A stretch of 64,000 nt of DNA, from the NCBI GenBank assembly GCA_028867755.1, contig JAGWFT010000002.1, positions 96,001-160,000 on the forward strand, read 5' to 3'. Positions within the stretch are counted from its first letter, which is position 1, and each line of letters starts with the position of its first letter. The DNA comes from Nitrososphaerota archaeon (GTDB taxonomy: Archaea > Thermoproteota > Nitrososphaeria > Nitrososphaerales > Nitrosopumilaceae). Both the position numbers and the translations under genes were made by a program. Positions 1 to 64,000 of this stretch are shown in pieces. Below the pieces are notes generated by a model. That model had not been told where the DNA came from. It was given only the letters and a program-made list of their open reading frames with translations, and made no database searches.

Positions 1-276
1 GAATTAATCCCGACTGAGTGTCCATGGTGTCATGATAAAATAATAATGAAACAAAATACAGATGGTAGATGGAACATTACAAATCTAACTGACCATATTT
101 CGCCAACTGTGGCTTATTATCATAGTGGTATCAATCTCCATCATTCAGGTCTATGTAATAGCGGTATTTTGACAGAGAATCCTAGTTCTCATCCCATAAG
201 TTTTTGCCCTAAATGCGAGCGACAAATAATCCAACCATCAAATCACTGTCCATATTGTGGATACGGCACGAGTTGA
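1..276 (+). CDS. Zinc-ribbon protein, 5'-partial
   Basis: Frame is open from base 1 (ELIPTECPWCHDK...), with CPWC, CPKC and CPYC knuckles. Confidence 0.6.
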   Translation, partial: ELIPTECPWCHDKIIMKQNTDGRWNITNLTDHISPTVAYYHSGINLHHSGLCNSGILTENPSSHPISFCPKCERQIIQPSNHCPYCGYGTS

Positions 277-357
277 TCATGTCCAGTTCTTTACAAGTTG
301 AAAAATCAGAGAAAATTAACTCACATGTACCTAGGATTATACAGATCGCATTCTCAA

Positions 358-615
358 CTATGAAACTCTGGTTGACCAGACATCAAACATGGACCACTTG
401 TGGCAACTTGGGCATCTCATGTATCTTTTTTTCCCAAGTCTAATTACTGTAAACGATGCGGATCCGCCTGGTATCCACCTGTAATCAAATGTGTGTGAGC
501 ATTTCGTACATGTAAGCCTAGAAAGATACCCGTATCCCTTGCTTGGAAGAACTCTGAAAATTACAAAAGAGGCAACTAAAATAACTGCAATAATCACAAA
601 TACAATTTCTTTCAT
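358..615 (-). CDS. Small membrane-anchored zinc-ribbon protein
   Basis: N-terminal hydrophobic helix, then CTKC and CPSC. Confidence 0.65.
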   Translation of the reverse strand: MKEIVFVIIAVILVASFVIFRVLPSKGYGYLSRLTCTKCSHTFDYRWIPGGSASFTVIRLGKKRYMRCPSCHKWSMFDVWSTRVS

Positions 616-819
616 TACACAGATCTAGTTTGACACTGAATAAAAGCATTGGATAACTTTGTTATTGCTCCGCATTTGACAAATCCCTAATCTATTCTAC
701 CAATCAAACCACGAAAAACATGCAAAATACTGGAAAAACAAAGGGGCCAGTTTTTTCCTATTTATCCAAGATGGTGCCCATAGCATTCTTTATACTATGG
801 AATATACCGGGCACATTTA

Positions 820-984
820 ATGGCCTGGGATTTTGATTTTGAAATGTTACTTTATCTCGGTATGATTACCGTAGGGTTTTTCCTAGCTCCGATGGACTCT
901 AACCCGCCATATTTTCTTGTTATAGGCATAGTTCTTGCTGCTGTAGGACTTGGCTTGGTCTATCGCAAAGTAAAGAAAAAGTGA
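820..984 (+). CDS. 54-aa two-TM membrane protein (not in ORF track)
   Basis: MAWDFDFEMLLYLGMITVGFFLAPMDSNPPYFLVIGIVLAAVGLGLVYRKVKKK: two hydrophobic helices and a basic tail. Confidence 0.6.
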   Translation: MAWDFDFEMLLYLGMITVGFFLAPMDSNPPYFLVIGIVLAAVGLGLVYRKVKKK

Positions 985-988
985 TATC

Positions 989-1351
989 TCAGGCCTTGAA
1001 CTTGGATCCTGTCTTGAGTTTGTCTATTAACTTGCTAAATATCTCGTTGTGACTTACGTCTGTAAAATTCACGGCACCCCCTTCCCTTATTACCTGTCGT
1101 TCAAACTTTTCTTTGATTGCAAAAGTTACAGATGAATAGTGAATTTTGCCCTTTATCTTTTCCTGTATGGTAGTCTCTGTATCAGGAAAAGTTGCAAAAT
1201 GAAATGCAACCCCGCCTGCCCAAAATATTGTGGGTATTCCTCCACCGGCTGATCGTGCAGTTGCGATCACCTGAGCAACCCAGTCATCAAACTTTAGCTC
1301 TAATACTTCATGTATGATTAATTCCTTCCATGGATCTACTGTTATCTCCAA
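989..1351 (-). CDS. Hypothetical protein
   Basis: 120-aa ORF with protein-like composition and no recognisable motif. Confidence 0.65.
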   Translation of the reverse strand: MEITVDPWKELIIHEVLELKFDDWVAQVIATARSAGGGIPTIFWAGGVAFHFATFPDTETTIQEKIKGKIHYSSVTFAIKEKFERQVIREGGAVNFTDVSHNEIFSKLIDKLKTGSKFKA

Positions 1352-1464
1352 ACCTAGTTCAACTCTAGTCTAGTTTTATTTAAAGAAGAATATCTTATGA
1401 GAGGACGCTTCTGAAAGATGGATTTAAATAGTATGGCAGTTTTTGTTAGCTTGGTAATTAAGAA

Positions 1465-1569
1465 ATGCAAGATTGGAGTCAAGCAGGTGTATACATACCA
1501 TTGGCCGTTGGTTTAATCCCAGGATTCGTATACTGGTGTGTTATCACCGCAATGAAGAAACACAAGTAA
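1465..1569 (+). CDS. 34-aa single-TM microprotein (not in ORF track)
   Basis: MQDWSQAGVYIPLAVGLIPGFVYWCVITAMKKHK, with an AT-rich promoter-like sequence upstream. Confidence 0.4.
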   Translation: MQDWSQAGVYIPLAVGLIPGFVYWCVITAMKKHK

Positions 1570-1699
1570 ACTAACCATCTTTTATTCTTCTTTTTGTAAT
1601 CTTCTATAGTCAGTATATTTTGGTAAAAGCTTCCAATCCACGTTGTATAGATTATGATATACCGTATATGATTAATTACTTGTGCAAAACGTATAGCAT

Positions 1700-2782
1700 A
1701 TGAAGTCCATAGTTCTTTCCAGTTTTCTCATTATGGTATTACTTTTAGCTGCTGCCATGTGGACGCCAGCAGAGGGTGCCGAGCAGAATCCATGCCAGCA
1801 AACTGCTGCCCATACAGGAGAAAGCTTACCTTCTGATACATCCCTACAAGTTGTAGTTTGCTCATCGTATAGTTACAAGGCTACTGATGGCACAACCACA
1901 GTCCTAGGTGAGATTCAAAATAACAACAACTCCCCTATAACCAATGTCAAAATAGGAATTACTTTTGAGGGTCTTAACAATAATGTACTAGAATACAAAA
2001 CAGGTACGACACTTCTCCAAGTAGTCGAGCCAAACTCAATTGCCCCATTTTCAATATCATCAACAAAGGCTGATCCTTCAATTACTCAAGTTGCAGTAAA
2101 TCTAGCTGGATTCACACCAGCGTCCAAAAAAGACCAACTGTTGACAGTCTCTCCAAGCTCACTTCAGGTGTCTGATAACTTGATCCTAACTGGAACAATA
2201 AAAAATGGCGGGCAATCTATCTCCACACATACTCGTCTCTATCTGATATCATATGATGCATTCCAAAGAACAGTGGCAATTGGCAATACTACTGTATCTG
2301 ATATTGGTGCAGGCAAAACAGTAGACTTTACCATGACATCAGAACCCAGCAGCCGTGAAAAAACATTCCAAGTGATTGCAGAATCTGATAACTATCAATC
2401 TGTATCTATACCTGTTACAAACATTGTTGCATCGCTACCGGTAATGATAAGCAATACAAATGTTACAAATCCATCAGGAAGCCCGTATTCTTCGATTCCA
2501 GTATATGCACCAGTTAAGATAAGCAGTGATCTAAGATATCTACTTGATAGTCCGCAGCCCTATGTTTACTATGTGCAAGTAAAGAAATTTGGAGGACAGG
2601 TTGATTTTATTGGTAATTCAACAGGAATATTTCTTGGGGGCAATGACCAAGAACATACAGGATCTGTGTCTTGGACTCCTGATACTGCAGGTTCATATTT
2701 TCTGGAAACATATGTGTGGGATTCTAATGGTGTGCCTATTTCATCTGCAGGAACTAAGATTAATGTCGTACTTGTGAAATAG
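1700..2782 (+). CDS. Secreted beta-sandwich (FxLYD-like) surface protein
   Basis: Signal peptide and two repeats resembling FxLYD domains (VLGEIQNNNNSPITNVKI; LTGTIKNGG). Confidence 0.65.
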   Translation: MKSIVLSSFLIMVLLLAAAMWTPAEGAEQNPCQQTAAHTGESLPSDTSLQVVVCSSYSYKATDGTTTVLGEIQNNNNSPITNVKIGITFEGLNNNVLEYKTGTTLLQVVEPNSIAPFSISSTKADPSITQVAVNLAGFTPASKKDQLLTVSPSSLQVSDNLILTGTIKNGGQSISTHTRLYLISYDAFQRTVAIGNTTVSDIGAGKTVDFTMTSEPSSREKTFQVIAESDNYQSVSIPVTNIVASLPVMISNTNVTNPSGSPYSSIPVYAPVKISSDLRYLLDSPQPYVYYVQVKKFGGQVDFIGNSTGIFLGGNDQEHTGSVSWTPDTAGSYFLETYVWDSNGVPISSAGTKINVVLVK

Positions 2783-2818
2783 TAATATCATATAATTGAT
2801 AATTGGTATTGTATCTGT

Positions 2819-3295
2819 ATGAAGAAATACAATTTGGTAGCTCTTGGTGGAACGTTTGATCTTTTGCACCGTGGGCACTTGGAGCTTTTAAGCAAAGGAT
2901 TCTCTGTATCATCCAAAGTGATAATTGGGTTAACAAGCGATGAACTTGCTAGAAAAAAGGGCAAGAACCTAATTCATGATTATGAAAAAAGATACAATGC
3001 TTTGGAAGATACCATAAAAAGAAATTTTCCAAATGTGGCATACCAGATAAGCAGACTGGAAAATGATTTTGGCCCGGCAGTTTTAGAAAAACAAGTCGAG
3101 GCTTTGGTCGTAAGCGAAGAAACAGCATTCAAGGGAAACGAACTGAATAGACTAAGAAGACAAAGAAATTCTCCAGATGTAGAAGTGATAGTGGTGCCAA
3201 TGACTCTTGCAAAGGATGGCAAGCGCATATCCACCTCACGAATAAAAAACTCTGAGATAGATTCTAACGGAAATATTCTTGGCGTTGACAAATAG
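2819..3295 (+). CDS. coaD: Phosphopantetheine adenylyltransferase (archaeal type)
   Basis: GGTFDLLHRGH nucleotidyltransferase motif, VVSEET, RISTSRI. Confidence 0.9.
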   Translation: MKKYNLVALGGTFDLLHRGHLELLSKGFSVSSKVIIGLTSDELARKKGKNLIHDYEKRYNALEDTIKRNFPNVAYQISRLENDFGPAVLEKQVEALVVSEETAFKGNELNRLRRQRNSPDVEVIVVPMTLAKDGKRISTSRIKNSEIDSNGNILGVDK

Positions 3296-3348
3296 CTTTT
3301 CTATATTTGAGTGATTGCTCTAAAACTCAAAAATGACTTGGTAAGTTA

Positions 3349-3681
3349 TTGAAAGAAATAACCGATGTCATGCTAGGCAAGATGGCCTCAGACATTGCTG
3401 GTCTAAAAGACGGTCTTGATCCTGAAAATATTGCATTTTGGTACAAGAAGGTGATTGCAGAGGCAAAAGAGATGGCACCGCCATGGCTTGTAGATAAGAT
3501 AAACGTCAAACAAGACCCAATCTTGTATCTCAAGTTCAACTTGGATATATCAAAACGTGCAGTACGATATCTCATGATGGCAATAACAAACAATGCAGAC
3601 AATATGCCATATACTACAAGACTGTATTTTCTCAAAGTACAGGAAATTGTATCTCAAGAAATGGACAAATCGTTAGTATAG
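3349..3681 (+). CDS. Hypothetical protein
   Basis: 110-aa ORF following coaD on the same strand. Confidence 0.65.
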   Translation: MKEITDVMLGKMASDIAGLKDGLDPENIAFWYKKVIAEAKEMAPPWLVDKINVKQDPILYLKFNLDISKRAVRYLMMAITNNADNMPYTTRLYFLKVQEIVSQEMDKSLV

Positions 3682-3963
3682 CTATTCTTTGGTTATCTCC
3701 ACAATGTTTTTGGTAACCTTGGTATCTACAAGACCACTTGTTTTTTCTATAACCGACTGGATAAAATCTGCAAAAGATTCGGCCTCTGTTTTGTCTCTAA
3801 AAAGTATACTGTGAGCTGATTTGTCCTTTAGTGATACGACAATTTCATTTTCTATGATCTCAAGTATTCCTGTTATGAATGTCTCATTGTTGTCTTTAAT
3901 GTAGATCAAGCTTGCAAGCTTTCGTGCTTCATACTCGTCTTCGCAGGTTACACTCTTTTTCAT
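3682..3963 (-). CDS. Hypothetical protein
   Basis: 93-aa ORF immediately downstream of trpS on the same strand. Confidence 0.65.
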   Translation of the reverse strand: MKKSVTCEDEYEARKLASLIYIKDNNETFITGILEIIENEIVVSLKDKSAHSILFRDKTEAESFADFIQSVIEKTSGLVDTKVTKNIVEITKE

Positions 3964-3968
3964 TTTTG

Positions 3969-5084
3969 CTAGTCAAACAGGAACTTGTCTACTTGGTCTT
4001 TTGCTTTTTCTCTCTTCTTTTTGAAATCTGCAATGAAAGGTTTAGTGGCATCCTTGAGGTTGCATTTGCACTCTCCGCAAAGAAGCTCGCCGCCCTTGCA
4101 TTTTCTTGCCCTCTCGTCTGATTCTTTTTCCATGTCAAAAAAGTATCTTAGGTACCAAAATACCGGACATATGTTGAAATTAGCTCCAAGTTTTCGCTGT
4201 AGCTCAACAGTAGGCTGGCCTCCAGTAAATGTATTTGAGATCTTTTTGTCTATTGCCTCTTCGGTGTCTGTTGTAAATATTGCAGTCTCTGGAATCGAAG
4301 ATGACATCTTTCCTTGCATTCCAAGCCCCGGCAAGAACTTGGAGTGGATCTGAGTTGGCTTTGTGTATCCCATCTTTTCTGCAATGTCTCTTGTGACACG
4401 CCAGTATGGATCCTGGTCTATTGCTGCAGGTATGAGAACTGGAGTTGGCTTGCCCTCGATGACAGATGGAAGAAAACATGGTGCAGCCTGGATTGGCGGA
4501 AAACCTATCATTCCTATGTTTGTAGAGTTTTGAAATCCAAATACTGCCTTTACTGTTGAAAACGTTATGCGCTTTGCTATCTCAAGTGCTATTGGGTAAA
4601 TTCTCTTGATGTCCTTTGTATCGACTAGAATCTTTGTCTTTTTTGGATCAAAGCCCACTGCAATTATATCGTAAATGTTCTCTGTGGTATACCCAGATAC
4701 ATCCTTGAATGATTTCTCATCATTGTACAGAAACTTTTCATCGTCGGTAATTTGGAAGATCAAGTTTACATCAAATTTTTCTTGCAAGTATTTGGTAAAT
4801 ATCCATGGAAGCAAGTGCCCCATGTGAATTGAACCTGAAGGTCCTCTGCCTGTATACAGATAGAACTTGTTGCCTTTTTCATACTCTGTCAAAACTTTGT
4901 CAAAATCTCTATGGCTGAAAAAATATCCAAGCTTTAGCATCGGGTGAATCTCGCCTGTTATCTTTTTTACGCGTGCCTGAAGCTCATCTGAAATTTTCTC
5001 TGTGCCAAATTTCTGTATTAATTTGTCATAATCAATATCGCCTTCTACGCTCCAAGGTGTGACCGTAAAATCCTCAGACGACAT
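3969..5084 (-). CDS. trpS: Tryptophanyl-tRNA synthetase
   Basis: FTVTPW N-terminus, TGRGPS..HMGH (HIGH), AIDQDPY, KMSSS. Confidence 0.97.
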   Translation of the reverse strand: MSSEDFTVTPWSVEGDIDYDKLIQKFGTEKISDELQARVKKITGEIHPMLKLGYFFSHRDFDKVLTEYEKGNKFYLYTGRGPSGSIHMGHLLPWIFTKYLQEKFDVNLIFQITDDEKFLYNDEKSFKDVSGYTTENIYDIIAVGFDPKKTKILVDTKDIKRIYPIALEIAKRITFSTVKAVFGFQNSTNIGMIGFPPIQAAPCFLPSVIEGKPTPVLIPAAIDQDPYWRVTRDIAEKMGYTKPTQIHSKFLPGLGMQGKMSSSIPETAIFTTDTEEAIDKKISNTFTGGQPTVELQRKLGANFNICPVFWYLRYFFDMEKESDERARKCKGGELLCGECKCNLKDATKPFIADFKKKREKAKDQVDKFLFD

Positions 5085-5106
5085 TCATGTTTCAGTTAGG
5101 TTAAGG

Positions 5107-5120
5107 TTTAAAAAGTCTTT
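5107..5120 (+). repeat. attL direct repeat TTTAAAAAGTCTTT (overlaps trpS TATA box)
   Basis: Identical to 17249-17262; begins 23 nt upstream of the trpS ATG. Confidence 0.75.
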
Positions 5121-5169
5121 ACGGGATGGAACATTAGGGTTTAAAATTACTGTATTCCATAACTATGAT

Positions 5170-6270
5170 ATGGATAGAAGTTTAACAAGATTTTTTGCAG
5201 GTATCAGAACAGAAACGACAAGAGAAATTTATGATAGGTATCTTAGGTATTTTCTAAACTTTGTAAAAATAAAAGAGGCTAACGGATTGTTGCAACTCAA
5301 AGACTCTTACCTTCAAACTATGGTAGAAGATTACATCATACATCTGAAAGGTAGGGGCTTACGCAAATCCTCGATTGACGGGCAAATTTCAGCATTAGAG
5401 TTATTCTTTGCTATGAATGACAAGATATTGAATTTCAAGAAAATTCGCAAGATGTCGCCTATTCAACTAAAGATACAGGGAAACGGCTCTTACACAACAG
5501 ATGACATTAAGCGTATGTTAGAGGCTACCACATCGTTAAGAAACAAGGCTATAATTCACTGCCTTGCGAGTTTGGGTTGTCGCCCTAATGCGTTCTGCGA
5601 TCCGCCGTTAAGATTGAGGCATCTAAAAGAGGTCAAGGATGGATATTATTCAGTTCTAATGTACGAAGGCAGTGTCGAGGAATACAGAGGATACCTTACA
5701 AAAGAGGCTTCGATTTTGGTGAAAATGTATATGAACGAGAGGTCAAGGCAAGGCGAAGTAATTACACCTGATAGTCCACTCTTTCGAAATCTGTATCGTG
5801 TGGTCTTGTCTAAAGCCAAGCCTATGACCATAAAAGGAATCAAGTCCATGATTTTAGAAATTCTCAAAAAGATGCGGGGCAAAGGCAAGAAGAGAGGAGA
5901 GAGGTATGATACTGCGATGATTGGAGGGTTTAGACATCGCTACATCGAGATATGTGCAAAAAACAGGCTAGATGTTAGGTTAGCGGAGAGATTGGTATCA
6001 CATACACCAAAGAGCGCACCGATGGACAAGCATTATGTAAATATCAATAACATACAGGATGAACTCTTTAACGAGTTTTTAAGAATTGAAAGAGATCTTA
6101 CTATCTCAAAAGAAGAGAAGGAACGACTTGGAAGAATTGAAGCGGAGAAGAAAGTTACAGAACTTGAAAATGATAAAGATAAACGTATCTCGGAATTAGA
6201 AGCACAGGCAACAGAGACAAGAGATATGATTAAGGGCATTTATGCTCTCTTGGGAAGAGACACGACTTAG
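5170..6270 (+). CDS. int: Tyrosine recombinase / integrase
   Basis: LRNKAIIHCLASLGCRP (Arg), GGFRHRY, LVSH and KHY catalytic motifs, plus a C-terminal coiled coil. Start moved to ATG 5170, which has TTTAAAA at 5140-5146 as a TATA box. Confidence 0.9.
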   Translation: MDRSLTRFFAGIRTETTREIYDRYLRYFLNFVKIKEANGLLQLKDSYLQTMVEDYIIHLKGRGLRKSSIDGQISALELFFAMNDKILNFKKIRKMSPIQLKIQGNGSYTTDDIKRMLEATTSLRNKAIIHCLASLGCRPNAFCDPPLRLRHLKEVKDGYYSVLMYEGSVEEYRGYLTKEASILVKMYMNERSRQGEVITPDSPLFRNLYRVVLSKAKPMTIKGIKSMILEILKKMRGKGKKRGERYDTAMIGGFRHRYIEICAKNRLDVRLAERLVSHTPKSAPMDKHYVNINNIQDELFNEFLRIERDLTISKEEKERLGRIEAEKKVTELENDKDKRISELEAQATETRDMIKGIYALLGRDTT

Positions 6271-7025
6271 TTGTTTTTTTTAAATTTATTATAAAGAAAT
6301 TTTGTTTGTTGATTTACATTCTTTACTGTTTTTTTGTCATAAGGTGAACCTATCAATGCATTTAGTTTTTTGTAAAGTTGTTTATCAAACCCATATTTTT
6401 CTGCAAACTTGAAATTAAGCCTTATCATGCCTTCGGCAAATCTCACTTCAGAACTATCCGTGACTTTTTTTGAAAAACCATCTATCATGTTTTTTTGATT
6501 TAATTTAGATAATTCATTTAGAAGATTAAAGATATATGGTGCTGAGATTTCTGCTTTCTGAGACGGTGTAAACTTTGGATTGTCGTAAACCTCGAATCTG
6601 AGTAATTTTTTGGCATCGTTTGCAATACTTGGGGTTTTAACAAAACCATCGTCATCAAGGCTAATTTTGAAATAATAACGTGGATGTTTTGACTCTGGAT
6701 TAATTTTCTTAAGTTTGTTGTGTTTGCGAGCATGTAGCAAAACATCACGCAAGCTTGAATCGGAAAGCCCCGTACCCTTTTTAATTTCTGAATGAGTTGA
6801 TTCCCCATGTATGGCTAGGTAATCTGAAACAAGACACCAGTTTAGAACTTCATCTTTTTGCATCAAAGGTCTAATGAATTCGCTCCATTTGTGAGATTTG
6901 ATGGCTTCTGCAATTTCTCCCAAAATTAATTCACTAACGATATGCAATAAAGATGTTTTAACTCTTATGAAAAATTCGTAACATAATGTCATGTTGTAAC
7001 AGCATGTGCATGTGATGTACAACAT
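6267..7025 (-). CDS. Winged-helix DNA-binding protein (element regulator); true start may lie further downstream
   Basis: DYLAIHGESTHSEIKKGTGLSDSSLRDVLLHARKHNKLKK...RYYF fits a wHTH; divergent from the cargo operon. Confidence 0.65.
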   Translation of the reverse strand: MLYITCTCCYNMTLCYEFFIRVKTSLLHIVSELILGEIAEAIKSHKWSEFIRPLMQKDEVLNWCLVSDYLAIHGESTHSEIKKGTGLSDSSLRDVLLHARKHNKLKKINPESKHPRYYFKISLDDDGFVKTPSIANDAKKLLRFEVYDNPKFTPSQKAEISAPYIFNLLNELSKLNQKNMIDGFSKKVTDSSEVRFAEGMIRLNFKFAEKYGFDKQLYKKLNALIGSPYDKKTVKNVNQQTKFLYNKFKKNN

Positions 7026-7073
7026 AGGTCTGAAATGTTATGGTGTTATTAATTTGAAAAATATCGATTAAAC

Positions 7074-7391
7074 ATGGCAACAACTAGTATTGTATTCTGT
7101 CCTTGTGGATGTGGACTTGAGATAGACAAAGTTCCACTAATTGAGATTCTATCACATGCTAGAAAAGCCTGTCAGAAAATATTAGGAGAATGGAAAATGC
7201 AAAATGAAACAAAAACAAGTTGGCAATACGGTGTAGCCTTCAACAAAATACAATCCTTCTTTCAAAGAAAGGCTACTTGTCCGTTAGCTGACTGCAAACA
7301 GTATGTTGAGGCACACACAATGATAGAGTGCGTTCAGCACTTGAAGAGTTACCTCAACTCAATTGAATTGGAAGGTGGGCAACCAAAATGA
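7074..7391 (+). CDS. Cys/His-rich putative zinc-binding protein
   Basis: CPCGC and CPLADC..H..C..H; first gene of the operon. Confidence 0.6.
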   Translation: MATTSIVFCPCGCGLEIDKVPLIEILSHARKACQKILGEWKMQNETKTSWQYGVAFNKIQSFFQRKATCPLADCKQYVEAHTMIECVQHLKSYLNSIELEGGQPK

Positions 7392-7900
7392 AAACTATTA
7401 GTGTTGTTGCTCTAATCTCAATTCTACCATTTATTTTTTTTACAAATAACGCAAACGCCTACGTTGAAAACATCCAACTACAAGACCAATCTGGAAATAT
7501 GGTTGCTGTTGGATTGGATAATCCAAGTATAACTGCAATTGAACAGGGTTGGGTTTATGGTTCTGTGCAGACAAGCAATACCCAAGTTGTTCAGAATACA
7601 GGTATGTCGGACTTTGTTTCGCAGATAAAGCCGACACCACTTGGTTCAGAAGTTGACTTTGCTGGAAAGTTGGACAGCACAGCCACTATCAGACTTGTAG
7701 ACAATTCTGGGCAAAGTTGGAGTCTGATCTTGGAACCACAAGTGGGGAAGAAGACTAGCCAAGATGCAAGCAGTGGTAGTATGCCAAGTGTTACAGATGT
7801 CCCATACTACGTCTATGGGATAGTGGGACTGATTGGTGTTGGAACAATCCTACTAATCAGAAGGAGGAAGAGGGAAATTGGTGAAATCAGCAGAGTCTAA
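7388..7900 (+). CDS. Secreted protein with C-terminal membrane anchor
   Basis: Sec signal (ANA/Y), beta-rich domain, Ser-rich linker, TM helix, RRRKR tail. Confidence 0.75.
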   Translation: MKTISVVALISILPFIFFTNNANAYVENIQLQDQSGNMVAVGLDNPSITAIEQGWVYGSVQTSNTQVVQNTGMSDFVSQIKPTPLGSEVDFAGKLDSTATIRLVDNSGQSWSLILEPQVGKKTSQDASSGSMPSVTDVPYYVYGIVGLIGVGTILLIRRRKREIGEISRV

Positions 7901-8891
7901 ATTTTTCACCGATCCTTTTCAACTGGCTAGCATCGGTATTGTAGCTGTTGGAGATACTGCCTGTAAACAGGCGGAGCAGTTCAGCAAGATACTGCACAAA
8001 CATGAAGCAATATACCAAGTCGGAGTAGTGGCATTAGTCAAAATCTCTACCGAAGTCTACGAAGATGCAAAACAAATAGCAAAACGTTTTCCAAAAAAAG
8101 AAAGACACAAGGTAGTTGGAATCTGTGCCAAGAACACCACACTGATTCGGGAGTTGGAAAAGTCTGAAGAGTTTGCAGAGAGCAAGCGAGGAGTCTGGCT
8201 ACCGAAACTAAAAGACGGCATAGACAGGATCGTAGAACTTCTTGAAACGCATCAGGTAAGCATAGTCGTTGTCTATCTTGGTAGCGGAGGTCATGCAACA
8301 CTGGGCAGGGAACTCATAACCATTCTCAAGGAAAGATATACGGGCGTTCACTTTGTCGTGGTTTTATGCAAACCATATCACGACAAGTTGTGTGAACCCA
8401 TCTACAAAAACAACCAAAAATTTGTCGTAAAAGGTGGAACTCTCAGTGTAATCTTTGAGAGTGAACTCGTAGAGAACTCGTTTGAAGCAAAAGACATTGA
8501 AAACAACACGAGTCTGTTTGCACTTCTCAACGAGAGAAAGACAGCCACTAACAAGTCTGCACCAGATATGCTGAGATTGATGGAGGCACACAAGCAATAT
8601 GTCATCAAGACCGCAGTGCGAAGCAATCCGATTTATCGCAAGCAGGGACTACTATGGGATACAACAAACAATCACAGAGATGTTACAACCGACACAATCG
8701 TGAGAGGAATCAAAGAAATCGGGATATGTCAAGACTGCCTGTATGTAATATCTGGAAGGACAACAGATGGGCAAATCAAGAATGGAATAATGCAAATCGG
8801 CAAAGGTGGCAAGGGCTTTGATCTAAACTACAGGTTACTGCCAACTGAAAAAAACGACACTCTGCTCATTGGGAAGTTTGAGCCATGCTGA
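7878..8891 (+). CDS. Divergent tubulin/FtsZ-superfamily protein
   Basis: Motif order matches FtsZ: IGIVAVGDTAC (T1), VVVYLGSGGHATLG (signature-like), VVVLCKPY, VIFESELV, NKSAPD (T7-like). Confidence 0.65.
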   Translation: MVKSAESKFFTDPFQLASIGIVAVGDTACKQAEQFSKILHKHEAIYQVGVVALVKISTEVYEDAKQIAKRFPKKERHKVVGICAKNTTLIRELEKSEEFAESKRGVWLPKLKDGIDRIVELLETHQVSIVVVYLGSGGHATLGRELITILKERYTGVHFVVVLCKPYHDKLCEPIYKNNQKFVVKGGTLSVIFESELVENSFEAKDIENNTSLFALLNERKTATNKSAPDMLRLMEAHKQYVIKTAVRSNPIYRKQGLLWDTTNNHRDVTTDTIVRGIKEIGICQDCLYVISGRTTDGQIKNGIMQIGKGGKGFDLNYRLLPTEKNDTLLIGKFEPC

Positions 8892-9002
8892 CCTATCATT
8901 TTTTATTTATTTCTGTGTATACTATTATTGGTAGATTAAATCAGACACATACCAAGAGATATTCATTATGCCAAATGGCTTGCTACCATTTCTGCACTGA
9001 TT

Positions 9003-10787
9003 TTGTTAGTGTATCTGCATTACTGGTTTGTTGCTGTAGTGATTGGTGGTAGTATTATGGGTTGGAAATTCTGGCAGACAAGAGAAGAATATGATAACTA
9101 TCTTGAAGGTGTCATAAGGCGAGTCGAAAACAAAGGCTTGCATAACTTCTTGCAGGTAGTAGCTGATCCCGTACATCCAAAAGGATTCAACATAATAGAT
9201 GAAACGTTAGGTCAACTAAATCAGAACATTCTCATAAATGGTTCTGCAAGAAGTGGAAAAACATGGCTTGGAATGTATCTTTGTTTAAAATTACCACATA
9301 GGAAAATCATTCTCTCTTTCAAAAAATTTCAGAGTAATAATAGAGACTTTGATATTGGTTACAAGTGGATAGACGTATCACAGTTTTTCCCAAACTTGTT
9401 CGCTGACGGGCAAAGTTTTTGTGAGGCATTTCGTTGCGCTTTCTTTAGCGATTTATCAAGTCGTGGACTTATGATCGATACGATCTTGTCTAAGGTCAAT
9501 GAAGTAATTGAGCAAGAGCCTAAGAACTTTGACGAATTCTTCAAGGCACTCGATAGAGTAGCAAAAAGTGGTCAGTGGGATGCCAACATTACAAACATTG
9601 TAAAATCAAAAGTCAAGAAATTACAGGTTGAGGGTGCAAAGCACGGCAGTATTAATTTTAGACAGGGAAACATAGTGTTAGATCTGGGAAATCTTCCAGA
9701 TGATGAGGTAAAGTCCTTTGTAGCCGAGTTATTTTTGAGACAGATAAACAGGATTGAAGAACAGGAACAAAACACAGAGAAGGTCTATGTTGTCATAGAC
9801 GAGGCTTGGCACATTCTAGCCAGCAAACAACAAAAGTCTATCATAGGAACGATGTTGCTTCAGGGTGCTTTCTATATTCAACTTATCATAATTACCCAAA
9901 ACTATACGCATCTTGATGAAGATTATCGGGGGCATTTCGGTTCTCATTTTTGCTTTAGAAATACAAACGATAAGGATTCAAAAGCGATTGAGGCTGGCTA
10001 TGGTGCGTTTGTCAGGGATGGGGTTAGACAATTACCAGATTTTTGCTATACTAATCTTAGATATCAACATGGAGAAAATATCTTACCATATTGGAAATTA
10101 AATTTTGAGAAATTGGAGAGGTTAATACAAGAAGCAAGACAGACTCATGTAGCAGAAGATAACCCACAGGCTGATTTTGTCAGTGATGGAAATAATGTTT
10201 GGAAGGATGGAGAAGAAAAGAAGAAGGATGAAACAAAAGAGAAGGAAAATTTGGAAGAGAGGGCTATTGACGTTCTCAAAAAAAGTGAGGTGGCTATGTA
10301 TGGATATGAACTTGGCAAGGCAGTTGGCGTTAAACCAAAAGATGTAACTACCAGAAGGAAAATTCTAAGAAAACTTTTAGAAGACAATAAAATAAAAGAA
10401 TGGATTTGTCAAATACGAAATGAAGAAGTTTCATACTACTACCTGATTAACGATGGTCGTGATGTATGCCATAATCTTATGACAAGAGAGACAAAGAAAA
10501 AGTTTGGAGACTGGAAGATTATTTTCGAGGCATCGCAGGGAACAGGAGGCGCAGATTTTGTAATACTACGAGAGAAAGATGGAAAGAAAATTGCCATCGA
10601 GTGTGAAACTAGTTTAAAGAAGGACGCCTCGGATCTGCGTGAAAGGATTGAAAAGAACCTTGCAGATGGAATTGACACAATAATTATGAGTCCTACAGAA
10701 GCGGTCAGAGAAAACTATTCTGCTTTGTTTGAGTGCAAATGCTGTCTTATTTCTGAATTGGAGATATTGAAGAATTGGAAAAAGTAA
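9003..10787 (+). CDS. Membrane-associated HerA/FtsK/VirD4-like ATPase fused to wHTH and PD-(D/E)xK nuclease domains; start uncertain
   Basis: Walker A GSARSGKT, Walker B VVIDEAWH, IIITQN, a wHTH near aa 415-480, and GADFVI...IAIECET. Confidence 0.8.
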   Translation: MLVYLHYWFVAVVIGGSIMGWKFWQTREEYDNYLEGVIRRVENKGLHNFLQVVADPVHPKGFNIIDETLGQLNQNILINGSARSGKTWLGMYLCLKLPHRKIILSFKKFQSNNRDFDIGYKWIDVSQFFPNLFADGQSFCEAFRCAFFSDLSSRGLMIDTILSKVNEVIEQEPKNFDEFFKALDRVAKSGQWDANITNIVKSKVKKLQVEGAKHGSINFRQGNIVLDLGNLPDDEVKSFVAELFLRQINRIEEQEQNTEKVYVVIDEAWHILASKQQKSIIGTMLLQGAFYIQLIIITQNYTHLDEDYRGHFGSHFCFRNTNDKDSKAIEAGYGAFVRDGVRQLPDFCYTNLRYQHGENILPYWKLNFEKLERLIQEARQTHVAEDNPQADFVSDGNNVWKDGEEKKKDETKEKENLEERAIDVLKKSEVAMYGYELGKAVGVKPKDVTTRRKILRKLLEDNKIKEWICQIRNEEVSYYYLINDGRDVCHNLMTRETKKKFGDWKIIFEASQGTGGADFVILREKDGKKIAIECETSLKKDASDLRERIEKNLADGIDTIIMSPTEAVRENYSALFECKCCLISELEILKNWKK

Positions 10788-11680
10788 AAATTCCTAGAGA
10801 CTGGTCTAGAGTCAGGGATGCCATAGTCAGCCGTATTCTGGGGTTTACTACAACATCAGCTAATGCAAAACCATATCGAGACAAAAAGGGAGACTTGGTT
10901 ATACCGATGGGTCACGACGGGGCTTGGCTGATTATATGCATGATGCTCTCAACTCTCATTTTTGCTGGCATCTTTCGTATATCTGGGATGAGTCTTGCAG
11001 AAACGCAGACAGAGTTTCCAAAGTATGATGCTGAGTGGATTTTTCTTATAATGGTCTTATTCCTTTTGCCAAGAATAGTTTTCAGAGGAATTTTAGGCTA
11101 TAGAGATATCCCTAAAGGTTGGACAAGAGAACAGGCTGAGGCTTTTTTTAATTTACAAGGAGCGAGGTCAAGGTGGAAAAGCCTTCTAGAAGAGGTGCTT
11201 GCATGGTTTCCTCTGATAACTTGTTTTAAAATAATTAACAATGTTGGCAAACAAGTTGGTGGTAAGGATTGGAAATTTGGCAGGTGGCTAGTAACTGTTT
11301 TTGCGTGGATGGTTGGATATTATGCATTTTTTAGACTGGTGTTTTGGGTTGAATCTTATGTAAAAGACGCAACGTTAAGCACGTTACTTCCAATAAGTGC
11401 GATAGTCTTTGCTATCATAGCACCTATAGTTTATGCAAGGAAAAAATATCTCACACATTTCAAGAATAACAAAAGATCTCTTGTTGAAGCCTATATGGAA
11501 ATAAAACATGGAAGGCGATGGAGAGTGTGGCTTTATGCATTTATTGGCGTTGGATTGTGCGGTGTTCCCTTGATGATGTATTTTGGGATTGACAAATTAT
11601 TATTTAGCGTGCCAGCCTATTTTGGATTACTTGTTTTCTGTGCATTGAAAGGCAGAGGAAAGTTAAGAAGAAAAAACTAG
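10775..11680 (+). CDS. Polytopic membrane protein (~7 TM)
   Basis: About seven hydrophobic segments; overlaps the ATPase stop. Confidence 0.75.
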   Translation: MEKVKIPRDWSRVRDAIVSRILGFTTTSANAKPYRDKKGDLVIPMGHDGAWLIICMMLSTLIFAGIFRISGMSLAETQTEFPKYDAEWIFLIMVLFLLPRIVFRGILGYRDIPKGWTREQAEAFFNLQGARSRWKSLLEEVLAWFPLITCFKIINNVGKQVGGKDWKFGRWLVTVFAWMVGYYAFFRLVFWVESYVKDATLSTLLPISAIVFAIIAPIVYARKKYLTHFKNNKRSLVEAYMEIKHGRRWRVWLYAFIGVGLCGVPLMMYFGIDKLLFSVPAYFGLLVFCALKGRGKLRRKN

Positions 11681-11754
11681 TATCTTTTACTTGAAGTGTA
11701 GAACCCAGAGCGAGGCTTCTTAGATGTTGTGTTTCTAAATAATATTGTGATGAA

Positions 11755-12174
11755 ATGGAAAATGAAACACCACAGATTGAGGAGAGGTATAGGAGACTAT
11801 ACAGAAGTTATGAAACAGAAGACAAGAAAAGGTCTTACGACCTGTTTGTAAGACAGGACAAGAGCAGGACAACGGTATCAACCATACAGAGCGAGAAGAT
11901 CGCAGAAGGCGAGGAAAAATCAATCTCTGTATTTCTCCGAGAAGAGAACCACATAATCTCTATTGAGGTCTGGACGGGCTTTGTAGGTGATGTTCTCAAA
12001 AAGTACGAGCGTCAGTATACTGGACGAGTGGATTATGACATTGGAGCTCTCTTTATGAGCGAGATATACGACAACGCACTACGCATCAACAGCAGGACGC
12101 CATCGGTTGCAAAGGTCTCGGAAAAAATAATAGACTTTGCAAAAATGCACAGGGAGAAGCAGAAATCATTATGA
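11755..12174 (+). CDS. Hypothetical protein
   Basis: 139-aa soluble ORF in the element operon. Confidence 0.6.
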   Translation: MENETPQIEERYRRLYRSYETEDKKRSYDLFVRQDKSRTTVSTIQSEKIAEGEEKSISVFLREENHIISIEVWTGFVGDVLKKYERQYTGRVDYDIGALFMSEIYDNALRINSRTPSVAKVSEKIIDFAKMHREKQKSL

Positions 12175-12175
12175 A

Positions 12176-12415
12176 ATGCGACAGAAAAATAGACAAATCA
12201 AGTATGCACTTGTGTTACTACAAGTTGGTCTTTTAGCAAGTGCATTTTTTCTTTTCTTTGGTCTAGTGGCGATGATGCTATATCTAATTGGTGAAATTAG
12301 CATCGCTGAGATTGTTGATTATTTGCTACTTTCTACTACGTGGGAGAGTGTGGGAATAACATTTTTTGAAGGTTTGATATGGATTGCGTTTAAGAAAAAT
12401 AGGTCGAAAAAATGA
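12176..12415 (+). CDS. 79-aa two-TM membrane protein (pilin-sized)
   Basis: Basic N-terminus, two hydrophobic helices, basic C-terminus; ATG lies 2 nt after the previous stop. Confidence 0.65.
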   Translation: MRQKNRQIKYALVLLQVGLLASAFFLFFGLVAMMLYLIGEISIAEIVDYLLLSTTWESVGITFFEGLIWIAFKKNRSKK

Positions 12416-12537
12416 TAGACAATATATTGAATTTCCTACTTGGATTGATTGATGGTACTTATGATAATGATGAAGATGTGAATGAAAAACTAAAGGTGAT
12501 TGAACGAGAAAAATTAAAGAGTTTAAAAAGAAAATAG
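12412..12537 (+). CDS. 41-aa ORF (not in ORF track)
   Basis: ATGA overlap with the previous stop; MIDNILNFLLGLIDGTYDNDEDVNEKLKVIEREKLKSLKRK. Confidence 0.5.
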   Translation: MIDNILNFLLGLIDGTYDNDEDVNEKLKVIEREKLKSLKRK

Positions 12538-12560
12538 ATCCACGATCCTGCAAGCATAAG

Positions 12561-12677
12561 ATGCTTGTCTATTATCGGAGAAGGTATGGAAATGTAGTAT
12601 GGGAGTTCTGGCGTTGCCTTGATTGTAAAAAAATAGTTCGCAAGGCAATATGGAATGTAAAGAATTTCTTTGGTTAA
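12561..12677 (+). CDS. 38-aa ORF with a CxxC knuckle (not in ORF track)
   Basis: MLVYYRRRYGNVVWEFWRCLDCKKIVRKAIWNVKNFFG; an in-frame CKH lies just upstream of the ATG. Confidence 0.4.
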   Translation: MLVYYRRRYGNVVWEFWRCLDCKKIVRKAIWNVKNFFG

Positions 12678-12726
12678 ATGGTAGGTGTGTGGGCTTACTC
12701 TTTATTCGACCCACACGGAGAGTAAC

Positions 12727-12924
12727 TTACTTTGTTTTGTCTGGTTCTTTTCTTAGAAGGTGCTGATATGGGCTAGGGCGGTACATTGTTACTACCCCAT
12801 GACGAATCATGTCGTCCATTATTTCGCTGTCCTTCAAAGGACGCTGGCAAAGTCTACAATAGACTCTGTACGTCCAATATGGTCTTCTATTTTCATAGAA
12901 GGTTCTTGGTTTGTTGTTTTCCAT
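12727..12924 (-). CDS. Small CxxC protein
   Basis: MENNKPRTFY...YCRLCQRP; a GAGGT SD-like sequence precedes ATG 12924. Confidence 0.5.
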   Translation of the reverse strand: MENNKPRTFYENRRPYWTYRVYCRLCQRPLKDSEIMDDMIRHGVVTMYRPSPYQHLLRKEPDKTK

Positions 12925-13093
12925 TTCCGTTACCTCGCCTAGTTTCTTAGGCAGTATTATTACTATAATCCTGCACTTTAAGTTATCTTCAAAAACAAAT
13001 GTCATTGTAATGAAAATGAGCGAAGCCTAAAGACGACCAGTTTTATCATAACCTTAAATCTCTCAAATTATCGAATAAAATAAGAGAATTCGT

Positions 13094-16069
13094 ATGGATC
13101 TAACAAAAGAAAATCTGCATGTTATCATCAGCGAATTTAGAGAATGGTTCAAGGGCAATGATGGTCAGAGGCATTTCAATAACATAGAGAAGGAAAAACA
13201 AGATGTAAAGGATCTCATGAAAAAACTAAAACCAATGGATAAGAACTCGCCAGAGTTCGTTGACTGGGTTCTATATGGGTTGCTACCTTATTTTAAAACA
13301 AAATTTGCAAAACGTGTTAGTACATTTCCCGTATTTCTAAACATAAAACTCTTCCTTAAAAATCGTAACGAGGAAGATTGGACAATATTGGCGAATATGA
13401 TATATGATCTTGCTCACAATTTTCAAGAAACGCCCAATAAGTTAGATATCTGGATTAAAGATTTTATTTCTGACAAAGCTCGTAGTAGAATGATTCAGTG
13501 TGGCACAATATCTCCGATAATATTTTGTATCAACGAATCGTTCCCAGTAGTGAATAACAGGGTCAGACATACCTACAATGAATTTGCAACTGTTTTTGGT
13601 TGGAATGATATCATGTCTCAGAAATTAGAACACTATTTGGACAATGTAAAAAAATGTCAGAAACTTATTGATGCATTAGGTGTTGAAGAACTTAGAAATC
13701 TTACCATTTTTGATGAATTCTGTTATTGGTATGATTATATTTACAAAGGAGAAAACGATGAGGAAGAAGAAACTGAATCTGATGTTGAGGTAAAGACAAG
13801 AGCTGAGGAAGTTAATCTTCCAATGTTTCTTGAGTCTGCACAATTAAGTAATCTAGCTAAATTTGAACCGCATTCGCTACGTAATCCAGAGAGAATCAAA
13901 ATCGACCAGATTATTTCTAATGCTTCTAACGGTAAATGGGTTCTACCAAATTTTCAAAGATATTTTGATTGGAAGAAGAACGATGTCAAGGAATTACTAA
14001 AATCAATATTCAACGATTATTATGTAGGAGCACTTCTTCTGTGGGATGTCGGAAAAGAACCAGAATTAGATCCTATGCCCATCATGGGTGTGGATATTAG
14101 AAAGGACGAACTCAAACCAAATTCTATCATTTTAGACGGGCAACAAAGGATTACATCGCTTTATTACGCACTGAGAGCGCCTAATTTTCCATTGCGGGGT
14201 AGTAGCGCACCTCTCTATTTTTACATTAACTTTTCTGAATTTTTTAATCAAAATGAGTCGAGTGACATTATAGAAATATTACCGAGAAAATTGGGCAGAG
14301 ATGAATCTTTTAAAAAAAGACTGTTTCCATTCTATGAATTAGAGAAGTATTCTGAATGGGTAGATGGTTTTGAAGATTTTATGTTGAAGGCTTCAACAGA
14401 CCAAGATAAGATAAGATCTATTAGGAGAATCATCGACAAAAAATTAAGGCATGTAATAGACGGTTTTGAAATTCCATATATCTCTCTTCCAGAAACAATG
14501 GAATTACCACAAGTAACCGATATTTTTGAAAAAATAAACACGATGGGAAAAGTCCTTAGCGTATTTGATCTTTTGATAGCTAGACTTAGCAAATACGAAA
14601 TAGAATTGAAAACACATTGGGAGGAATCCGTTAAGCGATTCCCTAAATTGCTTGAATATTACAAATCAATAGATAAGATACCCATTTACATCCTTCAGGC
14701 AATTTCCCTCTGCTATAATAAAACTAGTTCTTGTAAAAGAGAAGATATTCTAAATATATATCAAAATGTTTTTGAGCCTACAGATCTTTCCTTTGAGGAA
14801 ATTTGGAACGAGATGACAGAATACTTGAACAAGGGCATATTAAAAATTGAAAATCTGAGAGATGGGTTTGGTGTTAAAGACAGAAATGAGTTGCCGTTTG
14901 CTCCTATGATTCCTATACTGGCAGCCCTAACTAAGGAAATTGAATCGAGACATAACAAAGTCGACTGTTACAAAAAACTTGGCACATGGTACTGGACATC
15001 AGTCTTCTCTAATGCATACTCTGGTGCTGTTGATAGCCAGTTAACAGCAGATTTCAAGGAAATGAAAGATTGGTTCTCCGATGATACTAAGATTCCAAAA
15101 ACAGTAGATAGAGCTAGGAGAGAATTTGCCACGTTGAATCTTCGTGAAATACAATCTAAATCAAGTGCGATGTACAGAGGAGTCTTGTCACTTTTAGCGT
15201 TGGAAGGAGCTAATGACTTTAACACTAATCAAACCCTTGAGAATGCCCGAAATAACGATAAAGACCACCTGTTTCCCAAAGCTGAATTTCATTCTATGAG
15301 GAATGTAAATTCTATTTTAAACATAAGCTGGATGTCTGATGAGACCAACAGGAAGATTAAGAGATACAAGAAACCCTCCGCTTATGTCAAAGAGTTCATT
15401 AAGGAAAAATATGGCGGAAATGAAAAAGAATTTTTGAAAGTTTTGGAAAGTCATTTCATAAACAAAAATGCCTATGATTGTATGTTAAGAGATGACTTTC
15501 AGGGTTTCATTTCTGAACGCGAAAAAGTCGTTCTTGGTAAGATTAAGAATGCGATCGGTCTTGAAGGTACTGTACAAGACCACACTCTGATAACTCCAGA
15601 GCAACCATTTTCAAATCGTGTAGCTTTCTGGAATACGATAAAATCCTGTGATAGTTATATTTACTGGGTCGATAAATATTTCTCAAAGGAAGGACTCGAG
15701 CTACTCTCTCAATCATTGGATACAAACAAAACAAAAACTGTAAAGATAATCATTTCAGTTGAGAAAGCAGATGAAAAACTAAGAAGTCTCTTCAAAGACT
15801 TTAGAGAAGAGATGAAAAACAAGAATACTATCTGCGAGCTCAGGGTGATAACCGATTCTAAGTTGAAATCAAGTATACACGACAGATGGATATTGTCAAA
15901 GAACAGTTGTTTTAACATACCGTCGCCTGACACAGTAGCGAGAGGTCAGTACAGTGAAATAAAAGCCACAGAAAACAGACCTCCTTTCGATGATTGGTGG
16001 ACGAGAAGCCTCGATATAATCAACAATTGGAATGAAATTCAGAAAAGTAAAGAGATAATTTCAAAATAA
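13094..16069 (+). CDS. GmrSD-like (DUF262 + DUF1524/HNH) restriction endonuclease with extra N- and C-terminal domains
   Basis: LPNFQRYFDW, ILDGQQRITSL and IFEKINT (DUF262); DHLFP...N..N.SW...N (HNH); C-terminal IHDRW motif. Confidence 0.85.
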   Translation: MDLTKENLHVIISEFREWFKGNDGQRHFNNIEKEKQDVKDLMKKLKPMDKNSPEFVDWVLYGLLPYFKTKFAKRVSTFPVFLNIKLFLKNRNEEDWTILANMIYDLAHNFQETPNKLDIWIKDFISDKARSRMIQCGTISPIIFCINESFPVVNNRVRHTYNEFATVFGWNDIMSQKLEHYLDNVKKCQKLIDALGVEELRNLTIFDEFCYWYDYIYKGENDEEEETESDVEVKTRAEEVNLPMFLESAQLSNLAKFEPHSLRNPERIKIDQIISNASNGKWVLPNFQRYFDWKKNDVKELLKSIFNDYYVGALLLWDVGKEPELDPMPIMGVDIRKDELKPNSIILDGQQRITSLYYALRAPNFPLRGSSAPLYFYINFSEFFNQNESSDIIEILPRKLGRDESFKKRLFPFYELEKYSEWVDGFEDFMLKASTDQDKIRSIRRIIDKKLRHVIDGFEIPYISLPETMELPQVTDIFEKINTMGKVLSVFDLLIARLSKYEIELKTHWEESVKRFPKLLEYYKSIDKIPIYILQAISLCYNKTSSCKREDILNIYQNVFEPTDLSFEEIWNEMTEYLNKGILKIENLRDGFGVKDRNELPFAPMIPILAALTKEIESRHNKVDCYKKLGTWYWTSVFSNAYSGAVDSQLTADFKEMKDWFSDDTKIPKTVDRARREFATLNLREIQSKSSAMYRGVLSLLALEGANDFNTNQTLENARNNDKDHLFPKAEFHSMRNVNSILNISWMSDETNRKIKRYKKPSAYVKEFIKEKYGGNEKEFLKVLESHFINKNAYDCMLRDDFQGFISEREKVVLGKIKNAIGLEGTVQDHTLITPEQPFSNRVAFWNTIKSCDSYIYWVDKYFSKEGLELLSQSLDTNKTKTVKIIISVEKADEKLRSLFKDFREEMKNKNTICELRVITDSKLKSSIHDRWILSKNSCFNIPSPDTVARGQYSEIKATENRPPFDDWWTRSLDIINNWNEIQKSKEIISK

Positions 16070-16085
16070 TCCACAGTTTGTTTAG

Positions 16086-16151
16086 ATCTTCGATAAGAAA
16101 CTTGTTACCGCCTATCTTGTTAATACCTCCGTAAAAGGTAAGGCTTGTCAA
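16086..16151 (-). pseudogene. 5' remnant of an MBL-fold (RNase J-like) hydrolase gene
   Basis: TTG start giving MTSLTFYGGINKIGGNKFLIED, which matches the beta1-GG..EIGGN start of RNase J-like MBL proteins; similarity stops after 22 codons. Confidence 0.6.
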
Positions 16152-16253
16152 TTACTGTTTTTCTCGAACTATAGTTAAGAGTTCCTTGATTTACAAGCCA
16201 ACACCCAACATCTGCTATTGATTCACATCCCAAAGGGTGAGCCGAAGGCTCGC

Positions 16254-16517
16254 TTAATCCTTACCATATACTTGTTTATGACTGCCAACTCTACGCAGTT
16301 CTATTGTATTGTTTACAAAATCAACCGAGTAGATAATTCTATTACTCTTATCAAGGTTGTAGGCATATACTCTTAGACTCTGTTTGTAGTCGCCTAATTT
16401 TGTAGGATTTTCAGACTTGACTAATTCAGCGAGTACCGAGTCAACTCTTTTTTGAAAATCAGAACTCAATGACTTGTATTGTTTGATAAACTTCTTGTTT
16501 GGAGCAAGTATCCACAA
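16254..16517 (-). CDS. relE: RelE/ParE-superfamily toxin
   Basis: FIKQYKSL...RIIYSVD...RVGSHKQVY; 87 aa. Confidence 0.8.
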   Translation of the reverse strand: MWILAPNKKFIKQYKSLSSDFQKRVDSVLAELVKSENPTKLGDYKQSLRVYAYNLDKSNRIIYSVDFVNNTIELRRVGSHKQVYGKD

Positions 16518-16518
16518 T

Positions 16519-16665
16519 TTAACTATGTAATTCTTTGAGAAGTTCTTCTAAAGTGCTTCGTTTTATCTTGCCTTTGGCTTTATCGGACTCGTATTCTTTG
16601 ATATCTGCTATCTCTTCTGGTGTGAGATCGTCTTCTACTTTGGTCTTCTTTGTGGCTCGTTGCAT
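16519..16665 (-). CDS. 48-aa RelB-like antitoxin (not in ORF track)
   Basis: MQRATKKTKVEDDLTPEEIADIKEYESDKAKGKIKRSTLEELLKELHS; stop is 1 nt from the toxin start. Confidence 0.75.
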   Translation of the reverse strand: MQRATKKTKVEDDLTPEEIADIKEYESDKAKGKIKRSTLEELLKELHS

Positions 16666-16674
16666 GTTACCTTC

Positions 16675-16740
16675 ACTATGTTATAGCATAGTAGAATAAT
16701 TAAAACTATGTGTAACTATTGTAACTATGTTTGACTATTG
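16675..16740. promoter_or_regulatory. ACTATG palindrome plus four phased ACTAT repeats
   Basis: ACTATG-ttatag-CATAGT at 16675-16692; ACTAT at 16705, 16715, 16724 and 16734. Confidence 0.6.
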
Positions 16741-26004: not shown

Positions 26005-28287
26005 ATGAATATAGAGACAACTCCTGATCTTGTTTCCGGAGTCTACAAAAAACTAGAGGAAAATGTTTCAAAATATAAAAACATGGTAAACAGATCCTTA
26101 ACGCTAACAGAAAAGATTCTTGCTGGTCACCTGGAAGAGATCGAGTCTGCCAAGAATCTAGAACCTGGAAAATCCTACATCTTTCTCAAACCAGATCGTG
26201 TGGCACTGCAGGATGTTACTGGCCAGATGGTAATATTACAATTCATGCAATCAGGATTAAAAAGAGTTGCACTTCCAAGTACGGTGCACTGTGATCACCT
26301 CATCCAGGCAAGAGTGGGAAGCGAGGAAGATACTAGATTGGCTCTTGACGAAAATAGTGAGGTATACAAATTTCTTGAATCTGCATCACGAAAATTTGGT
26401 TTGGGATTTTGGAGACCAGGTGCGGGAATAATACATCAAGTAGTTTTAGAAAATTATGCATTTCCAGGTGGGCTGATGATAGGAACTGACTCTCACACTC
26501 CTAACGCAGGAGGACTTGGAATGATAGCAGTGGGAGTTGGAGGACTGGACGCAGCTGAAGTGATGGCTGGATTTCCATGGGAAGTTTTGTATCCAAAAAG
26601 AATTGGCGTTAATCTAAAAGGTGAACTCAATGGCTGGACTGCTCCTAAAGACATTATACTATACGTTGCATCAAAGCTTACTGTATCAGGCGGAACAAAT
26701 GCTATCATAGAATACTTTGGACCTGGTGCCAGGACCATAAGTTGTACAGGAAAAGCAACAATAACTAACATGGGTGCTGAGATTGGGGCTACATGCTCAT
26801 TGTTTCCATATGATGAAAAAATGGCAGCGTATCTTAGAGCAACAGGCCGAGAAAAAATTGCTGATATTGCAAATACTCACAAGGACTTGCTTTGTGCAGA
26901 TCCTGATGTTGAGCAGAACCCTGAGAAATATTTTGATAGAGTAATCGAGATTGACCTCTCAAAACTTGAGCCATATATCGTGGGTCCACATACACCAGAC
27001 CTTGCAAGACCAATCTCGCAACTTGCAGACGATGTCAAGAAAAATAACTATCTTGATACTATATCTGTTGCATTAATTGGAAGTTGTACTAATTCCTCTT
27101 ACGAAGACATGACAAGGGCGGCAAATGTTGCAGAACAAGCAAAGGCAAAAGGGATGAAGGTAAAGATACCTCTCTTGGTTACTCCTGGCTCTGAACAGAT
27201 ACGTGCTACAATAGAAAGAGATGGGCAGATGGCAACCCTGATAGAAGTTGGAGCAACTGTATTGGCAAATGCATGCGGGCCTTGTATTGGACAATGGCAA
27301 AGACCAGAACTAAAGGCAGGCGAACCTAACACTATCATCACATCCTTTAACAGGAATTTTCCGGGAAGAAACGATGGTAGAAGGGAGACGATGAACTTTA
27401 TTGGAAGCCCAGAAATGATTGTGGCCCTTGCTTTGGGAGGGCGGTTGTCATTTAATCCAATGAAAGACCAAGTTACCACACCAGATGGCAAAAAATTCAT
27501 GCTAGAGTCTCCAAAAAAAGCCTTGGAAATTCCGCCGCAAGGATTCCAAAGTGTAAAGGATGTCTATGTTCCACCTTCGGAAATTCCAGATCTTGTTGCA
27601 GTGGTAATTCCTGGAAATAGTGACAGACTGCAAAAGCTTGAACCATTTGCAAAATGGGACAGTAAAGACTTTATCGAATTACCAATTTTATTGAAAGCAA
27701 AAGGAAAATGTACAACAGATCACATATCTCCAGCCGGTCCATGGCTGAGATTTCGGGGTCATCTTGATAAAATCAGTGATAATATTTTCTTGGGTGCAGT
27801 CAATGCTTACACCAATGAAGTAGGAAAAGGAAAGAATGTTCTCACTGGCACTATTGATGCTTTTCCAGCCATTGCAAGACAGTACAAGAGCAAGGGACTA
27901 CGATGGATTGTAATTGGAGATAATAACTATGGTGAAGGCAGCAGCAGGGAACATGCAGCCATGTCTCCGAGATATCTAGGATGTGCTTCTGTAATAGCAA
28001 AAAGTTTTGCAAGAATTCATGAAACCAATTTGAAAAAACAAGGTGTACTTGCATTAACATTTGCCAATTCTTCTGATTATGACAAGATACAAGAAACTGA
28101 CAGAATAAGCATAGTTGAGATCTCAGATATGAAGCCAGAAAAACAGTTACGCGCTTACATAATTCATGAAGACGGCATAAAAGAGGAGATACTGTTGAAT
28201 CACTCTTACAACAATTTCCAGATAAAATGGTTCCAGGCAGGTTCTGCTCTTAACATATTACGCGAAAGCGAGAATTTATTACATTAG
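26005..28287 (+). CDS. acnA: Aconitate hydratase (mitochondrial-like type)
   Basis: PDRVALQD, HCDH, GTDSHT, IGSCTNSSY, ACGPCIG, TTDHISPAG, YGEGSSREHA. Confidence 0.96.
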   Translation: MNIETTPDLVSGVYKKLEENVSKYKNMVNRSLTLTEKILAGHLEEIESAKNLEPGKSYIFLKPDRVALQDVTGQMVILQFMQSGLKRVALPSTVHCDHLIQARVGSEEDTRLALDENSEVYKFLESASRKFGLGFWRPGAGIIHQVVLENYAFPGGLMIGTDSHTPNAGGLGMIAVGVGGLDAAEVMAGFPWEVLYPKRIGVNLKGELNGWTAPKDIILYVASKLTVSGGTNAIIEYFGPGARTISCTGKATITNMGAEIGATCSLFPYDEKMAAYLRATGREKIADIANTHKDLLCADPDVEQNPEKYFDRVIEIDLSKLEPYIVGPHTPDLARPISQLADDVKKNNYLDTISVALIGSCTNSSYEDMTRAANVAEQAKAKGMKVKIPLLVTPGSEQIRATIERDGQMATLIEVGATVLANACGPCIGQWQRPELKAGEPNTIITSFNRNFPGRNDGRRETMNFIGSPEMIVALALGGRLSFNPMKDQVTTPDGKKFMLESPKKALEIPPQGFQSVKDVYVPPSEIPDLVAVVIPGNSDRLQKLEPFAKWDSKDFIELPILLKAKGKCTTDHISPAGPWLRFRGHLDKISDNIFLGAVNAYTNEVGKGKNVLTGTIDAFPAIARQYKSKGLRWIVIGDNNYGEGSSREHAAMSPRYLGCASVIAKSFARIHETNLKKQGVLALTFANSSDYDKIQETDRISIVEISDMKPEKQLRAYIIHEDGIKEEILLNHSYNNFQIKWFQAGSALNILRESENLLH

Positions 28288-28354
28288 AACAAATGGCTTG
28301 TCATAGGCAAAACTCAGCAACTTAAAATGTTTTGATAGTGATATTATACATGTA

Positions 28355-28588
28355 ATGAGCAACAAGTTTGACCCAAACGAGTTGTACAACAGAGTGGTTC
28401 ACTATTACATTGACAAAAAAAAGTATTCTAAAGAAAAGGCAAATCAGATAGCACAAAGAGTCGTTCAAAGGGAAAAAACAAGGCACACGTGTAAAAATGA
28501 AAACTGCGGTCATCTAATGGAAGATCATATCAGAACTAAAGAGACATGTATGGTCTTAGATTGTGATTGCAGACAGTTTGTCAGCTAG
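28355..28588 (+). CDS. Small Cys/His-rich protein
   Basis: C..C.H..H..C..C.C pattern at the C-terminus. Confidence 0.65.
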   Translation: MSNKFDPNELYNRVVHYYIDKKKYSKEKANQIAQRVVQREKTRHTCKNENCGHLMEDHIRTKETCMVLDCDCRQFVS

Positions 28589-29579
28589 AAATTTTCAAGA
28601 TTATCTTTCCAAACTGGGAACTTTTTTCCATCTTCTGGTGAGCAGACTTGGCATCTTTGAGAGAAAATATGCTGTCAATTATTGGCTTTATCTTCCTTGA
28701 TTTCATGAATTTGTGTAATGAGATTAACTGAGACTTTGTGCCAAGATATGCACCAATTATGCTTGCTTCCTTGCTGTAAAAAGCTCTGATGTTTACGTTA
28801 GCTTCTCCTCCAGTGGTGGTGCCACAAGCAACCATCCTTCCACCAACCTTTAGCATCTCGATACTTATTGGCCATGTCTTTGCTCCAACATGATCAATTA
28901 CAGCATCCACGCCTTGGTTGTTGGTATGCTTGAGGGTCTCAGTTATGACATCTTTTCTACTTCTATCTATGACAAGATGTGCACCAAGTTTTTTTGCAAG
29001 CCTTGATTTGCTTTTATTTGATGCAACAGTTATGACTCTAAGACCCTTTGCTCTTGCAAGCAATATTGCTGCAGAGCCAACACCACTGTTTGCTCCCCAA
29101 ACAAGTATTGTGTCGCCTTTCCTACATCTTGATCTTTCAAGCATATTCCATGCAGTAAGATATGATACATTCAATGCTGATGCTTCTGCATCAGTAAACC
29201 AATCTGGTTTTTTTACAATATTTTTTTGTGGAACTAGAACCATCTCGGCATAACCGCCATGATACTTGCCAAAACCGCCTATGATAGAAAATGATATTCT
29301 TGGTATGTTGCTTTGTATTGCTGGATGCACTACCACCTTTTCACCCTTCTTGAATCTTCCAAACCCTTCTACAAGCGTACCACAAATATCGCAGCCTAGA
29401 ACGTGAGGAAATGATACTTGTTTTCCAGGAAGGCCATTTCTAACCCAGATGTCAAGGTGGTTTACTGCACAATAATCTACTCTAACTATTGCATGGCCCT
29501 TGGTTGGTTGCGGATTGTTAATCTCTTCGTACGACAACACGTCAGGCCCGCCATGTTTTCTAATTACTACTGCCTTCAA
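28581..29579 (-). CDS. MDR-family quinone oxidoreductase / alcohol dehydrogenase-like
   Basis: HGGPDVL, AVNHLD, VWGANSGVG, DHVG, FGKIIL. Confidence 0.9.
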   Translation of the reverse strand: MKAVVIRKHGGPDVLSYEEINNPQPTKGHAIVRVDYCAVNHLDIWVRNGLPGKQVSFPHVLGCDICGTLVEGFGRFKKGEKVVVHPAIQSNIPRISFSIIGGFGKYHGGYAEMVLVPQKNIVKKPDWFTDAEASALNVSYLTAWNMLERSRCRKGDTILVWGANSGVGSAAILLARAKGLRVITVASNKSKSRLAKKLGAHLVIDRSRKDVITETLKHTNNQGVDAVIDHVGAKTWPISIEMLKVGGRMVACGTTTGGEANVNIRAFYSKEASIIGAYLGTKSQLISLHKFMKSRKIKPIIDSIFSLKDAKSAHQKMEKSSQFGKIILKISS

Positions 29580-29654
29580 TTATACCACATAACAAAAAAT
29601 CACTATTTAAAGAACATAGAATTTTTGAAACTGGCTCTTCACAAAAAGAGTCTG

Positions 29655-31973
29655 TTATGAAGTAAGGTTGTGCATGGCTTGCAAATCCTTTGCAAACTGT
29701 TGCAGTTCGCCAGGAATATTCATTTCAATTGAGTCCTTCAAAGACAAGTTAAGTTCCTTTTTCTTGTTCCATACATTGGAGTTAAACTCTGTAATTGTTT
29801 TTGTGAATCTTGTCCAGTCTTCACGATTTTCTGACTGTGGGAATTTTTCCTTATGGACTGTTTTGTCAGAATATAGAGTCTGCCAAAGGTAGTCTGTGAT
29901 AAATGGTGTTATGGGTGCAAGAAGAAGCAACAATGTGGAAAGAACCTTGTGCAACGTGAAGATTGCTGCATCTCTTTCTTCTTCGCTAAAACTACTGCTA
30001 TATGCGCGACCTTTTACCATCTCGATATAATGTGCAGCAAATAAATTCCATGTAAATTCGCGAATGCTAGTTGATGGGACAAAAAAGTTGTAATCATCAA
30101 ATCCTTTCTTACACTCTGCTACCATCTTATCCAATTCTGATAATATCCAGTTATCTGTTGGAGTGGTCTTGGCAGATTTGATAACTGGAAAGCCTGACAA
30201 GAATCTTGATATGTTCCACAGTTTGCTGAGAAATTTCTTCGTGGTTTCAATTTTTTGCTCAGAGCATCTAAAGTCATAACCGAGATTTATCTCGCTTGCA
30301 CTCCAGAATCGGAATGTGTCTGCACCAAATTTTTGAATCACTGGAAGTGGATCGATAACATTCCCTTTGCTTTTGCTCATCTTTGTACCATGTTCGTCAA
30401 CACCATAACCCATTATCCATGCCTCGTTCCATGGTGTTAATCCAGTAAGCTGCTCACATCTCAAGATTGTATAATAGAGCCAAGTCCTCACAATGTCTTT
30501 TGACTGTGGCCTGATTGTTGTGGGATAGGTTTTCTTGAAGAACTCGTCATCACGACTATACTTTGAGACGTATAGGGGTGAGACGCTTGAATCCATCCAT
30601 GTATCAAACGTTCTTTCCTCTCCTACAAACTCTGTTGCCCCACATTTTGTGCATTTTGAGATGGGGCTTGGATCTGTCCATGGCTTGTAATACTTGCCAG
30701 GTTCAGGCACGTGCGGCTCTGAGCATTTTTTACAGTACCATATTGGAATTTCTGTTCCATAAAATCTTCTTCTTGAGATAGGCCAGTCTATGGTTATGGA
30801 TTCTAGCCAATTCATGAGAATCTGTTTATGCATCGCAGGATGAAATACAATCTTAGATCCTAACTCTTTGATTTTCTCCACAGACTCTTTTTGCTTTAGA
30901 TAATATTCCTCCATTGGGATTATCTCGATTGGGGCCTTGCTTCTCTCAGAAATGGGAGTTCTGTGATTGATGTTTTCTATTTTTTCTACCAAGTTTTGAT
31001 TCTGAAGGTCTTCGATTATCTTTTCTCTTGCTTGTTTTACTTTGAGTCCTGCATATGGCCCTGCAACTTCTGTCATCCTGCCGTTCTTGCCAATAGCTAC
31101 GATCTCTTGCAGTTTAAGTTCCCTGAATAGTGCAACATCATTCTGATCACCATAGCTGCAAACCATTACAGCTCCAGAACCAAATTCTTTTTCTGCTGAA
31201 GGATGGGTTCTTACTTGAACTTCTCTATTTATGACAGGAATTATTGCATTCTTACCTATGACATCAGAATGTCTTTCATCTTCTGGGTTTACAATTATTG
31301 CTTGACATGCACACAAAAGCTCAGGCCTGGTACTAGCTATGGTAAGATTTTTGTCAGAATCTTTTATCTTAAATTTCATGTAAACTAGCTTTGTTGGAAT
31401 TTCTTCGTAGATTATTTCTGCGTCTGCAATAGTGGTTCCGGTAATCCAGTCATAGTTATTTGGTCTATTTGCGATGTACACTAGTCCCTTTTTCCACAAT
31501 TCTATGAATGTGGCCTGTGTAAGGGAGCGATATTGTTCTGAATCAGTTCTGTAATATTCTGAGAAATTACCGCTAAGCCCTAGGTTTTTCATTATCTGAA
31601 TCATCTCTGCCTCAAGGTCATCTAGTGCAGTAGCACACAATTTCAAAAACTCGGCCCTGTCTGTCTCATGCATCCTTATACCGTGTTTTTTCTCTGTGTA
31701 CATCTCCACAGGAAGACCATTTCTGTCAATTCCTATTGGAAAAAGAACATTCTTTCCTGTCATCCTTGCAGTCCTTGCAATCATGTCTATCTGTGCATAG
31801 TGAGCAGCTGCTCCTATGTGCCAAGGTCTTCCAGATGGGTATGGGGGAGGCGTATCAATTACAAAAACTTCGCCTTGTGGTTTGAACTCGTAGGTGTGAG
31901 AATCTTCCCATTGTTTTAAAATCTGTTTTTCAATCTCGGGATTCCATGCTGTTTCCTTTATCTTTGGTTCCAT
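29655..31973 (-). CDS. valS: Valyl-tRNA synthetase
   Basis: IDTPPPYPSG..HIG, WPISRRR.YG, FDTWMDSS, KMSKS; start moved to MEPKI. Confidence 0.95.
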   Translation of the reverse strand: MEPKIKETAWNPEIEKQILKQWEDSHTYEFKPQGEVFVIDTPPPYPSGRPWHIGAAAHYAQIDMIARTARMTGKNVLFPIGIDRNGLPVEMYTEKKHGIRMHETDRAEFLKLCATALDDLEAEMIQIMKNLGLSGNFSEYYRTDSEQYRSLTQATFIELWKKGLVYIANRPNNYDWITGTTIADAEIIYEEIPTKLVYMKFKIKDSDKNLTIASTRPELLCACQAIIVNPEDERHSDVIGKNAIIPVINREVQVRTHPSAEKEFGSGAVMVCSYGDQNDVALFRELKLQEIVAIGKNGRMTEVAGPYAGLKVKQAREKIIEDLQNQNLVEKIENINHRTPISERSKAPIEIIPMEEYYLKQKESVEKIKELGSKIVFHPAMHKQILMNWLESITIDWPISRRRFYGTEIPIWYCKKCSEPHVPEPGKYYKPWTDPSPISKCTKCGATEFVGEERTFDTWMDSSVSPLYVSKYSRDDEFFKKTYPTTIRPQSKDIVRTWLYYTILRCEQLTGLTPWNEAWIMGYGVDEHGTKMSKSKGNVIDPLPVIQKFGADTFRFWSASEINLGYDFRCSEQKIETTKKFLSKLWNISRFLSGFPVIKSAKTTPTDNWILSELDKMVAECKKGFDDYNFFVPSTSIREFTWNLFAAHYIEMVKGRAYSSSFSEEERDAAIFTLHKVLSTLLLLLAPITPFITDYLWQTLYSDKTVHKEKFPQSENREDWTRFTKTITEFNSNVWNKKKELNLSLKDSIEMNIPGELQQFAKDLQAMHNLTS

Positions 31974-31977
31974 GTCA

Positions 31978-32799
31978 CTATGATCTTGAGATCTGTGAAA
32001 TAATATGGGCTCCTTTGTTATAGCCCTCGTAGATGTATACTCCAACTGCCTCTACGTTCTTTGGCATCTTGGGAACCAAGAGTTTTATTATTTCAGTTGA
32101 CAGGTTTTCTACCGTAGCTTCTCCCTCTAGAAGATACGTAGTATTTTTTGGAAGTTGTAGATCGAATTTTCCTTTAGGGCCATCAAATGCAATATTATAG
32201 TGAAGATCATCTTCTTTTACAAGATACCTTTTGTTGATGAAGAATTTGTGGTCTATGACTGAGATCACTTCCTTGATTATTTTTTTTGCATCGCCAAAAT
32301 CTAAAAGCAAATTATTTTTCATTTCACCTACAAGTTCTACCATGACTGATGATGTATGACCATGCAAAATGGAGCATTTTTCTACTAGAGGTAAGATATG
32401 TGCATAATCAAATGCAAATGATGGATCTTCCATAAATATTGAGCCTGTCTGGACATCCCTTGTCTTGTAAAGTACAATGTCATCAAGCTCTTTTAGTTGG
32501 GCAGCAAGTTTTGGATGACCTATGGCAATTATTCTTGAATCGGGATTTTCTTGTTTTAATTCCTTGTATTTTGATATGTCCTTCTCGTCATCTATTATCT
32601 CTATGAGTCCTTTTTCAGTCTTAAAATCAATGTTAACCTTTTTTCCATTGTTTAGTGTGAAGTTGTGATCATATTCGTACTCCATGCCAAGAAATGTTAG
32701 CATCTCAGCTATGGAAAGCTCCGTCCTGCTTCTCATGAGATTTCCCTTTTTGTCGATATAGCGAAAATCCGAGTCAAGAATTGCCGAACCGCTTGGCAT
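31978..32799 (-). CDS. queD: 6-carboxytetrahydropterin synthase (QueD/PTPS) with N-terminal nuclease-like domain
   Basis: FDYAH..CSILHGH, DFG..K, DHKF, TVENL in the C-terminal half; N-terminal RSRTE..IA..L..YEY..IDF. Confidence 0.8.
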   Translation of the reverse strand: MPSGSAILDSDFRYIDKKGNLMRSRTELSIAEMLTFLGMEYEYDHNFTLNNGKKVNIDFKTEKGLIEIIDDEKDISKYKELKQENPDSRIIAIGHPKLAAQLKELDDIVLYKTRDVQTGSIFMEDPSFAFDYAHILPLVEKCSILHGHTSSVMVELVGEMKNNLLLDFGDAKKIIKEVISVIDHKFFINKRYLVKEDDLHYNIAFDGPKGKFDLQLPKNTTYLLEGEATVENLSTEIIKLLVPKMPKNVEAVGVYIYEGYNKGAHIISQISRS

Positions 32800-32854
32800 T
32801 TGAAAAATTTTGGATTGTCCGTATATAAATTCTGTACAGATTGTTAGTATGGTG

Positions 32855-33142
32855 TTATCTTGCCAAAGAGTTGAGTGTCTTTGCAAGATTGATGTCATTT
32901 TGTGTTATTCCTCCTGCATCATGAGTAACCAATTCCACCTTGATCTTATTGTAAACGTTGAACCATTCTGGATGGTGGTTCATCTTTTCTATGTGTATAG
33001 CAGCCTTGGTCATAAAACCAAAGGCCTCTATAAAATCGGTAAAAACGAAATCCTTGTGAAGCTTACCATTTAAGACACTCCACCCTTGCAAGCTTGTCAA
33101 CTCTTGTTTAATTTGTTCCTCGGTTAGTTTGGCTAATGCCAT
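32855..33142 (-). CDS. phhB: Pterin-4-alpha-carbinolamine dehydratase
   Basis: MNHHPEWFNVYNKIKVELVTHDAGGIT.ND. Confidence 0.95.
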   Translation of the reverse strand: MALAKLTEEQIKQELTSLQGWSVLNGKLHKDFVFTDFIEAFGFMTKAAIHIEKMNHHPEWFNVYNKIKVELVTHDAGGITQNDINLAKTLNSLAR

Positions 33143-33193
33143 GATTTTTTCTAGCGAACCCTATATTTAACTCTCATAGAAAAAATATCACAC

Positions 33194-33964
33194 ATGAGCA
33201 AAATGACAAACCTTGTTACACAAACACATGAGAAAATAATTCATGCAGTAAAAAACACGGTAACATCAAAAAAAATTGGAATTGCATTTTCTGGTGGAGT
33301 TGATAGCTCACTTTTGGCAAAAATTTGCTCTGACATTGGATTTGATGCAGTGCTGCTTACAATAGGATTTGAAGGCTCACATGATATTGAATTTTCAAAA
33401 AAAATTGCAACTTTTTTGGGGTTCAGGCATATTACTTTGACTATACAAAAAGAATCATTCTCAAGTGTAGCAAAAGAGATAAGACTCAAAATCAAGACAG
33501 ACAATCTTTCTTGGAATGAAAACTGTATTGCATTTCATTATGTATCAAAACTTGCACAAGAGCATGGGATTAAAAAAGTTCTTACCTCAAATGGCATAGA
33601 TGAGCTCTTTTGTGGTTACAATGCTTACAGGGAAGTTGTAGAAAATGGAGAAAAAGCAGTCATGGCTCTGATGGACTCAAAACTTGAGAACGAACTTAAC
33701 ATGATGAAGGCAGTAGATACTGTATCTGCGGATTTTGGTGTAAAAATACTCCAACCATTACTCTCTGAGGAATTTATTGCCTTTGCCAAAACCATTCCAA
33801 TTGAGGAGAAGATAAAAAACAAAGATGACTTGATTCGAAAACACATAATCCGGAGACTGGCTTTATCCATTGGTGTTCCTAGCGACTCTGCATTGAAAAG
33901 AAAAAAGGCGTTACAATACGGTTCTCTTATTCACAAAAATTTGATAAATCTCAAGAAAACTTAA
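33194..33964 (+). CDS. Asparagine-synthase C-terminal-domain-only PP-loop ATPase
   Basis: AFSGGVDSS, NGIDELFCGY, KKALQYGS; no glutaminase domain. Confidence 0.85.
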   Translation: MSKMTNLVTQTHEKIIHAVKNTVTSKKIGIAFSGGVDSSLLAKICSDIGFDAVLLTIGFEGSHDIEFSKKIATFLGFRHITLTIQKESFSSVAKEIRLKIKTDNLSWNENCIAFHYVSKLAQEHGIKKVLTSNGIDELFCGYNAYREVVENGEKAVMALMDSKLENELNMMKAVDTVSADFGVKILQPLLSEEFIAFAKTIPIEEKIKNKDDLIRKHIIRRLALSIGVPSDSALKRKKALQYGSLIHKNLINLKKT

Positions 33965-35312
33965 AACATGACTTTTTGACTAGGTTGTAGACATTTCTGA
34001 TTATTTGACCAGATGCACCCAAGTGGTTTTCTGGAACAAAAATTCTGTCTATCTCTTCTTCTGTGAGATGCAATGAGATTGCACTATCGTTTTTTACTGC
34101 ATCTTTGAAATCAATTCTATTCTCTGATGCTGCAAATGCAACACGCTGTATGTCTCTGTATGCTTCAAATCTGGGAACTCCTTTCTTTATGAGAGCCTCA
34201 AGTACAAATTCTGAAAAGATCTGACCTTTGGTGAATTCCAAATTATTTCTGATTTGTTCCTCGTTGACATATAACCTTCTTAGAATTATTGTCATCGCTT
34301 CTAGCATCTCGTCTATGAGAATGGAGCCTGTGGGAAGAATGAATCGTTCATTGGCAGAATTTGAAAGATCTCGTTCATGCCAGAGTGGAATGTTTTCAAA
34401 TGCTACAGAAATCTGGCTTCGCAATAGCTTTGAAAGTGATGTAACACGTTCGCTTTTTACTGGGTTTCTCTTAACTGGAACCGCACTACTGCCCATCTGC
34501 CCTTTCTTGAATGGTTCTGCCACTTCTCCTATCTCTGTTCTTTGAAGATTTCGTATCTCTACTGCCAACTTTTCTAGCGTAGCGCCAATTAGTGCTATAG
34601 AAAAAATAAACTCTGCATATCTCTCGCGAGGCACAACTTGAGTTGTGACGTCTGCAGGAAACAAGGCAAGTTTTTTTGCAACTCTTTTTTGAACCTCAAG
34701 TGCCTTTGCTCCCATGAGAGAGCCTGTTCCTACCACTCCAAGAGTCTTGCAAATTAGAATTCTTTTCTTTACTTCCTCAATTCTTTCAATGTGTTTTGCC
34801 ATTTCAAGTGACGAGTTTGCAAATTTTAAACCAAATGAAATTATGCTCGCATGTTGACCATGAGTTCTGCCAACTGCTGGTGTATCCTTGTACTTTACTG
34901 CTAATTCTGCTAAAATGATGGCAAGTTTTGCTATCTTGGGTTCTATTATGCTAATTGCATCTCTTATTTGCAAAGAATTACTAGTGTCAACAAGATCATT
35001 GCTTGTCAAACCGTAATGAATCCAAGGCCTTGCAGAAGATTTGCATATCTCACTGAGCGCTTCCACCAAGGCTGCTGTGTCATGATCGCTTTTTGCCTCT
35101 AACTGTTTTACTCTCTTTACAGTTATCTTTCCAGATCTTGCCATTTGTGCTATGTTCTGTGCTGCACTTTTTGGTATCATCCTTATCTCTGATTGTGCCT
35201 GAGCAACAGCTCCTTCGATCTCTAGTTGATATGAAATCTTTTTTTGGTCGTCAAAAATTTCCTTCATGGCATCTGTTCCGTAACGACCTGCATCAATTGG
35301 CAGTATTGTCAT
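33951..35312 (-). CDS. purB: Adenylosuccinate lyase
   Basis: HYGLTSND, GRTHGQHA, GSSAVPVKRNP, LWHERDLSNS. Confidence 0.96.
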   Translation of the reverse strand: MTILPIDAGRYGTDAMKEIFDDQKKISYQLEIEGAVAQAQSEIRMIPKSAAQNIAQMARSGKITVKRVKQLEAKSDHDTAALVEALSEICKSSARPWIHYGLTSNDLVDTSNSLQIRDAISIIEPKIAKLAIILAELAVKYKDTPAVGRTHGQHASIISFGLKFANSSLEMAKHIERIEEVKKRILICKTLGVVGTGSLMGAKALEVQKRVAKKLALFPADVTTQVVPRERYAEFIFSIALIGATLEKLAVEIRNLQRTEIGEVAEPFKKGQMGSSAVPVKRNPVKSERVTSLSKLLRSQISVAFENIPLWHERDLSNSANERFILPTGSILIDEMLEAMTIILRRLYVNEEQIRNNLEFTKGQIFSEFVLEALIKKGVPRFEAYRDIQRVAFAASENRIDFKDAVKNDSAISLHLTEEEIDRIFVPENHLGASGQIIRNVYNLVKKSCFKFS

Positions 35313-35418
35313 ACATCTAAAAGAAACCATACTAGCAAAATAAATCTACTTGAAGAGATGAGCCTGTGCCTTACTCATGATTTAAATTGTGTCCAAATAT
35401 CCTTTTTCGCAGAAAGAA

Positions 35419-36870
35419 ATGACTTCGTTAACTCCAAAAAAAATAGGTAACATGGAATATAGAATTGAAGCAGACGCTTCTCGGGGCATGAAGGTTCCAG
35501 TCACAATATATGCAGACGAAGGATTATTGCAAAAAATGCTAACTGATAGGACTATTACTCAAGCTGTAAATGTTTCTACTTTGCCAGGAGTTGTAAAACA
35601 CGTGGTGGTACTCCCAGACGGCCATGAGGGATACGGCTTTCCTGTTGGAGGAGTAGCAGCCATGGATGCTGAAGAAGGAATGATCAGCCCTGGTGGAGTT
35701 GGCTATGACATAAACTGTGGTGTCAGGCTGATAAGGACAAACCTCACAGAAAAAGATGTAAGGCCAAAACTCAAGGACCTCGTGCTTGAGCTCTTCAAGT
35801 CTATTCCTTCTGGTGTTGGCTCTAAAGGAGCTGTAAAACTAAGTTCCTCAGATCTTGATGAGGTTCTTGTGCGGGGAGTACAATGGGCAGTAGATCATGG
35901 ATATGGTTCAAAAGATGATGCTGATGTATGCGAAGAAAATGGCCAAATAAAAAACGCTGACCCAAATAGAGTATCACAAACTGCACGTAAGCGAGGCTCT
36001 CCACAACTTGGTAGTCTTGGTTCAGGTAACCATTTTCTTGAGGTTCAGCGTGTTGAACAAATTCATGATAAAGAAGCTGCAAATAGGATGGGAATTTACA
36101 ATGAAGGACAAATAACTGTGCTAATCCACTGTGGTTCACGAGGATTTGGGCATCAGGTCTGTAGCGATTATCTTAGAACATCTGAACAAGCACTTCAAAA
36201 ATATAAAATAAATCTAGTAGACAGAGAACTTGCCTGCGTGCCAAATTCTTCTGAAGAGGGAGAGTCTTATAGAAAAGCAATGTTTGCAGCGTTGAACTTT
36301 GCGTGGAGCAACAGACAGATGATCACACACTGGACAAGAAAGGCATTTGAGAGAGTCTTCGGGCAAACCGAAGCAGATTTGGATATGCGACTTATCTATG
36401 ATGTAGCTCATAACATAGCAAAGGTTGAAAAACACAAAATTGATGGTGAATTACGCTCAGTGGTAGTTCACAGGAAAGGTGCAACAAGAGCATTTCCAAA
36501 AGGCAGAGATGAGATACCGCAGAAATATCGTGACTTGGGGCAACCTGTCTTTATTCCAGGTTCTATGGGTACGGGTAGCTGGATTCTTTTAGGAAAACCT
36601 GGCTCAATGGACTTGAGCTTTGGTTCTACTGCACATGGAGCAGGAAGAATGATGTCAAGATCTGCAGCACGACGTAGTTTCACTGAAAGCCAAGTTCAAA
36701 AATCTCTTGGTGACAAAGGAATTTTCATAAAAGCTTTGACAAGAGAAGGTGTAGTTGAAGAGACACCAGAGGCATACAAGGATGTGGATGCCGTGGCAAA
36801 TGTATCTCATGAAATGGGGATAGCAACAAAAGTAGCTAAACTTGTTCCTATAGGTGTAATCAAGGGATGA
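35419..36870 (+). CDS. rtcB: RNA-splicing ligase RtcB
   Basis: PDGHEGYGFPVG, GYDINCG, GSGNHFLE, HCGSRG, HRKGATR, HGAGR. Confidence 0.97.
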   Translation: MTSLTPKKIGNMEYRIEADASRGMKVPVTIYADEGLLQKMLTDRTITQAVNVSTLPGVVKHVVVLPDGHEGYGFPVGGVAAMDAEEGMISPGGVGYDINCGVRLIRTNLTEKDVRPKLKDLVLELFKSIPSGVGSKGAVKLSSSDLDEVLVRGVQWAVDHGYGSKDDADVCEENGQIKNADPNRVSQTARKRGSPQLGSLGSGNHFLEVQRVEQIHDKEAANRMGIYNEGQITVLIHCGSRGFGHQVCSDYLRTSEQALQKYKINLVDRELACVPNSSEEGESYRKAMFAALNFAWSNRQMITHWTRKAFERVFGQTEADLDMRLIYDVAHNIAKVEKHKIDGELRSVVVHRKGATRAFPKGRDEIPQKYRDLGQPVFIPGSMGTGSWILLGKPGSMDLSFGSTAHGAGRMMSRSAARRSFTESQVQKSLGDKGIFIKALTREGVVEETPEAYKDVDAVANVSHEMGIATKVAKLVPIGVIKG

Positions 36871-37307
36871 CAGAGGAAGACAAAGAACTAGAACTTTTGA
36901 AGGCAAAAAGACTACTTGAGATGCAAAAAAACCTCTCTCAGAAACAGAAAATTGACGAGTCAAAAACGCAACAACCAGCGCCTTCTGTACCTGCACGAGA
37001 AGTTGTTGTCAAGCAACTTGGCTATAGGGGACTTGAAGTTCTTGAAAATGCAGAGGCACAGTTTCCCGGGGAAACCAAATTGGTGATAGAAAAACTTGCA
37101 GAGCTAATGCAATCTGGAGAGGTATCTGAAATAATTGATGGAGGTAAACTGCTTACGCTTTTTAGGTCAATTGGAGTACGAGTCAAAGTACAAACCACGA
37201 TAAAAGTTGAACAGGATGGAAAATTGGTATCATGGTCTGACAAATTAAAGAAGGTAGAAGATGATCTTGACGTAGTTGATACAGATATTCCACCTGAAAA
37301 TCCTTAG
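36867..37307 (+). CDS. PDCD5-like dsDNA-binding protein
   Basis: ELELLKAKRLLEMQ N-terminus followed by a helical bundle. Confidence 0.55.
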   Translation: MTEEDKELELLKAKRLLEMQKNLSQKQKIDESKTQQPAPSVPAREVVVKQLGYRGLEVLENAEAQFPGETKLVIEKLAELMQSGEVSEIIDGGKLLTLFRSIGVRVKVQTTIKVEQDGKLVSWSDKLKKVEDDLDVVDTDIPPENP

Positions 37308-37388
37308 TTTATTTATGCCGACAAATCAAATTTTATAATTGCATGGCCAACCTAGAATAGTAAAGATGGCTTTATCTGCAGGCTATAG

Positions 37389-37724
37389 TTGGGGAACTTG
37401 ATGAATAACAGACCAACTATCTTAGAAATTGCAAGTACTAGTTATGAAACAGAAATTGAATTGATTTCTTTTGCAATGAATAGCTTACAATTGCTTTGTG
37501 ATGTACGTAATGGATTTCTTATCAGCGAACCCATGCATAGATTTGGTTGGGCGTTTTTCAAGATATTGATAAAAGATGAACTCTTGTCTGCGATGCAACT
37601 AAAAGTTGATGACAAGATCCAAAAATCTAAAGGAAAAAAATATGAAGAAAAATTTGCTAGCTTTATGGCAAATCTCTTCGAACAAAATAATGCAAAAGTA
37701 AAGGTAAAATTGATAGAAGGCTAG
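37389..37724 (+). CDS. Hypothetical protein
   Basis: 111-aa ORF. Confidence 0.6.
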
Positions 37725-38125
37725 ACTCTTCTTCCTCTTTTGCCACCCTTTTTACGGGTAGTGTCATGAGGAATTGGCGTTACGTCATCGATTCTTCCGA
37801 TCTTAAATCCGCCTCTTGCTAGTGCTCTAATTGCTGCTTGTGCTCCAGGTCCTGGAACTCTAGATCCGACTCCGCCAACAGCTCTTACTCTAATATGAAG
37901 TCCTGTGAAGCCCTTGTCATGAGCAGACTCGACTACTGCTGCAGTAGACTTCATTGCAGCATATGGAGATGACTCGTATCTGTCTGCATTTACATGTCTT
38001 CCACCAGAACTGATGGATACAGTCTCGGCTCCGGAGACATCTGTGATATGAACAATAGTATTGTTATAACTACTATAGATGTGGGCGACGCCCCATTTCT
38101 CCTTAGTTTCTTGCTCTGACAACAT
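37721..38125 (-). CDS. rps11: 30S ribosomal protein S11
   Basis: [42 protein letters not shown]. Confidence 0.98.
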
Positions 38126-38155
38126 TTCAGAGCTCTATAACGGGTTTAAAAAACA

Positions 38156-39112
38156 TTAGGATCTAAGATGAACCCAACCACATCGTTTGAGAATCCTTTC
38201 TTGCGTCTTGTCTCTGAGAACGACGTTTTTGCCATTGGTGACATGGCCTATTTCAAAAATGGGAACATGGAGTCTTTTTGCAAATCTCCTGACTGCATTC
38301 ATGTTCTTTGTAGGTATTGTGGCAACTATCTCGTATTCTTCGCCGCCGCAAAAGACAAGATCTGTCAAGCTAACTTTCTTATTTTTTGCAAATGTCTCTA
38401 CGTCGGCTCCAGTTGGAATTTTTGTTATGACAAATCTCTTCTTGCTCAATTTGCTCATGTCATTTAGAGTGATAGATAGACCATCGCTTGAATCCATGGA
38501 CGAAGAAAAATATCTCGCAGATCTCAATCCGAACTCTAGTCTTGGTGTAGGTAAAAAGACGCTTTTCTTACATTTTTTAACAAATTTTGTATGTGTTCTG
38601 ATGTTTTGAAGAATCATCTTTAATCCTGATGAAGAATACCCAAAAGGCCCAGACACAATTATTCTGTCACCATTTCTTGCTCCACCTCTTGGTATTATTC
38701 TGTCGCCAATTCCAAACATAGAAACTTCAATGACAATCTCTTTTCCCTTGTTTACATCTCCGCCAACTATCTTTACGCCAAATTCCTTTGATGCTGTAGA
38801 AAAGCCATTTGCTAGCTCACTTATCATTTTTCTAGTAAATCCATGAGGAATAGCTAGTGAAATAGTCGCGTATCTAGGCTTGATTCCCTTGCAGGCAAAG
38901 TCGCTCACACATGAAACCATGCTCTTTCTAGCCACCTGATGTAACTTCATGCCAAGTGGAACGTCTGTACTTTGAACCAACATGTCTGATTTTACAATAA
39001 AGTTTCTGCTTGGCATTGTCAAGATCTCCAAGTCTTCTGGAACAAAGTTTGATTTTTGTCCAAAACGACTCTGGAATATTCTAATGATTTCTATTTCGTC
39101 TGGCTTCTTCAT
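38156..39112 (-). CDS. thiL: Thiamine-monophosphate kinase
   Basis: VSDFACKG, GGD, MDSSDGL, GGEEYE. Confidence 0.9.
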   Translation of the reverse strand: MKKPDEIEIIRIFQSRFGQKSNFVPEDLEILTMPSRNFIVKSDMLVQSTDVPLGMKLHQVARKSMVSCVSDFACKGIKPRYATISLAIPHGFTRKMISELANGFSTASKEFGVKIVGGDVNKGKEIVIEVSMFGIGDRIIPRGGARNGDRIIVSGPFGYSSSGLKMILQNIRTHTKFVKKCKKSVFLPTPRLEFGLRSARYFSSSMDSSDGLSITLNDMSKLSKKRFVITKIPTGADVETFAKNKKVSLTDLVFCGGEEYEIVATIPTKNMNAVRRFAKRLHVPIFEIGHVTNGKNVVLRDKTQERILKRCGWVHLRS

Positions 39113-40394
39113 AGCTCTTACTGACTAGACTGGTCACTTCTTTTTCTATATCCTTTACTTTCCTAAAATCATTTGATTCAGCAGAAACTCTGATACTGTG
39201 TTCTGTATTGGATTGTCGCACTAGAACCCAACTATCATCATCTATGATTGACTTTACCCCATCCATTGTTATTATATGACTGAATTTCTTTTTCATCTTC
39301 TTTGTTAGTATTTCAATAGTTTTTTTGTGAAATTTCGAGTCTACATTTACCTTGGCTCTTCTTTGGAAATAACCTTCCATGAATTTGACAATGTCTAAAA
39401 ATTCCTTTGTTCCAACCATTGATGCAATCAAACCGCTGGTGAGCAGCCCATCTCTACACATATTAAATTCAGGTAAAATAAATCCAGCACTACTTCCTTC
39501 CCCACCTGCTTGAGAATTTGTCTTTAACATTAAATCAACAACATTGGCTTCTCCCACCTTAGATATCTTAACTTGACCTCCTTCATTGTTGATGAATTTT
39601 TCAATTGCAACACTTGTATCTATACTCAAAACAAATTTTTTGTATCCAATTTCAAGTGCTTTAGCAACTCCCAGTCCGAGAGTAGTATCTGGGGTTTGCT
39701 TCTTACCATCTCTTACTACTACTAGCCTGTCTCCATCTAAATCAAATGCAAATCCAATGGCTCCATTCTTGGATAGTCTTGTCAGGTCTGATAGCCTGTC
39801 AGAAGTTGGATCAGGACCACGCGAGGACTTGCCGGGAATGTGATTTATTTTTTTTACTTTGCATCCAATCCTGTCTAAAAGCAATGGGGCTACTTCAAAG
39901 GCTGCTCCGCCTCCAACGTCTACAACAACATTTGGTCTGCCCTTTACATTACCAATTAATTTTGCTGCCTCGTTGACATAGCTTGAATCAATCTCCGATT
40001 CTGAGCCAATTTTTTCCCTTGAATCTGGTTTTTTCTTTAGTAGGCATTCTAATTCTGATTCATTGATGCCTCTGCCATCTATGATAAATTTTAGACCGTT
40101 CCATTCAAGGGGATTGTGAGATGATGTTACTATCAATCCACTCCCATACTTTCTTGATTCTCTGAATGCTACTGGAGTAGGTGCTATTCCTAAATTGTAA
40201 ACTGCGATGCCTCTTTCCATGAGAGCCGCAGAAGCAACATGAGAGAGAATCTCACTTGATGGTCTGGTATCACGAGCCAGAGCACATTTTTTTGATTTTA
40301 TTAGATGAGAAAAATTATAACAAAAATGAATTATATCTTTGAGGTTAAGGTCGTCTAAAAAAATTCCGCGTACTCCGGAAATTGATACCTTCAA
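39081..40394 (-). CDS. Phosphomannomutase / phosphoglucosamine mutase family
   Basis: SISGVRG, ARDTR, TSSHNP, DLDGDR, GGEGS, RQSNTE; start moved to TTG 40394. Confidence 0.92.
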   Translation of the reverse strand: MKVSISGVRGIFLDDLNLKDIIHFCYNFSHLIKSKKCALARDTRPSSEILSHVASAALMERGIAVYNLGIAPTPVAFRESRKYGSGLIVTSSHNPLEWNGLKFIIDGRGINESELECLLKKKPDSREKIGSESEIDSSYVNEAAKLIGNVKGRPNVVVDVGGGAAFEVAPLLLDRIGCKVKKINHIPGKSSRGPDPTSDRLSDLTRLSKNGAIGFAFDLDGDRLVVVRDGKKQTPDTTLGLGVAKALEIGYKKFVLSIDTSVAIEKFINNEGGQVKISKVGEANVVDLMLKTNSQAGGEGSSAGFILPEFNMCRDGLLTSGLIASMVGTKEFLDIVKFMEGYFQRRAKVNVDSKFHKKTIEILTKKMKKKFSHIITMDGVKSIIDDDSWVLVRQSNTEHSIRVSAESNDFRKVKDIEKEVTSLVSKSYEEARRNRNH

Positions 40395-40414
40395 TGACTG
40401 GAAAGCACAAAGGC

Positions 40415-40424
40415 TTTTTATAAA
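40415..40424. promoter_or_regulatory. Probable bidirectional TATA box (phosphomutase / tRNA-Thr)
   Basis: TTTTTATAAA lies about 21-30 nt from the TTG on one side and 24-33 nt from the tRNA 5' end on the other. Confidence 0.55.
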
Positions 40425-40447
40425 CTCTGATGGCATTGCGAACCAAT

Positions 40448-40521
40448 GCCTCGATAGCTCAGCCTGGTAGAGCGAACGCCTCGTAAGCGTTAGGCCGCGG
40501 GATCGAATCCCGCTCGAGGCT
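40448..40521 (+). tRNA. tRNA-Thr(CGT)
   Basis: Acceptor GCCUCGA/UCGAGGC, AACGC-CUCGUAA-GCGUU, discriminator U. Confidence 0.95.
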
Positions 40522-40953
40522 CATCAATTACATTTTCAAAAATTTTACAAATATTTTTGTTATATGGAATGTCGAAAATTCAAAATTGTTTGTTCTGTTC
40601 GTGTCCTTCATCCAGAGTTTCTATATCTAATTCTAATTCTTTTGCAAGCCCTTTCCACCATACTAACACTTCTGTCATCCCAATACTCCCCAAACATAGA
40701 CAAGACTACACCTTTATAGATCTGTCGGTCGCTTTATACCCAATCTGCAGATCCATTTCTGATCTAAAAAATTCATTAGAACTTTTCAATAATGATTTTT
40801 GTATCTTTTTGTAAATGTAGTAAAGGAATTCTGCAAGATCGCTTTTTTGAAATCTGATGACACATATCTCAAAATCCACTTTGAAACATTTTAGATAATC
40901 TATTGGTTTCTAGATTAGAGTTTCTGAAATTAAAAATGTAGTAGAGGTGTGGC

Positions 40954-41235
40954 TTAGAGTTCTAGGCCGAAAGAGTCAGCCAAGCTCTGGAATTGTATGT
41001 AGGTTTCTAGGTACTGCTTGCCTTTTGAAGTAATGACAAACGTATTTTTGCCATCGAATTCTATCCTGTTTATTAGGCCTGCTCCAGTTAGGTTGTCAAT
41101 AAACTTGGAGAGCCTTGAATGTGATAAGTTAGCCTTTGTTAGAAGTGATGTTACATTAATGCCATTTACGCCACTTTCTTCTGTGACCGATAGCAGATCT
41201 CGTACTATCTGCATGCTAGTTCTATACGCAACCAT
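40954..41235 (-). CDS. Winged helix-turn-helix protein
   Basis: YRTSMQIVRDLL, KANLSHSRL, ITSKGKQYL. Confidence 0.85.
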   Translation of the reverse strand: MVAYRTSMQIVRDLLSVTEESGVNGINVTSLLTKANLSHSRLSKFIDNLTGAGLINRIEFDGKNTFVITSKGKQYLETYIQFQSLADSFGLEL

Positions 41236-41353
41236 ATTCGGTACTTATAAGGCGTGGTGATATAAGGGTATTACGCTTCCTCTCACGAAACACTGCTTAC
41301 CAAATAATTCTATTATGAAACAGATTTTATCCCTTTTCAATACTTAGATCGTA

Positions 41354-41911
41354 TTGGATTTTTCTTGCATAGAGGGGTGTTCCAAATGCTGTATAGAAAG
41401 GGAATACTATCCATCTGTGAAATTTGGCAAAGTAGGAGTGCTAATCCTGCCTGACGAGAAACAAAAAATAGAGTTTCTTGCAAAAAATCACTCTACTAAA
41501 GTGATAATTCTTCCTAGGATAGGAATCTCAGAAAAAAATGACAAGCCAGATGAAATTCTTGCATATCAAATGATGGGCAAAGAACCTAATGGAAACACAT
41601 GTCCTTTTCTTGATACTGAAAGCAGTGAGCGATCGCCACATGGTGGATACAAGTGTAAGATATACCAAGATAGACCACTTGCTTGCAGGGCTTATCCACT
41701 AATCGAGTCTTCACCTCCTGTATTAGATCCAAAATGCAAATTCTGCGAAAGTTGTTCTAGTCCTACTGGAAATATTCATTCTGAACTTGAATCGCTTGCT
41801 AAAATAAAGAACAAGATGGAAACCAAAGCGCAATACATATGGCGATATGCTACGGGAATAGGGGAAGAGTCAGATAAATCTCAGATAAAGACTGGTTGGT
41901 TTTTAGTTTGA
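41354..41911 (+). CDS. YkgJ-family cysteine-cluster protein
   Basis: C..GCSKCC, CPFL, CKIYQDRPLACRAYP. Confidence 0.85.
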   Translation: MDFSCIEGCSKCCIEREYYPSVKFGKVGVLILPDEKQKIEFLAKNHSTKVIILPRIGISEKNDKPDEILAYQMMGKEPNGNTCPFLDTESSERSPHGGYKCKIYQDRPLACRAYPLIESSPPVLDPKCKFCESCSSPTGNIHSELESLAKIKNKMETKAQYIWRYATGIGEESDKSQIKTGWFLV

Positions 41912-42067
41912 TTTGTTCACTCTTTCATGAGTGCCTGGATAATGTTCAGAGATCTTTTTGGAATAGCACTTGCTACACAAAAGTCCCTTGACATTCCATG
42001 TTTCCATAGGATGGTATTCATGATCCAAGGGGCCGTTGCATACACCACATTTTTTTGCTTCTTCCAC
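41903..42067 (-). CDS. 54-aa zinc-finger protein (not in ORF track)
   Basis: MEEAKKCGVCNGPLDHEYHPMETWNVKGLLCSKCYSKKISEHYPGTHERVNKSN. Confidence 0.7.
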   Translation of the reverse strand: MEEAKKCGVCNGPLDHEYHPMETWNVKGLLCSKCYSKKISEHYPGTHERVNKSN

Positions 42068-42132
42068 GTTTGAAAATTCATTTTTTCGTTATAAAAAGCA
42101 TGTTAAATACTACTAATTTCATACAGTAAGAC

Positions 42133-42196
42133 AGCGGTAGACGGATGGCTAATGTGGACCTCCTGCAAGAGACCTATCGGTCACCCATCTGCCGCT
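42133..42196. ncRNA. Candidate structured RNA
   Basis: GC-rich intergenic stem AGCGGTAGACGG/CCATCTGCCGCT with an inner GACC-TATC-GGTC hairpin. Confidence 0.35.
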
Positions 42197-42214
42197 ACTT
42201 TTCATATATAGTTT

Positions 42215-43969
42215 TTAGAAAAGATCTTGTACTATTTTTCGGATGCCAGTTATCTCGTCTTCTTCCTGTTTTATTTTCTTCTCAATGACCCGTATCATGG
42301 AATCTAGCCAAAGATGGTGTGAGAAGAAATTATGATATGTATTTGCAGCAGTCATCTCATCGTCAACTACAGTATCCTCTAAAAATTTTGTCACTACAGT
42401 ATCTGTAAGTTTTAAGATTCTCTGGTTTAGTTTGACACTTTTAAAAATTGGCTCTAACTTTGAAATATCTTCCTTGAAATCCCCTTTGGTAAGAAGTATT
42501 TTTTCATGCAGAATTTTAAAGTAAACTGCAACAAAAAACAGTGTTGCGTATCTTTTTGTTTTGTGGCCTCCCTTCTTTCCATAACTTAATGCTACTTTTG
42601 CATATTCTTTTACAAGATAAGGATACAACAACAGCCTGCAATCGTCTTTTAATTTTTCATTGAATACTTCGTCATACTTACTTCCCCTTGGTAAGAACTG
42701 TGCAGGAGAACTGTATGATTCTGTAGGTCTTTGTTCAATTCCGGCTACAAATACCTGTATTGCATCTTTGGCAACAATTACTTTTTTGTGGTTGTCAGGA
42801 AGATACTTGTTGTATGTGGGGTCACCTAAGAATTCAGATTGCTGAGATTTTGCTTTACTATCAAATGACCCAGCTTGTATCTCATAAAAATACCTGAAAT
42901 TCTCCATTTGAGATTTGATTGATTTGTGAAAGTCCATAAGGGAAACCAGATCTTTTCCTCTTACTGCATTCTGAGAGTTTCTATATTTTGTAATGTTGTT
43001 CTGGTCCATCTCATCCGCTGCCTTGATTATGGTCACAGTAATACTTCCATCCAGATTGTGAGTTCGCTTTGCATGGTCTAGTACTGAATTGGATGTTTGA
43101 GCACCATTGACTATTTGTGGTGCATGCAAAAGTATCGAGTTATCTTCAAGCTCTTCAAAATCATTTACAACTATAGTTATACCGTTATTATAGTAAAAGA
43201 ACTTGTTTGGCGATTCTTGCAAGGTCTCACGAAGACCCTTGTTTACAGTAGTTTTGAACTGCATCCATTGCCTTATGTTTGATTCAAAGACATAATCCCT
43301 GTTTTTTGTAACAAAGTTAGTTAATTCTCTCAGCTTTAGGATGCCAAGAAGTGTATTCTGGTATCGTAGCTTGCATTCTAGCCTTATGGAGGCCTTTTTT
43401 CCAACTGCTGGCTTTCTTATCCTGTCCCAAAGTTTTTGAATTATTATATCAATATCGTATATCTCAATAGATTCGTAATTTTCCTCATCTACTCTTTGGT
43501 CAGTAACATAAACACATTCAATTTTTAGATTTTTTTCCTGAATCTGTGTTACAAGGCGTGCAATCTCAGGTCGCATTTTTGAAATGTCCTTTGCACGTAA
43601 ACTTTGTACGTCTTGCCTAAACTTGGCAATTGCTTCCATAGAGTGTGATGTACCATATTTTGATTGAAAGAGATAGACCTTGTCTTCAGAAAAGTCAACT
43701 GGTAGATATGCATCTATGCCAAGATCGTTTGGGCCATCAACGATCGCATCAGTTGCATCATCTTCCGTTGCTTCAAAAACTCTTGTAAGCACCCATTGGA
43801 GAAAATTATGGCCTTTTTCAACTTCACTTTGAGCGTCTTCTGCATATTCTTTAACACTATCTCGTATGTTTTGAGCAAATCCTTCTAATGGTTGCCCACT
43901 GAGTGACTGCTGTAAAAGGGGTCTTGCACCTGGTATGTATTCTAGTAATCCATTATTTCTATCGGCCAA
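42215..43969 (-). CDS. AIPR-family protein
   Basis: FESNIRQW, FFYYNNGITIV, PQIVNGAQT, NSQN.V. Confidence 0.88.
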   Translation of the reverse strand: MADRNNGLLEYIPGARPLLQQSLSGQPLEGFAQNIRDSVKEYAEDAQSEVEKGHNFLQWVLTRVFEATEDDATDAIVDGPNDLGIDAYLPVDFSEDKVYLFQSKYGTSHSMEAIAKFRQDVQSLRAKDISKMRPEIARLVTQIQEKNLKIECVYVTDQRVDEENYESIEIYDIDIIIQKLWDRIRKPAVGKKASIRLECKLRYQNTLLGILKLRELTNFVTKNRDYVFESNIRQWMQFKTTVNKGLRETLQESPNKFFYYNNGITIVVNDFEELEDNSILLHAPQIVNGAQTSNSVLDHAKRTHNLDGSITVTIIKAADEMDQNNITKYRNSQNAVRGKDLVSLMDFHKSIKSQMENFRYFYEIQAGSFDSKAKSQQSEFLGDPTYNKYLPDNHKKVIVAKDAIQVFVAGIEQRPTESYSSPAQFLPRGSKYDEVFNEKLKDDCRLLLYPYLVKEYAKVALSYGKKGGHKTKRYATLFFVAVYFKILHEKILLTKGDFKEDISKLEPIFKSVKLNQRILKLTDTVVTKFLEDTVVDDEMTAANTYHNFFSHHLWLDSMIRVIEKKIKQEEDEITGIRKIVQDLF

Positions 43970-44029
43970 GTCTGATTTGGATAGAATTTGGTGTATTTAG
44001 TAAAGTAGGTTATTATGATATACTCAAAA

Positions 44030-44101
44030 AGGTGAGGAAGGGATTCGAACCCCTATAGATTCGCTCTGCAGGCGAACGCATAGCCGCTCTGCCACCTCAC
44101 C
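44030..44101 (-). tRNA. tRNA-Cys(GCA)
   Basis: Acceptor GGUGAGG/CCUCACC, UUCGC-CUGCAGA-GCGAA, T-loop UUCGAAU. Confidence 0.96.
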
Positions 44102-44142
44102 GCAATCAAAAAGGTTTCCTATGAACAATTAAATCTTTTAGA

Positions 44143-44364
44143 TCAGAATTTTGAAAACTGTTTTGCAGCTAGCCTGACATCTTCTGCCTTGATTGTTTTT
44201 CTACCCGCATGTGTAGACATCTCAACTGCACTCTTGGCAATGGATGCTCCCACCTCTTCCAATATTCTTCTCAATTCATTTGCTGACTCGTCGCTTACTC
44301 TGTCAGCACCAGCCTTTTTTAGGATCCTGTACATGACAGAGAGACCAAATTCAGATGTTGTCAT
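44143..44364 (-). CDS. Archaeal histone (HMf-type)
   Basis: RILKKAGADRVS, HAGRKTIKAEDV.LA. Confidence 0.95.
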   Translation of the reverse strand: MTTSEFGLSVMYRILKKAGADRVSDESANELRRILEEVGASIAKSAVEMSTHAGRKTIKAEDVRLAAKQFSKF

Positions 44365-44461
44365 GTTTTAATTTCAAGTATCTGAGATAAAAGACTTCAA
44401 GTGGAAAAAAGACTATCTGTGGATCGATTTATACACACTATTTCGTGGTTTATAGTATACC

Positions 44462-45220
44462 ATGAGCTGGTTGACTGACGCCCACATTCACTTGTCTGAT
44501 AGTGAGTTCAAGCCAGAATGGCAGTTCATACTTGTCGCCATGGATAAGATGCGAATAAAAGCATGTTGTGTATCTATGGACTATCAAAGCTCAAACGCAA
44601 CATTAGAACTAGGTACAAAAAGCCCACTAGTTCTTCCGTTTCTTGGAATACATCCAGAAAAAGCTGGAAATGAAGAACTAGAACCAGTATTAGATTTGAT
44701 AATGAAAAACTCTAACAAAATATCAGGTATTGGGGAGATTGGTCTTGACAGGACATATGTCTCTGACGAGAATGGTTTTAATCGTCAGGTTGATGTTTTT
44801 GAGAAGATGTTATCCTTGGCTGAAAAGCTCAAAAAACCAGTATCAATTCATTCCAGAAAGACATTAGAGGAGATATTTTCTATTTTGCCATCGTATCATA
44901 TTGATGGAGTTTTGTTACATTGGTTTGCAGGAAATAAAAAACAACTACAAAAAGCCATGGACTTGGGATGTTATGTTTCGTATGGTCCTGCCATGGTTTA
45001 TTCTCAAGATAAGCAAATTCTTCTCACCCAGACAGAACCTAGTAAGATCTTGTTAGAAACAGATGGACCGGTAAAATTCTCAAAATGTTTTGGATACAAA
45101 ACTACACAAATAACATTTCTTCCAAGTGTTCTTTTTTGTGCATCACAGATTCTAGGTAAAAGATATGATGAGACACTTGAAGCTATAGAAAAAAATATGA
45201 ATTCATATCTTGGCGTATAG
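44462..45220 (+). CDS. tatD: TatD-family DNase
   Basis: DAHIHL, GIHP, GEIGLD, IHSR, LHWF, LETDGP. Confidence 0.92.
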   Translation: MSWLTDAHIHLSDSEFKPEWQFILVAMDKMRIKACCVSMDYQSSNATLELGTKSPLVLPFLGIHPEKAGNEELEPVLDLIMKNSNKISGIGEIGLDRTYVSDENGFNRQVDVFEKMLSLAEKLKKPVSIHSRKTLEEIFSILPSYHIDGVLLHWFAGNKKQLQKAMDLGCYVSYGPAMVYSQDKQILLTQTEPSKILLETDGPVKFSKCFGYKTTQITFLPSVLFCASQILGKRYDETLEAIEKNMNSYLGV

Positions 45221-45251
45221 GTATAAAATACCCCTTATGCCAACCGGTAAC

Positions 45252-45512
45252 GTGAATAGAGTCAGACGAATTTCTACCGAACTGATGGCTACTTATAAAG
45301 GAGAATTTGGTACTGATTTTAAGCAAAATAAGACACTACTTAACGAAGTTGCAATTGTAAGATCAAAAGGACTAAAAAATGAGATTGCAGGCTATATCAC
45401 GGCCCATTTGAGACGAGAACTTGAAGAGCAAGAAGAAAAAGATGCACAAGCAATGGATCGTGCACAACCTGTAGAAGAAACTGAAGAGATGGAAGAGCAA
45501 CTTATCAGCTAA
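45252..45512 (+). CDS. rps17e: 30S ribosomal protein S17e
   Basis: FGTDFKQNK..L..V....KGLKNEIAGYIT; start moved to GTG 45252. Confidence 0.9.
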   Translation: MNRVRRISTELMATYKGEFGTDFKQNKTLLNEVAIVRSKGLKNEIAGYITAHLRRELEEQEEKDAQAMDRAQPVEETEEMEEQLIS

Positions 45513-45571
45513 GTTCTCAGGCAATTCACAAACCAAAAATTCCATATTGAGCTAATGAATTTCTTAATCTT

Positions 45572-46351
45572 ATGATAACAGTAAAACTTCTAGGTGGTGC
45601 CAAGCGGTCTTTTCCATCTGACAAGTTATCGATTGAAAACTCTATGATGGTATCTGATCTGCTTGTCTTTCTTCAGGGCTCTGTTCCAAAAAATATGCCT
45701 GCATTTGATACAAGAAATATCCTAGTTGCAATAAATGGAATAGACTCTTCTGTTTTGCAAGGAGGTGACACATTACTCAAGGATGGAGATGTTGTCAGTA
45801 TAATTCCAGTAGTACATGGCGGCAGTAAAACTAGAGTCAGCTTTTGTATCTCAAATCACAATGTAGAACTAATCCGACTAGGAAAAACTGATGATGATCC
45901 TATATCACTTCTTGATAGTCTGAGAACAAGATTTCCTGATCTAATCATTCAGGGTGTTCGATTACAATATGTTCTAAATGTCAACCATGCAAAGAGAGTA
46001 ATTGGAATCTCGTTGGAGGCAAGAAAGACTGGTACGTTGCTTTCTAACAAAATTGAGACTGATATATTGATGAGATTTGCAGGTACTAGACAGATTAATG
46101 ATGCAATCAATAAAGTAGGATTACAAAAGGACCAAGACTCTATCTTGGTTTTGATTGGAAAAAAGTCTCTAATCAACAAGCTTTTTGCTGTGATCTATGG
46201 CATGACCAAGCCAATAACCCCATTTCCTAATAATGCTAATTTCATAAAGAAAGAATTCAATATAACAAAGAAAGAACTTGACTGTGTAGTATTATCAAAG
46301 GATCCACTAGAGGATCTACTAGTTGAGAGATCTGCAGTATTACTCCATTGA
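45572..46351 (+). CDS. Ubiquitin-like (MoaD/SAMP) - Cgi121 (KEOPS subunit) fusion
   Basis: ITVKLLG..ILVAING..LKDGDVVSIIPVVHGG, followed by a Cgi121-like domain (ETDILMRFAGTRQINDAI..VG). Confidence 0.85.
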   Translation: MITVKLLGGAKRSFPSDKLSIENSMMVSDLLVFLQGSVPKNMPAFDTRNILVAINGIDSSVLQGGDTLLKDGDVVSIIPVVHGGSKTRVSFCISNHNVELIRLGKTDDDPISLLDSLRTRFPDLIIQGVRLQYVLNVNHAKRVIGISLEARKTGTLLSNKIETDILMRFAGTRQINDAINKVGLQKDQDSILVLIGKKSLINKLFAVIYGMTKPITPFPNNANFIKKEFNITKKELDCVVLSKDPLEDLLVERSAVLLH

Positions 46352-46861
46352 GTCTCGCTTTAGTTTTAGAGTGCTTACTATGCCCTGTTCTTTTAGTACT
46401 GATACCCCAGTCATGTTTCCAAGAACTTCAACTATGATATTCCAGTCATATTTTTCAAGAGATACTTTGTTTTCTACAATTTCTGCAATAGAGTCAATTA
46501 TCTCTTTAGAGGACAACTCTGATCCACGTTTTTCAATTGTGATTCTATAGGAATCATCTGATTGCATATTCCCAATGTGCCTTTGTACAGATTCCACTAT
46601 TGCACCAAGCGTAGTCTTGGTTGACTCTTGAATTGGTATGAACCTATGACAGTATCTAACGCTCCAAGGCTCATCAAGAATTTTTGTTCTAATCTTACCT
46701 ACAGCTTCGAAAGGATCTAGCGATGTATCAACTATAACTATGCCTGAAAAATCACTACTCTTCGCCTTTACCTCATCATCTCCTAGTGTTTGAAGAATGT
46801 TTGAAATCTCGTCAGATGCTTCTTCTTCAAGATGTCTGCTGCATGTTACAATTAGATTCAA
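46340..46861 (-). CDS. THUMP-domain RNA-binding protein
   Basis: SYRITIEKRG, VSLEKYDWNIIVEV. Confidence 0.85.
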   Translation of the reverse strand: MNLIVTCSRHLEEEASDEISNILQTLGDDEVKAKSSDFSGIVIVDTSLDPFEAVGKIRTKILDEPWSVRYCHRFIPIQESTKTTLGAIVESVQRHIGNMQSDDSYRITIEKRGSELSSKEIIDSIAEIVENKVSLEKYDWNIIVEVLGNMTGVSVLKEQGIVSTLKLKRDSME

Positions 46862-47457
46862 ACTAGTGCAAGTAGCTCCTTTTCATTAATTTTTCCTTGA
46901 CGTATTATGCGAAATTTACTTCCGACCACTTCTACTATGGTAGACTCTATGGGATTTGGTATTATTCCACCGTCTAACAGTATGTCATACCCTTCTAACT
47001 TGCCTATTATTTCCTGAGAGTTTGATGAAGATGGATGACCAGAAACATTTGCACTTGTTCCTACAAGCAATCTGCATTCTTTGAGAAGATCTAGTGTGCA
47101 TGGATGATTTGGTACGCGCACTGCTATTTTTTTATCAAGACCAAGAGATTCTGCAATTTTTTGTTCTTTTATGTCAAGAAGTAACGTTAACGGACCTGGC
47201 CAGAACTTGGCTGCAATTTTCTTTGACAGATCATCAAAAATGGCGATCTTTGATATCTCAGAGATAGAAAAACCCAGAACAGGAAGTTGCTTTGATTCTT
47301 CTCGCCCCTTGATTCTGTAAATCATTCTAACTGACTTGCTGTTAAATGGATCACATCCTATTCCATATACTGTATCTGTTGGGAAAACCACAACACCACC
47401 ATTTTTGACTATCTTTGATGCTGTGATGATTCCATTATGGTCACAAGGCACGATCAT
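46858..47457 (-). CDS. tsaC: L-threonylcarbamoyladenylate synthase (TsaC/Sua5)
   Basis: VVFPTDTVYGIG, KGR, FWPGPLT, AVRVP, TSANVSG, STIV. Confidence 0.95.
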   Translation of the reverse strand: MIVPCDHNGIITASKIVKNGGVVVFPTDTVYGIGCDPFNSKSVRMIYRIKGREESKQLPVLGFSISEISKIAIFDDLSKKIAAKFWPGPLTLLLDIKEQKIAESLGLDKKIAVRVPNHPCTLDLLKECRLLVGTSANVSGHPSSSNSQEIIGKLEGYDILLDGGIIPNPIESTIVEVVGSKFRIIRQGKINEKELLALV

Positions 47458-47529
47458 GACCTATTTGATAAATGGCAGTAAATTATCTCTTCTAAAAATG
47501 ATATAAGGTCGTATGCTGTATGTCTCTTC

Positions 47530-47643
47530 ATGGACGATGAAATACCTCAATGTCAGTGTCCACCAGGCGCAGAAACATACGTAAATGATGACGGCATGAA
47601 CATTTGTGTTTCATGCGGCGGCTGGGTAGCACCTGTCATGTGA
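47530..47643 (+). CDS. 37-aa zinc-ribbon microprotein (not in ORF track)
   Basis: MDDEIPQCQCPPGAETYVNDDGMNICVSCGGWVAPVM. Confidence 0.5.
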   Translation: MDDEIPQCQCPPGAETYVNDDGMNICVSCGGWVAPVM

Positions 47644-47712
47644 TGATACCATTTACAAACAATATAGGTACGTCTGCAAGTCTTTTATAGGAAAATATTT
47701 TCTTTGATCTTG

Positions 47713-47796
47713 ATGTCTGAGGAGCTTGAGAATGATTTTGAAGATGATTTTGATGACGATATAGAAGACGAATACGCTGAAAATGAATCTGACTAA
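47713..47796 (+). CDS. 27-aa highly acidic micropeptide (not in ORF track)
   Basis: MSEELENDFEDDFDDDIEDEYAENESD; TTTTATA lies about 25 nt upstream. Confidence 0.5.
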   Translation: MSEELENDFEDDFDDDIEDEYAENESD

Positions 47797-48083
47797 ATTC
47801 TTAACCCAAAGGAATCTGCAAATTCTCTAAAACCTCGATAGGCCTGTAGAAATTCTCTGCCCCTTGAACTGATTCTGTATTTGCAAGCCCTATCTGATGT
47901 GGTCTGTTCCAGAAGGCCCTGTTGAACCAAGGTTTCCAAGATCTTGGCCAGTCTTCCATATGAGACATTTGCTTTTCTTATTAGGTATGTTACACTTGCC
48001 CCCGATTCATCTGGAGCTTCATCTCTAGTAGTAGAGAGAATATCTCCTATGATACTCATGTGAGTTCTATACACTGCCGCCAA
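47793..48083 (-). CDS. Winged helix-turn-helix protein (paralog of 40954-41235)
   Basis: YRTHMSIIGDIL, KANVSYGRL, ISSRGREFL, ADSFGL. Confidence 0.85.
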   Translation of the reverse strand: MAAVYRTHMSIIGDILSTTRDEAPDESGASVTYLIRKANVSYGRLAKILETLVQQGLLEQTTSDRACKYRISSRGREFLQAYRGFREFADSFGLRI

Positions 48084-48717
48084 GTTTCATACCTCCTCTT
48101 AATGGGACCTGAGAAATTGGAATGAATAGTGCACCAAGGCCTGTTATTTTTGTGGAAATTGAGATGAAATAGAGTATTGATTTTGGAAATACTACTGAAT
48201 ACCAACCTAGGAACTCGCCTAGGGCAAGTAAGCCAAGTCCGGCAGCAACAAAGATAGTGCTCCTCTTCCTATTCTCCATATACGACATAATGGTCTCAAT
48301 CGTGCCATATACCAATAGGATAAAAGAAATTGACCTTATAATATGCTCAATTGAATTTCCTGGTATGATGAAAAGCGGGAATATGATGGATTTGAAGTAC
48401 CTAGACTTTGGGAAAAACGATTTAATACCGTGTGAGAATGCGATGAAAAAGTACCCTATTGTCTGAATTCCTATGCCGAGTGTTTGAATCCAACTGTCAA
48501 GCTGTGCATATTTTAGTATGAACAACTCTGTCATGTACCCAAATCCAACTACTCCAAAACCTATGCCAATTGAAAAAAAAGCGATGTTTAACCTGAATAA
48601 TGTAGGACTTCCTGTATTTTTGAATCCAATATAAGAGAAAATTCCTAATGCGAGTCCAACAACAAACCCTAACAAGTTAAGGGTTGTTTCGAGAACTGCA
48701 TCAGGTGCGAAGGCCAA
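48067..48717 (-). CDS. ~7-TM membrane protein
   Basis: Seven hydrophobic segments; overlaps the wHTH start. Confidence 0.75.
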   Translation of the reverse strand: MAFAPDAVLETTLNLLGFVVGLALGIFSYIGFKNTGSPTLFRLNIAFFSIGIGFGVVGFGYMTELFILKYAQLDSWIQTLGIGIQTIGYFFIAFSHGIKSFFPKSRYFKSIIFPLFIIPGNSIEHIIRSISFILLVYGTIETIMSYMENRKRSTIFVAAGLGLLALGEFLGWYSVVFPKSILYFISISTKITGLGALFIPISQVPLRGGMKLGGSV

Positions 48718-48769
48718 CTAAACGCACTAGTATTTCGAAATTAATTAAAGCCTTGTAGTAGCTTTTTTT

Positions 48770-48976
48770 CTACCACTCATCAAGAGTTCCTGCTGGGGAA
48801 CCGTTTGTATCTTTGGCATAATCTCCAAGTATGTCAGAATATGTGGCATCCTTATACGCTACGAACCTAACATATTCCCCATACGTCATATCCAAGGAAC
48901 ATTTTGCACATTTTACATAGGAAAAGTCATCCCCTAATTCAGCTATTGCGTCGCATTTGGGACACTTGATCTTCAT
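48770..48976 (-). CDS. Small zinc-ribbon protein
   Basis: CPKC...CAKC. Confidence 0.7.
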   Translation of the reverse strand: MKIKCPKCDAIAELGDDFSYVKCAKCSLDMTYGEYVRFVAYKDATYSDILGDYAKDTNGSPAGTLDEW

Positions 48977-49047
48977 ATTCTATTTTGGGCGATTTCCCTA
49001 ATATCTCTTCTTAAAGAAATAAATTTGCTAAATTCTGATGGCTTGCT

Positions 49048-49323
49048 ATGGCAAAAAATTGTACCAAGTGCAAAAAGGAAATTCCTGATAATGTAGAGCT
49101 AGATCCAATAGCAGCTGTCTATCCTTGCTGTAATGAGTGCTGGGAAGAATGGAAGCAGTATAGGGTTATGGTCATGAATGAAATGCGACTAGATATGTCA
49201 ATGCCAGACCACAGAAAAGTGGTAAAAAGATACGAAAAGGTCTTTGTTGGTGTAATGACACCTGAAGGAGATGTTGTCAATTTTGCCGATGAGAATCAGC
49301 GAAAGCCTGACAAGCCACTCTAA
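49048..49323 (+). CDS. Fe(II)-trafficking YggX-like protein
   Basis: CNECWEEWK....MNEMRLDM. Confidence 0.7.
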   Translation: MAKNCTKCKKEIPDNVELDPIAAVYPCCNECWEEWKQYRVMVMNEMRLDMSMPDHRKVVKRYEKVFVGVMTPEGDVVNFADENQRKPDKPL

Positions 49324-49781
49324 ATTCTTATCTCTTTTTTGGCCCTTTCTGGAATTAAAAGATAAAGCCTCTTTCTTGAATCGTTATCAAGGGAATTCAC
49401 AACTTTGCCTATGGAGTTTGATATCTTATTTTTTTGTTCATCTGTTAATGAAAGATATATCTCTAAAATTCCATCTAGATTAAATGCAATTATCTTTTCG
49501 GGATGATTTGTAATCTCAATAATGTATGTGCTAAACATTACATGTCTTTGTTCTTCTGATAGATTGCATAACACTTCAAGCCATGTCTTAAACAAGGTTG
49601 AGAACTTGTCAAACTGGATGGTAGGGCCTGCCTGTAGTGCGTTATTTATGATCTCCGCCTTGTCTTCCTTTGACATTGAAAAAAATTCTGACAGCCTTTT
49701 TTGTAGTATGGGTTTGCGGAGAAATTCAGGAAGATTTGCCAAGGAAATGATGATGTTTCCTGCATAGTTTGGCTCTGACAT
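49320..49781 (-). CDS. Hypothetical helical protein
   Basis: 153-aa ORF. Confidence 0.7.
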   Translation of the reverse strand: MSEPNYAGNIIISLANLPEFLRKPILQKRLSEFFSMSKEDKAEIINNALQAGPTIQFDKFSTLFKTWLEVLCNLSEEQRHVMFSTYIIEITNHPEKIIAFNLDGILEIYLSLTDEQKNKISNSIGKVVNSLDNDSRKRLYLLIPERAKKEIRI

Positions 49782-49861
49782 GCAAAGTTGCAGTTCATCT
49801 TCTTTGCTAAAATTGTATTGCTAAGATTTGGCTTAAATATCTCCCCATATGCTCCTCCTTT

Positions 49862-50866
49862 ATGCCTTCTACAGTTATTGTTGGTGGTTTCTTTGGAGAT
49901 GAAGGTAAAGGCAAAATTGTTTCATATCTTGCCATGAAGGATAATCCTGTAATAGCTGTTAGAGGAGGTGTAGGACCCAATGCAGGTCACACTATAGAAC
50001 ATGATGGTAAAAAATACAAAGTAAGAATGCTTCCAAGTGCGTTTCTAAATCCTAATACAAGATTACTAGTGGGACCAGGTGTTGTGATAAGCTTGGATGT
50101 GTTGCTAAAAGAAATATCTGAATTTGGTACTCAGGATAGATCCTTTGTTGACTATCAATGTGGAATCATTGAGGACTCTCACAGGGTGGCTGATTCTCAA
50201 GGAAGACTGAAAGAATCTATTGGCAGTACAGGAACAGGAACCGGGCCTGCCAATGCAGATAGAGCCATGAGAACACTGAAACTTGCAAAAGAGATTGACT
50301 CTCTCGCATTGTATCTTGATGATATTCCAAATGCAGTTAATTTTGCTCTGGAAAGAAAAGAACAAGTTTTGGTAGAGGGAACCCAAGGAACTTTTCTCTC
50401 ACTATGGCACGGAACATATCCATATGTTACCTCAAAGGATGTCACAGCATCTGGAATATGTGCCGATGTGGGGCTAGGGCCAAAAAGCGTTGACGAGGTG
50501 GTAATTGTCTTCAAATCGTTTGTTACTAGAGTGGGAGAAGGTCCTCTGAAAAATGAAATAAGTCCAGAAAAGGCAACTGCAAAAGGATGGCAAGAGGTTG
50601 GCACTGTTACAGGTAGACAAAGACGAGCGGCAGAATTTGATTTTGAACTTGCAAAAAGATCTATAATGCTAAACAGTGCAACACAGATTGCAATCACAAA
50701 GCTTGATGTAGTTTATCCTGAATGTGCCCACATGCAATCGTTTTCTGACCTCAGCTCGCCTGCCAAATATTTCATCAAAACCATTGAAGATAAACTCAAG
50801 GTGCCTGTAACTTTGATTGGTACTGGTCCTGAAGTCAACGATACTATTGATAGACGAAACCAGTAA
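49862..50866 (+). CDS. purA: Adenylosuccinate synthetase (short archaeal form)
   Basis: GGFFGDEGKGK, NAGHT, EGTQG, YPYVTS, GTVTGRQRR. Confidence 0.97.
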   Translation: MPSTVIVGGFFGDEGKGKIVSYLAMKDNPVIAVRGGVGPNAGHTIEHDGKKYKVRMLPSAFLNPNTRLLVGPGVVISLDVLLKEISEFGTQDRSFVDYQCGIIEDSHRVADSQGRLKESIGSTGTGTGPANADRAMRTLKLAKEIDSLALYLDDIPNAVNFALERKEQVLVEGTQGTFLSLWHGTYPYVTSKDVTASGICADVGLGPKSVDEVVIVFKSFVTRVGEGPLKNEISPEKATAKGWQEVGTVTGRQRRAAEFDFELAKRSIMLNSATQIAITKLDVVYPECAHMQSFSDLSSPAKYFIKTIEDKLKVPVTLIGTGPEVNDTIDRRNQ

Positions 50867-50912
50867 AACAACAAACGACTACTTTTAATGGGGTAATTTT
50901 AGGAGGGATTCT

Positions 50913-51566
50913 ATGGTTAAGCATCCATGTTATGTTGAAGTTTCTGATATGATTGAATTCTCAAGACTTGTCTGTGCTTTGGAAAGAATTCCTCGTACGG
51001 TCTTTTCTTTTGCATTAGATGGAAAGGATGTAATTTGTGTTCAAATGGATCTCCTAAAAGAAAGGCCAGTTAGCTATTATGTACAAAATACAAAAGTTGG
51101 CCACTATCTTTCATATGGTTTTAAAACAAATAAGGAAGATTGCGATGTTGTCAACACCATAACAAATCCAACCTATCTTTACTCTCCAATCATAAGGGTA
51201 AAATCATTGCCAGAATCACTCAAACCTGAAACTGCTGAACCTGAAGTGATGTATGAACCGCTTGAGCTTGAGGATCTGGCAAGCTTGATAAAACTAAGCT
51301 ATGGTTTTGAAGAATCTCCGTTCCCATTGTTTGCATTTTCTGATGGTACAAAATGGTTTGTAGGTGTGTTTATGAACTTTAACGAATCTGATGAGGCATC
51401 ATATTTTTGTCATGTCAAAATTGACTATGAACCTGCAAAACCATTCCTAAAGTATTCAAGTAAGGATGGCATTGAACCCTCCTTTGTTAGTGGTCTAAAT
51501 GAACATGGTTACTCATACCTTAAGGTAATAAAGCTAAAAGGTAAACATCCACTAGTCAAGCTATGA
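50913..51566 (+). CDS. Hypothetical protein
   Basis: 217-aa ORF between purA and pyrF. Confidence 0.7.
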   Translation: MVKHPCYVEVSDMIEFSRLVCALERIPRTVFSFALDGKDVICVQMDLLKERPVSYYVQNTKVGHYLSYGFKTNKEDCDVVNTITNPTYLYSPIIRVKSLPESLKPETAEPEVMYEPLELEDLASLIKLSYGFEESPFPLFAFSDGTKWFVGVFMNFNESDEASYFCHVKIDYEPAKPFLKYSSKDGIEPSFVSGLNEHGYSYLKVIKLKGKHPLVKL

Positions 51567-52315
51567 TTGGTTTTAGAAAAAGAATAGAAAAAGCTTCTTC
51601 AGGAAAGAGTAGAATAATACTTGCAAATGATTTAGATGACACTGATGTTGGCAAATTAGAAAAAAAAACAATTGCCAACATAAACAGGCTTAACAAATAT
51701 CTCTGCGCAATCAAACTCAATTTTCATGTTATACTACCTTTGAGTGACAAAAGCTTAACAAAAATAAATCGACTTGCTCACAGCAAAGGATTACAAACAA
51801 TTGCTGACATCAAACTAAACGATATCGGAAATACAAACATGATTGCTATCCAGAGACTTTGGAAATGCGGATTTGATGCAGTCATAGCAAATCCCATAAT
51901 GGGACTTGAAAATCTCAAGCAACTAGTCAAGACTGCTCATAGTGATGGACATGGCGTGATAACGCTTGTACACATGAGTCATCCAGGTGCAAAGTTAGGA
52001 TATGGGCTTAGCATAAAAGATCCTAGAACAGGAAAAACGCAAAAGCTTCATGATTTATTCTTAAAATGGTCGTACTCTTCAAATGTTGATGGCATAGTTG
52101 TGGGAGCTACAGTACCCGATATCATATCTTCTGTAAAAAAAACTGTTAGAGGTCACTGTGAAATTTATTCACCAGGTGTAGGAACACAAGGTGGAGACGC
52201 AAACAAGACTTTGCAAGCAGGATCTAGTTATCTAATAGTAGGAAGGACAATTCTTAATTCTAAAAACCAGATCCTAGAAGCAAAAAAGCTCCAGCAACTA
52301 AGTCTTGAATCCTAA
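51563..52315 (+). CDS. pyrF: Orotidine 5'-phosphate decarboxylase
   Basis: DIKLNDIGNT (DxKxxD), MSHPG, PGVGTQGG, IVGRTI. Confidence 0.92.
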   Translation: MIGFRKRIEKASSGKSRIILANDLDDTDVGKLEKKTIANINRLNKYLCAIKLNFHVILPLSDKSLTKINRLAHSKGLQTIADIKLNDIGNTNMIAIQRLWKCGFDAVIANPIMGLENLKQLVKTAHSDGHGVITLVHMSHPGAKLGYGLSIKDPRTGKTQKLHDLFLKWSYSSNVDGIVVGATVPDIISSVKKTVRGHCEIYSPGVGTQGGDANKTLQAGSSYLIVGRTILNSKNQILEAKKLQQLSLES

Positions 52316-52714
52316 CTCGCTTATTTTTTTCAACAAATTCTGAGCTGTTTTATACGTTAATTTCTTCAGTGCATCATCGAATTTGAGCCATGTGAATGCG
52401 AGATGTTCGTGTGATATCTCAACATGTTCTGTTGGGGTCTTTGCCAGAAAGAAAACAACTTCTTTGTGTACTAGTTCTCCATCTCGTTGATAATGATATT
52501 CCACCTTGTTCTGAAAACCATCTACAAAATCAACCTCAGTTATGCCTGTCTCTTCTTTGATCTCTCTTAAGACTGTCTGCTTGAATGTCTCTCCTTTCTC
52601 AATATTTCCTTTAACAAAATCCCAATGTCCAGAGGGATAGTTCAAAAGCAAGTAGAATTTACCTGATGGCGTTTCACGGTATAAAATTGCTCCAGATGAT
52701 CTTTCTTCAAGCAT
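52298..52714 (-). CDS. Nudix hydrolase (Ap4A hydrolase-like)
   Basis: WDFVKGNIEKGE....LREIKEETG, ISHEH. Confidence 0.92.
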   Translation of the reverse strand: MLEERSSGAILYRETPSGKFYLLLNYPSGHWDFVKGNIEKGETFKQTVLREIKEETGITEVDFVDGFQNKVEYHYQRDGELVHKEVVFFLAKTPTEHVEISHEHLAFTWLKFDDALKKLTYKTAQNLLKKISELGFKT

Positions 52715-52751
52715 ATGATTGTAATTTTAAAACTAGGAGTATTTCTCTTTT

Positions 52752-53513
52752 TTATTTGCCCAGTCTGCGGCCTCTCTTCTGAAACGTTCTGATAGCTCGC
52801 ATAAGATCAATTTTTCTAAATTCTGGCCAATAAACATCCATGAAAACAAGCTCGCTGTAGGCACTCTGCCACATTAAAAACCCACTCAGTCGTTTCTCGC
52901 CTGAAGTTCTCAATATCATATCAGGAGATGATTGTGGAAGATGTGATGTGTAAAGACATGATTCTATTACATCTTTGTCTATCTGATTCACATCAAGAGA
53001 ACCATCCTTGATCCTAGTAGCAATTTTCTTTATCGCATCAACCAATTCATTTTGCCCTCCATAAGCTATTGCTATATTGAGATAATGGTTATCATAGTCT
53101 TTTGTCACTGTTTCAAGCTTGTTTAGGATTTCTCTTAGGAAATCTGGTAGCAGCTCAACACTTCCAATTGCCTTTACTCGCATGTGGTTTTTATGAATTC
53201 GAGGATCATTGTACAGTTTCTCTAATCTCTTGTTAATCAATTCATAAAGCTGACCTAATTCTTCATCATTTCTGGCTAGATTTTCTGCTGACAGGACATA
53301 AAGAGTGATTATCTTGATGTTTAGCTCCTCACACCAGTCTAACAGTTTTTCAACTGCGTCTGCTCCTCTAAAATGTCCATCTGCTTTCAAAACTAGGTTT
53401 CTTTTAGCCCATCTTCTATTACCGTCAAGTATGATTGCTATGTGTTTTGGGATCTCTCCAGTCCGTATTTCTTTTTCAAGCTTCCTAGAATAAAGTGTGT
53501 AAAAACCACCCAA
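52752..53513 (-). CDS. uppS: cis-prenyltransferase (polyprenyl diphosphate synthase)
   Basis: HIAIILDGNRRWA, LSAEN, YGGQNE, RTSGEKRLSGFLMWQSAYSE. Confidence 0.95.
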   Translation of the reverse strand: MGGFYTLYSRKLEKEIRTGEIPKHIAIILDGNRRWAKRNLVLKADGHFRGADAVEKLLDWCEELNIKIITLYVLSAENLARNDEELGQLYELINKRLEKLYNDPRIHKNHMRVKAIGSVELLPDFLREILNKLETVTKDYDNHYLNIAIAYGGQNELVDAIKKIATRIKDGSLDVNQIDKDVIESCLYTSHLPQSSPDMILRTSGEKRLSGFLMWQSAYSELVFMDVYWPEFRKIDLMRAIRTFQKRGRRLGK

Positions 53514-53530
53514 CTGGAAAGTCTTATCTT

Positions 53531-54679
53531 TTATTCCGATAGTACCTCGCCACCCTTCTTCCTTCTATATTTGTGGAAGAGCAGTGACGCTGATATCAGT
53601 ATTACTGCTAGGCCTGCAAGCAATGGCGGGATTAGCGTGAACGGGCTTTCACCTTTTGTCATGACTGTAGCAAATTGTGCAACTATTGGGTAGAGAGTTA
53701 CAAGCACGATGATTCTTAGTATGTCGGTAATTGATCTCATGCTTCCTCTAAACCAGCTACTCAGCAATGATCCTCCGAGTATACAACCAAATCCCATCCA
53801 GAGAAATGGCAACATTCCGGAGAAAAACAAACCCATTGTTTGTTTGTTCATGATCAGTTTGAGTACTTCATCTGGTTTTGCTGCTGATATTTGTGGAGTG
53901 ATAGTACCAATTCCAGCTGTTACCGATGCTAGAACAAAAATAATTCCTGCCACAAGTGTAAATACTCTTATGAATCCAGCAGGAGTTGGCTTTGTCCAAT
54001 GTGTCCACGCTCTGTCGATATCAAATGCTCTGATAAGAAATGCCCCTCCTAGAACGCTTACCATTACTGCAAAAATTTCTTTAGTAAGTCCAAGAACTGT
54101 TGCGATTCCTCCAATTACCAATAAAATTCCAGGAACTCCTAGAAAGAATTTTGAATACTTTGAATCAAATGCAATAGCTTTCAGATATCTTCCCAAGACT
54201 GCATAAGAATATTCTACAGTTCTACTGACTCTCATAACAACTCGTTTGACTGATACGATAGGTAAAACATTTTGAATTATTGGAATTACACTTTCATCAT
54301 CTTCTCCATCTGACACAATCACTGCGCCGTTAGCTGAAAATGCTTCTACAATGCTTCGTACCTGTAAAACAATTTTTTCATCTCCTTGAACTCCCTTGTT
54401 TTCTGTTCCAGAAACAATTGCTACTTCTGCTTGGTATCCTTTGCTTACCAAATCTTCAAAAGTTTTAACAGCTGCAAAAATGGAATTAGAATCTGCATCT
54501 TCTGGATCTTCAAGCGCTAGTCTCTGTGCTGCTTCGATGCAAGCATTTCGTCCTACCACTGGAGTAGCAACACCTGCCTTACTTCCTATATCATCATCTC
54601 TATCAACACATATTACCAATAACCTGCTGGTTTTTGTTTCTGTACTGCTCTTTGGTAAGCTTGTCTCCTTGGTAGACAT
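53531..54679 (-). CDS. DUF373-family membrane protein
   Basis: VICVDRDDDIG.K, DPEDADSN, VSDGEDDE, then multiple TMs. Confidence 0.85.
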   Translation of the reverse strand: MSTKETSLPKSSTETKTSRLLVICVDRDDDIGSKAGVATPVVGRNACIEAAQRLALEDPEDADSNSIFAAVKTFEDLVSKGYQAEVAIVSGTENKGVQGDEKIVLQVRSIVEAFSANGAVIVSDGEDDESVIPIIQNVLPIVSVKRVVMRVSRTVEYSYAVLGRYLKAIAFDSKYSKFFLGVPGILLVIGGIATVLGLTKEIFAVMVSVLGGAFLIRAFDIDRAWTHWTKPTPAGFIRVFTLVAGIIFVLASVTAGIGTITPQISAAKPDEVLKLIMNKQTMGLFFSGMLPFLWMGFGCILGGSLLSSWFRGSMRSITDILRIIVLVTLYPIVAQFATVMTKGESPFTLIPPLLAGLAVILISASLLFHKYRRKKGGEVLSE

Positions 54680-54781
54680 ACATACGAAAATCGTACTTCC
54701 TATTAATTAATCTAATTTCTACTAAATATTACAAAAATTGAAGAAACTTTTGACCCTCTCATGAGACCATATTTGATAATC

Positions 54782-55279
54782 TCAGGGTCTTGTCTCATTA
54801 GATTTTGCAATAAATGAGTTAGTATCGTTCTCCAACGAGTCTAACTTTGACATCTCATCTGACAGGTCGTTAGAAGAAATGTTGCCCTTCATCTTGTTGG
54901 CAAGAGAGATGGTCTCTGTGAGATAATCATTGTACTTTTTCAAAGCCTCATCATAGCTGAGATAACTCATCCTCCATTCAGGTGGAGGATTACTTTCTAT
55001 AAGCTCAGTTACAAGGGAGGTAGTTTGAGACGATGATGTCTGTGCTCTAGCTATAAAGTCGTCAGGTGCAAGAGTATTGTTTAACAAACTCTTTAGATCA
55101 GAATCCATCTCAGTCATTATCAACAGGTGTTTCTCTTTTACCCCGTCTATCTCATTTCCATAGTCTGATACAACAAAAGTCGGTCCTCTATTTTCTGGCA
55201 TTATCCATATGACAGAACTTGCGGCTGCTATGGCACCGAGTATTATTATAGTGATGACAATGCCTTTTTTGGTTGCCAT
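54782..55279 (-). CDS. Membrane-anchored helical protein
   Basis: N-terminal TM followed by a helical bundle. Confidence 0.7.
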   Translation of the reverse strand: MATKKGIVITIIILGAIAAASSVIWIMPENRGPTFVVSDYGNEIDGVKEKHLLIMTEMDSDLKSLLNNTLAPDDFIARAQTSSSQTTSLVTELIESNPPPEWRMSYLSYDEALKKYNDYLTETISLANKMKGNISSNDLSDEMSKLDSLENDTNSFIAKSNETRP

Positions 55280-55531
55280 TCAGATGAGTCTCTTTAAGAC
55301 GTTTAAAAGTATAACTCAGTAAAACAATTTGATGATTCAATTAGTCAATCTGTTAATTTCTTCAAGTTGGATCATTTCAATCTAAGAAATATCAAAAAAA
55401 TGCAACTATTTATATAAATTCTTCACATGCGATCTAAGAAGGACATTGTAAAAATTTAACAGCCTCTAGCGTATAGTGAAATAATTTTTACAGCGTCTTG
55501 CTAAATACCACTTCCTTCGTAAGAAAACGAA

Positions 55532-55675
55532 ATGACTCAAGCATACTGCGTAAAGTGCAGGAAGAAAGTCGAGATCGCAAATCCAAAAGAAGTTAAGCTA
55601 AAGAATGGACGACCTGCGGTAAAGGGAACCTGCCCAAAGTGTGGCACTAATGTCTTTCGAATAGGAAAGCCTTAA
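55532..55675 (+). CDS. DUF5679-like basic zinc-ribbon protein (not in ORF track)
   Basis: MTQAYCVKCRKKVEIANPKEVKLKNGRPAVKGTCPKCGTNVFRIGKP. Confidence 0.85.
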   Translation: MTQAYCVKCRKKVEIANPKEVKLKNGRPAVKGTCPKCGTNVFRIGKP

Positions 55676-55724
55676 GTGCCATTTTCTTCTTTTTTGAAGT
55701 AAATCCATATAGGTAACACTATTT

Positions 55725-56159
55725 TTGAATAGGCAGTTGACAAAAAGTGATTATGAAAAACTACTAAAAAAAGTACAAGATAAAGTATCTGAAACTAGAA
55801 AAGATACTACATCTAGATTTGAACTTCCAAAAGTAGATATCATGTGGCAAGGAAATAGGACATTCTTTCGTAACTTTTCAGAATTTCCAAAGATCTTGCG
55901 CAGAGAGCCTGAAAAAATACTTCAGTATCTTTCTAAAGAATTTGCCACTCCAGCTCAATTTGCAGGTGACAAAGCTGTGTTTGTAGGTAAAAAGGAGCCT
56001 CAGGAATTTACATCTCTTCTGAACATATATGTCAAAGAGTATGTAGAATGCCCAACATGTAAGAGTCCTGATACTAGAGTAGAAAAATCTAACCGCGTTC
56101 ACTTTCTTGTTTGTGAAGCCTGTGGTGCCAAGTCGTCTCTAAAGGGCCAATACGCATAA
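55725..56159 (+). CDS. eif2b: Translation initiation factor aIF-2 beta
   Basis: RFELP, NF, KEF, YV.CPTCKSPDT, CEACGA. Confidence 0.93.
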   Translation: MNRQLTKSDYEKLLKKVQDKVSETRKDTTSRFELPKVDIMWQGNRTFFRNFSEFPKILRREPEKILQYLSKEFATPAQFAGDKAVFVGKKEPQEFTSLLNIYVKEYVECPTCKSPDTRVEKSNRVHFLVCEACGAKSSLKGQYA

Positions 56160-56455
56160 TGGCTTTTAGTGTAAAAATTGTTAATCATCAACGTAACAGA
56201 ATGCTAAACATATGTGACGTTGATCTTGTCGGACGAACACTCGTTGAATCAGATTTTAAAATGAACCTGACTCCAAGTTATTTTTCAGAGAGAGTAGTAG
56301 ATGAAAAAGAAGCAGAACAATTACTACTGCATTCTTCTATCATCAACATGGTTGGAGAAAAAACAATTGCTTTGTCTGTAAAACTTGGAGTAGGATCACC
56401 AAAAGGAGTCAAAAAGATTAACGGTGTACCATTCCTTCTGGTTTTTAAATTTTAA
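56159..56455 (+). CDS. DUF424-family protein
   Basis: LNICDVDLVG..L, NMVGEKTI. Confidence 0.8.
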   Translation: MAFSVKIVNHQRNRMLNICDVDLVGRTLVESDFKMNLTPSYFSERVVDEKEAEQLLLHSSIINMVGEKTIALSVKLGVGSPKGVKKINGVPFLLVFKF

Positions 56456-56503
56456 CAAATACAACAGTTATATACGCACTGAGCAGATCGAAGACTGATA
56501 ATT

Positions 56504-56815
56504 TTGGGAAAGCGTAAGGTGTTAAACGAAAGCGAACTGAAGGAAATGAAAATACCTGAAGAGGGAGAAATGCTTGGTAGAGTTATCAAACTATTAGGTA
56601 GTGATCACGTCTTGGTAAGATGTACTGATGAAAAAACAAGAATGGGAAGAATCCGTGGTAAACTGAAACGAAAAATATGGATCCGTGATAATGACATTGT
56701 TGTTATAGCACCTTGGGATTTCAAGGCAGATGATAGGGGAGATATCACATGGAGATACACATTGTCACAGGTAGATTGGTTAAAGGAAAACGGCCACTTG
56801 GCAAAAGATTTCTAA
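56504..56815 (+). CDS. eif1a: Translation initiation factor aIF-1A
   Basis: GRVIKLLG, RIRGKLKRKIWIRDND.V, WDF, WRYT. Confidence 0.96.
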   Translation: MGKRKVLNESELKEMKIPEEGEMLGRVIKLLGSDHVLVRCTDEKTRMGRIRGKLKRKIWIRDNDIVVIAPWDFKADDRGDITWRYTLSQVDWLKENGHLAKDF

Positions 56816-56852
56816 TAGCGCAATCAATTTTACCAAGTTTGTTTAATTCAAA

Positions 56853-57638
56853 ATGTTGACAGATGAACTTGAAAAAAAGTTAGCAAAAAGAATTGACGGT
56901 AAACTTTTAGAAAAAGAAAGAGAACGAAAATCAGAGAAAGATGGATTTGACAAGAACAAAGTTCTAGATGAGGTTTTTGACAAATCCACAATGATGACTC
57001 TTTCAGGACTAAAAAACTCTGGAACAATTTCTTATGTAAATGGTGCTGTAGGTTCAGGCAAAGAATCGAAAACATATTGGGCTGTTGGACCGTCTGGGAA
57101 GGATTTGGCATTGAAGATATATCTTGTAGCAACTTCGAACTTCAAAAAGAGATATCCGTATTTGCTGGGAGATCCTAGATTTACGAAAATAAGGAAAGGC
57201 ACAAGACATTTGGTTGAGCTTTGGGCACAAAAAGAGTTTGGGAACCTAACTCAATGCTTCAAGATGGGGTTGCCATGTGTAAAGCCTATAACTGTGATAA
57301 AAAATGTGCTTGTACTAGAGTTTGTAGGTAAAAATGGTGTACCTGAACCCACCCTGGTTGAGACTGAAGTTGATTACAAAGATTATGAAAATGCTATATC
57401 CATTATTGAAGACTTGTACAATAAGGCAAAGATAGTACATGCAGACTTTTCTGAATACAACATATTCAAGACAGAAAAAGGGCTACTAGTTTTTGATTTT
57501 GGATCTGCCATAGATATAAGACATCCTAATGCGATCAAATTTCTTGAGAGAGACATTAAAAATATAACTAAATTCTTTGTTAAAAGGGGATTGACAGTTA
57601 CAAATCCATCTGATATCGTAAAGAGGATAATGAAATGA
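56853..57638 (+). CDS. rio1: RIO1 kinase
   Basis: GSGKESKTY, ALKIY, WAQKEF.NL, VHADFSEYN, FDFGSA. Confidence 0.93.
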   Translation: MLTDELEKKLAKRIDGKLLEKERERKSEKDGFDKNKVLDEVFDKSTMMTLSGLKNSGTISYVNGAVGSGKESKTYWAVGPSGKDLALKIYLVATSNFKKRYPYLLGDPRFTKIRKGTRHLVELWAQKEFGNLTQCFKMGLPCVKPITVIKNVLVLEFVGKNGVPEPTLVETEVDYKDYENAISIIEDLYNKAKIVHADFSEYNIFKTEKGLLVFDFGSAIDIRHPNAIKFLERDIKNITKFFVKRGLTVTNPSDIVKRIMK

Positions 57639-58207
57639 TCTTTGAAAAAACCATTCTAGTACCTCTTGAAAGAGTAGGGGCTCTAATAGGAAAATCTGGA
57701 AGAATAAAGGCCAAGATAGAAAAAATATGTTCAGTTTCTTTATCAATCGATGGTCAAACAGGAGAGATTATTATTAGAGGAGCTGGTGATGTTGAAAATG
57801 TGTTGCCATTCAAAGCAGAAGAGATTGTACTGGCAATAGGTCGTGGGTTTTCTCCTGACAAAGCCATGCGACTTCTTGAAGGCGAAAACTCATTACATAT
57901 AATTGATTTACGAGAATTTGTGGGAAAATCAACAGCACAAATTGAACGAGTCAAGGGCAGAATAATAGGTGAAGGTGGAAGAGTTAGAAAAAATATTGAA
58001 GAACTAAGCGGAGCCACTCTCTCTGTTTATGGTCGCACTGTTGCTATAATTGGAGAAGGCAAGCAACTACGATCTGCTGTTCAAGCTATTACTGCTCTTT
58101 CAAATGGAAGTACTCATGGGAAAGTTTACAACGATCTTCAAGAATCAAGGAGAAGACAAAAGATGGAAAAATTACAACTCTGGGAAGGAGAAAACATCTT
58201 TGAGTAA
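57635..58207 (+). CDS. KH-domain pre-rRNA processing protein (Dim2/Pno1-like)
   Basis: GALIGKSG, IGRGFSP, GRIIGEGG, HGKVY. Confidence 0.9.
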   Translation: MIFEKTILVPLERVGALIGKSGRIKAKIEKICSVSLSIDGQTGEIIIRGAGDVENVLPFKAEEIVLAIGRGFSPDKAMRLLEGENSLHIIDLREFVGKSTAQIERVKGRIIGEGGRVRKNIEELSGATLSVYGRTVAIIGEGKQLRSAVQAITALSNGSTHGKVYNDLQESRRRQKMEKLQLWEGENIFE

Positions 58208-60035
58208 AGAAACCTTTAGCCAAATCTCGCCTAGTGAGTTTTTCTACAGAAATAGAGATCTTGCAGGCTTTAGTAATCCTACTAGGTCATTATACACATC
58301 AGTAAGAGAATTTGTAGAGAATGCGCTTGATGCATGTGATCAAAAGAAAATACTGCCAGACATACATTTATCCATAAAAGCAGTAGATCCTGAACAACCA
58401 GACCCAAAACATTATGTTTTAACGGTAAAAGACAACGGTCCTGGAATAGATCCAAAACATGTACCTCATGCGTTTGGAACTGTTCTTTATGGCTCAAAAT
58501 TTGGGCTCAAGCAGGCAAGAGGAATGTTTGGTCTTGGTGCTACAATGGCTATACTGTATGGTCAAATAACTACAAACAAACCAGTGACCGTCAAAAGCTG
58601 TTCTGATGGAAAAACAGTTGATGAATTTGTGATGTTGCTTGATATCCAGAAAAACAAACCTGTGATTTTAAAACATAACACAAAAGAGGCAACAAAGACA
58701 GGACTGTCTGTAAGTATAGTGCTTGAGGGAGATTACTCAAAAGCAGGATTGAAGGTACGTGATTATGTTTCACAAACATCGCTTATCACACCTTATGCTT
58801 CTATAACATTTGAAGATCCATCTGGCGAAAAATCACATTATCCAAGAATTGTAAAAGAAATGCCACCCCCACCTACAATAATCAAACCGCATCCACATGG
58901 TGTAGATGTTGAAACAATCAGGAGGATGATAGTAGATACTCATTATCAGATTCCTGTACTTGATGATAATATGATAGGGAAAGTAAAGAAGGAATTAGGT
59001 TTACAAAAGAAAAATCTTGGAACTAAAGATATGCTTGAAAGAGCACAGAAGAGATGGTCTGACCTATCAAGGCCTGTGAGAATAATAGTTTCCGTTATGT
59101 CATTTTTGAATGTAGATTTTGATGGGTTGCAGAAGATACGGATTGACGATATTGATGTTGCTAATAAAAAAATCACTTATTGGGATTTTGGTCAGTCACA
59201 ATCTCACGCAATAGATCTTGATCCAGAGAGTCCATACTATAAGCAACTTGCAAACACAGTTCAAGGAGATACTCTGCTTACCTTTCTGACTAAACGATTC
59301 CAAAGGATAGGGCCAACTACTGCAGAAAAATTCTGTGAATTTGCAAAATTAAAACCTGAAAGAAGGATAGGTAGTATGACCAACGAGGAATTAGTTAGAT
59401 TATCTGATGCACTGCAAAAATTCGATGATTTCCTGTCTCCTGACCCAAGCTGCTTGGCACCATTGGGAGAAGAACCTCTTTCTAAGGGAATTATGAAGTT
59501 TTTCAACCCTGAATTTGCTTCTGTAATGCAACGCAGTGCTTCTGCATATTCTGGATTTCCATTTGTAGTGGAGATGGGTATTGCATACGGGGGAGATATT
59601 CCATCATCTGGGCTCAAGGTATACCGCTTTGCCAACAGGATTCCTCTGCTTTATGATGAAGGAAGCGATGTTGTACTAAAGATTGTCAATGAAATGGATT
59701 GGAGTAGATACAAAGTAAAAGGAGATCCACCTCTTGTTATTGTCTCTCATATCTGCTCTACTAGAATTCCGTATAAGACTGTAGGAAAAGAAAACGTTGC
59801 AGATAGACCAGAACTTGAACGTGAACTAAAAAATGCGTTGCAATATTTAGCAAGAAAACTTGCTGTTCACATGTCAAGGCAGGGAGCAGCAGACATGGCA
59901 AAGAAAAGAGCAAACCTTTATGCAAAATATGTTCCACTTATCGCACAATTTGCAGCAGAATTGTCTGGAAAGAAAAAGGAACCAAATTATAAACAACTGA
60001 TAAAGATGGGAAGTGAATTTGAAGAACAAGTCTAA
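58200..60035 (+). CDS. top6B: DNA topoisomerase VI subunit B
   Basis: SEFFYRN, EFVENALDA, DNGPGI, GSKF, RGMFGLG, RFANRIPLLY; start moved to TTG 58200. Confidence 0.97.
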   Translation: MSKETFSQISPSEFFYRNRDLAGFSNPTRSLYTSVREFVENALDACDQKKILPDIHLSIKAVDPEQPDPKHYVLTVKDNGPGIDPKHVPHAFGTVLYGSKFGLKQARGMFGLGATMAILYGQITTNKPVTVKSCSDGKTVDEFVMLLDIQKNKPVILKHNTKEATKTGLSVSIVLEGDYSKAGLKVRDYVSQTSLITPYASITFEDPSGEKSHYPRIVKEMPPPPTIIKPHPHGVDVETIRRMIVDTHYQIPVLDDNMIGKVKKELGLQKKNLGTKDMLERAQKRWSDLSRPVRIIVSVMSFLNVDFDGLQKIRIDDIDVANKKITYWDFGQSQSHAIDLDPESPYYKQLANTVQGDTLLTFLTKRFQRIGPTTAEKFCEFAKLKPERRIGSMTNEELVRLSDALQKFDDFLSPDPSCLAPLGEEPLSKGIMKFFNPEFASVMQRSASAYSGFPFVVEMGIAYGGDIPSSGLKVYRFANRIPLLYDEGSDVVLKIVNEMDWSRYKVKGDPPLVIVSHICSTRIPYKTVGKENVADRPELERELKNALQYLARKLAVHMSRQGAADMAKKRANLYAKYVPLIAQFAAELSGKKKEPNYKQLIKMGSEFEEQV

Positions 60036-61116
60036 ACATAGAACATCAGAGGAAAAAAAGGAAAAACTTCTTTCCTTACTGCAAAAGCAAGGTCTTAACA
60101 TCTATGAAGATCTTGACCATGGAAAATTTCCGCAGTTTGTTATTCCAAGTAGATCTGTAAATAACATTGTCTACGACAAGAAACTAAGACAGTATATTCT
60201 TGGAAATGCAAGCGCAATCAGAAGCGCAAGAAACATGTCACAACTTCGTTCTTACACACAGCTAGCATGGCTTGCATTTTTTGTTAATAGATTAGTAAAA
60301 GAGGGCAAATCCTCTACACTGAGAGACATTTACTATTCATCGCAAGCATTCAGTATTGATTTTGAAGACCAGCCAGAATCAGATAATATCATAGTAGACT
60401 TGGAAGCTGTCACTTCAAGCCCTCGTGAAGAATTCCATATCTTTCCTGAGGAAAGAAGCAGTGTATTTGGAGATTTGACTATTGAATATACGGTACCAGG
60501 CTATGAAGGTAAAAGAATGAATCTTTCTGATCATCCTGATGGATATCTCATAGGGCCAAGTCTTAGTAGTGCAGAATTGGTGGATACTAGCGCTGAATTG
60601 GTCATCGCAATTGAGAAGGGTGGTCTTTTCACAAGATTTGTAGAAGAAAATGTACACAAAAAATTTAAGTCAATCATTGTGGATACTGCTGGTCAGGCTC
60701 CAAGATCTACACGAAATCTCTTGAGGAGACTGAATCAGGAAATGGGGTTACCAGTAGTAATTCTGGCTGACGGTGATGTATATGGTGAACATATTGCTAT
60801 GGTTATAAAATCTGGATCAGCTAATGCTGCACATTTACGTGAACTAACTGTCCCAGATGCCAAATGGCTTGGAGTGTGGGCTACTGATATTGAAAAATAC
60901 AAACTTCCAACCATTCCAATGACAGAGTCTGACATTAAAAGAATCTATGATTTACAAAAAGATCCAAGATATCAAGAAGGAAATTGGAAGAAACAATTAG
61001 AAGTCTTTCTAAAACTCAAACGAAAAGCAGAACTAGAGGCCTTCTCAAAATATGGCTTGACAAATATCACTGACAAATATCTTCCAGCAAAACTGGAAGA
61101 ATCAAAGAGCTTCTAA
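60013..61116 (+). CDS. top6A: DNA topoisomerase VI subunit A
   Basis: TLRDIYY, IEKGG, DGDVYG, K.ELEA. Confidence 0.96.
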   Translation: MNLKNKSKHRTSEEKKEKLLSLLQKQGLNIYEDLDHGKFPQFVIPSRSVNNIVYDKKLRQYILGNASAIRSARNMSQLRSYTQLAWLAFFVNRLVKEGKSSTLRDIYYSSQAFSIDFEDQPESDNIIVDLEAVTSSPREEFHIFPEERSSVFGDLTIEYTVPGYEGKRMNLSDHPDGYLIGPSLSSAELVDTSAELVIAIEKGGLFTRFVEENVHKKFKSIIVDTAGQAPRSTRNLLRRLNQEMGLPVVILADGDVYGEHIAMVIKSGSANAAHLRELTVPDAKWLGVWATDIEKYKLPTIPMTESDIKRIYDLQKDPRYQEGNWKKQLEVFLKLKRKAELEAFSKYGLTNITDKYLPAKLEESKSF

Positions 61117-61590
61117 TTTCTTTATTCTTAGCGTTAGTACACCATTTCTGTATTTGAAGTCGTGTATGGCCATATCTGGCGTCGCCTCAATTGGAACTTC
61201 CTTTGAAAAGTGACCTGAACCACGCACATACAAGATTCCGCTAATTAATCTCACAGTAACCTGATCCTCTGGACCTGGGACCTCTGCTACAAATACAATC
61301 TCATTATCGCCTTTAATTAGATCGTAGACCCAGTTCTTTGTTTCTGATTCTTTAGGCGCATATTGAGGCTGACTGTCTTTTGTCATTTTCTTGAGCACTC
61401 TTACCCAATAGATCATAATCACAGCTGTTATTCCAATTAAAATGAAGCTAACATATCCAGAATCATTTCTCAATGATAGTGCATATACGACTCCTAAGAA
61501 GAGCAAAACCATCAGTGGTATTATAAAATCAAACGATTTATCGTTAGAATATCGGTTTTTGTAGCTGGTCAATCTGTTCTGTATAAGCAA
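61102..61590 (-). CDS. Hsp20/alpha-crystallin protein with N-terminal TM helices
   Basis: Two TMs, then IVFVAEVPG...YRNGVLTLRI. Confidence 0.8.
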   Translation of the reverse strand: MLIQNRLTSYKNRYSNDKSFDFIIPLMVLLFLGVVYALSLRNDSGYVSFILIGITAVIMIYWVRVLKKMTKDSQPQYAPKESETKNWVYDLIKGDNEIVFVAEVPGPEDQVTVRLISGILYVRGSGHFSKEVPIEATPDMAIHDFKYRNGVLTLRIKKLEAL

Positions 61591-61660
61591 TCATCCATCC
61601 AAATATAAATACTCGTTGAATTTTCAAGATGATATTCTAGTTTATTCTCTGTAGGTATAC

Positions 61661-62236
61661 TTAATCGTTAATTGATGGGTTTGATGTTCCCCATCTCTTG
61701 AAAAGATCGTGCTCAATTCCAAATTGGTCAAGGCACTTTCCAACTACATGATTTAACAGGTCATCTACATTTTTTGGTTTGTTGTAAAATCCAGGCATTG
61801 CAGGTAGAATTACTATTCCTATTCTTGCAAGCTTTAACATGTTTTCAAGATGAATGCTTGTCAATGGGGTCTCTCTAGGAACAATTACCATCTTGCGAGA
61901 TTCTTTTATGGTTACACCAGCAGCTCGTGCAACAAGAGTCTCTTCATACCCATTAGCTATGCTTGAAAGTGTCTTCATACTGCAAGGTATTATGATCATT
62001 CCATCTGTTTTGTGCGTTCCACTTGAAACACTTGCAGCCATATTGGAATCTTCAGAATAGCTACCTGCTAATGATTTGACATATTTTAAATCAAAATCTG
62101 TTTCTAATGCCAGACATTTTTTAGCCCATTCTGTCATTATTAGATGAACATCAACATTACAGCGTTTTAGGACTTCAAGCATTCTTATTCCATAAACAAT
62201 GCCTGAACTACCTGTTATCCCTACTATTAGTCTCAT
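61661..62236 (-). CDS. ubiX: Flavin prenyltransferase
   Basis: VGITGSSG..YG, SSGT, PCSMKTL, RETP, LPAMPGFY. Confidence 0.96.
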   Translation of the reverse strand: MRLIVGITGSSGIVYGIRMLEVLKRCNVDVHLIMTEWAKKCLALETDFDLKYVKSLAGSYSEDSNMAASVSSGTHKTDGMIIIPCSMKTLSSIANGYEETLVARAAGVTIKESRKMVIVPRETPLTSIHLENMLKLARIGIVILPAMPGFYNKPKNVDDLLNHVVGKCLDQFGIEHDLFKRWGTSNPSIND

Positions 62237-62290
62237 AATAGAACTGATCACATTCGTTATTTAATTTCATAGTTTTGAGCATCTTTAATT

Positions 62291-62674
62291 ATGGCAAAAT
62301 TTGTCTCAGAATTTGTGAGTGTAAGCATAAATGACGTTGAAGAAAAACTTGCTTCAGAACTCAGATTATCTCCAATGCAAGCAAAAGTTTTCGTTTTGGT
62401 TGTAAAAGAAGGAAAAAGATCTGCAAATGATATTGCAAAAAGTCTTGGAATATCAGACTTGGAAGCATCTATGATTGCAAAAAGTCTTGTTGACTTGGGA
62501 GGTTTTATAGACATAACAAAGACAGAGTTTGAATCCATGCATCCAAGATTTGCTGTAGTTAATATGTATCGAAGAATGTGTTTGAGAGAAAATATTACTT
62601 TTAAAAAGAATTTATTGGTAGACAACATATCAATTATTTTAGAAAAACCATATGATGATGCAAGAACTAAATAG
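62291..62674 (+). CDS. TrmB-like HTH protein
   Basis: LSPMQAKVFVLVV..GKRSANDIAKSLGIS. Confidence 0.7.
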   Translation: MAKFVSEFVSVSINDVEEKLASELRLSPMQAKVFVLVVKEGKRSANDIAKSLGISDLEASMIAKSLVDLGGFIDITKTEFESMHPRFAVVNMYRRMCLRENITFKKNLLVDNISIILEKPYDDARTK

Positions 62675-62696
62675 AACTAAATATTGAGAAGGAACG

Positions 62697-63095
62697 ATGT
62701 CTGGAGAACAAGATTCCTGTAAACATGAGATAGTTTACTTTGGGGTTACTAACATAAACTATGAAAAAAGGACCATAGGTTCTGTAGACACTTGGCGTTG
62801 TGCAAAGTGCAAGAAAATCTTTTGTGAAGAAAAACAACTTGGAATTGAGAGTATTGTTGATTATGTAGGAATGCCAAAAATATCTTCAGATCAGAAATGG
62901 GCTGTTCTTCTGTGTAATCTGAAAAAACACAAGGAAAAATGGAAACTTGTTAAAATTAAAAAAGATGATGAAATTCAACATGAGTGTTTGGAAGAAAAAG
63001 TTGTTACTCTTAAAGTTAAAGACTTTAAAATAGAAGATGACAAGCACTGGAATTTTTTAATTGAAAACTCTGTAAATAAGGCAATAGAGATATAG
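62697..63095 (+). CDS. Hypothetical protein with Cys knuckle
   Basis: CKH...WRCAKCKKIF. Confidence 0.7.
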   Translation: MSGEQDSCKHEIVYFGVTNINYEKRTIGSVDTWRCAKCKKIFCEEKQLGIESIVDYVGMPKISSDQKWAVLLCNLKKHKEKWKLVKIKKDDEIQHECLEEKVVTLKVKDFKIEDDKHWNFLIENSVNKAIEI

Positions 63096-63103
63096 AATAT
63101 ACT

Positions 63104-63388
63104 ATGAATCTTGAGGTTCATATCAACAATGTGCATGGCAGTCAAATGGCAGCCAAAATAACAGGTATTTTTATCATAGATGGTAATTCCTTCAAGTTTA
63201 GCGCTATAGCCTTTGGAAGAATAGGGGGGCATAATATTGGGGCAAAGATTTCAAAATCTGTTCAAAAAGAATTGGCAAAACTCGGCTATGATGTAGATGA
63301 AGTAATAGGTGAACTGCAACAAAAGCTAGTTCATGGGGATATATCTCTCCCTGAGGGCCTTACAAAAGAATCCTTTGCAGATAGCTAA
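63104..63388 (+). CDS. Hypothetical protein
   Basis: 94-aa ORF in the same run of genes. Confidence 0.7.
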
Positions 63389-64000
63389 AACCCTGCTTCT
63401 TCTAATGCCTTGGCACAAGAACAACTTCTTTGTTGAGGGATCAAGTCGAGAAGTATTCCAAGAAGATTCTTTGTGGTATGTACATTTTTTGAGAGCGTCT
63501 CTAAAACCTCTTTGGCAGTTACTGGCTTGTCTGCCCATACATCATAATCTGTAACAGTAGAAACTGAGACATAACATATTTGAGCCTCTCTTGCAAGCTG
63601 GCATTCTGGAACTAGGGTCATTCCTATGATGTCAGCTCCTATGACATTTTTGTAGAACTTGGACTCTGCTCTTGTAGAGAATCTCGGTCCTTCTATGCAA
63701 ACATAGGTAGCATCCTTATGCAAGTGCAAATCCATCTTTTTTGCAGCACTATATACTGAGGTCTGAAGCTCCGGACAAAAAGGATCAGCAACTGATATGT
63801 GGACTACCTTATTATCTTCATACAAAGTATATTTTCTTGATTTTGTAAAATCGATAAACTGAGTAGGAATTACAAAATCCCCAGGTTTTAATTTCTCTTG
63901 CAGGCTGCCAACAGCTGATGGTGCTATTATTCGCTTTATGCCCATTTCCTTGAAGGCCCAAATGTTTGCTCTAAAGTTTATCAGATGTGGAGGAATTGTA
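63385..64000 (-). CDS. mtnP: 5'-methylthioadenosine phosphorylase, 5'-partial
   Basis: Frame open to the window end ([20 protein letters not shown]); [30 protein letters not shown]. Confidence 0.95.

Follow-up and report, generated by a model that had tools for sequence, protein, structure and literature searches.

A conserved operon with a predicted tubulin-fold protein and a membrane-anchored ATPase fusion forms the backbone of small integrative elements in Nitrosotalea

What does a compact operon of membrane proteins, an ATPase and a tubulin-like protein do next to an integrase gene in an ammonia-oxidising archaeon? Plasmids, conjugation and non-tailed viruses are almost unknown in these organisms, which are key nitrifiers. 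We analyzed a window of 64,000 nt from a Nitrosotalea genome (GenBank assembly GCA_028867755.1, contig JAGWFT010000002.1, positions 96,001 to 160,000) in which a first-pass annotation had proposed a tight operon within an integrase-bearing element, read as a reduced DNA-transfer machine of the Ced or TraB kind with a cytoskeletal protein as a supplement. In our reading, the core operon probably serves to maintain and export the element that carries it.

The operon lies within an insertion of 12,142 bp that is bounded by an exact 14-bp direct repeat (Table 1). The target of the insertion is the 40-bp intergenic region between trpS and pheS. In most of the congeneric genomes sampled, a spacer of about 40 bp separates the two genes; many of these genomes have an empty site, and the att core occurs once per site in all eight of the congeneric trpS/pheS intergenic sequences that were inspected. 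With repeats, an empty target in relatives and a recombinase gene at one end, the locus is a tyrosine-recombinase integrative element: its integrase inserted it into the trpS/pheS spacer and duplicated the TATA-like 14-bp core. The integrase ORF opens at 5059, though the likely start is a Met near 5170, and Pfam Phage_integrase was found in the integrase homologues of related loci. Because the integrase gene is intact at one end, we rejected an SSV-type split integrase. A 24-nt imperfect repeat (5413-5436 and 12412-12435) was also considered as an att site and was not accepted, since the empty-site comparison sets the ends at the 14-bp core.

Table 1. Features of the integrative element. Positions are those of the window; a point marks features with no strand.
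Feature	Position	Strand	Basis
attL core (TTTAAAAAGTCTTT), left end of the element	5107..5120	.	exact 14-bp match to 17249-17262
Tyrosine integrase	5170..6270	+	NCBIfam XerA 5e-10, plus XerD/XerC matches
Divergent 252-aa protein, possible wHTH regulator	6267..7025	-	weak PHROG MarR/Ren-like matches only
105-aa Cys/His-rich protein (CxC...H...C)	7074..7391	+	motif recurs in related loci
170-aa secreted, C-terminally anchored surface protein	7388..7900	+	N- and C-terminal hydrophobic helices; homologues in 10 loci
337-aa predicted tubulin/FtsZ-fold protein, new small family	7878..8891	+	predicted structure
594-aa ATPase: TM helix, VirB4/HerA-class motor, wHTH, putative PD-(D/E)xK-like domain	9003..10787	+	sequence-model and structural matches
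301-aa polytopic membrane protein	10775..11680	+	6 hydropathy segments at threshold; start overlaps ATPase stop by 13 nt
139-aa soluble conserved protein	11755..12174	+	homologues at the same position in 8 loci
79-aa protein, read as 2-TM hairpin (92 aa if started at 12137)	12176..12415	+	homologues in 11 loci
991-aa GmrSD-like defence protein, cargo outside the conserved core	13094..16069	+	Pfam GmrSD_N 5e-30; PADLOC PDC-M55C, HEC-05
ParE-like toxin (16254-16517) and small upstream partner ORF (16519-16665)	16254..16665	-	Pfam ParE-like_toxin
Short tandem repeats (16704-16740), then ~400-nt GC-rich structured noncoding region by attR	16704..17160	+	conservation, covariation
attR core, right end of the element	17249..17262	.	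14-bp repeat and empty-site comparison

The same arrangement recurs elsewhere. The synteny search that the first-pass annotation had suggested for the tubulin-ATPase-TM block recovered a conserved order of integrase, reverse gene, Zn-motif protein, surface protein, ~340-aa protein, ATPase, polytopic TM protein, 139-aa protein and 2-TM protein. At least 15 related genomic and metagenomic loci have all or a large part of this order. The integrase gene was found in 15 of 15 clustered loci, and together with the ATPase gene, which holds a fixed position in every element, it makes up the universal core of the family. The reverse gene encodes 190-290 aa at the same position in most related elements and falls into several sequence clusters. 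Carriers are patchily distributed across the 400 Nitrososphaeria examined: 8 of the 30 Nitrosotalea have such an element, as do 2 of the 78 genomes in one further family. Copies of the element reside at different chromosomal sites, and other copies have short direct repeats beside the integrase gene, such as the TAAAAAACATTAGG shared by L008 and L016. This patchy spread among close relatives, combined with the differing sites, implies effective horizontal movement. Thus, 7074-12415 is the conserved backbone operon of small integrative elements (about 8-12 kb) found in Nitrosotalea and in a small number of other Nitrososphaeria. Its right-hand limit is 12415 rather than the 12677 given originally. 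Such a recurrent family, with exact ends and an empty-site reference, is a concrete object for the study of gene flow in Nitrosotalea and a possible chassis for genetic tools.

The elements resemble the cryptic integrated elements (CIE) of Thaumarchaeota, which bear integrases, are mostly under 20 kb, lack recognizable viral and conjugative hallmark genes and are also known to integrate between genes (Krupovic et al. 2019, PMC6563490). In contrast to the Nitrosotalea family with its clear signature operon, the CIE are stated to have no discernible signature genes (PMC6563490). Those of its listed Nitrosotalea elements that we inspected use tRNA genes, and neither of the att cores found here is in its supplementary tables (PMC6563490).

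The operon genes overlap by 4, 23 and 13 nt or are separated by gaps of 111 and 74 nt, which bears out the tight packing first described. Every operon protein other than the 105-aa one, whose Cys/His motif recurs, is conserved at the amino-acid level in other genomes, and we therefore take the ORFs as real genes rather than chance reading frames. We did not accept a 55-aa ORF at 8885-9052 as a gene, because it shares sequence, in a different frame, with the part of the ATPase gene that codes for the conserved N-terminal helix, and because its apparent homologues are frame shadows. In agreement with the first-pass annotation, searches of Pfam, PHROGs and NCBIfam found no Rep, relaxase, primase or capsid protein among the core proteins, and an Rfam search across 5000-17400 gave no match. 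The first two genes encode a Zn-motif protein and a surface-anchored protein, as initially described. By hydropathy, the 170-aa protein begins with a signal-like helix and has a TM helix near its C terminus, ahead of the sequence RRRKRE, giving type-I topology with an ectodomain of ~110 aa; its match to the Loki-CTERM sorting domain is weak (18.3 bits versus a cut-off of 19.9). A comparable CxxC...H...C motif is fused to the N terminus of the surface-protein homologue in three related loci (L011, L019 and L022) and occupies a separate small ORF in L023.

The 337-aa protein had been described as a divergent tubulin/FtsZ, and its predicted structure agrees, with the N-terminal Rossmann-like GTPase domain and helix H7 of the tubulin/FtsZ type. 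Residues 243-337 were modeled with low confidence, in a secondary-structure order compatible with the C-terminal activation domain. This part of the family contains invariant N-H-x-D...D and N-E...D stretches, for which equivalence to the T7 loop is only possible. The tubulin signature GGGTG[ST]G is absent from loop T4, which reads G-S-G-G-H-A in this protein, and only the GG pair of the loop is invariant across the family. Pfam Tubulin (PF00091) matched neither the 337-aa protein nor the 10 most distant of its 22 relatives. Because the family profile also found no tubulin in the PDB, the assignment is one of predicted structure. Of the first 15 loci, only 8 have a gene at this position that can be detected as tubulin-like. 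The predicted structure supports a previously unrecognized tubulin/FtsZ-superfamily fold for which GTP binding and polymerization are predicted. The protein would extend the superfamily to a family borne on archaeal mobile elements that is invisible to current profiles. FtsZ-based systems are not known from the host phylum.

The closest functional precedents are the TubZ type III partition systems of Bacillus plasmids and Clostridium phage c-st, and the phage protein PhuZ. Unlike these, the 337-aa protein comes from an archaeal host, shows no sequence similarity to them and no Pfam Tubulin or TubZ_C match, has divergent T1 and T4 motifs (GSGGHA in place of GGGTGSG) and is encoded by a gene that overlaps the surface-protein gene. 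No TubR-like adaptor gene and no tubC or centromere repeats were recognized nearby. The sole repeats near the operon are 1.9 copies of an 18-nt unit at 6978-7013, at the 5' end of the 252-aa reverse gene, and the genes upstream are those of the Zn-motif and surface proteins. By precedent, and with a ParE-like toxin also present in the element, the protein is better read as having a TubZ-like maintenance function than as the supplement to a transfer machine that was first envisaged.

The 594-aa protein was initially described as a membrane ATPase with wHTH and nuclease domains, and this architecture is supported, the nuclease domain as a putative one. A single N-terminal TM helix precedes an FtsK-HerA-class P-loop motor with the VirB4 C-terminal-domain fold and Walker A and B motifs, which belongs to the VirB4/HerA/DndH/TrwB type. 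The best family-level sequence matches are CedB, TraC and AAA_10. CedB is the best NCBIfam match (E 7e-11), but the alignment is short (148 motor residues) and its 41.4 bits are far under the cut-off of 700, so it indicates class and not orthology; the TraC/VirB4 model scored 20.1 bits against a cut-off of 567. The putative nuclease-like domain was modeled as H482-499, E505-509, E519-522, E529-534, H543-554 and E558-563. H490, D518 and E533 are conserved, position 535 is E (K in two members), and the domain matches NOV_C, PDDEXK_10 and AF1548 at sub-threshold levels only. We conclude that the protein is a membrane-anchored ATPase of the VirB4/HerA/TrwB class with wHTH and putative nuclease-like domains. 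The dsDNA translocases FtsK/SpoIIIE and Streptomyces TraB are built on a like domain plan: they associate with the membrane, pump as hexamers and take their sequence direction from a C-terminal winged helix. TraB alone suffices for conjugative transfer of dsDNA. The fusion suggests how recognition, processing and pumping of DNA could merge in one protein, which would bear on how minimal DNA-transfer or packaging machines can be.

The motor fold is equally near the defence and repair translocases DndH, HerA and TdpA, which raises the possibility that the ATPase-nuclease serves anti-phage or anti-plasmid defence or exclusion in the manner of HerA-nuclease systems (Nezha, DUF4297-HerA, TdpAB or Dnd-like), with its TM neighbors as accessories. 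DndH-C, the SIR2-HerA and DUF4297-HerA complexes and TdpAB are among the top structural matches, PADLOC reports mad8 at 1.2e-8 and HerA weakly (0.006), and the fused PD-(D/E)xK-like domain would fit such a role. The gene, however, is a universal core gene at a fixed position that is translationally coupled to membrane proteins, whereas the defence genes of these elements, such as that of the GmrSD-like protein, are variable cargo. The TM anchor and the family-level matches to CedB, TraC and AAA_10 also speak against defence, which we consider very improbable.

Homologues of the 301-aa protein directly follow the ATPase in 8 loci; hydropathy counts six segments in it rather than the roughly seven originally given. 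It matched no known family in Pfam, NCBIfam, PDB profiles or the ESM Atlas, where feature and structure searches returned unrelated sub-threshold rows only, and a deep protein search with the polytopic-protein alignment returned the protein itself and one relative. The 79-aa protein had been called a 2-TM protein: hydropathy identifies one segment, and the second hydrophobic stretch is our reading of the sequence. Its homologues carry an extra charged C-terminal tail in some elements, which is a separate ORF in others. It had no match in the PDB, Pfam or NCBIfam, and PDB profile searches with the 2-TM and polytopic families gave chance-level rows only. For the 139-aa protein, encoded by a further ORF of the operon, the only match was a weak one to PHROG 1737 (function unknown), and the ESM Atlas gave nothing.

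Based on the adjacency of these genes, the ATPase may be coupled to the polytopic protein. A predicted complex of the two scored 0.40 compared to 0.00 for the best control, with at least 42% of contacts agreeing between runs and partner pLDDT of at least 52. Of 80 solved complexes, 58 reached the mark used, against 2 of 110 mismatched pairs; only 7 of the 80, however, did so with a score of 0.60 or less, as did both of the mismatches that passed. The prediction lends weak support to this coupling, for which the 13-nt gene overlap and the conserved adjacency also speak.

[quoted passage not shown] In these systems, as in the element, a membrane-associated VirB4/HerA-class ATPase is encoded beside a polytopic protein and a small 2-TM protein (in the element, a putative hairpin). 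The two systems have in common the minimal T4SS triad of VirB4, VirB6 and VirB2, with no recognizable sequence similarity to one another (PMC9905601). Searches of Pfam, NCBIfam and PDB profiles, and for the 301-aa protein also of the Atlas and by deep protein search, linked neither the 301-aa protein to CedA/TedA/VirB6 nor the 79-aa protein to CedA1/TedC/VirB2. Given the mutual dissimilarity of Ced and Ted components (PMC9905601), undetectable TM partners are expected and not disqualifying. Other differences are that Ced and Ted are domesticated chromosomal import systems rather than the backbone of a mobile element, and that the element ATPase has additional wHTH and nuclease-like domains and a CedB score far under the cut-off; the element also adds a tubulin-fold gene and a surface protein. 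A Ced/Ted-like transfer reading of the operon is plausible by analogy. Of the Ced/TraB-like machine first proposed, the conserved module and the ATPase class, with CedB and TraC as best matches, have held up. The unlinked TM proteins and the low CedB score make the likeness one of architecture and not of homology or function.

Our preferred reading has two parts, TubZ-like maintenance and reduced, conjugation-like DNA export, and we give it a probability of roughly 0.4. The tubulin-fold protein would form TubZ-like filaments that position or segregate the excised episome, with the ParE-like toxin pair perhaps aiding retention. The ATPase would act as a hexamer of the VirB4/CedB/HerA class held at the membrane by its N-terminal helix. 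Its wHTH may recognize element DNA, akin to the sequence-directing wHTH of FtsK and Streptomyces TraB, its PD-(D/E)xK-like domain could process that DNA, and the motor would pump it onto or through a complex in the membrane that the polytopic and 2-TM proteins would form. An outward-facing contact or exclusion factor might be supplied by the Zn-motif and surface proteins. The route as a whole would be reduced and conjugation-like, with a parts list analogous to the VirB4, VirB6 and VirB2 of Ced/Ted. Counting against the transfer part, published thaumarchaeal ICEs are much larger, and the majority combine VirB4 and VirD4 with VirB6 (PMC6563490). A bolder version is rather doubtful: that these 8-12 kb elements are self-transmissible by a third minimal apparatus for archaeal DNA transfer, diverged independently of Ced and Ted, that unites a VirB4-like pump with DNA recognition and cleavage in a single membrane-anchored protein, and that a novel tubulin-superfamily cytomotive filament borne on a mobile element retains them in the cell.

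Much of the same gene content could instead belong to a temperate membrane-enveloped virus or vesicle-borne "plasmidion", comparable to pleolipoviruses, pR1SE and the suspected pT26-2 and pL6 elements. The surface protein would then serve as a spike or in membrane fusion, envelope or capsid-like structural roles would fall to the 2-TM and polytopic proteins, and the ATPase-wHTH-nuclease would act in the manner of a packaging enzyme that recognizes, cuts and loads the genome. A small core (~7 kb) of overlapping genes in strictly conserved order is compatible with such a virus, as is the type-I topology of the 170-aa protein. In spindle-shaped archaeal viruses the major capsid proteins are typically small with two TM segments, and an ATPase and nuclease in a single chain parallels terminase logic. 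Against this, the ATPase alignment found no relative in IMG/VR contigs, none of 10 scanned element proteins matched PHROGs virion families, and the surface-protein ectodomain is only ~110 aa. The motor also resembles VirB4, HerA and DndH more closely than B204, a packaging ATPase, and a tubulin-type partition protein with a ParE-like toxin suggests a plasmid-like lifestyle. The pleolipovirus-like alternative of the first-pass annotation therefore gained nothing from PHROGs or IMG/VR, and we regard a virus as possible but not likely.

The pT26-2 and pL6 elements, compared here by description, likewise stand between plasmid and virus with an ATPase and membrane proteins (PMC6972569; bioRxiv 10.1101/2024.08.07.607104). 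The pT26-2 elements of Thermococcales and Methanococcales are small to mid-sized, with a conserved VirB4/HerA-like ATPase and several TM proteins (PMC6972569), and haloarchaeal pL6 plasmids have a conserved AAA+ ATPase and one TMD protein (10.1101/2024.08.07.607104). Neither group has capsid genes or similarity outside its own family, and their spread has been left between a secretion system, vesicles and a virus (PMC6972569; 10.1101/2024.08.07.607104). Both differ from the Nitrosotalea elements in host phylum. The pT26-2 elements are 17-38 kb and often have a Rep gene in a variable region, pL6 plasmids have no integrase, and neither description mentions a tubulin-fold protein or an ATPase-wHTH-nuclease fusion.

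The right end of the element bears on a further alternative, vertical maintenance of the episome with no horizontal transfer. In that case the tubulin-fold protein would segregate the element, and the ATPase would resolve, decatenate or process replication intermediates at the membrane or initiate replication at the structured region, with the TM proteins as anchors. TM segments, a motor and a wHTH are the architecture of FtsK, a chromosome-resolution pump, and HerA-nuclease pairs process DNA ends (HerA-NurA is among the PDB matches). No other Rep protein is recognizable, an origin could lie in the conserved structured region and its neighboring short repeats, and the element has a ParE-like toxin (Pfam 1e-5; 25.8 bits versus a cut-off of 28). 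A secreted surface protein and a conserved 2-TM protein, though, have no obvious role in segregation, Pfam FtsK_SpoIIIE matched only 1 of 22 ATPase family members, and weakly, and the horizontal movement implied by the distribution is at odds with purely vertical inheritance. We judge this alternative unlikely. Under the two-part reading, the structured region next to attR could act in cis, as an origin or as a site of transfer or recognition, or else be an RNA. It shows 71-98% nucleotide identity in patches, compared to only 25-60% for proteins of the same elements, and 20 of its 49 predicted pairs have compensatory changes.

The window carries a precise integrative element with a conserved signature operon. 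Between trpS and pheS lie, in order, an integrase gene, a divergent gene for a 252-aa protein, a plus-strand operon and cargo genes, in a Nitrosotalea assembly of 1.64 Mb; GC content is ~38%. Both ends of the element carry the exact 14-bp repeat TTTAAAAAGTCTTT. In most same-genus genomes sampled, trpS and pheS are divergent neighbors ~40 bp apart, and the 14-mer occurs exactly once in each of the eight congeneric trpS/pheS intergenic regions displayed (locus L032 of unpublished genome G010, and published genomes G004, G005, G013, G018, G019, G020 and G025). The two halves of the uninterrupted site match the left and right junctions in the window. The repeat and the empty sites together therefore define an insertion of exactly 12,142 bp in a spacer that resembles a bidirectional promoter. 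The att core within this 40-bp spacer looks like a shared TATA-box region (5085-5125 and 17240-17280), and thus integration would have duplicated a TATA-like core, one for each gene. Other insertions of ~1 kb or more occupy the spacer in several congeneric genomes (among loci L027-L055), and at L054 an integrase-like match adjoins trpS. This variety of insertions marks the spacer as a hotspot. In related elements, similar short repeats sit next to the integrase gene and again at a distance of ~11 kb; TAAAAAACATTAGG is common to loci L008 and L016, and repeats of 14-16 nt likewise lie near the integrase at L009 and L010. Thaumarchaeota were already known to contain cryptic integrated elements, a category for which a 2019 survey states that there are no signature genes, and both att cores found here are absent from the tables of that survey (PMC6563490).

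Features of the integrated element and of its predicted ATPase. Nucleotide positions refer to the window; ATPase domains are given as residues of the AF2 model.
Feature	Position	Strand	Remarks
trpS	3969-5084	minus	left flank
attL	5107-5120		14-bp core
105-aa protein	7074-7391	plus	operon, Zn motif
170-aa protein	7388-7900	plus	operon, surface protein
337-aa protein	7878-8891	plus	operon, predicted tubulin fold
594-aa ATPase	9003-10787	plus	operon
301-aa protein	10775-11680	plus	operon, polytopic
139-aa protein	11755-12174	plus	operon
79-92-aa protein	12137/12176-12415	plus	operon, 2-TM; two possible starts
GmrSD-like protein, 991 aa	13094-16069		GmrSD_N; PADLOC HEC-05, PDC-M55C, PDC-S05
ParE-like toxin, 87 aa, and preceding 48-aa ORF	16254-16665	minus	Pfam 1e-5, just under gathering score
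Conserved noncoding region	16704-17160		short tandem repeats, AACTATGT-like (16704-16740), then ~400-nt GC-rich stretch
attR	17249-17262		14-bp core
pheS	from about 17267		right flank
ATPase helix	residues 2-26		followed by a beta-hairpin
ATPase P-loop motor	helical insertion at residues 136-205
ATPase linker	residues 383-413		disordered, acidic/basic
ATPase winged-helix unit	residues 411-481
ATPase C-terminal domain	residues 482-582		alpha-beta-beta-beta-alpha-beta

The operon ORFs are closely packed, with overlaps of 4, 23 and 13 nt and otherwise short gaps. Hydropathy analysis revealed a signal-like N-terminal helix and a C-terminal anchor in the 170-aa protein, a single N-terminal hydrophobic helix in the ATPase, six hydrophobic segments in the 301-aa protein and one segment at threshold in the 79-92-aa protein, whose second stretch was read from the sequence by eye. 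The ATPase helix is translated, because its sequence is kept among homologues despite differing called starts. A 55-aa ORF at 8885-9052 was rejected as a gene; it is a frame shadow that overlaps this conserved helix.

The first-pass annotation had proposed that these genes form a reduced DNA-transfer module like Ced or TraB, a proposal that requires them to occur together in other elements, and this co-occurrence was clearly found. Searching with the ATPase and the 337-aa protein, we gathered loci from metagenomes, assemblies and genomes of the same genus, and clustered all ORFs. The recurrent order is integrase, reverse gene (several clusters), small Zn-motif ORF, surface protein, a gene of 270-410 codons, ATPase, polytopic membrane protein, sometimes a gene of 104-109 codons, 139-aa protein, 2-TM protein, variable cargo, conserved noncoding region and element end. 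Of the 15 loci in the first set, all have the integrase and the ATPase, 11 the 2-TM protein, 10 the surface protein, 8 the polytopic protein and likewise 8 the 139-aa protein. Copies lie next to various housekeeping genes, including serS, a gene beside grpE, and a ribosomal S11 gene, whose site is occupied in two genomes. The distribution is patchy: among 400 Nitrososphaeria genomes searched, the module was found in 8 of 30 from Nitrosotalea and in just one other family, with 2 of its 78 genomes positive. Locus L009 belongs to the unpublished genome G032; since public locus L021 has the same element, all claims stand without G032. In another Nitrososphaeria family, L070 (G252:C11) and L071 (G176:C33) encode distant ATPase homologues of 653-712 aa adjoined by a 2-TM protein of ~110-150 aa, and at L071 an integrase gene is separated from this pair by one small ORF. 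The pairing of ATPase and small membrane protein thus reaches beyond Nitrosotalea. Some copies are decaying: the G013 integrase is split into two overlapping frames (L008:5793-6903), and the G212 ATPase has in-frame stop codons (G212:C30:4621-6254; L065, L069).

Among 5.8 billion protein clusters, just nine close homologues of the 337-aa protein turned up, and a profile that includes divergent members recovered 22 proteins in 1.84 billion representatives, with no Pfam domain in the ten most distant. The AF2 model is confident over most of the N-terminal part (10-residue blocks of residues 21-160 average 67-92) and poor beyond residue 243. Three structure searches concur; among them, Foldseek against the PDB returned only tubulins, TubZ, CetZ and PhuZ as top matches, and the neighbors in the Atlas are Tubulin, CetZ, FtsZ and phage TubZ-like clusters. 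Strand 4 is followed by the loop GSGGHA, whose GG pair is invariant even at ~20% identity; neither the canonical GGGTGSG signature nor the glycine-rich T1 loop is preserved. Neither Pfam nor a search of the family profile against the PDB linked the protein to tubulins by sequence. Given the structural matches, the divergent motifs and this lack of a sequence link, we call it a predicted tubulin/FtsZ-fold protein of a new family, outside any named tubulin family. Homologues occupy the same position at 8 of the first 15 loci; the others have a similar-sized gene there with no detectable similarity. We consider it improbable that the operon serves maintenance of the element only.

The operon also encodes a membrane-anchored VirB4/HerA-class ATPase with winged-helix and nuclease-like domains. 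Pfam AAA_10 matches 16 of 22 members of the ATPase family. Among NCBIfam models, CedB (E 7e-11, 41 bits against a cut-off of 700) and TraC score best. The AF2 model has a pLDDT of 83. H490, D518 and E533 of the C-terminal domain show little or no variation in the family alignment. At position 535 most members have E and two have K, which gives these two a (D/E)xK motif. The matches to a nuclease fold (NOV_C, PDDEXK_10 and AF1548) are all sub-threshold, and the domain is therefore a probable nuclease, short of proof.

No family match was found for the Zn-motif, surface, 2-TM or polytopic proteins in Pfam, PHROGs, NCBIfam, PDB profiles or the Atlas. The N-terminal CxC...H...C motif of the 105-aa protein recurs elsewhere as CxxC...H...C, fused to the N-terminus of surface-protein homologues (L011:4655-5179, L019:8067-8765 and L022:2689-3240) or as a separate mini-ORF just upstream of the surface-protein gene (L023:8108-8257). 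This pattern of fusion and fission suggests that the 105-aa and 170-aa proteins probably form one working unit, a cytoplasmic Zn knuckle plus an external domain. The 2-TM protein has a charged C-terminal tail in some elements, which is a separate ORF in others. Polytopic family members share an N-terminal motif, four core membrane helices and a 'KYF.DIP.GW' loop, with a variable number of C-terminal helices. Complex prediction for ATPase residues 1-385 with the polytopic protein scored 0.40 (best control 0.00), with at least 42% of contacts agreeing between runs and a partner pLDDT of at least 52. The mark used was passed by 58 of 80 solved complexes versus 2 of 110 mismatched pairs, and at scores of 0.60 or below only 7 of the 80 solved complexes passed, as did both passing mismatches; the model thus hints at a contact between the two proteins.

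The operon resembles Ced and Ted in its parts list, and the ATPase resembles FtsK and TraB in its motor-plus-wHTH logic. Ced and Ted components are mutually unrecognizable by sequence (PMC9905601). Full-text searching, which cannot prove absence, found no paper describing the operon, the tubulin-fold family or the ATPase fusion. Every function of the operon is one that we infer, and we tentatively favor a dual module (probability ~0.4) that combines TubZ-like maintenance with a reduced conjugation-like DNA export machine, in which the ATPase would recognize, cut and pump element DNA at a membrane assembly of the TM proteins. Virus-like or vesicle-borne spread seems rather unlikely to us; the same debate surrounds the pT26-2 and pL6 elements (PMC6972569; 10.1101/2024.08.07.607104).

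Downstream of the operon, the GmrSD-like protein is defence cargo specific to the window copy of the element, and the ParE-like toxin and the preceding ORF probably constitute a type II toxin-antitoxin pair. The PADLOC mad8 model also matches the ATPase, and we regard defence as a very improbable role for the operon. The GC-rich noncoding region beside attR retains 71-98% nucleotide identity across elements, whereas their proteins are far more diverged. Whole hairpins are swapped for different self-complementary sequences at the same positions, compensatory changes affect 20 of 49 predicted pairs, and no Rfam family matched. Excision would bring this region to a position immediately upstream of attP and the integrase gene. 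It could encode a noncoding RNA or act in cis as DNA, serving as an origin or as a transfer or recognition site.

Two further repeats were observed. A 24-nt imperfect direct repeat (21/24 identical) lies within the integrase gene (5413-5436) and directly after the last operon gene (12412-12435), and may have arisen by chance. The 252-aa reverse ORF, whose first ~20 codons appear non-coding, has at its 5' end an 18-nt unit repeated 1.9 times (6978-7013), a possible operator within the divergent promoter region.

What the first reader, a model, noticed from the sequence alone, without database searches (positions are those of the whole stretch)
7878..8891. Highly divergent tubulin/FtsZ homolog on a mobile element, with rewired GTP-binding motifs
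Seen: the motif succession aligns by eye with FtsZ. IGIVAVGDTAC corresponds to ITVVGCGGAG, YLGSGGHATLG to GLGGGTGTG, VVLCKPY to VVTLPF, and NKSAPD to the T7 loop NVDFAD. The glycine-rich signature and the first T7 Asp are altered. Established: TubZ and PhuZ segregate plasmids and phages; Nitrosopumilales have a chromosomal FtsZ, and some have artubulins. Inference: this is a distinct element-borne family that may bind nucleotide atypically or act as a static scaffold, for partitioning (TubZRC-like, with the wHTH protein and ACTAT repeats) or for positioning the transfer pore.
Basis: partly seen in the sequence, partly recalled or inferred. Interest (0 to 1): 0.8.

Follow-up and report, generated by a model that had tools for sequence, protein, structure and literature searches.

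The report
Hidden tubulin/FtsZ relative on archaeal element
A 337-residue gene on a 12-kb integrated mobile element of an ammonia-oxidising archaeon is predicted to fold like tubulin/FtsZ although no sequence method detects this; it represents a small undescribed branch of the cytoskeletal superfamily that sits next to a DNA-pumping-type ATPase.

Summary

The family is tiny: three branches, about 22 clusters at 90% identity, all annotated hypothetical, named records Nitrososphaerota. It lies in a 12.1-kb insertion between trpS and pheS, which are about 40 bp apart in four congeners.

In seven loci it follows a small membrane-anchored protein and precedes a CedB/VirB4-like ATPase. An eighth locus (G365) keeps the order, but its protein is tubulin-like only as a lead. 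Some sister elements have the ATPase without it. The T1, T3 and T4 loops are rewired and the second T7 Asp is invariant.

Function is inferred: probably a nucleotide-dependent polymer working with the DNA-translocation module. A TubZRC-type partition system is not supported. The scan noted this only on this genome.

The parts
7878..8891 (+). Divergent tubulin/FtsZ-superfamily protein (337 aa). T1 is G25-D26, T3 region E92/E94/K95, T4 G135-S-G-G-H139, T5 K165-P166, T6/H7 S195/F202/D206/N209, T7/H8 N225...D230. It ends in an invariant EPC.
7388..7900 (+). 170-aa protein with a signal peptide, a C-terminal TM anchor and a short basic tail. It overlaps the start of the tubulin-like gene. A homolog or positional analog lies upstream in every locus that has the gene.
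   Evidence: (weak Loki-CTERM match)
7074..7391 (+). 105-aa Cys/His-rich small protein, the first gene of the co-directional block.
9003..10787 (+). 594-aa P-loop ATPase. It matches AAA_10 and is partly CedB- and TraC/VirB4-like. It has an N-terminal hydrophobic segment and Walker A GSARSGKT. It is always the next gene after the tubulin-like gene.
10775..11680 (+). 301-aa polytopic membrane protein, weakly conserved in L003.
11755..12174 (+). 139-aa conserved module protein of unknown fold.
12137..12415 (+). 92-aa two-TM small protein, conserved in L003 and L004.
5059..6270 (+). Tyrosine recombinase/integrase (XerA-like). The true start is probably the ATG near 5170, downstream of the left repeat.
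6267..7025 (-). 252-aa divergently oriented protein with weak MarR-like HTH signals. A positional analog in L049 is an ArsR/MarR-type HTH protein.
5107..5120 (+). Left copy of the 14-bp direct repeat TTTAAAAAGTCTTT (candidate attL).
17249..17262 (+). Right copy of the 14-bp direct repeat (candidate attR).
16705..16738 (+). Four ACTAT repeats at 9-11 bp spacing. They sit next to a conserved GC-rich noncoding block.
13094..16069 (+). 991-aa GmrSD-type defence protein, variable cargo of the element.

Best explanation
SHOWN. The gene encodes a member of a small, previously unannotated branch of the tubulin/FtsZ superfamily. It is carried by a 12.1-kb integrase-bearing element inserted between trpS and pheS of a Nitrososphaerota (Nitrosopumilales-type) genome. 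The predicted structure has both tubulin domains. The residues that stay invariant across the family cluster in the loops that form the nucleotide pocket in tubulins (T1, T3-T6, H7) and at the T7/H8 Asp, which in tubulins reaches into the next subunit's pocket.

INFERRED. The protein binds a nucleoside triphosphate with a rewired pocket. T1 is G-D-S/T-A instead of a glycine run. T3 is an E-x-E-K motif instead of GAGxN. T4 is G-S-G-G-H instead of GGGTGS/TG. It probably assembles head-to-tail into filaments whose hydrolysis is activated by D230.

INFERRED, weaker. The filament acts at the cytoplasmic face of the membrane together with the anchor protein encoded just upstream and the CedB/VirB4/HerA-like ATPase encoded just downstream. 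It would position, cluster or feed the element's DNA to that translocation apparatus, rather than act as a stand-alone TubZRC-type plasmid partition system.

For: Independent feature search: the nearest named ESM Atlas clusters all carry PF00091 or TubZ_C (score 0.90, 195-200 of 256 features).

Pocket conservation: invariant residues are G25, D26, E92, E94, K95, G137, H158, P166, I175, S195 and D230. The third branch keeps N-x-D-x-x-D in T7 (hhalign A3 vs A5 probability 96%, E 3.7e-9).

Mobile element: trpS and pheS are 40-43 bp apart in 4 of 5 congeners and 12.2 kb apart here, with a 14-bp direct repeat at the ends. The family was found in 3 of 400 genomes of the class.

Synteny: the order integrase / HTH / small anchored protein / tubulin-like / ~600-aa ATPase holds in the window, L003, L004, L036, the P0016 and P0013 contigs and L050. 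L049 keeps the order, with its protein tubulin-like only as a lead.

Constraint: it is the most conserved protein of the module, 73% identity against 34% for the ATPase in L003 and 46% against 22% in L004. This is what many-sided polymer contacts would produce.
Against: No sequence method reaches significance against canonical families. Pfam gives nothing at E<=1. PF00091 finds only the two chromosomal paralogs in this genome. hhalign probabilities are 2% or lower. The CetZ HMMER match has E 0.16. Homology therefore rests on predicted structures built from one shallow 15-row alignment, plus language-model features.

The C-terminal domain of the window's own protein is modelled at pLDDT below 50.

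An Asp in T1 and the loss of the glycine-rich T4 could mean a different ligand, or none.

Nucleotide binding, hydrolysis and polymerisation are untested.

Sister elements with 31-52% identical ATPases (G353, G340) lack the gene, so it is not essential to the ATPase module.
Confidence: 0.6

Rival explanations
1. TubZ-like type III partition motor. The filaments segregate the excised, circular form of the element. They would be linked to DNA by an adaptor (the 252-aa HTH protein, the 105-aa Zn protein or the wHTH of the ATPase) bound at a repeat array such as ACTAT x4.
Against: No small TubR-like wHTH gene adjoins the gene. The ACTAT array is 8 kb away, beside a small minus-strand operon, and is not found in the other loci. 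No iteron array lies near the gene. The element integrates by a tyrosine recombinase, so it needs no partition while integrated. The near branch lacks the long C-terminal tail that TubZ uses to bind TubR.
Confidence: 0.2
2. A non-polymerising derivative of the tubulin fold. It would be a nucleotide- or other ligand-binding regulatory or assembly subunit of the membrane ATPase complex, or a static scaffold.
For: T1, T3 and T4 have lost most of the glycines that contact the phosphates. The first T7 Asp is Ser or Asn in two branches. The gene is dispensable in some sister elements.
Against: D230 at the T7/H8 boundary is invariant across 21%-identity branches, and the third branch keeps both Asp. 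The protein is more conserved than any neighbour.
Confidence: 0.12
3. Not a tubulin homolog at all. It would be a generic Rossmann-fold enzyme (SDR-like, or a GT-B/Alg14-like 'GSGGH' loop) whose tubulin likeness is a modelling artefact or convergence.
Against: Tubulin-superfamily chains outrank every other fold in two independent aligners for both models. They align about 300 residues including the C-terminal domain, against about 180 for SDRs. The language-model features point to Tubulin/TubZ independently. The T7 motif N-x-D-x-x-D appears in the third branch at the predicted place.
Confidence: 0.05

Closest known systems
CetZ (archaeal tubulin-like proteins; structures 4b45, 3zid, 4b46)
   Different: No PF00091 or CetZ_C match. 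T4 is GSGGH, not GGTGS. CetZ is chromosomal and acts in cell shape, whereas this protein is borne on a mobile element next to a membrane ATPase. The taxonomic range also differs: CetZ is mainly euryarchaeal by the literature (PMC9871819).
TubZ / PhuZ (plasmid and phage tubulins; type III partition TubZRC)
   Different: No adjacent TubR or tubC. No TubZ_C Pfam match. The near branch has no C-terminal tail. The host is archaeal and the element integrative. The gene is embedded in an operon of membrane proteins and a CedB/VirB4-like ATPase.
FtsZ and the thaumarchaeal chromosomal paralogs (317-aa FtsZ-like and 464-aa artubulin-like genes of this genome)
   Different: The chromosomal genes hit PF00091 (E 1e-16 to 4e-18), while this protein does not. 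hhalign finds no relationship between them, so it is not a recent duplicate of a host gene.
Ced/Ted and VirB4-type archaeal DNA-transfer systems (context, not the protein itself)
   Same: The neighbouring ATPase partly matches CedB (E 7e-11) and TraC. It is followed by a polytopic and a two-TM membrane protein.
   Different: To my knowledge, no tubulin-like component is described for those systems. The thaumarchaeal mobile-element survey PMC6563490 never mentions tubulin, FtsZ or TubZ.

Membership tests
Tubulin/FtsZ superfamily | Two-domain fold: a Rossmann-like nucleotide-binding domain (S1-S6 with T1-T6 loops), the core helix H7, the T7 loop/H8, and a C-terminal four-stranded sheet with two helices. 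| tested here: met
Tubulin/FtsZ superfamily | Sequence-profile membership (Pfam PF00091 Tubulin, PF13809 Tubulin_2, PF12327 FtsZ_C). | tested here: not met
   No such hit at E<=1. A genome-wide PF00091 search finds two other genes but not this one. hhalign against FtsZ/artubulin sets gives probability 2% or lower.
Tubulin/FtsZ superfamily | Glycine-rich T4 signature [SAG]-G-G-T-G-[SA]-G. | tested here: not met
   T4 is [GS]-[SA]-G-G-H-[AS] in A3 and S-[TNE]-G-G-H in A5. Only the GG core is kept.
Tubulin/FtsZ superfamily | T7 synergy loop with acidic residue(s) (N-x-D-x-x-D/E) that activate hydrolysis in the neighbouring subunit. | tested here: inconclusive
   The second Asp (D230) is invariant. 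The first is Ser or Asn in two branches, but Asp in the third branch. The assignment rests on model topology, not on a bound nucleotide.
Tubulin/FtsZ superfamily | GTP binding, GTP hydrolysis and head-to-tail polymerisation. | not testable with these tools
   This needs biochemistry and EM.
TubZRC type III partition system | An adjacent gene for a small wHTH adaptor (TubR) and an upstream iteron centromere (tubC). | tested here: not met
   The neighbours are a TM-anchored protein and an ATPase. The only HTH gene is 252 aa, divergent and two genes away. No repeat array lies near the gene. ACTAT x4 is 8 kb away and not conserved.
TubZRC type III partition system | An extended C-terminal tail/helix that binds the adaptor. 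| tested here: inconclusive
   The near branch ends right after the last strand (…EPC). The distant branch has an extra helix (347-357) and an acidic tail.
CetZ | The CetZ_C domain (PF21011) and a canonical tubulin GTPase domain. | tested here: not met
   No Pfam hit. The structural likeness is high but not distinguishable from tubulin or TubZ.

The most novel reading that the evidence does not exclude
A tubulin-fold filament is an integral, membrane-proximal component of a minimal archaeal conjugation-like DNA-transfer machine. The machine would comprise an anchored surface protein, the tubulin-like protein, a CedB/VirB4-like ATPase with a DNA-binding tail, a polytopic pore protein and a two-TM pilin-like protein. 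The filament would recruit or gate the DNA translocase much as FtsZ recruits FtsK. This would be a role not known for any tubulin homolog, and it would use a nucleotide pocket rebuilt without the canonical glycine loops.
Probability: 0.25. Interest if true: 0.85.

Novelty: new variant of a known kind. Interest (0 to 1): 0.66.

Why it matters
Surveys of the tubulin/FtsZ superfamily start from Pfam Tubulin domains (for example PMC9871819), so they cannot see this family. Its existence shows that the superfamily reaches further in sequence space, and into archaeal mobile elements, than is catalogued.

If the protein polymerises with a T1/T3/T4 pocket stripped of the canonical glycines, it would define the minimal chemistry needed for a cytomotive tubulin.

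If it works with the adjacent CedB/VirB4-like ATPase, it would be the first link between a tubulin-type cytoskeleton and a DNA-transfer apparatus. It would also give a handle on how the little-understood small integrated elements of ammonia-oxidising archaea move.

Tried and rejected
1. Sequence-family searches found nothing meaningful for the protein: Pfam, PHROGs, NCBIfam, and PDB by phmmer and by profile. The weak EVE, dihydroorotate dehydrogenase and P450 hits are noise.

2. hhalign was run with A3, A5 and their merged alignment against 14 archaeal FtsZ, 9 thaumarchaeal FtsZ-like and 3 artubulin-like sequences taken from genomes. No result was significant. A forced global alignment was uninformative.

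3. P0011 and P0014, from the exhaustive search, looked like long fused relatives. P0011 proved to be a tandem-repeat protein matching one 40-residue stretch repeatedly, so it is spurious. P0014 (12 short stretches in 2247 aa, a VHL hit) was judged alike without being compared.

4. Alg14/GT-B 'GSGGH' idea: there is only a faint hit in one member, and it is outscored by the two-domain tubulin match.

5. Centromere search: there are no iterons near the gene. The ACTAT pattern is absent from all other loci.

6. Rfam on the conserved noncoding block near attR gave no match.

7. The G365 positional analog (L049:625-1731) has no sequence match to A3. Its tubulin-like status rests only on ESM features at 0.84, which is a lead and not a result.

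8. No phylogeny was attempted. At 14% identity or less to any canonical family, it would not be meaningful.

Full report
**The object**

Window 7878-8891 (+) is an open frame of 337 codons. It starts at TTG 7878, or at GTG 7881, which gives the 336-aa form on record. A purine-rich stretch lies just upstream. The frame overlaps the end of the preceding gene (7388-7900).

The gene is real and under constraint. Intact orthologs of 336-338 aa occur in three other loci. dN/dS is 0.136 against L003 and 0.148 against L036; the comparisons with L004 are saturated at synonymous sites.

**What sequence methods see**

Sequence methods see nothing.
- Pfam at E<=1, PHROGs and NCBIfam give only noise.
- phmmer against all PDB chains gives nothing.
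- A profile of the family against the PDB gives CetZ 3zid at E 0.16. This is insignificant, but the alignment runs in register over T4, T5, H5, S6 and T6.
- A PF00091 search of the whole genome finds two other genes and not this one. They are a 317-aa thaumarchaeal FtsZ-like gene and a 464-aa artubulin-like gene, both on the same contig.
- hhalign of the family against FtsZ, thaumarchaeal FtsZ-like and artubulin-like alignments that I built from 26 genomic loci gives probabilities of 2% or lower.

**The family**

An exhaustive phmmer search over 1.84 billion representative proteins found five hits at E<=0.001. One is the close relative P0004 and two are true distant relatives (P0012, P0013). 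One of the other two (P0011) proved to be a tandem-repeat artefact, and the second (P0014) looks alike but was not compared.

Word-seeded searches gave three groups.
- Nine near clusters at 46-100% identity.
- A distant branch of about 370 aa at about 21% identity.
- A third branch of seven clusters, found by walking from the ATPase in other genomes.

The third branch is linked to the first two by hhalign at 96% probability, E 3.7e-9, over 302 columns. Every record that carries a name is 'hypothetical protein', and the named ones are from Thaumarchaeota/Nitrososphaerota MAGs.

Among 400 genomes sampled across the class, the first two branches were found in three, all in the window's own genus. 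One of the three is a short, weak match with an internal stop.

**Fold**

AF2 model of the window protein from the 15-row alignment:
- Residues 16-220 are modelled at pLDDT about 90.
- The C-terminal third is below 50.

Matches for that model:
- In Foldseek against the PDB, the 50 listed best matches are all tubulin, TubZ, CetZ or FtsZ (E 3e-5 to 2e-4).
- It is followed by CetZ, phage c-st TubZ, tubulins, BtubA, FtsZ, TubZ and PhuZ.

I used the second model slot on a distant-branch member (P0017). It came out better: pLDDT 79.6, pTM 0.82, with a confident C-terminal S7-H9-S8-H10-S9-S10 domain and a terminal helix.

Matches for the P0017 model:
- Foldseek gives CetZ at E 1.2e-12, then FtsZ, TubZ and tubulin over 340-390 alignment columns.
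- In BFVD the ten matches at E<=0.001 lead the list; the six that carry a family name are phage FtsZ/tubulin/PhuZ-type and four are unnamed.

As a separate line of evidence, the ESM Atlas feature search places the window protein nearest to clusters carrying PF00091 and TubZ_C (score 0.90, 195-200 of 256 shared features).

Three caveats apply. Both models use the same shallow alignment. The window protein's own C-domain is poorly modelled. Everything is prediction.

**Motifs**

- **T1:** G25-D26 (both invariant) follow S1.
- **T3:** the region holds invariant E92, E94 and K95 instead of a GAGxN loop.
- **T4:** G-S-G-G-H follows S4.
- **T5:** K165-P166 follows S5.
- **T6/H7:** these carry S195, F202, D206 and N209.
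- **T7/H8:** D230, at the boundary, is invariant.

The first T7 Asp is Ser or Asn in two branches. In the third branch the loop reads D-x-T-D, with both Asp invariant, and it aligns exactly onto N-K-S-A-P-D.

'Rewired' is therefore a fair description of T1, T3 and T4. The ribose/base side and the catalytic Asp look conserved. This argues for an active nucleotide-dependent protein and against a static one. That is an inference.

**Mobile element**

The trpS and pheS genes flank the region.
- In four of five congeners they are divergent neighbours 40-43 bp apart.
- Here they are 12.2 kb apart.
- A 14-bp direct repeat, TTTAAAAAGTCTTT, sits at 5107 and 17249.

In G239 and L003 the orthologous module sits elsewhere, between an S11 gene and an AIRS gene, and its integrase is split.

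Cargo differs between elements: GmrSD here, HEPN_AbiV or PKD proteins elsewhere.

**Context and function**

Seven loci spanning all three branches share one gene order:
1. integrase;
2. an oppositely oriented HTH protein;
3. one or two small proteins, the last with a signal peptide and a C-terminal anchor;
4. the tubulin-like gene;
5. a 570-640-aa P-loop ATPase;
6. membrane proteins.

An eighth locus (G365, L049) keeps this order, but its protein at that position matches A3 by no sequence test.

The ATPase matches AAA_10 and, in part, CedB (E 7e-11) and TraC.

The tubulin-like protein is the best conserved protein of the module: 73% against 34% for the ATPase in L003, and 46% against 22% in L004.

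The ATPase family is wider. It was found in 11 of the 400 genomes. That tally includes the unpublished genome G229, on which no other claim here rests.

In G353 and G340 the ATPase is preceded directly by a longer membrane protein with a cytoplasmic tail of 110-130 residues, and there is no tubulin-like gene.

In G365 the protein at that position has no sequence match to the family. It carries a GG-rich loop, and ESM features lean to tubulin-like clusters at 0.84. This is a lead only.

Several observations bear on the two functional readings:
- No TubR-like gene is adjacent.
- No repeats lie near the gene.
- That array lies 8 kb downstream, beside a small minus-strand operon and a conserved GC-rich noncoding block.
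- The array is not found in the other loci.

I therefore favour a filament or assembly factor acting with the membrane ATPase module over a TubZRC-type partition system. This is inference from gene order only.

**Literature**

The survey of thaumarchaeal integrated elements (PMC6563490) does not mention tubulin, FtsZ or TubZ. The superfamily survey PMC9871819 works from Pfam tubulin domains, and in the passages I searched it describes no family of this kind. Two further full-text searches found no report of a tubulin homolog on an archaeal integrated element.

**Verdict**

This is a new, sequence-invisible branch of a known superfamily in a new genomic setting. Its mechanism is unproven.

Noticed in passing
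window 5107-5120 and 17249-17262; flanks 3969-5084 (trpS, -) and 17267-18712 (pheS, +): A 12.1-kb insertion is bounded by a 14-bp direct repeat. In four congeners trpS and pheS are only 40-43 bp apart. In G133 they are about 950 bp apart, perhaps a remnant or another small insert.
   Followed up: partly
window ~16740-17150; L003 ~16270-16700; L004 ~9320-9760: A conserved, GC-rich noncoding block of about 400 nt lies near the right end of three sister elements. It shares strings such as CTCAATTCACCCCG and TCGTTGATAGTCGTTTGGCAGGGG. It has no Rfam match and could be an origin, a transfer site or an RNA.
   Followed up: partly
window 16705-16738; L004 ~9240-9300: Element-specific short repeats lie directly upstream of that block: ACTAT x4 at 9-11 bp spacing here, and five TTTACCCTT-like units in L004. 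They may be binding sites for an element protein, for example the wHTH-bearing ATPase or the HTH regulator.
   Followed up: partly
window 9003-10787: The ATPase partly matches CedB (E 7e-11) and TraC and has a faint MobC-like match near residue 530. Its homologs occur in 11 of 400 class genomes, more widely than the tubulin-like gene.
   Followed up: partly
L039 3551-4648 (G353) and L041 2-898 (G340): In elements without the tubulin-like gene, the protein upstream of the ATPase is a longer signal-peptide/TM protein with a cytoplasmic tail of 110-130 residues. In G340 the tail includes a Cys/His cluster. It may substitute for the anchor plus tubulin-like pair.
   Followed up: no
L049 625-1731 (-) (G365): A 368-aa protein occupies the same position in a syntenic element and has a TTGGSSGGIG loop. 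It has no sequence match to the family, but ESM features lean to tubulin-like clusters (0.84). It may be a fourth, even more divergent branch.
   Followed up: partly
window 8871-8891 (C-terminus of the protein); P0012-P0018 C-termini: The near branch always ends in E-P-C immediately after the last strand. The distant branch instead adds a helix and an acidic tail ending in an aromatic residue then Ala, reminiscent of tubulin and FtsZ tails.
   Followed up: no
L003 6774-7328 and 7291-7884: The integrase of the sister element in G239 is split into two overlapping ORFs, suggesting that this copy is decaying.
   Followed up: no
G000 contig C35: 254942-255592 (+) and 232974-233426 (-) (L001, L002): The host genome carries two canonical PF00091 genes. 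One is a 464-aa artubulin-like protein with GGGTGSS. The other is a 317-aa thaumarchaeal FtsZ-like protein without the GGGTG signature.
   Followed up: partly
window 13094-16069; P0013 contig: The defence cargo differs between sister elements: a GmrSD-type protein here, and a HEPN_AbiV protein on the P0013 contig.
   Followed up: no
window 16254-16665 (-): Two small minus-strand ORFs lie immediately downstream of the ACTAT array. One is about 45 aa and the other 87 aa. The pair could be a toxin-antitoxin or regulator pair whose promoter holds the repeats.
   Followed up: no
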